64,000 nt of DNA from Saccostrea echinata. Taxonomy: Eukaryota. Below, one piece after another: positions 1 to 64,000 of this stretch; positions within the stretch are counted from its first letter, which is position 1; each line of letters begins with the position of its first letter. The stretch covers positions 3,596,001 through 3,660,000 of the forward strand of contig NW_026889751.1 in the NCBI RefSeq assembly GCF_033153115.1. The letters are read 5' to 3'. Both the position numbers and the translations under genes were made by a program. Under the pieces are notes generated by a model. The model did not search any database. It saw only the letters and a program-made list of their open reading frames with translations, and was not told the origin of the DNA.

Positions 1-13929: not shown

Positions 13930-15312
13930 CGTTGTCCGTCGTCCGTCCGTCTGTAAACTTTTCACATTTTCAACTTCTTCTCAAGAACCACTGGGCCAAT
14001 TTTAACCAAATTTGGAACAAAGCATCCTTGAGTAAAGGGGAGTTTAAATTGTTAAAATAAAGGGCCAAACCCCCCTTACAAGGGGAGATAATCAAGAAGA
14101 GACAAAAATAGGGTGGGGTCATTAAAAAATCTTCTTCTCAAGAACCACTGGGCCAGAAAAGCTGAAACATAAGTGGATGCATTCTGGGGTAGTGTAAATT
14201 CTAAATTGTTAAAATTATGACCCCCGGGGGAAGGGCGGGGCCACAATAGGGAATCCAAGTTTTACATTGAAATATATAGAAAAAATCTTTAAAAATCTTC
14301 TCAAGAACCACTGAGCCAGAAAAGCTGAAACTTATGTGAAAGCATGCTGGGATAGTGTAAATTCTAAATTGTTAAAATCATGACCCCCGGGGGAAGGGTG
14401 GGGCCACAATAGGGAATCCAAATTTTACATTGAAATATATAGAAAAAATCTTTAAAAATCTTCTTCTCAAGAACCACTGGGCCAGAAAAGCTGAAACTTA
14501 TGTGGAAACATCCTGGGTTAGTGTATATTTTAAATTGTTCAAATCATGACCCCCGGGGGAAGGGCGGGGCCACAATAGGGAATCCAAGATTTACATTGAA
14601 ATATATAGAAAAAATCTTTAAAAATCTTCTTCTCAAGAACCACTGGGCCAGAAAAGCTGAAACTTATGTGGAAGCATGCTGGGGTAGTGTAGATTCTAAA
14701 TTGTTAAAATCATGACCCCCGGGGGAAGGGCGGGGCCACAATAGGGAAGTTTTACATTGAAATATATAGAAAAAAAATCTTTAAAAATCTTCTTCTCAAG
14801 AACCATTGGGCCAGAAAAGCTGAAACTTATGTGGAAGCATCCTTGGGTAGTGTAGATTCTAAATTGTTAAAATTATAACCCCTGGGGACAGGGCGCGGCC
14901 ACAATAGGGAATCCAATTTTTATATTGAAATATATAGGGAAAAAAACTTCTTCTCAAGAAGCACTTGGTCAGAAAAGCTAAGACTTTTGTAGAAGCATCC
15001 TTGGGCAGCGTAAATTCTAAACTATTCAAATCTTGACCCCTGGGGGTAGGGCGGGGCCACAATAGGGAATCCAAGTTTTACATTGAAATATATAGAAAAA
15101 ATCTTTAGAAATTTTCTCCTCAAAAACCTCTTGGCCAGTAAAGCTGAAACTTATATGGAAACATCCTGGGTTAGTGTAGATTTTAAATTGTTAAAATCAT
15201 GACCCCGTGGGTAGGGAGGGGCCACTATAGGTATTACAAAAAGATCCTCTGGTGAAGAACAGCAGGGCCAAAGTTATTCAGGTGAGCGTTGTTGCCCATG
15301 GGCCTCTTGTTT
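13882..15312 (+). mobile_element. Complete HINE/Helentron-like element with ~165-bp tandem array
   Basis: 5' TTTTTAGCTCACCTGAGCTGAAAGCTCAAGTGAGC, (GTCC)n, about 7 near-identical units, 3' subterminal TCAGGTGAGC and hairpin GCCCATGGGC-CTCTTGTT. Confidence 0.85.
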
Positions 15313-16371
15313 GATGTAGTTGTACTATGTAAATTTTCATATGCAAGCTGCGTACGTCGTGTGTCGGTGGTAAACTTTTGAATATTTCAGCTTCTATCTT
15401 CTCTGGAACCCCTGAACCAGTTTCAACTAAATTTTGCATGTGGGTAGAGCCATTATGGGTGGAGGAGAACAAACATTTTGAATTTCATGGTCCCTGGCCT
15501 CCTGTGGGTACGTCTAAGGATGGGGCTAAAACCATCAAAGTCATTGCAATCTTTAGAGAATCTTTACTCTTGAACATCAAACAGTCAAACTAGCTGTTTC
15601 ATGATTGTAAAAGGCATTGAGCCCAGGCCCCTGTCCCAGAATTGTGAAATTCATGGCCCTAGCTGGGTCATGGGTTCTGGAGTTAGGGAAGGGCTTTGTT
15701 GATCATAAAGTGAAAATGCATGTATTCTTTAAAAAGCTTCTTCTCCCCCCCCCCTCCCCCCCCCCCGTGCATGCATATCGAGGAGACAGACAAAATAAAT
15801 GATTATGATGAATAAATGTGCCTCTTCAAAACTTGGGAAATTCACTGCCCCTGGGTCACGGTGCTGGTGTTAAGTGCGTGACTCTGTTGATTATATGGTG
15901 AAAGTGAATTCATTCTTAATTTTCTTTTCTCTGCCACTGTGTATTAAGCGTACAAACTTATTGAATGGTTATGATGAGTAAGGGTGCCTCTTCCAAAATT
16001 TATGGAAAATTCGTGGTCCCTTGATCAGGAGTTCCGGTGTTAGAGAAGGGCTTTTTTGATCTTACATAGTGAAAATCATTCATTCTTTCGAAAATGTTCT
16101 CATATTCCCTATGTATTAAACAGGTGAACTAAGTGCATGGCTATGATGTCCCCTGTCCCCCTGGGGTTTGAGGGGTAGGGCCAAAACATGCAATCAAAAT
16201 TATATAATCTTTTAAATTCTTCTTCTCTACTCCAGGACACCAAGAAGTAAGTCAAAATGTGCACTGAGCCCTCTACCAAAATTGTAAAATCGATGGCCAC
16301 AGAGTAAGGGATTCTGGGTTGATGGTGGGGCACTTGATCATAAAGTGTAAATACAATTATAATTCATTAAA

Positions 16372-17441
16372 ATGCCACTGGGCATGGATCCTTCATTCAA
16401 CAATGGAGTGATCAGTGGAATCAACGGGACTTCGCAAAACTCGTCCCTTAACATACAGTTTCAAGGTAGTCAATTACATGTACAACCTTATATGCCACAA
16501 AGTCCACAAGGACAATTTGCAGGTTTTCTGTCGCCAATACAAACCCAATCGAACACTGTTCCTCAGAGTATTGATATGCGCGAAACTCTAACAGTTATAT
16601 GCAACAAACTTGAATATGTGTCATCTAAACTAAATACCCTGGATCATATAGATAAAAGGTTAAGTGACCTTGAACGAAATGTAAGTAGTGTTAATCAAGA
16701 ACTCAAAGAACTGAAAAATATGAAAATTAAAGTTGAAGACATTGAGAAGGGAATGAACCATATAGCAGTACAATATGATGAGCAACAAAAGGCTGTGAAG
16801 GAAATCGAGCGGACAGTGAAAGAAATAGACAAAAGGTCGACCTCAACATTGAAAGAACATGAAGCGATGCGTGAAGAACTCAAAGCAGTACGGTTAGACT
16901 TGAGTGACCTTAAAGAACGTCACCTAGATTTACAGACAAGGTCAATGAGGGATAACCTAATATTTGACGGGATACCAGAAACTCATGATGAAGACGCAGA
17001 GACTTTGATAAAAAACTTTTATTATTAAGAACGAGCTGAATATCACAGACAACATTGAATTCCATTGGGTGCATAGAATGGGGAGGAAGGGTGGAACCAG
17101 ACCGCAACCGATAGTTGCAAAATTTGTGCTGCACAAAGACCGAGAAAGAGTTAGACGTGCAGCCCCTTGATCTTTAGCTGACAAGCCATATGGAATTAAC
17201 GAACAATTTCCGAAAGAAATCAATAAACGGCGTAAACAACTATATCCCCAGTACAAAGCCGCCAAAAGACAGGGGAAAAGGGCTACACTTGTTGTTGACA
17301 AGCTTTTCGTCGAGGGACAATTGGTGCCATTACAGACCAACCATTTAGGAGACCGATTATCATTTCCAGCATTTGAAAACCGCGCGGCGCCGCCGCCGCA
17401 GACAGCGCACGTAAACATCAGGAATGCGAATACGCACTAGG
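16372..17441 (+). pseudogene. LINE ORF1 (coiled coil + L1-type RRM/CTD), disrupted
   Basis: Heptad coiled coil, RSMRDNLIFDGIPE; after a frameshift near 17020 continues HRMG...PQPIVAKF...INEQFPKEI...LVVDKLFVEG with an in-frame TGA near 17168. Confidence 0.85.
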
Positions 17442-17606
17442 ATAACCAAGGAGAACTGCACAAACAGGAACTTGCAATGTGTTAGCACTGGTTCTCTGCC
17501 CTTGATTCCAGTCGCTGCCGCTAGGAATTACAATTGGTTTTTCAGGGCGCTTGCGCCCGTTAACCAATGTCAGGGTACCAGTCTAGCAATGTGTAAACAA
17601 TGAGAC

Positions 17607-17683
17607 CACTCGGCACACCTCGGCCGATTCGTACCTCATCAAGTTTGATGAAGGTGACGGAATCAGCCGAGGTTTGCCGAATG
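17607..17683 (+). mobile_element. 77-bp hairpin MITE, copy 2, in the LINE inter-ORF region
   Basis: CACTCGGCA...TGCCGAATG flanked by a perfect 9-bp duplication CAATGAGAC (17598-17606, 17684-17692). Confidence 0.85.
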
Positions 17684-17711
17684 CAATGAGACGAAAAACT
17701 CTCTCAACACG

Positions 17712-19939
17712 TTGAAAATAATTAGTCTAAACGTTTGCGGACTCACATCAAAATTACAAAATCCTGAATTTATCGAATTTATAAATGAAAATGATATTAT
17801 TTGTCTAACAGAAACAAAAACAGATAATGCTGATAATATAGAAATTAGAAATTTTAATGCCTTTTGTAAACATAGATTATCGTTGTCCTCGAGAAAATCA
17901 GGTGGGATTGTTGTATATGTTAGAGATATTTATTCTAAATGTGTTACTATAATAGAAAATGAATGTGAACATGTATTGTGGATAAGATTATTAGGGAAAG
18001 CTTTTAATTTCCAAAATAATGTAATTATTGGTACTGTTTACATCCCACCCATAAATTCTCGGTTTTCTACAATAGATATTTTTGATGAAATAGAAAGAGA
18101 AACATGTAATTTTATTGAAAGTTCTGGTAGCATTTGTCTAATCGGCGATTTTAATAGTAGGGTTGCTATGGAGAAAGATTTTTTTGAAAATATCAACTCT
18201 CATAATAATGATCATTCATTTTCAAATGACATAATTGATGAAAATATTTTTCTTAGTGATTCATGTGATGTTTCAAACCTTGAAAAATACGGATTATCTG
18301 TTAATAGAAAGTCAAAAGACAAAACATTAAACCAATCTGGTAAAAAATTGTTAACTTTGTGCAAAAATTGTAATATTTTCATACTAAATGGAAGATGTAA
18401 CACTGATGTAAATGGTGAATTCACTTGCAAAAACTGCAGTATAGTAGACTACTGCATTGCAAATATTAACTTTATCAAACATGTTTCAGAAATATGTGTT
18501 TTACCATTTTCTACATTGTACTCAGATGTGCATAATCCAATAACGGTAAAAATGAGAATGTATCCTGAACCAATGAATCCAACTATAGAAAATATCCCAT
18601 GACATATGATTGTAATAATCAATCAGAAAAAGCTAAGAGGTGGAATAGTGATGAGAAAGTAATTTACCAAAACTGTGTTGAAAATAAAGCTAGTAAAATT
18701 GAAAGTTTAGAAGATGAACTTTTAAACTGTGGTGAAATTTCTTTAGATTTTATTGATAATATTGTTGAAAAAGCTGGTGAAGTTTTAGTTGGAAGTGCTA
18801 AGGAAGATCTTCAACACGAACTGAATATTTTTAACAATTATTGTAAATGATGGCATCTGAAAGCTAACACTAATAAAACTAAGGTTGTTATCTTTGGAAA
18901 AGGCAATCCAAGAATTGAAAAACCATTTACATTAAATGGTAATATATTAGAAATTATTGATAATTTTAAATATTTAGGTGTAAATTTTTGTAAAAATGGT
19001 TCATTTAATACAAATATTAAGGAATTATTTCAAAAAGCAACAAAAGCTATGTATGGTGTTATAGGAAAATGTAGAAAACACAACCTTACTGTAGAATGTA
19101 CATTAGATATGTTTGACAAAATTGTAAAGCCTGTATTTTTATATGGATGTGAAGTATGGGGTTATAATCAGTCACCATTAGTTGAAAAGTTGCATTTAAA
19201 ATTTTGTAAACATATTTTACATGTAAAATCATCTACACCAAATTTTATGGTATACGGTGAATTAGGTAGATACCCTCTTTCAATTAATATTAAGGTAAGA
19301 ATGATAAGTTTTTGGTGTAAATTATCTCTTTCACAAGGTGATAAATTATCATCAAATCTGTTAATTGTTTTGAAGAACTAGAATAGTCCATGGTGTAACT
19401 TTATCAAATCTATACTGAATGAATGTGGGCTTTCTTATATCTGGCAAACTTGCCAACCAGTGCATGTATCTTGGCTGAAGAAAGTAGTTTTTAACACTCT
19501 GTATGATCAGTTTAATCAGTCATGGTACAGTGAAATGTTTAATTCACCTAAAGGTCTTAATTACAGAATATATAAAACTTCATTTTGTTTAGAAAAGTAT
19601 TTAGTATCTTTGCCTTGTAAGTACTGGAAATTATTATGTAGGTTAACTTGTAATAATAAATTGCCGATTGAAGTTGGGAGATGGCAAAATGTACCAAGAG
19701 AGAATAGAATTTGTAAGTTATGTTCAAAAAATGAAATTGGTGATGAATATCATTACTTATTCAATTGTAATGATCCATTTATTCTGAAATCAAGATTATC
19801 ACTAATATCAAAGTATTACTATTTATATCCAAATGTGTATAAGTTTGATCAACTTTTTAATACAAAAAATACAGTTAAATTGATAAAACTGTGTAAATTT
19901 ATAAAAATTATCTGTGAGAGAGTTGGCTCTCCTGGTTAG
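17712..19939 (+). pseudogene. LINE ORF2: APE endonuclease + C-terminal part of RT + Cys/His finger; RT core deleted
   Basis: SLNVCGL, CLTET, VYIPP, IGDFNSR, SIVDY, SDVH endonuclease motifs; jumps near 18800 to DLQ...KTKV...FKYLG, YGELGRYPL, LPIEVGRW, CKLC...DEYH...C; several stops and frameshifts. Confidence 0.9.
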
Positions 19940-21616
19940 GTCATTGTTAGTTTTTTGACTTTGTACTTTTTCTGTTTCACGGATGCACATATGTTTAACT
20001 ATATTTGTAATCTGTCTCTACACTGTACTTAATGTCAGTTTATGAGAATAAATTCATTGTCATTGTCATTGCCCTGTACATTTAGCAGACAATCTAAATG
20101 CACGGTTATGATGTCACACTTTCATCTATCAGTTTATTTTGTTTTATTATATACTTTACATGGGTGTATTTTACTCAGGTGACCATTAAGACACGTGGGC
20201 CTCTTGTTATGTACTGTTTTAAATGTATGTGATTTTTAAGCTCACCTGTTGGTGTATCATTAATTATTTTTCAAAGACAAGTAACCCGCTACGGCCCGTG
20301 CAACAATCACGTATGTCATTTTGCTCAAGGGCCATGCAATCCAATTCAAACTATTCGTGTCCGTCATAAGATTGTGGTCAAAACATCCAATTTAATCACT
20401 TTACCTGGACTGTAGTGTTTGGGTGTTTTGTTATAAGAAAATGTGATGACCTCAAATTTAGACCGTTAAAAACGAAGTCATAAATCGGCTGAAACATGTT
20501 TATTTATGGTTTGGTTTCAAAAATAGTGAGAGATAACAAGGATAAGGCAATAGTTATTTCTTAGAATGGCAGTAATGATCGGAGACAAATATTTCATTTT
20601 GGTGGAAAGGAAAAAGAAATAACTGAGTAGATAAACGAACATTTATATATTGTTCATGCGTTAAGTAATGTTAATATGCCCTCATTTTCGGGTTACGTTT
20701 TGTCTGTAGTCTCCTACATAGTTAAGAGTTTTATGATTTAAATCAGCAAATTCCAGAATAAATTACATCGCTCTTTTTACAATTTAAAGAGTTTTAACAT
20801 GTTTATGTTTCTACAGGTTGCTTGGAACACAAAGGAAATTGACTGGTATCCGTTTTTGTTTATTGCTTCGACGCCATCGCTAATCCCGCCAGATTGCTGT
20901 CCTATTCTTCTCTCTTTTTCTTCCTTTCGAATTTCGTGTACAAAATTCTACTTTGATTGCCATAGTCTGGTTTTCAAATATTATCATAAAATATAGAGCT
21001 TTGAAAATGTAAAAAAAAAAAAAAGAGTCAATGAATGAGTTTGAGGCCAGTATACATATGGGCATAAAATATGCAATGAAAAATGCTTCGTTCTTCCTCG
21101 TAATTTCATGAGCGACAATACATACTAAATTTTAGATAAAATACCCCTCTAAACTATCAGGAGTAGTAAATTTAAATAAATAAAGTCCTTTACTTTTCAA
21201 GAATTGTATCACAACATACTTGTTAGATTTGTTCAATTAATCAAAGTGATTTATGCAAAGACGGAAACAAATTACGGTAAAGTAGCGCCAAATAAATTAG
21301 ATTAAACCTACCTTTGATTTTTTTTTCAAATTAATCGTTTTTGTCCGTTCTGAAGAAAAATAACATCGTTCAAATTAAAAAAACAAAACTGTCATGTTGC
21401 ATTTAGATGTCAAAACAATCTTGAGAAATAAAATAAAATAAATGACCGTCCGTTTGAAAATTTAAGGGAATCCCCTCCTTTTCTCAACATCGACCGGTCA
21501 AATGTGTAAAATACTGATCAACAGATCTGGCGACAGGAAAAGTTTGTTGAGACTCGGCATAACTTACTTGCTCACAAAATTCGTTTTTTTTTTTGCAACA
21601 AGAACCGTTTGTTTAT

Positions 21617-21928
21617 CAGGCGCGGATCCAGGAATTTTTTCCAGGGGGTGTGGGGGTGGGGGTGGGGTGGATTCCACCCCGGTCAAAAAATGTCCAATCA
21701 AGAAAAGATCTTGACAAGCAAAAAACAAACAAACAAACAAACAATTACAAACAAAACAAACGTTATGGCCATTCCGCGGCGATGTTGGTGGGGTCGACGT
21801 TTTTTTTTTTTGGGGGGGGGGGGGGGGTAAAGTCATTTTTTATTTGCTCCAGTATATACTTTTAGTAACTCTGCAAATTCAAGGGGGGGGGTGGATCCCC
21901 CCCGGACCCCCCTCTAGATCCGGGCATG
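21617..21928. mobile_element. GC-rich MITE (CAGGCGCGGATCCA...TAGATCCGGGCATG)
   Basis: Imperfect TIRs and poly-G/C tracts; an oppositely oriented relative at about 23654-24052. Confidence 0.55.
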
Positions 21929-24900
21929 TTTATTTGTTTTGTTTTTTCTTGTTTGTTTGTAAACTTAGTATCAGAATTTAACAATAATGTAGTATATTGT
22001 GTATGAGTAAGTAATGGTACAATTCTACAATTTTGTATTGTGTCATATTAAATACACACATTTTAAAACCAGAGAGAGAGAGTGAGAGAGAGAGATTTGT
22101 ATATTCCCATCCCTGTGATGGATACATCATATTATTTCCAGACATCACTAGAAATCTGCCCATACAAAATCCAACTTCATTCATTGATTTCGATTTGTGG
22201 ATATATAGATAATTAAATAGTACTTCGTATTTCGACGCAATAATTTGCGAACCGGCACAGTAACTATCAAAGAATCGGAGCAGTTTGGTGCATTGTCCTA
22301 TTGTACTTAACAAAATTTCAAGTATATGCATGAGGGTGAGGTGATATTACTACAGTAAATGGAGGGAAAACCGGAAAACGCATAGTTAATATTTCTTAAA
22401 AAAGCTTATAGAGTTATTCCTCTTTGGTCCTGTAGAACTGAGTTTTACTTAACATGTCGCCTAATATTATCATTAAAGACATAAATAAAACTTAAGAATG
22501 GTCATCTATTTCTTAAATTTTATACTAGCATTATAATCAAGCGAAGAAAAAAAATCCGCGGATAGTAAGACAACGATAAATAATATTTAACATAAAAGTT
22601 AAACTCAATATAAATTCAAATTAAAATGAAAAATCAAATTGAATTTATTAAAAATAATCATCCATTCATACGAGTTTATTTTAACAATCTCCACGTTCAC
22701 CAAGCCCAAGTCGGTATATCGACCCTAAACTAACGGAACAATCGGGAACATCACACAGGCTTTTCCGTCAAGTCGAGAACAACATCGGCTTTTTCTTTCA
22801 AGTAGAGAAAATTTATTAGTAAAAAAAAATTATTGATAGAATTTCATTTCAACAACTCCTGACACTCATGATCAAAAGTAGGTTTACCGATCCCGTTTTA
22901 TTTTTAAAGACAACTAATGGAACAATCGGAAAATCACATGGCATTTTCCTTCAAGTCGAGAACATCACTGGGCCTTTTCCGTCAAGTCGAGAAAAACCGC
23001 GAGGTTTTATGTAGGTTGACGATAGAGGCTGAGTGAATACCGATTTCAGTAGATCATATACATATATATCATTGCTAGTTATAAACAAAGCCATGCTTCT
23101 CAAAATTCATAAGACATAACAACGGTTCAGAGTATTCTTGAAAATAGGCCAAAGGTCAAGGTCAGGTGGACTGTATCACTGATATTTTTCAACATGTCTT
23201 TTGACAAACAGTGCACTTGCCTAATAGCAAAACTTACCTCTGAAAAGGTCAAAGAATATGTGAAAATCGGTAATATGGTATATTTTGAAAAGTAGGTCAA
23301 AGATCAAGTTCAAAGGTCACGAGGTCGGTAACCCTGGTATTTCACAAAAGCCATTCTTCCAAGCAATAGATGAGCCAAATTTCAAATCCCAACCTTAAAC
23401 AGTTCTCAAGATATAAGGTGTGCCAGGCAAAGTGATTTTTAAGTGTAGTTCTGCTCTACAGGCGACACAAAAATATGTTAATCTGCAAAAATCTCTTAGG
23501 ACTGCAGTTTCAGTTTCTTGAAAAAACTATAACTCTGTCTTGTATAGAGACTTTCAAGTCGTTTGATAAAGGACCATGATTTAACGTGAACCTCACATTA
23601 AATTTAACAAGCTAATTCAGAGAATTTGTGTCCCCCGCCTAAGGAAAAAAGACCATACGCGGATCTAGAGGGGGAGGGGGCGGATCCCCTGGATCTACAG
23701 AGTTATTAAATGTATATACTGAAGCAAATAAAAAATGACTTTGGACCCCCCCCCCTCACCAGAAAACGTGGACCTCTTTTAAGAAATATGTTTTTCGCGG
23801 TTGGGGAAGGAGTTTAGGTTGTTTTTTCTAAAATTATTATTAATTTTTGCTCGTCAAGAAATTTTTTGGGTTGGATACATTTGGGAAAGGAGTTTAGGTT
23901 TTTAATTTTTTTTCTTTTATTATTATTATTGATTTTTTTTTTGTTTGTCTGTGTGTGTGCGTGTGTTTTGCTTGTCAAAATTTCAGGGTTGGAAATTTTT
24001 TGACTGGGGAGGAACCCCCTCCCCCTGGAAAAGAATCATGGATCCGCGCCTGGAAGAGGGTGGAAGAAATGGAATAATTTCTCAGATGGAGAAAGAAAAA
24101 AAGGTCAACCTTGACCTTCAGTTTTTGGTCTTAAGGCCACAAAGATTTAAAAGCTAGATTTTCGTCCTAATTTGCTTAAAAATTGGGGCGGGTGGGCGGA
24201 TTTTATTTTATTTTTTTTTTTTTTGTTACTGTAAACATCTATATAACGATCTTCTTATACAAAATTTTCACATTGTGAATGCCAATATGGATAAATAGTT
24301 TTGTTTATTTATTCTGTAAAATGGCCTTTTTCTAAATATATAATTATATTTTTTTCGTTTGACCAACAAATACTGGTGCTTTGTCTGAAAATATCACAGA
24401 TTTCCACTGTCCTTTTAGTTCTTGACGCGTTCGATATTGTCAAAATTTTACACAACAGAGGGTGTCTAATTTAGTCTTTACTAAACAGTTCTAATAGATT
24501 TACCATAGGACTTAACGTGATCAATAGAAGAAAAATATTTATTGAATTTTGAATGTGTGAAGATGCATAAAGCATACAAAATTGATTGCTTTGAGGAAGA
24601 ACAAACAGCAATGTGCAAGTTAACTGCAGGTTCGATTCTAATATGAATTTCAATAACAGATTTATCTATGGTGAGTAGCAATACCTAGTGTTATACGTTT
24701 TATTCAATAAAAAAAATATTCACTAGAGTAAAATTAATTTATTTCGAGTTTGATACCAACAAAGTACTTTTACTTCAAGAGTTATTGATTTTTACTGGAG
24801 TATAAATAATTTTACTGGAGTATAAATAATTTTACTGAGGTAAAAATAATTTTACTAAAGTAGTATTTAATTGTGAGTATAGCAATTGTCAGTATTTTAT

Positions 24901-25666
24901 TTTAACTGCAGTAAAAATAATTTTATTGCTGTAAAGATGAATATTTAGTAACATATTCATCCAAAGGCAGACTGTATGTATTATCACGATGAAAATTTTA
25001 CTGTTATAAGAGATTTTTCTAGTTTCTAAAATTAAGTTACTGTTTTGTGTTTTTTTGAACAACTCTTTCAAAATTCTTGAGCTTTTCAAATCATTTTCTT
25101 TATTGAATTTACGACTCTTAATCTTTATTGAATTAAAACATCGGCGATTTCAGATAATCCAAGCCAATTGGGTTTAACACCTGTCATCGTTTGATATTGC
25201 TAAATTATCTTTATGCAAAATAACATCAAAAGGACGATAATCTGGCCCTCAATTATTTTAAGGGTTTACTCAAGTGTCAAAACCTTTATCTATTTATCTC
25301 CAAATGTCATTTTTACACATGTCACTCTATAATTGTTATATACACTGTATACTGTTGAATTTGGTTTGGATGAGCAGTCGGAATCGGACAGCCGTCCCGA
25401 GTACACCGACCTGTATCAAAATTTGTCAGTTCCATATTAAAAGTTAAAACGCTGGTTGGAGTTTGTCTCTAATCTGTTTAATAAGACTCATAGATAGAAA
25501 GGAGCGCAGATCGTGGCTGACAGAATCCGTGAGCGGCATCGTCAGGGAACTCAAAGAGAAGTTCTTCAAGCGAGAAATAAGACGTTCATATTTCTACATA
25601 GTCTTATTTTAGCACAGCCTGAGTGTTGATCGGGCGAGATAATTTTTTTTTTTAAATTGTGCTAAT

Positions 25667-25682
25667 TGGTGGAGAATCCGGG
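25667..25682 (+). promoter_or_regulatory. tRNA primer-binding site (tRNA-Ala-like)
   Basis: TGGTGGAGAATCCGGG directly after repeat A1; its reverse complement ...TTCTCCACCA resembles a tRNA-Ala 3' end. Confidence 0.75.
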
Positions 25683-25767
25683 TACAACACCACCTCTCAT
25701 GAAGCTAAGCGAGTATTCCCCAAATCTCAAAGTTTCCGAGGACGACCAGCTTTAACATTGGACTGGC

Positions 25768-26430
25768 ATGCAGTTCCGACCACAGTGGCAGGTTTCAGCG
25801 CCGCTTTGCAGCAGATGTAACAGACGGCATTACTCCGTCTGCAACGCCTTGGAGAAACGCTGCCATAGATGTGGAGAAGAGGGACACTTTAGCAGAGTGT
25901 GCGGAGAACGTTCGTGCCGCGCTGTAAAATCGGATGCAAAGAGGAAAAGGGACACCGAACGACTGCAGGATTACAACAGCAGGAAAAGGTTGTTCCGGGT
26001 ACTTCCGTTTGCAAACATAAGTGATTCCAAATTTAAAGAGTGTGTCAATTTAAAGTCAGTGTTTTCATCAGAAGTTCAGTCCGTGGTAAAAGATCTCCAA
26101 TATACAAAAGCGCTAATGAAAATGGACATTGAAATCCTAGAATGGAAATTGCAGAAACAGTCAAAGTCGAACGAGGAAAAAGATCAACAGATAAAACTGT
26201 ATTCTACATACTTAAACTATGCCGTGTCAGATCTAAAGAAACTTTCCGGACTTGTTTCCCATTACAACTGGCTTCTGGAAAATTATGAAATGGAACACAT
26301 CGTACTGCGATCAATCAAACAGAACTGTATGTGTAAAAGAGATGTTGAAAACAGTAAACTTGTCCGAAGGGAATATAGACAGTTTAAAGATTCTGAATTA
26401 TACAAAGAAATTTTGAACACTAAATTTTGA
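25768..26430 (+). CDS. Gag-like protein with two zinc knuckles and a coiled coil (220 aa)
   Basis: CSRCNRRHYSVC and CHRCGEEGHFSRVC (CX2CX4HX4C); an in-frame upstream ATG at 25699 is cut off by TAA at 25753. Confidence 0.7.
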   Translation: MQFRPQWQVSAPLCSRCNRRHYSVCNALEKRCHRCGEEGHFSRVCGERSCRAVKSDAKRKRDTERLQDYNSRKRLFRVLPFANISDSKFKECVNLKSVFSSEVQSVVKDLQYTKALMKMDIEILEWKLQKQSKSNEEKDQQIKLYSTYLNYAVSDLKKLSGLVSHYNWLLENYEMEHIVLRSIKQNCMCKRDVENSKLVRREYRQFKDSELYKEILNTKF

Positions 26431-27743
26431 ATATTTACTATTGCACAATGTTAATTTTATATTTACATGTGTATATTTTTTTTAAGTTTGAGGACAAACT
26501 TTTTGTGGCAAGGGGAGAATTGTCATATACAAATTTAAATTGAAAAATTCTAAATTTTTGTATAGGACAGATTATCACGATGAAAATTTTACTGTTATAA
26601 GAGATTTTTCTAGTTTCTAAAATTAAGTTACTGTTTTGTGTTTTTTTGAACAACTCTTTCAAAATTCTTGAGCTTTTCAAATCATTTTCTTTATTGAATT
26701 TACGACTCTTAATCTTTATTGAATTAAAACATCGGCGATTTCAGATAATCCAAGCCAATTGGGTTTAACACCTGTCATCGTTTGATATTGCTAAATTATC
26801 TTTATGCAAAATAACATCAAAAGGACGATAATCTGGCCCTCAATTATTTTAAGGGTTTACTCAAGTGTCAAAACCTTTATCTATTTATCTCCAAATGTCA
26901 TTTTTACACATGTCACTCTATAATTGTTATATATACTGTTGAATTTGTTTTGGATGAGCAGTCGGAATCGGACAGCCGTCCCGAGTACACCGACCTGTAT
27001 CAAAATTTGTCAGTTCCATATTAAAAGTTAAAACGCTGGTTGGAGTTTGTCTCTAATCTGTTTAATAAGACTCATAGATAGAAAGGAGCGCAGATCGTGG
27101 CTGACAGAATCCGTGAGCGGCATCGTCAGGGAACTCAAAGAGAAGTTCTTCAAGCGAGAAATAAGACGTTCATATTTCTACATAGTCTTATTTTAGCACA
27201 GCCTGAGTGTTGATCGGGCGAGATTTTTTTTTAGAAAAAAAAGTGTGCTAATTAATTGTCATATACAAATTTAAATTGAAAAATTTCTAAATTTTTGTAT
27301 AGGACAGTATGCTTCAAAACAAATTAGTATTACAATTACAAACAGGGCAAAATGATCTGCAATTAACTGGAATGGCAAAACGAAACCCAAAGGAAACTGA
27401 GAGAAGAAAATGACGTGAATGTACACGTACACCTGTATTTAATTTTTCTTTTCTTACGCTTTTTTTGGCACTTGCAAAATGGGAATAATGTAAAAGTAAA
27501 TTATTGCAGAACAAATAAAATTCAATAAATAAAAATCATCCGAATAAACTTTTCACGTAGCAGTTATAAAAAGAAGGTAGCAGGCAAAAAATTTATTTAA
27601 CCAGAATTAGTTTTCACTTTTTATATAGATCTGGGTACATATTCAGCATTATTTTTTTTCTGTTGTTGTTGAACTAGTAGTATTGAAAATTCGAACCGGA
27701 TCCACTCCCATTAATAATTGAACCACCTGGTTTGTGCATTTTA

Positions 27744-27903
27744 NNNNNNNNNNNNNNNNNNNNNNNNNNNNNNNNNNNNNNNNNNNNNNNNNNNNNNNNN
27801 NNNNNNNNNNNNNNNNNNNNNNNNNNNNNNNNNNNNNNNNNNNNNNNNNNNNNNNNNNNNNNNNNNNNNNNNNNNNNNNNNNNNNNNNNNNNNNNNNNNN
27901 NNN
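27744..27903. other. Assembly gap
   Basis: 160 N. Confidence 1.
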
Positions 27904-29197
27904 TGTCCTTTTGTTTTCCAGCTCGACAGCTGTTATATTTAAAAACTTGAGTGTGTTTGACAGATGGTGTTATACATTATACAAATGGTTAAATGAACCA
28001 TTAGACGGCAGCCACGAACTGGATACTAACACAAAAGCAGGGATGATACGATATCCGATATCAAAATCTTACATTGACCTCTAAATCATGTTGAATAAAT
28101 CCGGACTTCAGGATTTGTGTTATAATTGATTAATCCATAAACGCATAAATATTTATATTGACTGAATGGGAAATATTTATATTGACTGAATGGGAAATCT
28201 GAAAACAGGAAACTTTTTTTGCCCAAAAAATTTTTGTGCTTAATTGACATAAAATGATCATAGCATAGTGTATTTGATCCTGAAAGTAGCTTCCTGCTTC
28301 ATGTTCAAACAGCTTTTCAACATTCGAAATGACATATAGCTGCTGCATGGATCGATAGTGGGAACTGCTGCTTTCCGCAATGGCTAGATGAAAGTTGTCT
28401 TTAAAGTCTACCAAGACAACCTCTTGATCGACGCTGGATTGTTTTCAGTAGCTGCTAGACACGAGGAAACCTTCAAGGTACGTACAAATAACATATTTTT
28501 TTAAATTCTTTTAAACTTTCACAGTAGTGCATAAAATGAACATTTTTGTATGAACAGAATTTGCTGTTCTAGTCCCCACTGTGACGGTCGACAGATCAGA
28601 TATGTATTTATATGAGAAATTCGTGATTCACAAATAATGAGTAGTCTTATTTGTATGTTACACTGGTGCCACTGTGGTCAGTAAATTCTCCATGTCTATA
28701 TATAGAAAAGTATTTACCTACATGAAACAATAGTCTCATGATTCAATAAAATCTGAAATGTAACGTCTCGGTTATTGTTAAATATGGTGCAACATTTCAG
28801 AAGAAATGGTGAATTTTACTTCATTTGTAGTGATAAAGGAAATTTTGCTCTTAAAGAAAAGCACCGACCATTTTTCTTCTTAACATTTTTAAAATTATTC
28901 ATTAGCTATATAGATAATGCTCTTATATAGTTTCTAATATGCAAAGCGCTGTAAATGAACCTTTTACTCCGTATTATTCAGAGACATACCATCAATTTAC
29001 AAGGAAAAAAAACGGAGATTGCTTTAAAATTACCTTAAAATTACACACAAATCGACCACATAAACTGTAGTATTTTGCTGCAGTTTAGTGGATTTATTTT
29101 CTTCCACAGATAGTGCGTTTAAAATTATAATGTCATTAATGATTAACAATATAACAACGTTAAATGGTAACGTTTTAATTTAAACCCATTTTGCATG

Positions 29198-29199
<2 letters not shown>

Positions 29200-29272
<73 letters not shown>
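29200..29272. repeat. (TA)n microsatellite
   Basis: Pure TA run; a (TA)n(GA)n tract also lies at about 36277-36326. Confidence 0.98.
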
Positions 29273-29276
<4 letters not shown>

Positions 29277-29914
29277 CCCTTGTTGCTACCAAACAATGAC
29301 AGAAAATCGAAATTCAAATGGTGTTTTATTTCTCAAATGTGTCTTTGAAACACTTCTTACATGCCTAACAATGTGAAATCGATTTTTGAACTTAAACAAA
29401 CCTAACTGACAAAAAAGTATTGAACCTTCTATACTCTAGATCTCGGAGACAATACTTTCTCTTGCCATTAGTAAATTTCTTCTCCATCGTAAAAGTGCTA
29501 ACATGAGTGGATATCTAAGGTGATTTATGGACATTCTCGTCATAAGAACATTTTTCAAATTCTTATCAAAACTCTTCTGCACATAGGGAATAAAGGATGG
29601 AAGTATGGCATCGGAAGCAAGAAACATAACCGCCGCTCGATATTTTCTTCACATTCTTAAGAGGTAAGCAGTTAAAAAAGTTATAGTAGTTTTACTATCT
29701 TCATAATGCAAGTTAGACCAGTCTCTAATTTTTGAAATTGAACAACATCTTGAACTCATATAGTTTGATAGTTTACTAGAGAACAAATTTTCCAATAAAC
29801 TTTGAAAATATGTGATCATTGGGATGAACATTGGCTGATATGCTGAAAACTTTCTTTGGTCTCGCATGAAATGACTAGATTTTTCTGTTTTCACAGATTG
29901 CTCTTTTGTTGAGC

Positions 29915-31168
29915 ATGCGATCATGTGTCCGATTTCTGACATGGCGAAGATGCAGGAATTGCAGGAATTGTCACAGTCCGTGTCTCCTTCTTACAATTCC
30001 ACTGTTCCTCTGGATTTTTTTTCGTCAACAAAGGACGCCTGTTATTACAGTATTTGCTCATATTTCCAGCATCGAGACAGAAAACCTCCACAAATACTCA
30101 TATTCCAACAACTTTCCACGGAAGGGATGCCCCCTTTCTCTCAATACTAGTCATTTACAAAATGTCCAGGACTATAATGGTTATACTGTGAATAGAGTTT
30201 TATTCCAGTGTGCGCCACCGTTAAACATTTCTAATATTCGAAAGAAGAAACTGGCATTTATGCCTCTTCTTTATCCTCTAGAGCTGGATATTGTACAATT
30301 AGTAAAAACACAACTCGAGGGCAAGAAAATAGTCAATGAACCCATCAATCTACATAATTTTAACTATATTCACCAAGGACAAAATATATGTAAAGAATCT
30401 AACATATTTCTCATTTTAGTTGTAAAATCTAGAGTGGAAAATTTCTTAAACCGACATGTCATTAGGAAGACTTGGGGCAATATTAGCAATTACGAAGCTG
30501 TTAAAATTGTCTTTCTTCTTGGTTTTAACAGAAGTGTGCAAAGACGAGTTGATACTGAGGCTTTGAAATATAGAGACATTGTACAGGAAGATTTTTTGGA
30601 CAATTACTCGAACAACACATTAAAAACCATTATGGGTTTAAATTGGGTTTCCCATCACTGTCGTAATGCCCAGCTAAGCTTTTACGTAGATGATGACGTT
30701 TTTCTTATCGTAAATAATTTCAAAAAATTCAGGAAATCAAGGAACCAAGGTCCTGAAATGATGTTAGGTAAACTTCTGTCTCATTCTGTACCGTACCGGG
30801 ATAATACGTCAAAATGGTTTGTGTCGTGGGAAGACTATCCATTTGACAAGTACCCTAAATATCTTGCAGGATACGCCTATCTCATGTCAGCGCTTGTTGT
30901 TAAGAAATTTGCTCTAGCTATACCTTATATCCAAACTATTTCAATCGATGACACTTATCTTGGTATTGTAGCAGAAAAACTGAAAATTGTGCGCAAAAAT
31001 CAGCCCGGTTTCCTGATGAAGAAACCTGGACCAGTATCAAACAATGCTGTGACGATGAATTTTCGAAATACATTAGCATATCATCAAATATCGTCCCCTG
31101 AGTCTATGATGCAAACGTGGATAGAATATTGTAGAGAAAGTAAATTCTGTTCACCGACGCTTGCTTGA
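29915..31168 (+). CDS. GT31-family beta-1,3-galactosyltransferase / B3GNT-like type II membrane protein
   Basis: First ATG at 29915 after acceptor TTTTCACAG (29896); N-terminal TM segment; ILVVKS, RHVIRKTWG, VFLLG, DIVQEDFLDNYSNNTLKT, YVDDDVF (DxD), SKWFVS...YPKYLAG, IDDTYLG. Possible 5' UTR exon ends at 28477 (AAG|GTACGT). Confidence 0.93.
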   Translation: MRSCVRFLTWRRCRNCRNCHSPCLLLTIPLFLWIFFRQQRTPVITVFAHISSIETENLHKYSYSNNFPRKGCPLSLNTSHLQNVQDYNGYTVNRVLFQCAPPLNISNIRKKKLAFMPLLYPLELDIVQLVKTQLEGKKIVNEPINLHNFNYIHQGQNICKESNIFLILVVKSRVENFLNRHVIRKTWGNISNYEAVKIVFLLGFNRSVQRRVDTEALKYRDIVQEDFLDNYSNNTLKTIMGLNWVSHHCRNAQLSFYVDDDVFLIVNNFKKFRKSRNQGPEMMLGKLLSHSVPYRDNTSKWFVSWEDYPFDKYPKYLAGYAYLMSALVVKKFALAIPYIQTISIDDTYLGIVAEKLKIVRKNQPGFLMKKPGPVSNNAVTMNFRNTLAYHQISSPESMMQTWIEYCRESKFCSPTLA

Positions 31169-32463
31169 AGGGATGTTGGAGCATTATTATCAGGATACGA
31201 TAAATTTCTCCCTGTCCTGGAAGAAATTTTTTCACATGTTATTTGTTTTATAAATTATATGGAAATGTGTATCTGCATCGTGCTGGAGCTCGAAGCAAAT
31301 ATATTATGTACAACTTGATTCTGCATTGTTGTACATAGTCTGAAATAGCTGAATGACGAAATAAAATATTTTTTATTAAAATAATTTTGTTGCTGGTAAT
31401 TTTTTTATTTGCTTATTTTCTTAAAGGGGAATGTGATATTGAACTTACCGATAGAACTACTTGTTAAGATACCATGGCATTGTGTGTAAAGATCTATTAT
31501 TATCTGACTATTTGTATGGAAATCAATGAAATATCATGATATTAATACTTAAGTTTAGGGCAATCATTTGATTTTAGAGTAACTATTATTTGAAATTGAC
31601 AAAAACACAGTTGCACACATTTGTCTGCTGTCTTGACGAGTTTTCGGTTGAAACCTGATTATTTAACGTAAAATGACATTTGAACCAGTGGTTCATGTGA
31701 GTCTTCCTGTGATTTTTCACCACCTGTTTGTCTATATATGTCATGCTCTATTTTGATTTAGTGGATGGCCTTAAAATAAATTTTATTATCTTGCTTCATT
31801 TGGGGTGTTATTAATGTCATAACTTGGTAATTAATTTGTACAAAATTGTTGCATGTACCATATTGTATCCTTATCATGACATAGCACTGGGATCGATTTC
31901 GGAGACATCCCCCTCCCCCATAAAAAAATGTGGGGGAGGGTTGAAAAGTTTCATTGATATTACCTGGTTCCGTTTCAGAATTCCATAAAAGAAGGAGTAC
32001 ATGAAACCCTAAGGAAATTAATTTTTATTTAAGATTTTCAGAGTATTTATTTCCTGTTGGTAATGTAATCCATGTAACCTTGTTGGACTTTTTTTTCAAA
32101 TTCTATGCTTATTGTTTTGTGTGTCTTTATTTTCTATAGTTCTTTTGAATTGATACATTTCATGTATTGCCAAACAATATTGCGGTGTCTCTAAATCTCA
32201 TTTTAAGGCGTCGTTGATGTAACTCCAACTTCGGATTTTTGGATTTTGTTTAACCGCCTCGTAGATAATGGGTATATTTCCTTTGAACAACACCATGCCG
32301 TTTTTGTTTTGTTTTGTTTGTTTGTTTTTTAACATTCAACGTCAGAACATACTGATAAAGTCTGCTTTCAAAGTTTTAAAATCTGCTAAACTGTTAAACT
32401 TCCTGTTGTTGGAGACATAAATTCCATATGCAGGTGATAATGGTGTATTGCTACCGGTACATA

Positions 32464-32929
32464 AACAAGCATTCTGAGAGTATTGCATTAGCAATACTAG
32501 TCCCCTACCGGCAAGTGTAATCTGGTTCCCGTTAAAAATTGAAAATGCTATAATTCCGTCAAAAATCAATGAAGCGGGACGAAATGCAAACTTGATCTAT
32601 AACTAATCAAGGTAAAGTCACATACCAAAAATCAGCTCAATATCTGCAAGTGTTTAGAAGAAAATTGCGGAAAACCCGTAAAAATTGAAAAGGCCGTAAT
32701 TCCGTCAAAAATCAATGAAGCGGAACGAAATGCAAACTTGATCTGTAACTCATCAAGATACACTCGCATACCAAAAATCAGCTCAATATCTGCAAGTGTT
32801 CAGGAAAAAAGTGCGGAAAACCAAGTGGGACAGACTGACAGACAGACAGAGGGACAGACAGACAGACAGACGGAGAGACTCAGAGGAAACCTATAGTCCC
32901 CTCAGGTTTCACCGGTAGGGGACTAATAA
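32464..32929 (-). mobile_element. HINE-like element inserted in a Penelope RT fragment
   Basis: AGTCCCCT subterminal repeats, two tandem units, (GACA)n, terminal hairpin. The flanks join on the minus strand as RDEFNFSIVNF / SNTPLSPAYGIYVS. Confidence 0.7.
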
Positions 32930-33564
32930 GGAAAGTTGACGATAGAAAAGTTAAATTCATCACGCATATAATAAAGTTTAGTTGTTAGTTTGCCATTAAT
33001 GTAAAAAAAAAAATTCACATTCATTCATTATTTGGGATACGAATAGTTGGTTTTATACCAAAGCTGTGCATCTGAAGACTGTACATATCATATATGTTTT
33101 TGAAATATCCCGGAGGATTATCCGAGATACACCATGTGAACTCTGATTCAGTGTTCCTTATAGGCTCAAAAAGAGTAGTGCCTTTTTATACTGGGCGAAG
33201 CGACGGCAAGTATCATTTCGTTATACTTTGTAAGTAGTTCATATGAGGTTCATACGAAGGTTAATCCAAAAATAATGTCACAACTGATATAAAATCTTTA
33301 ATAATCGAATGTAATCACTAAAATTTTACATACTAAAACCCATCTCTTTTTGTTTGTTTAATTTATATATACTCTCAATTTAGTTTTCTACAGTAACACA
33401 CCTTCACACATAAATGACTTGATATGTTATGTAAGAATATTTGGGAAAATCTGGCGTAAATGTGGGATGAATGCTGAATATAGGAGTGGACTGAATTACA
33501 CATTGCTCCAAGCTCTGGAAATATATGTCTATGATACATAAAAGGTGTAGTATAAAAATAATAA

Positions 33565-34346
33565 AGGAGATGGGCGAACATAGCGTGCAGAAAGCCTATA
33601 GCTTCAGAAATATAAAAATCATGTTCAGTTTGTGAATTTAATATTTAGAGTAAAGTTCTCATTATTGAAATTTATGAAATTGTGATAAACAAAACTTTTC
33701 TGAGGAAAATTTTCTCGGCAAAATTTATTCTTTTATTAAAAAAATTAATGTGGTATTCGTGGGGTTCGAACCCTAGCAATAAAAATCCTGAGTATCATTT
33801 TCTTTCGAGACTAGCACGCTTTTTTTTTTTTTTTTTATCTTTTATTGTTCGAGACTAGCACGCTAACCACTAGACTACACAGGCCCTGACGAACAGTGGT
33901 ATTTAAATCATGTTTGTGATATGACCCTTGACTTAATGGACTTCAAGTATTTCTCGAAAAGATGCGAATGTTATGTCATAAAAGTATATTTTTAAGGTAT
34001 AGTGGGTCATTGCTCCATATTTTTGATAACCAAAAAATGTATATTTTTATGTAAACTTTGAGGATTATCTTTCAAAAAGGTGGAGCGAAGACCCACTCAT
34101 ATCGGAAAATAGTGTTATAGTATGAGAAAATGACTCTTTTTGCCCGCTTTAGTGTGTGTCTAATATTTCACAGGCAAATAATTTCAATCTTTGAGGGATA
34201 TTTGCAAATTGTAGAGATTTTACATAAAGTATATTTTAATGTTAGACGAAATATCAAGGAAAATTTTGATATAATTGAAATTTAATTTTTCATCTTCATG
34301 TTTGTCACACTTTAGGCTTATCGCTCGTCATGTTCACCCATCTCCT
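33565..34346. mobile_element. TIR element (Kolobok-like ends) carrying a tRNA-like segment
   Basis: TIRs AGGAGATGGGCGAACAT / ATGTTCACCCATCTCCT; flanks ATAA / TTGA; its right half is also found at about 7490-7810. Confidence 0.7.
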
Positions 34347-35291
34347 TTGACCAGAATATATGAAATATACTTCTTCAGTATATACACTGTATACAGTTCT
34401 TCGGTATATACCCCCCCCCCTTTCGCAATTTCGTGAACACAAAGTGGCGGGTTAATTGTTGAACCAAACTCAGTAGAGTATGTTCCCAAATAATTATTTC
34501 AAAGTAACGATTATTTCGATAAAACAAGAAATAAGAATTTCACACTTCTAAAATGTGTAAGTTTCTTAAAGTTTATCACGTGAAATGAAATAAAGAAATA
34601 TTCAATAAGATGCCTCTGACTATATTTTTTTCTTTTTTCTGATTATCCATTATGCGTTTTAAAGTGAAAATTGACATAAATTGAACACGGGAAATGAAGT
34701 TCTTTTGTGAAATATGATGTTTTATGAAGTATTGAAATTCATCTCTTAGCAAAATATTCAAATATACACCCCCCCCCCCCCGAAACATGGATTCCCTAGT
34801 TAGAAAGAAGAGTTTTTTGTAATTAAATATGAAGAAAAGCAACCTGTTTATGAGAAGTCACCCCCTCCCCATAGTGTTTTTATTTATTTATTGAACATCC
34901 CTCCTCGTTCTGAAAATTCTGGATCCGCCACTGATTCACGCACGAATACGCCATTTTCATCCTGACCAGTCAATGAACTTGAGAAAAAAATGCTGCATAT
35001 AATTTTTTTCTGAAGTAAATTATCAAATAAAATATCAAAATATTCATTCTGTGAAATGCAATATTTCTCAATGTAGGTGAAAATAAAACCTAAGGGACCG
35101 CCGGGTAAAAATTTATCGAAGCATGGGATCGGTGCAAACTGGTAAACTGATTTAAAAAATCGTCAATTTCGATAAATTTTGACTGGTCCCTAGGCTAGGA
35201 TTTTAACTATTTCCCATTTAAGTATACACGTCCAATTGATGTAGGACTAAAATATGACCGACCTAACTAGAGAGTTCCGGGTTTAAACTAA

Positions 35292-35396
35292 CCAATCAAA
35301 ATTAATATGACATGATATGTTTGTTATGGGAACAATTAACCAATCAAAAGTTTGTAACGTTTTATGATTAGCCAATCACCCAGCGGCAAACTTGAA
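35292..35396 (+). promoter_or_regulatory. G2/M-type promoter: three CCAAT boxes + CDE/CHR
   Basis: CCAAT at 35292, 35340 and 35372 (last spacing 32 bp), all as RCCAATCA; GCGG (35383-35386), 4-nt spacer, CTTGAA (35391-35396). Confidence 0.7.
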
Positions 35397-35495
35397 TTAT
35401 CAAGCAATAGGCCTACACAGTGTTACGCGAGACTTCGCGAGATTTCAGTTTTGGAGATAAACAAACATGTCGGCCGGTGTGCAGTAAATAGTGCG

Positions 35496-36276
35496 ATGGC
35501 GTTTTCTATCTTATATTGGGCAAATTATACAGCTGGAACCAAAAAATTGAGCAGAAAATCTGAAATAGCTGTACATTCTGACCATGTACTGAGGTTTATT
35601 TATGACCAGGAAGCTTCATACGTCCGCGGTGTGGTCCAAGCTTCAATGCGAGACAGGAGTTATAATGTAACGGTAGGCGGATTTCCCTTCATTTTGAGAC
35701 TGAATACACAAAATAAAATGATAAGAAAACGTTTTGTTTGATTCTACTTATATATGAGCTAAATATATCAATATATTATTAATGGATATATAATATATAG
35801 ATTAGTCTTGGAACGAATTATAATGTGGAGAACAGCACCTGTGAGTGTGTTAATGGGCAGGATAAATGTCACCATAAGGCTAGCCTCCTTCTCTATGGGT
35901 AATCTAATCTAAATTTATTTAGTCAATAAACAACTTATAAATCTATTGAATTTATTTTAAAGCATTCGATGGACCTACAAGCATAATAAAATATGCTATG
36001 CATGTTAATATATGTAACTTCTTTTCAATCCCTGGTGGACAAGTTCTAAACACATTTCAATAAAATAAGTATGTATGTCAGGTATTTAATTCTCAACAGG
36101 TATAAGAATGTCTCCAAGACAGATGTTCGGCAGTCGTGGGTGAAAAATCCGAAGTCGGTCCCACCTCGACAAACCAAGACAATGGAGGACCTTTTCCCTG
36201 CAGCAGACAGATTTGTAAATTACAGGTTAGCTAGCTCATGATTACTACATTTACTAATGTGCAAAATATATATGAT

Positions 36277-36327
<51 letters not shown>

Positions 36328-38545
36328 ATGTGTGTGTGTATGTATGTTTGCATTTAACTTGTATTTCAATTTACAGTATGTAGTGAATGATAATATGTAG
36401 TGTACCTTAAGTATCAGATTTAATTATTTTGCATGGTAGGCCTTTGTGTTAAACCATTTAGCATTTTATTTTGCTCTATTTTTTTAACCTTTGTCAAAAA
36501 TTATTAGGGCAACAAATAGGCCAGTCAATGATAGGGACAGGGAGTTCCTATATCAGAAATTGACTACTGTGGGGAGATTTTCAGGTTAATCTGATCCTTT
36601 TTTTTATTGTCACATGTTTAGCTTTGTTCTTGTCTTTTTTTTGTTCTTGTTTTTGTATTAAACTTTTAATAATACACTTTTATTATGTTTAAACCTATTT
36701 CTTTTACTCTGAAGGAGTTATTTGTACATTCTTTTCACATGTCATTGTATACATTGAAATCCCACACTTATTTGAAGTAGTGAATAAAATAAGTTTGAAA
36801 AAATATTAAACATATATACTGGTATTAATAATTGGTAATGTAACTGCAGTTTAATACAGGGTTATTGAGTATTTGCCTTATTTTTCTATGAGGGTTTAAA
36901 TTTTTTTTTAATTTAATCAACAGCAATGCATTGGATACTATCCCCTGAGCCGCCTGTACCCACACTTGCAGTGCCTCTAGTTGAAGACCTCATATCTAGC
37001 CAGGAATTTATTTCTGCGGAAAATCCGATTGCTTGGATGAAGCAAAAATTAATGATTAATGAGCAACAAATCCAACAGGTAAAGACAAAAAAGTTGTGTA
37101 GTGAGTTGAAAGTATTCAGTTTTAATTTGAATGTTGTTTAAGTTTAAGGACTTTTGTAGATTGCCTCTCTTACCACTGGTCAAAAAGAAAATTGCATGTG
37201 GTCATCTGTTAGGAAGAATAGATTAACAGCATCAAACTTTGGTTGTGTTTTGGCAGCGATCAAGAGAAATAGGTATACCTGTAGTTATATGCCTTTATAT
37301 GTACATTTAATTAAATAATACATGTAAAAGCAGTTAATTAAATCAAAAATATTGAAAATTTGATCCTTATTTAACAGATGTTCTTGCTCCTTATTTAATA
37401 GATATCCTATCTCCTTATACAAAAGACTATGTTCAGCTTATGATCTGTCAAAAAAGGATGCTATTATTTGGGGGATGTGCAATGAAAAAGTCGCCATTGA
37501 AAAGTACAAAACTTTTGGGGATGCAGTTGTAGAGCCAACAGGTTGGTATTTTTCTTTCATAAATCAAGCAAAATGTTAATTTCTTTAAGGCAAATAAATA
37601 ATAATAAAAAAAATTGTACTTGAGATAATTTAAAATTCAGTTATTAAACTGAAGTTGAAGATAATGAGTATGAATATACTGTTTTGATGTTATGTTTATA
37701 ACAAGTCTTCTTGTACATAAGTGCATAACAATATTCGGAGTGTTGCTTTATAATGTTATCCTGTAACTTTATAATGCTATTTATAAGGTATCTGGCTACA
37801 CTGTAATGGGGTTCTTGGGTCAAGCCCAGATGGACTCATTCGTCGCCCAGCTGCATTCGAATTCAACTATCAGAATCCAGGACTAGCTGACATGTTAGAG
37901 ATGTTAAACGTTAAGCCAGAAATTCTGGAGGTGAAATGCCCCTTTTCAGCGAAGAATATGACCATTCCAGAAGCTATTGAAAAAGTAAATGATTTCTGCC
38001 TAGGTAATAATAGTGTATATTAAGTATTTTTTTGAAAATGTTAATTATTTTCAATAACTCCAATATATATGTTTTATATGATAAAGTTAGGTACCCATGT
38101 AACAATTGTTAAAAGTTTTCTCCTCCTGTTGTAATTATAATGCTAGTACTCAAGGCATATAATTAGCGTTCTCACTTTATTGTAAGGAACAAATTACTTA
38201 TAAATTTATACTAAATACATAATATTGTGTTTTAATGTTTGAAGCACCAATGAAAATTCTTATTCTATAAAAATGAGACAAATATATTTTTATTTATTTT
38301 TTCATACAGAGGTTCAGGATTTTCATGGAGTGAAATCATACAGATTACGAGAAAACCACCAATACTATGATCAAGTTCAAGGACAACTTTACATAACTGG
38401 AAAGTCCTTGTGTGATTTCATGGTCTGGACACCAAAAGACTGTGCTATTGTTAGAATTAACAAAGACGTCAATTGGGGAATTAACATATCTGTTTTGACA
38501 GACTTTTATTTCTGTAAATTTCTTCCTTATGTACAACAGCTATAA
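35496..38545 (+). CDS. SWIM zinc finger + YqaJ/lambda-exonuclease-like protein (445 aa, 9 exons)
   Basis: Exons 35496-35672, 35801-35898, 36100-36225, 36508-36584, 36924-37078, 37160-37272, 37402-37541, 37788-38003, 38310-38545; all GT-AG, frame open. Motifs CECVNGQDKCHH, TGQ...W...RKNRLTASNF, WGMCNE, GSSPDGL, LEVKCP, YYDQVQGQL. Confidence 0.92.
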
Positions 38546-38590
38546 AATATAACATTAAACATGGTGAAAACATATTCTAATTTTAACATC

Positions 38591-64000: not shown

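Follow-up and report, generated by a model that had tools for sequence, protein, structure and literature searches.

LTR retrotransposons are taken to integrate at the tips of their LTRs only, and split direct repeats serve to diagnose members of the tyrosine-recombinase class. A DDE integrase is recognised by variable 4-bp duplications beside CA/TA ends, and Ngaro/PAT insertion is not known to give a variable-sequence duplication of the DDE type. The element described here lies in a window (the whole stretch of DNA that was analysed, 64,000 nt from Saccostrea echinata) and belongs to a set of families that appear to break both the tip-only and the split-repeat rule with an ordinary DDE integrase.

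With Ty3/Gypsy elements (Metaviridae), these families share the primer-binding site (PBS), the polypurine tract (PPT), the LTR content, the 4-bp duplication and relatives with PR-RT-RNase H-IN. Unlike Ty3/Gypsy elements, they end inside the LTR, at the junction of two LTR segments called B and A (B/A junction), leave U5 unused in families 1–3, carry a B that changes place or orientation with every new copy, and give B dimers as by-products. DIRS-type repeats combined with a Gypsy domain composition are given for KnitGypsy-Dnmt3 of Klebsormidium nitens in the legend to Figure 4 of de Mendoza et al. 2018 (PMC5890265); this element is algal and has a methyltransferase, and the accessible text describes neither ends nor duplications, a hairpin or a mechanism for it. 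Ngaro, PAT and TOC1 have the same A1-ORF-B1-A2-B2 split repeats and solo AB copies; according to the accessible parts of the reports (PMC8547959, PMC4157794) they encode a tyrosine recombinase (YR), whereas here the coding relatives have rve and the insertions show 4-bp duplications.

In the cleavage of LTR–LTR junctions by foamy virus and HIV-1 integrase, as far as the available text of the two sources goes, an internal CA-spacer-TG is likewise cut to give processed ends; there, however, the junction arises when LTR tips are joined, and the provirus keeps a colinear order, whereas here the junction lies within U3 and the product is permuted (PMC1180852, PMC4372172). A mutant LTR end is described, in the accessible part of a further report, as leading to one-ended retroviral insertion, which host enzymes carry out and which is accompanied by deletions and inversions (PMC5041404). 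One copy (L003) resembles such products, whereas window-type insertions are mostly concerted with exact duplications, presumably because a substitute end is used in place of the poor end. LTR elements such as Troyka/Kuafuortervirus and Helenus/Ajax are common in marine invertebrates, judging by the available portions of the reports (PMC12440569, PMC11673190, PMC10886601). Both were considered and rejected: the former has CG..CG ends and 3-bp duplications there, as against TA/TG..CA ends and 0/25 duplications at 3 bp here, and the latter are TRIMs with tRNA- or 5S-derived LTR parts, which the window element does not fit. Neither an internal attachment site linked to a hairpin nor such a mechanism was found described in the literature searched, which lay outside Repbase, Dfam and most subscription journals; individual families may already be catalogued.

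Layout of the element in the window

The element extends from 24982 to 27306, with the ends set by comparison with other genome copies. The order A1-PBS-zinc-knuckle ORF-PPT-B1-A2-B2 given in the original prediction was confirmed, and the same layout was found at two further loci of the window family (L002 and L004). The parts are as follows (positions in the window):

24978..24981, + strand: left target-site duplication GTAT (from the sequence; ends fixed by other copies)
24982..25666, + strand: A1, the 5' LTR minus its first 49 bp and the spacer, with the attachment-like internal start TATCACG (copy comparison)
25667..25682, + strand: primer-binding site TGGTGGAGAATCCGGG (looser pattern: 64 genome matches versus 3 in the control)
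25756..26430, + strand: one ORF of 224 aa between stops, with its first ATG at 25768 (two CCHC-type knuckles, then weak coiled-coil-type Pfam matches)
26488..26520, + strand: conserved pre-PPT motif, polypurine tract (26510–26517) and AAT leader (26518–26520) (alignment to family 4)
26521..26569, + strand: B1, 49-bp imperfect hairpin TGTC...GACA (DNA fold; both ends attachment-site-like)
26570..26572, + strand: spacer GAT of the B/A junction (absent from insertion ends)
26573..27252, + strand: A2, the remainder of the 3' LTR (comparison with A1)
27253..27256, + strand: raw cDNA-end join, T (first base of the PBS) plus AAT leader (L002 has an identical join; in other copies it is resected)
27257..27306, + strand: B2, the piece of B that the 5' LTR lacks; the insertion ends on the right with the GACA end of B2 (copy comparison)
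27307..27310, + strand: right target-site duplication GTAT (from the sequence)

A1 and A2 are 98.5% identical (671 columns) and B1 and B2 98.1% (54 columns), in keeping with the young element that had been proposed; over the first 640 columns A2 departs from A1 at a single substitution and one 7-bp indel, and a T/A tract differs as well. The insertion ends TATCACG (24982 in the window) and AGGACA (27306) are common to other copies. GTAT flanks the window copy on both sides (24978–24981 and 27307–27310) as a 4-bp target-site duplication, and the insertion ends lack the 3-nt spacer GAT that separates B1 from A2 (26570–26572). The earlier statement that no base was lost or duplicated at the break therefore had to be given up; the break looks seamless because GTAT happens to coincide with G/AT.

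The U5 tail of A1, GTGCTAAT, is without CA. The A2/B2 join consists of U5, T, AAT and U3, that is, of raw cDNA termini, and it still reads as an end-to-end join of such termini; the LTR-like reverse transcription that had been anticipated was supported. We take the PBS to be that for tRNA-Ala (acceptor U70, discriminator A); the tRNA was not identified by ARAGORN (6 loci) or Rfam (401 bp).

The zf-CCHC match of the ORF (E=0.0019) lies below the Pfam cut-off, and neither a reverse transcriptase nor an integrase was found in the ORF (25756–26430) with Pfam, in agreement with the predicted need for a helper. Related sequence occurs at 61 places in the genome. Protein homologues comprised the ORF itself and three unnamed proteins (601 candidates), and the ESM Atlas gave unnamed matches alone, all below 0.85.

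In a contig of another sample that spans int-B-A, 22 letters differ over 1626 nt. The search for an empty site in other haplotypes, as originally suggested, was without success: no empty-site allele was seen in four sequencing runs. A joint in X2 at which the sequence jumps back by 1579 is of the kind that a repeat collapse gives and was not counted as circle evidence.

Copies and related families

The genome search for copies of the window element gave 56 matches among the 40 scored of 280 candidates; matches to the A-head pattern were mostly due to chance (25/40 stretches without a family-1 match). Family 1, the window family, comprises five near-full-length copies and solo A-B copies. The layout A-int-B-A-B is present in L001, L002 and L004. 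L003 reads B-A-int-B-A, with an uncut 5' B-A and no duplication, and L005 reads B-A-int-B-A'-B', with a B-left end, the duplication TAAG and an uncut 5' B-A. Comparison of the copy ends thus showed that internal B/A ends recur, being present in three of the five near-full-length family-1 copies; the other two begin with B, one of them without a duplication. Integration at the tips (LTR-int-LTR), as known for Gypsy elements, does not characterise the window family.

Family 2 (L072) has an A and a B of its own in the same A-int-B-A-B layout; its duplication is GCAT and its spacer measures 2 nt. Solos also occur, as do copies that are truncated internally and have duplications. Its ORF is 34% identical to that of the window element, and longer (polyprotein) homologues were absent among 1002 candidates, a result of little weight. 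Family 3 is a decayed gag-pol-env element (L253–L255), the 5' LTR of which begins at A and the 3' LTR of which carries B, the right end being truncated; a second copy (L291/292) starts with A, breaks off inside RT and has a B end and the duplication GTAC. None of the full-length coding copies found had the A-int-B-A-B layout in full; in C25 the left end is present and the right end truncated. In family 4 the frames for gag (502 aa), pol (1392 aa; PR, RT, RNase H, rve) and an env-like product are open, and the LTRs are ca. 99% identical.

From the PPT through B to the start of A, the window element and family 4 are 76% identical over 121 nt (E=3.7e-14 in a small local search). The B-bearing coding relatives carry RT, RNase H and an rve integrase in the order PR-RT-RNase H-IN, and family 4 and C25 share B and the PPT context; the predicted longer relatives with YR or an HUH nuclease in place of integrase did not materialise, as C25 and family 4 have rve instead. 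Among the ORF-related loci examined, 10 of 16 were ordinary LTR-int-LTR elements with 4-bp duplications at the tips. The conventional family L120 shares the PBS, the pre-PPT motif and the U3 tip with the window family, and the genomic PBS of family 4 differs from that of the window family. The helper of the exact window family is likely an autonomous Gypsy element; family 4 and L120, as candidates, each share part of the signals.

Further features typical of Gypsy elements are a PBS directly after U5, a PPT directly before U3, a variable-sequence duplication within the 4–6 bp range, and autonomous PR-RT-RNase H-IN relatives sharing cis signals. All of these were found, and the window element is accordingly classed, by the domain order of its coding relatives, as a non-autonomous member of the Gypsy lineage, from which it departs in not integrating at the LTR tips.

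Target-site duplications and enzyme class

Duplications were counted with a pairing script run over 302 loci, which gave 27 A-left/B-right pairs; two of these were dropped as cut-off duplicates (L114 and L116), and L217 was kept although it is probably a chance pairing. A-left/B-right rows alone were counted, because the automatic end classifier mislabels B-left as B-right in families 2 and 3. An exact 4-bp duplication was present in 15/25 pairs from three families, one mismatch at most in 21/25, and two to three mismatches in the remaining 4/25. With shuffled flanks, exact 4-bp duplications averaged 0.40 per 25 pairs and never exceeded four, and duplications at 3, 5 or 6 bp were seen in 0/25 pairs. 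Five further exact 4-bp duplications outside the 25 pairs were recognised by eye (L024, L006/L183, L271, L293 and L291/292).

The insertion ends are alike in three families whose LTRs differ, and the predicted repeated insertion at a point inside the LTR is thereby upheld across copies and families. The variable 4-bp duplications point to a DDE integrase rather than to a tyrosine recombinase, and we consider it very probable that such an enzyme uses the internal B/A junction. The non-DDE enzyme (YR or HUH) proposed earlier is not supported, given these duplications, the CA/TA ends and the rve domain in coding relatives with B. If the junction is used in this way, the families bear on the old question of whether integrase uses internal junctions in vivo.

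The B hairpin and attachment-like ends

B measures 46–53 bp across the families. The DNA fold of B1 has an energy of −10.1 kcal/mol (z −5.15); B of families 1–3 gave z-scores of −5.15, −6.31 and −5.68, respectively (dinucleotide shuffles), an older family-1 copy −2.98, and family-4 B −4.3 (base shuffles), as compared with +0.7 to −2.6 for 11 conventional LTR starts used as controls. Terminal pairing amounts to 11/12 pairs in B1 of the window and to 8–11 of 12 over the B variants. B resembles integrase attachment sites at either end, as does A at its start, and the terminal pairing could reflect two attachment sites rather than folding; RNAalifold gave 0 consensus pairs for 10 aligned B variants, in which the family-4 ends are out of register. 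In families 1–3, U5 has no CA at the usual place, and in L003, L030, L163 and L180 (families 1 and 2) the U5 tail is unprocessed and without a duplication.

These features suggest, tentatively and with somewhat less than even odds, that a lineage of animal Gypsy elements (Metaviridae) has relocated the attachment site of its integrase to a DNA hairpin that folds on itself where the plus strand begins. The hairpin would serve as one viral end, every new copy would be remade with a permuted or flipped LTR, U5 would be dispensable, and the Ngaro-like layout would be convergent.

Proposed mechanism, junctions and by-products

In the reading that we prefer (probability about 0.7), integrase cuts the linear cDNA at the B/A junction of the 5' LTR and inserts two of the available ends, and end-joining closes the rest, the order of events being deduced from the products. 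Usual tRNA- and PPT-primed reverse transcription would give a linear leader-B-spacer-A-int-B-spacer-A-T molecule, which integrase would cut after CA at the right end of B in the 5' LTR only. Cutting at this LTR would be explained most simply by the plus-strand B folding back while single-stranded and thereby mimicking a viral DNA end; minus-strand synthesis would stop at the base of the hairpin, and a 5' overhang and CA would be presented like a viral end. Two competent ends would subsequently be inserted with a 4-bp stagger, namely A-left and B-right in families 1–3 (window element included), whose U5 has decayed, and B-right and U5 in family 4, whose U5 is functional. Host end-joining would finally seal the leftover raw ends to give A-int-B-A-B in the window family and a flipped B in family 4; insertion of two B ends would give dimers, and deletions and inversions would be additional by-products of the end-joining. 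The DDE integrase would be supplied by a helper, an autonomous Gypsy element. Since R-U5-PBS and PPT-U3-R are intact, a copy stays transcribable, and the layout would be remade in every cycle, not inherited. Internal cleavage by a retroviral integrase has precedent in the accessible part of a foamy virus report (PMC1180852).

The product classes (permuted, flipped, dimer, truncated) constrain the order of cutting and joining. Every cut B/A junction was found in the 5' LTR. B preceded by a PPT was directly followed by A in 14/14 insertions, the 3'-LTR junction thus being intact, and in family 1 the PPT-B-A arrangement holds for all six genome-wide pattern matches. The 5' junction was cut or flipped in 11/13 insertions with a known left end and uncut in 2/13. 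This asymmetry speaks against the alternative in which an end-joined 2-LTR circle is formed first and DDE integrase opens a duplex B/A junction and inserts it: such a circle has two equal B/A junctions, both of which would be expected to be cut. The A/B joins do resemble circle junctions (exact in the window copy, L002, L161 and L176; variably resected elsewhere), and the A2/B2 join of the window is also what a 2-LTR circle carries. Partial accounts of the retroviral systems offer parallels, as foamy virus integrase cleaves LTR–LTR junction oligonucleotides (PMC1180852) and HIV-1 2-LTR circles have been proposed as an integration reserve (PMC4372172). Some A-int-B-A-B copies could arise from a circle if integrase remains bound near the old ends.

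Family 4, however, integrates U5 itself, which is impossible from a 2-LTR circle. Its copies have an inverted B at the left end, U5 at the right end and a flanking 4-bp duplication in 5/5 cases (GTTT, TATA, TTTT, TAGG and TATA; one copy in a TA microsatellite). Two of the five flips show the same precise join of the raw leader of B to the spacer of A, and in the other three B is joined into deleted internal sequence. In the 3' LTR of family 4, B has its normal orientation, from which we infer that the flip cannot pass through RNA. B is flipped in the same manner in L018 of family 1. Dimers of B likewise require free U3 ends, which a 2-LTR circle cannot supply. The circle-first route is thus unlikely. 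Of the circle in the original prediction, the end-to-end character of the A2/B2 join stood, and its role as an obligatory precursor was weakened by the 5'-only cut, the use of U5 in family 4 and the free B dimers; on the best reading, a 2-LTR circle is probably not needed for the window layout.

Under the preferred reading, with integrase acting on linear cDNA, the dimers would be B ends inserted in pairs. A sample of sixteen head-to-head B dimers of 47–211 bp was drawn from the initial 100 of the 430 motif matches and from a further search; L017 sits within a larger insertion. Exact duplications were present in 12/16, all 16 centres were distinct, one dimer paired a family-2 B with a family-1 B, and many still carried, where the two halves meet, the reverse-transcription leader or remnants of the PPT. 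The inverted ends of B, the duplication-like GAAT and GATT flanks in family 1 and the 430 genome matches of the B-right motif (versus 137 in the control) would also be expected if B were a tiny DNA transposon (MITE) that had landed between PPT and LTR and mobilised the composite with a transposase of its own. A MITE typically has numerous near-identical copies of a single TIR element; no such set was found, the small elements being 16 different head-to-head joins. The leader or PPT remnants kept at many joins, the difference in B from one LTR family to the next, the partners of B (A-left and U5, both LTR ends) and the flanks of family-2 B, which are not duplication-like, also argue against this reading, and we regard it as very improbable. 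The preferred reading offers a possible route from retrotransposition to tiny palindromic "MITEs"; if the hairpin indeed serves as a viral end, MITE-like palindromic insertions would be made de novo without a DNA transposase.

Insertion of a PAT/Ngaro-type element in trans by a tyrosine recombinase or HUH nuclease would account for the A1-ORF-B1-A2-B2 layout and the solo AB repeats, both of which match Ngaro as portrayed in the accessible parts of the reports (PMC8547959, PMC4157794). It is nevertheless hardly credible in view of the exact duplications of variable sequence, the loss of the spacer and the presence of both PBS and PPT; moreover, no YR or HUH Pfam family was found in 16 ORF pieces of the decayed relative C25 or in two family-4 ORFs, and rve was present, in family 4 among others. 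The Ngaro-like layout is probably convergent. Detectors of LTR pairs and classifiers that go by structure will set the ends of such elements wrongly or file them under the DIRS order.

A one-off capture or an assembly artefact, to which the plain B-A-int-B-A copy without a duplication (L003) and the N block at 27744–27903 might point (it starts 437 bp past the right end, without contact with the element), can be dismissed as scarcely plausible, as identical ends with different duplications occur at many loci, on different contigs and in several families, and the contig from the other sample carries int-B-A with its own differing letters.

Further arrangements of B and A

At three loci elsewhere in the genome (L077, L138, and L153), TGGTGGAGAATCCGGG stands, letter for letter, directly after the LTR end, a PBS variant that differs from the genomic PBS of the family; this is what would be expected if tRNA-copied plus-strand strong-stop DNA had been inserted. 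A fifth type of B, the hairpin-forming LTR start, was found at L141 and L148. It is inverted relative to its A (the remainder of the LTR) at L141, and at L148 its leader, the short stretch between PPT and B, links it head-to-head to a non-autonomous element that is not related to it, at that element's left end. An inverted B followed by an uncut B-A constitutes the left end at L298:102-272, L299:138-298, and L300:122-400; PPT remnants are present at the join in two of these three loci, and several tandem B inversions in one. L006 together with L183 contains an insertion of approximately 4.6 kb bordered by A on the left and B on the right, with the duplication ATAT; its interior is inverted and includes other DNA.

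Env-like frames and other LTR families

The env-like ORF gave 81 matches (loci L304-L332), many of them within open frames of about 800-850 aa; its piece in C25, the decayed B-bearing gag-pol-env relative, matched Baculo_F weakly (E=0.00035). One young Gypsy family (L120:2460-7394, minus strand, L149, and L127) carries a PR-RT-RNase H-IN frame of 1645 aa starting approximately 400 bp downstream of the PBS. No gag frame of at least 200 aa was present in this family, which may rely on the Gag of another element. A large group of young non-autonomous LTR elements of approximately 2.2 kb each (L072-L087; for example, L082:4454-6627) has a single ORF with a double knuckle, for which a homologue search returned none with a name. 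Their ends are non-canonical (TA..TA, TG..AA), and their duplications are of 4 bp.

Other features of the window

2178-3891, 14122-15232, and 54038-57898: diverged tandem arrays, period approximately 160-180 bp, matching one another across the window
29879-31168 (+): intronless Galactosyl_T frame, 429 aa (domain E=2.2e-46)
21617-24052: nested inverted repeats, arms of 38-81 nt (78-87%) spaced 1.8-2.4 kb apart

The Galactosyl_T frame lies 2.6 kb from the element, and no connection between the two was seen. The nested inverted repeats are probably old non-autonomous DNA transposons.

Follow-up and report, generated by a model that had tools for sequence, protein, structure and literature searches.

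The 64-kb window (the whole stretch of DNA that was analyzed) carries, at positions 24982-27306, a young non-autonomous retroelement of 2.3 kb, whose parts follow the order A1-PBS-ORF-PPT-B1-A2-B2 (PBS, primer-binding site; PPT, polypurine tract). On balance, we lean towards the explanation that this non-autonomous, gypsy-derived LTR retroelement inserts from an end-joined DNA copy, and that a DDE enzyme provided in trans opens an internal pair of ends.

Layout of the element and its priming signals

Self-comparison of the region 22001-30000 revealed two pairs of direct matches: A1 (24980-25667) with A2 (26571-27253), at 97.4% identity with gaps, and B1 (26518-26570) with B2 (27254-27307), at 98% identity. 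This permuted two-repeat layout is far above chance (E = 0 and 5e-19, respectively). The features delimited within and around the element are as follows.

24978-24981 (+): left 4-bp flanking repeat GTAT, a probable target-site duplication (longest flanking repeat among the mutation-free parses)
24982-25667 (+): A1, the 5′ copy of LTR part A, starting with TATC and ending with GTGCTAATT (its match to A2 begins at 24980)
25667-25684 (+): primer-binding site of the tRNA-Ala type, whose first T doubles as the final base of A1 (assigned from the tRNA genes that a PBS-derived pattern retrieved)
25768-26430 (+): ORF of 220 aa with a gypsy Gag-type double zinc knuckle followed by a helical/coiled-coil region (zf-CCHC, E = 0.0019, below cut-off; Gag-Pol alignment)
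26510-26517 (+): polypurine tract AAGGGGAG, with purines continuing to 26519 (sequence)
26518-26569 (+): B1, the first 52 bases of the LTR, AAT followed by a hairpin TGTC...GACA (alignment, folding)
26570-26572 (+): 3-bp spacer GAT between the right-end GACA and the left-end TATC, an abutted end pair inside the LTR (end parsing)
26573-27253 (+): A2, the remainder of the complete 3′ LTR, whose last 25 bases are unlike A1 (alignment)
27245-27262 (+): LTR-end/LTR-start join, with AATT|AATT at 27250-27257 and the break between 27253 and 27254 (sequence, self-comparison; organism C contig aligned over 27186-27283)
27254-27306 (+): B2, the displaced start of the 5′ LTR, which closes the insertion with CA (alignment, end parsing)
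27307-27310 (+): right 4-bp flanking repeat GTAT (the same 4 bases stand on both sides of the palindromic mini-element of locus L002)

The order of repeats (A1, internal region, B1, A2, B2) implies that the full LTR of reverse transcription is B+A and, because the PBS abuts A1 and the PPT abuts B1, the A2|B2 border represents an LTR end joined to an LTR start. Paired complete TG..CA LTRs do not border the element: the 5′ repeat is without B, a B copy lies at the right end, and the LTR ends read AATTG..TAATT. The repeat order A1-B1-A2-B2 is that of the PAT/Ngaro/VIPER type. The cores of A1 and A2 differ by only 1 substitution and one 7-base indel over 658 columns, which indicates a young copy. 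B1 and B2 differ by one indel, whereas other copies of B are 81-83% alike, which indicates that B2 derives from the same element. The hairpin of B1 (z -4.3) was not matched by any of 200 shuffles; the GC content of the window is approx. 34%. A scaffold gap of 160 N (27744-27903) begins 440 bases to the right of the element.

The placement of the priming signals, a tRNA-type PBS beside the 5′ repeat and a PPT beside the 3′ repeat, is that of an LTR retrotransposon. The tRNA type of the PBS was assigned with a pattern built of the 16 bases following A1 and a tRNA loop motif; as this motif by design picks out tRNAs, it is the isotype that constitutes the result. The pattern matched at least 120 prokaryotic and 4 viral loci. 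Among the matches listed (124), a tRNA ended at the match in 85 cases and not in the remaining 39, and the isotype was Ala in 82 of these 85 tRNAs, with 2-3 mismatches to the 18-mer of the window (the tRNAs are from prokaryotes and viral contigs and act as stand-ins for those of the host). The exact PBS 18-mer had 19 prokaryotic matches, none of them a tRNA, and a separate PBS-pattern search of viral contigs gave no match. No tRNA genes were found within the 64-kb window, and the 6 Rfam matches in it were all far below the gathering threshold. The PPT of a bivalve TRIM is reported, in an excerpt of the source, as GGGGAGA (PMC6934838).

The domain search of the ORF detected no protease, reverse transcriptase (RT), integrase or recombinase in the element. 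The N-terminal knuckle pair of the ORF family aligned with the gypsy-order Gag-Pol protein P0134, which contains RT, RNase H and rve domains (probability 96%, 47 columns, knuckle region only); we take the knuckles to be Mag-clade-like. Judged by these knuckles, the tRNA-Ala-type PBS and the PPT, the element is probably a non-autonomous, gypsy-derived LTR retroelement.

Among 601 candidates, 4 close homologues of the ORF were obtained, one of which is the window's own protein. The profile gave 136 matches, many through the knuckle alone; ten of these were looked up and included three clusters with bivalve names (Mytilus, Pinctada), while several had members on many contigs. The ORF (25768-26430) belongs to a wide bivalve family with an M..F.PQW start, two knuckles, an LPF motif and a coiled-coil tail, of which several clusters are multicopy. 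At the N-termini of P0031, P0035 and P0044, read-through yields a translated motif that, by eye, resembles the PBS frame of the window. Longer fused homologues were absent from both sets of candidates (0 of 5457 and 0 of 4950; weak evidence), and the protein-based metagenome scan for relatives confirmed 0 of 264 stretches; neither of these searches revealed an autonomous partner or enzyme. The Atlas search gave no match above 0.82, and its structure rows were below threshold.

The LTR-LTR join and the ends of the insertion

The A2/B2 border reads GTGCTAAT-T-AATTGTC at 27245-27260, exactly as described in the sequence-only reading. Within the window, GTGCTAAT is confined to 25659 and 27245, and AATTGTCATATAC to 26518 and 27254. 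The LTR end thus lies directly on the LTR start (27253|27254), with no host DNA between them. The LTR boundaries proposed earlier hold in that the end of A1 adjoins the PBS and the start of B1 adjoins the purine tract; the exact start of U3 does not follow from them, since the purine run extends to 26519 and U3 could begin anywhere within 26518-26521.

HIV-1 two-LTR junctions keep the last A of the tRNA primer, and in some insect gypsy elements the LTR terminates in an AATT that overlaps the PBS. It had been proposed that the additional T of the join is such a retained primer base. A T equivalent to that at 27253 is present at 25667, where it opens TGG, so that A1 also reads GTGCTAATT. Because the A1/A2 match runs through the T at 25667, this base is the “LTR end” and the first base of the PBS at once. 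The proposal was therefore not established: it concerns a single base, shared with the PBS and inseparable from an LTR that ends in AATT, and a T would occupy this position by chance in approx. 1 of 3 cases (T fraction 0.33). The primer-base idea is compatible with the join, but a single base is weak evidence for it. The palindrome noted at the join is present, with symmetrical ends (AATT...AATT), but it means little by itself, since AATTAATT occurs 10 times in the window. The proposed ligation of cDNA ends agrees with a join that contains no target duplication, which is the structure expected of a cDNA circle or concatemer formed by ligation.

The two LTR ends, which ordinary LTR replication should leave identical at insertion, are not so: the last approx. 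25 bases of A1 and A2 (25640-25667 versus 27220-27253) differ at many places, and strong divergence is confined to this part. The last bases of A2 form a T9/A8 foldback, a weak T/A hairpin that 18 of 200 shuffles equaled. This divergence counts against a freshly made join, unless a single later template switch occurred in the T/A run.

In order to define the insertion ends, we enumerated parses with a flanking repeat of at least 3 bases, which gave ten rows, four of them mutation-free. The mutation-free parse with the longest repeat is 24982-27306, with TA..CA ends (TATC..GACA), GTAT flanks and a GAT spacer at B1|A2. A parse with a 5-bp flanking repeat requires one substitution, and the exact permutation without duplication (24980-27307) is likewise mutation-free. 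The probability of finding a 4-bp repeat by chance within ±3 of the border is 0.041. The left and right insertion ends are complementary cuts of one B|A border, and between the left end and the inverted right one only 10 of 18 bases agree (2% background). The GAT donor spacer does not match the target.

The observation that the LTR end lacks the canonical CA applies to the end beside the PBS (TA|ATT). However, B2 does close the inserted copy with CA, next to a 4-bp flanking repeat; the absence of CA beside the PBS hence argues for a moved integration end and not against a DDE enzyme.

Related copies and palindromic mini-elements

Four contig sets (X1, X3, X5 and X9), out of 14 runs listed, were aligned to positions 25640-27740 of the window. 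X1 and X3 yielded one short piece each (<90% alike), X5 (organism A) 6 pieces and X9 (organism C) 169 pieces, with the internal ones 85-90% alike among the matches listed. Record 4 of X5 spans the internal end, B1 and A2, B is also joined to A in record 13 of X9, and records 5 and 6 of X5 contain B alone, with unlike sequence on both sides. The summed depth in X9 was mostly 9-29 in the internal region, 55-214 in A, 618 in the B1 bin and 0 in the right flank. Loose ends in X9 were located behind B (12 and 7 contigs, with low agreement) and before B (5 contigs); none of the 13 that were listed (60 were not) was at the start of A, though the layout should give some.

One X9 contig (depth 11.7) aligned with 27186-27283, i.e. 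across the join and 30 letters into B, the bridging threshold being 31 letters. Contig extents were taken as the end of the aligned part, a reading checked on record 2 of X3 and record 4 of X5. An end at this position fits the expectation that a contig should stop on entering a high-copy repeat. The internal pieces of X9 are 85-90% alike, versus 1 substitution in 658 columns between the A copies of the window, which argues that this contig represents an independent copy. The A|B join is therefore probably a family trait, recurring in an independent copy of organism C, as far as can be judged from alignment. That the “fossil” join was a one-off is rendered doubtful by this comparison among contig sets, in which a diverged copy aligns across it. 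No contig of organism A, for which cover was low, aligned across the join or the right flank.

Elsewhere, B forms approx. 100-bp TG..CA palindromic mini-elements with the same 4-bp flank. The metagenome scan for B revealed 2 loci (L001 and L002), in host-like DNA that shares other repeats with the window; A, the PBS and the ORF were absent from both. In L001 (1588-1664), B is preceded by a partial tandem B, with no left arm in the 1.6 kb upstream. L002 (1735-1834) is a 100-bp palindrome with TG..CA ends and GTAT on both sides, whose right arm is a B copy (fold z -12); inverted ends with a 4-bp duplication were thus present at 1 of the 2 loci. In two X9 contigs, an inverted B-like arm directly precedes AATTAATT, from which it follows that the palindrome is not specific to tail-to-head joins. 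The patterns of B had no match in the viral and prokaryotic collections.

The four bases following the CA of B are GTAT (window, L002), ATAT (L001), ATAC (consensus rows of X5 and X9) or AATG (a mixed X9 row). Unlike flanks follow this CA in 12 and 7 X9 contigs and in 2 X5 contigs which, together with the terminus bordered by GTAT on both sides in L002, suggests that the CA of B behaves as an integration end with an RTAY-like preference. We favor an origin of B as the start of an LTR over a DNA mini-transposon, given its position immediately after the PPT and the AATT|AATT present at both kinds of join.

Several other features were observed in the window: (i) arrays of a 165-167 bp satellite (14125-15231 and 54625-57579), presumably the 166-bp oyster satellite, with related repeats in L001, (ii) a broken LINE-like element (16363-19939) with a coiled-coil ORF, an endonuclease ORF (PF03372) and downstream pieces, (iii) an intronless galactosyltransferase ORF (29879-31168; PF01762, E 2e-46), (iv) on the minus strand, a DDE_Tnp_4 transposase ORF (38591-39469), which we take to be Harbinger-like, with no link to the element seen, and (v) CDC20/Fizzy exons (43830-47443), including a 78-bp tandem repeat (47094-47435) of 4.4 copies of the end of one exon and its border. 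The satellite, together with the Mytilus and Pinctada names among the homologues of the ORF, suggests that this animal DNA is from an oyster.

Proposed route of insertion and comparison with known systems

The proposed cycle would begin with an RNA running from A1 into A2. An autonomous partner would copy it into B-A-internal-B-A by reverse transcription primed at tRNA-Ala and the PPT. The cDNA would have blunt AATT ends, the last T possibly from the terminal A of the primer. Lacking a usable CA, these ends would be joined by host ligation to form a two-LTR circle or a concatemer, and with it the A|B join. An integrase or transposase of the DDE type, supplied in trans, would then cut 52 bases into the 5′ LTR, where GACA and TATC abut across the 3-bp spacer; the spacer would be lost, and insertion would follow at an RTAY-like site with a 4-bp duplication. 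The product, A1-internal-B1-A2-B2, could again yield a complete LTR pair. In favor of this cycle are the placement of the PBS and PPT, the complementary insertion ends, the mutation-free parse, the close match of B1 and B2, the organism C contig, the behavior of the CA end of B and the Gag-like knuckles. Weighing against it are the failure of the searches to reveal an enzyme or autonomous partner, the lack of A-start loose ends among those listed, the unlike last bases of A1 and A2, the limited likeness of the left and right ends, the chance level of the 4-bp repeat and the equally mutation-free exact permutation.

A broader form of this proposal is decidedly more tentative. In this form, an animal lineage of gypsy-derived, tRNA-primed retroelements would have shifted its integrase ends from the cDNA termini to an abutted pair within the LTR, making circularization by end-joining an obligatory step. 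The abundant TG..CA palindromes of approx. 100 bp would be by-products, each formed when two cut-off B ends were joined head to head (AATT|AATT) and the same enzyme inserted the result; in this way, the ends of retroelements could give rise to miniature DNA transposons.

The same layout could be produced in other ways. The element might be a non-autonomous split-direct-repeat element of the PAT/Ngaro/VIPER type, moved by a tyrosine recombinase, with an A2|B2 border that is inherited and not remade in each cycle. The A1..B1-A2-B2 order is that of PAT, Ngaro and VIPER, the exact permutation at 24980/27307 is mutation-free, the unlike ends of A1 and A2 suit an inherited join, and both Ngaro and DIRS elements are present in bivalves. 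We nevertheless consider this explanation unlikely: a tRNA-Ala PBS and a PPT are located exactly at the end of A and the start of B, the knuckles are gypsy Gag-like, and no tyrosine recombinase is present in the element. There is also a 4-bp flanking repeat, whereas insertion of the DIRS type leaves no such repeat and depends on a short core of identical sequence; here, the donor spacer is unlike the target.

A similarly small chance is given to an accident, one-off or occasional, in which an ordinary LTR element gave a dead-end two-LTR circle that was broken and then taken up during repair, the explanation closest to the “fossil” proposed earlier. Linear cDNA is indeed ligated into two-LTR circles, the 4-bp repeat would be seen by chance in 4% of cases, and no loose ends starting with A were among those listed. 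However, the break immediately follows the CA at which B-type insertions terminate elsewhere (L002 and the contig sets), and the diverged copy in organism C, aligned across the join, appears to share it. Moreover, ordinary integration would need a CA that the LTR end beside the PBS does not have, and no junction of an ordinary insertion was observed.

The excess of B (summed depth in X9 of 618, versus 9-29 in the internal region) raises a further question, namely whether B represents one half of a palindromic, Ginger-like DNA mini-transposon that is independent of the element. The locus would then be a composite of two TATC..GACA units, and AATT|AATT a footprint or chance join and not a product of joined cDNA ends. 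Its occurrence without A, PBS or ORF in L001 and L002, the 100-bp TG..CA palindrome with a 4-bp repeat in L002, the AATTAATT between inverted B copies in two X9 contigs and the precedent of composite DNA transposons in molluscs (KolobokP) are in line with this idea. We see only a slim chance of it: the start of B lies immediately behind the PPT, X5 record 4 and X9 record 13 show B joined to A, and the segment between the AATT repeats opens with the PBS, closes with the PPT and has no inverted ends. In addition, the outer end TGTCC is unlike the TGTNR of Ginger, and the sites are unlike RTATAY.

An assembly artefact, which the nearby 160-N gap (27744-27903) and the lack of aligned organism A contigs (low cover) across the join or right flank might suggest, is highly improbable, since B1 differs from B2 and A1 from A2, the complementary ends carry a flanking repeat, and the join is also found, by alignment, in another organism.

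Other assignments were rejected: (i) B1-A2-B2 as a TRIM with B as its LTR (no PBS or PPT inside), (ii) A alone as an LTR starting with TGT at 24977 (no matching duplication after A2), (iii) a DNA transposon made up of the internal region and inserted at AATT (inverted ends are absent), (iv) Troyka, which, according to an excerpt of the source, needs CG..CG termini and a 3-bp duplication (PMC12440569), the ends here being TA..CA, and (v) KolobokP (RR..YY ends). The B mini-elements lack the TGTNR termini and RTATAY target of Ginger2 (L002 ends with TGTCT/TGTCC at the site GGTATG).

If insertion from an end-joined copy is correct, copies that keep the LTR-LTR join and end at internal sites would represent natural circle-first insertion by a DDE enzyme. 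A two-LTR circle was proposed as the retroviral integration precursor in 1984 and, as recounted in part of a later paper (PMC11054761), was set aside for linear DNA. It would also be a second route to the split-repeat layout, which annotators take as a mark of tyrosine recombinases; such copies would be overlooked, or given wrong borders, by LTR finders that rely on paired TG..CA repeats. If the ends of the element are the source of the palindromic mini-elements, retroelements would be linked to the birth of MITEs.

We found no description of such an element in molluscs in the literature, although Repbase and the supplements of papers may hold the family. The comparisons that follow draw on excerpts of the cited papers. 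The biv-TRIM and other non-autonomous bivalve LTR elements (PMC6934838) are likewise short, without pol and with a similar PPT; unlike the present element, biv-TRIM has paired repeats, no clear PBS and no ORF. The mini-element of L002 resembles Ginger2 (PMC2836005) in its TG..CA ends and 4-bp duplication, Ginger2 having inverted repeats of 50-180 bp and an AT-rich target. It differs in the outer end (TGTCC and not TGTNR) and in sites other than RTATAY, and no transposase was seen.

The A1-[internal]-B1-A2-B2 arrangement is shared with PAT, Ngaro and VIPER (PMC4157794, PMC6681497, PMC9210276, PMC8547959), and in all of them is best explained by a circle opened inside the repeat. In contrast to these elements, which encode or use a tyrosine recombinase, the one described here has a tRNA PBS, a PPT, gypsy-type knuckles, a CA end and a 4-bp flanking repeat; DIRS-type insertion is described as making no target duplication (PMC3266345). 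With the two-LTR junctions of retroviruses (HIV-1, foamy virus; PMC13332604, PMC4372172, PMC11054761) it shares a palindromic join and, as proposed, the ligation of unprocessed ends. Retroviral integrase can act on the circle, cutting at the LTR-LTR join and removing it (same sources), whereas here the join is kept and the proposed cut lies 52 bases inside the LTR. The abutted ends with a short spacer recall the minicircle junction of IS2 of the IS3 family (PMC3219604), which is cut in the circle by a DDE enzyme and has one TA-3′ and one CA-3′ end; IS2 is a bacterial DNA transposon without an RNA step, and the likeness is one of analogy and not kinship.
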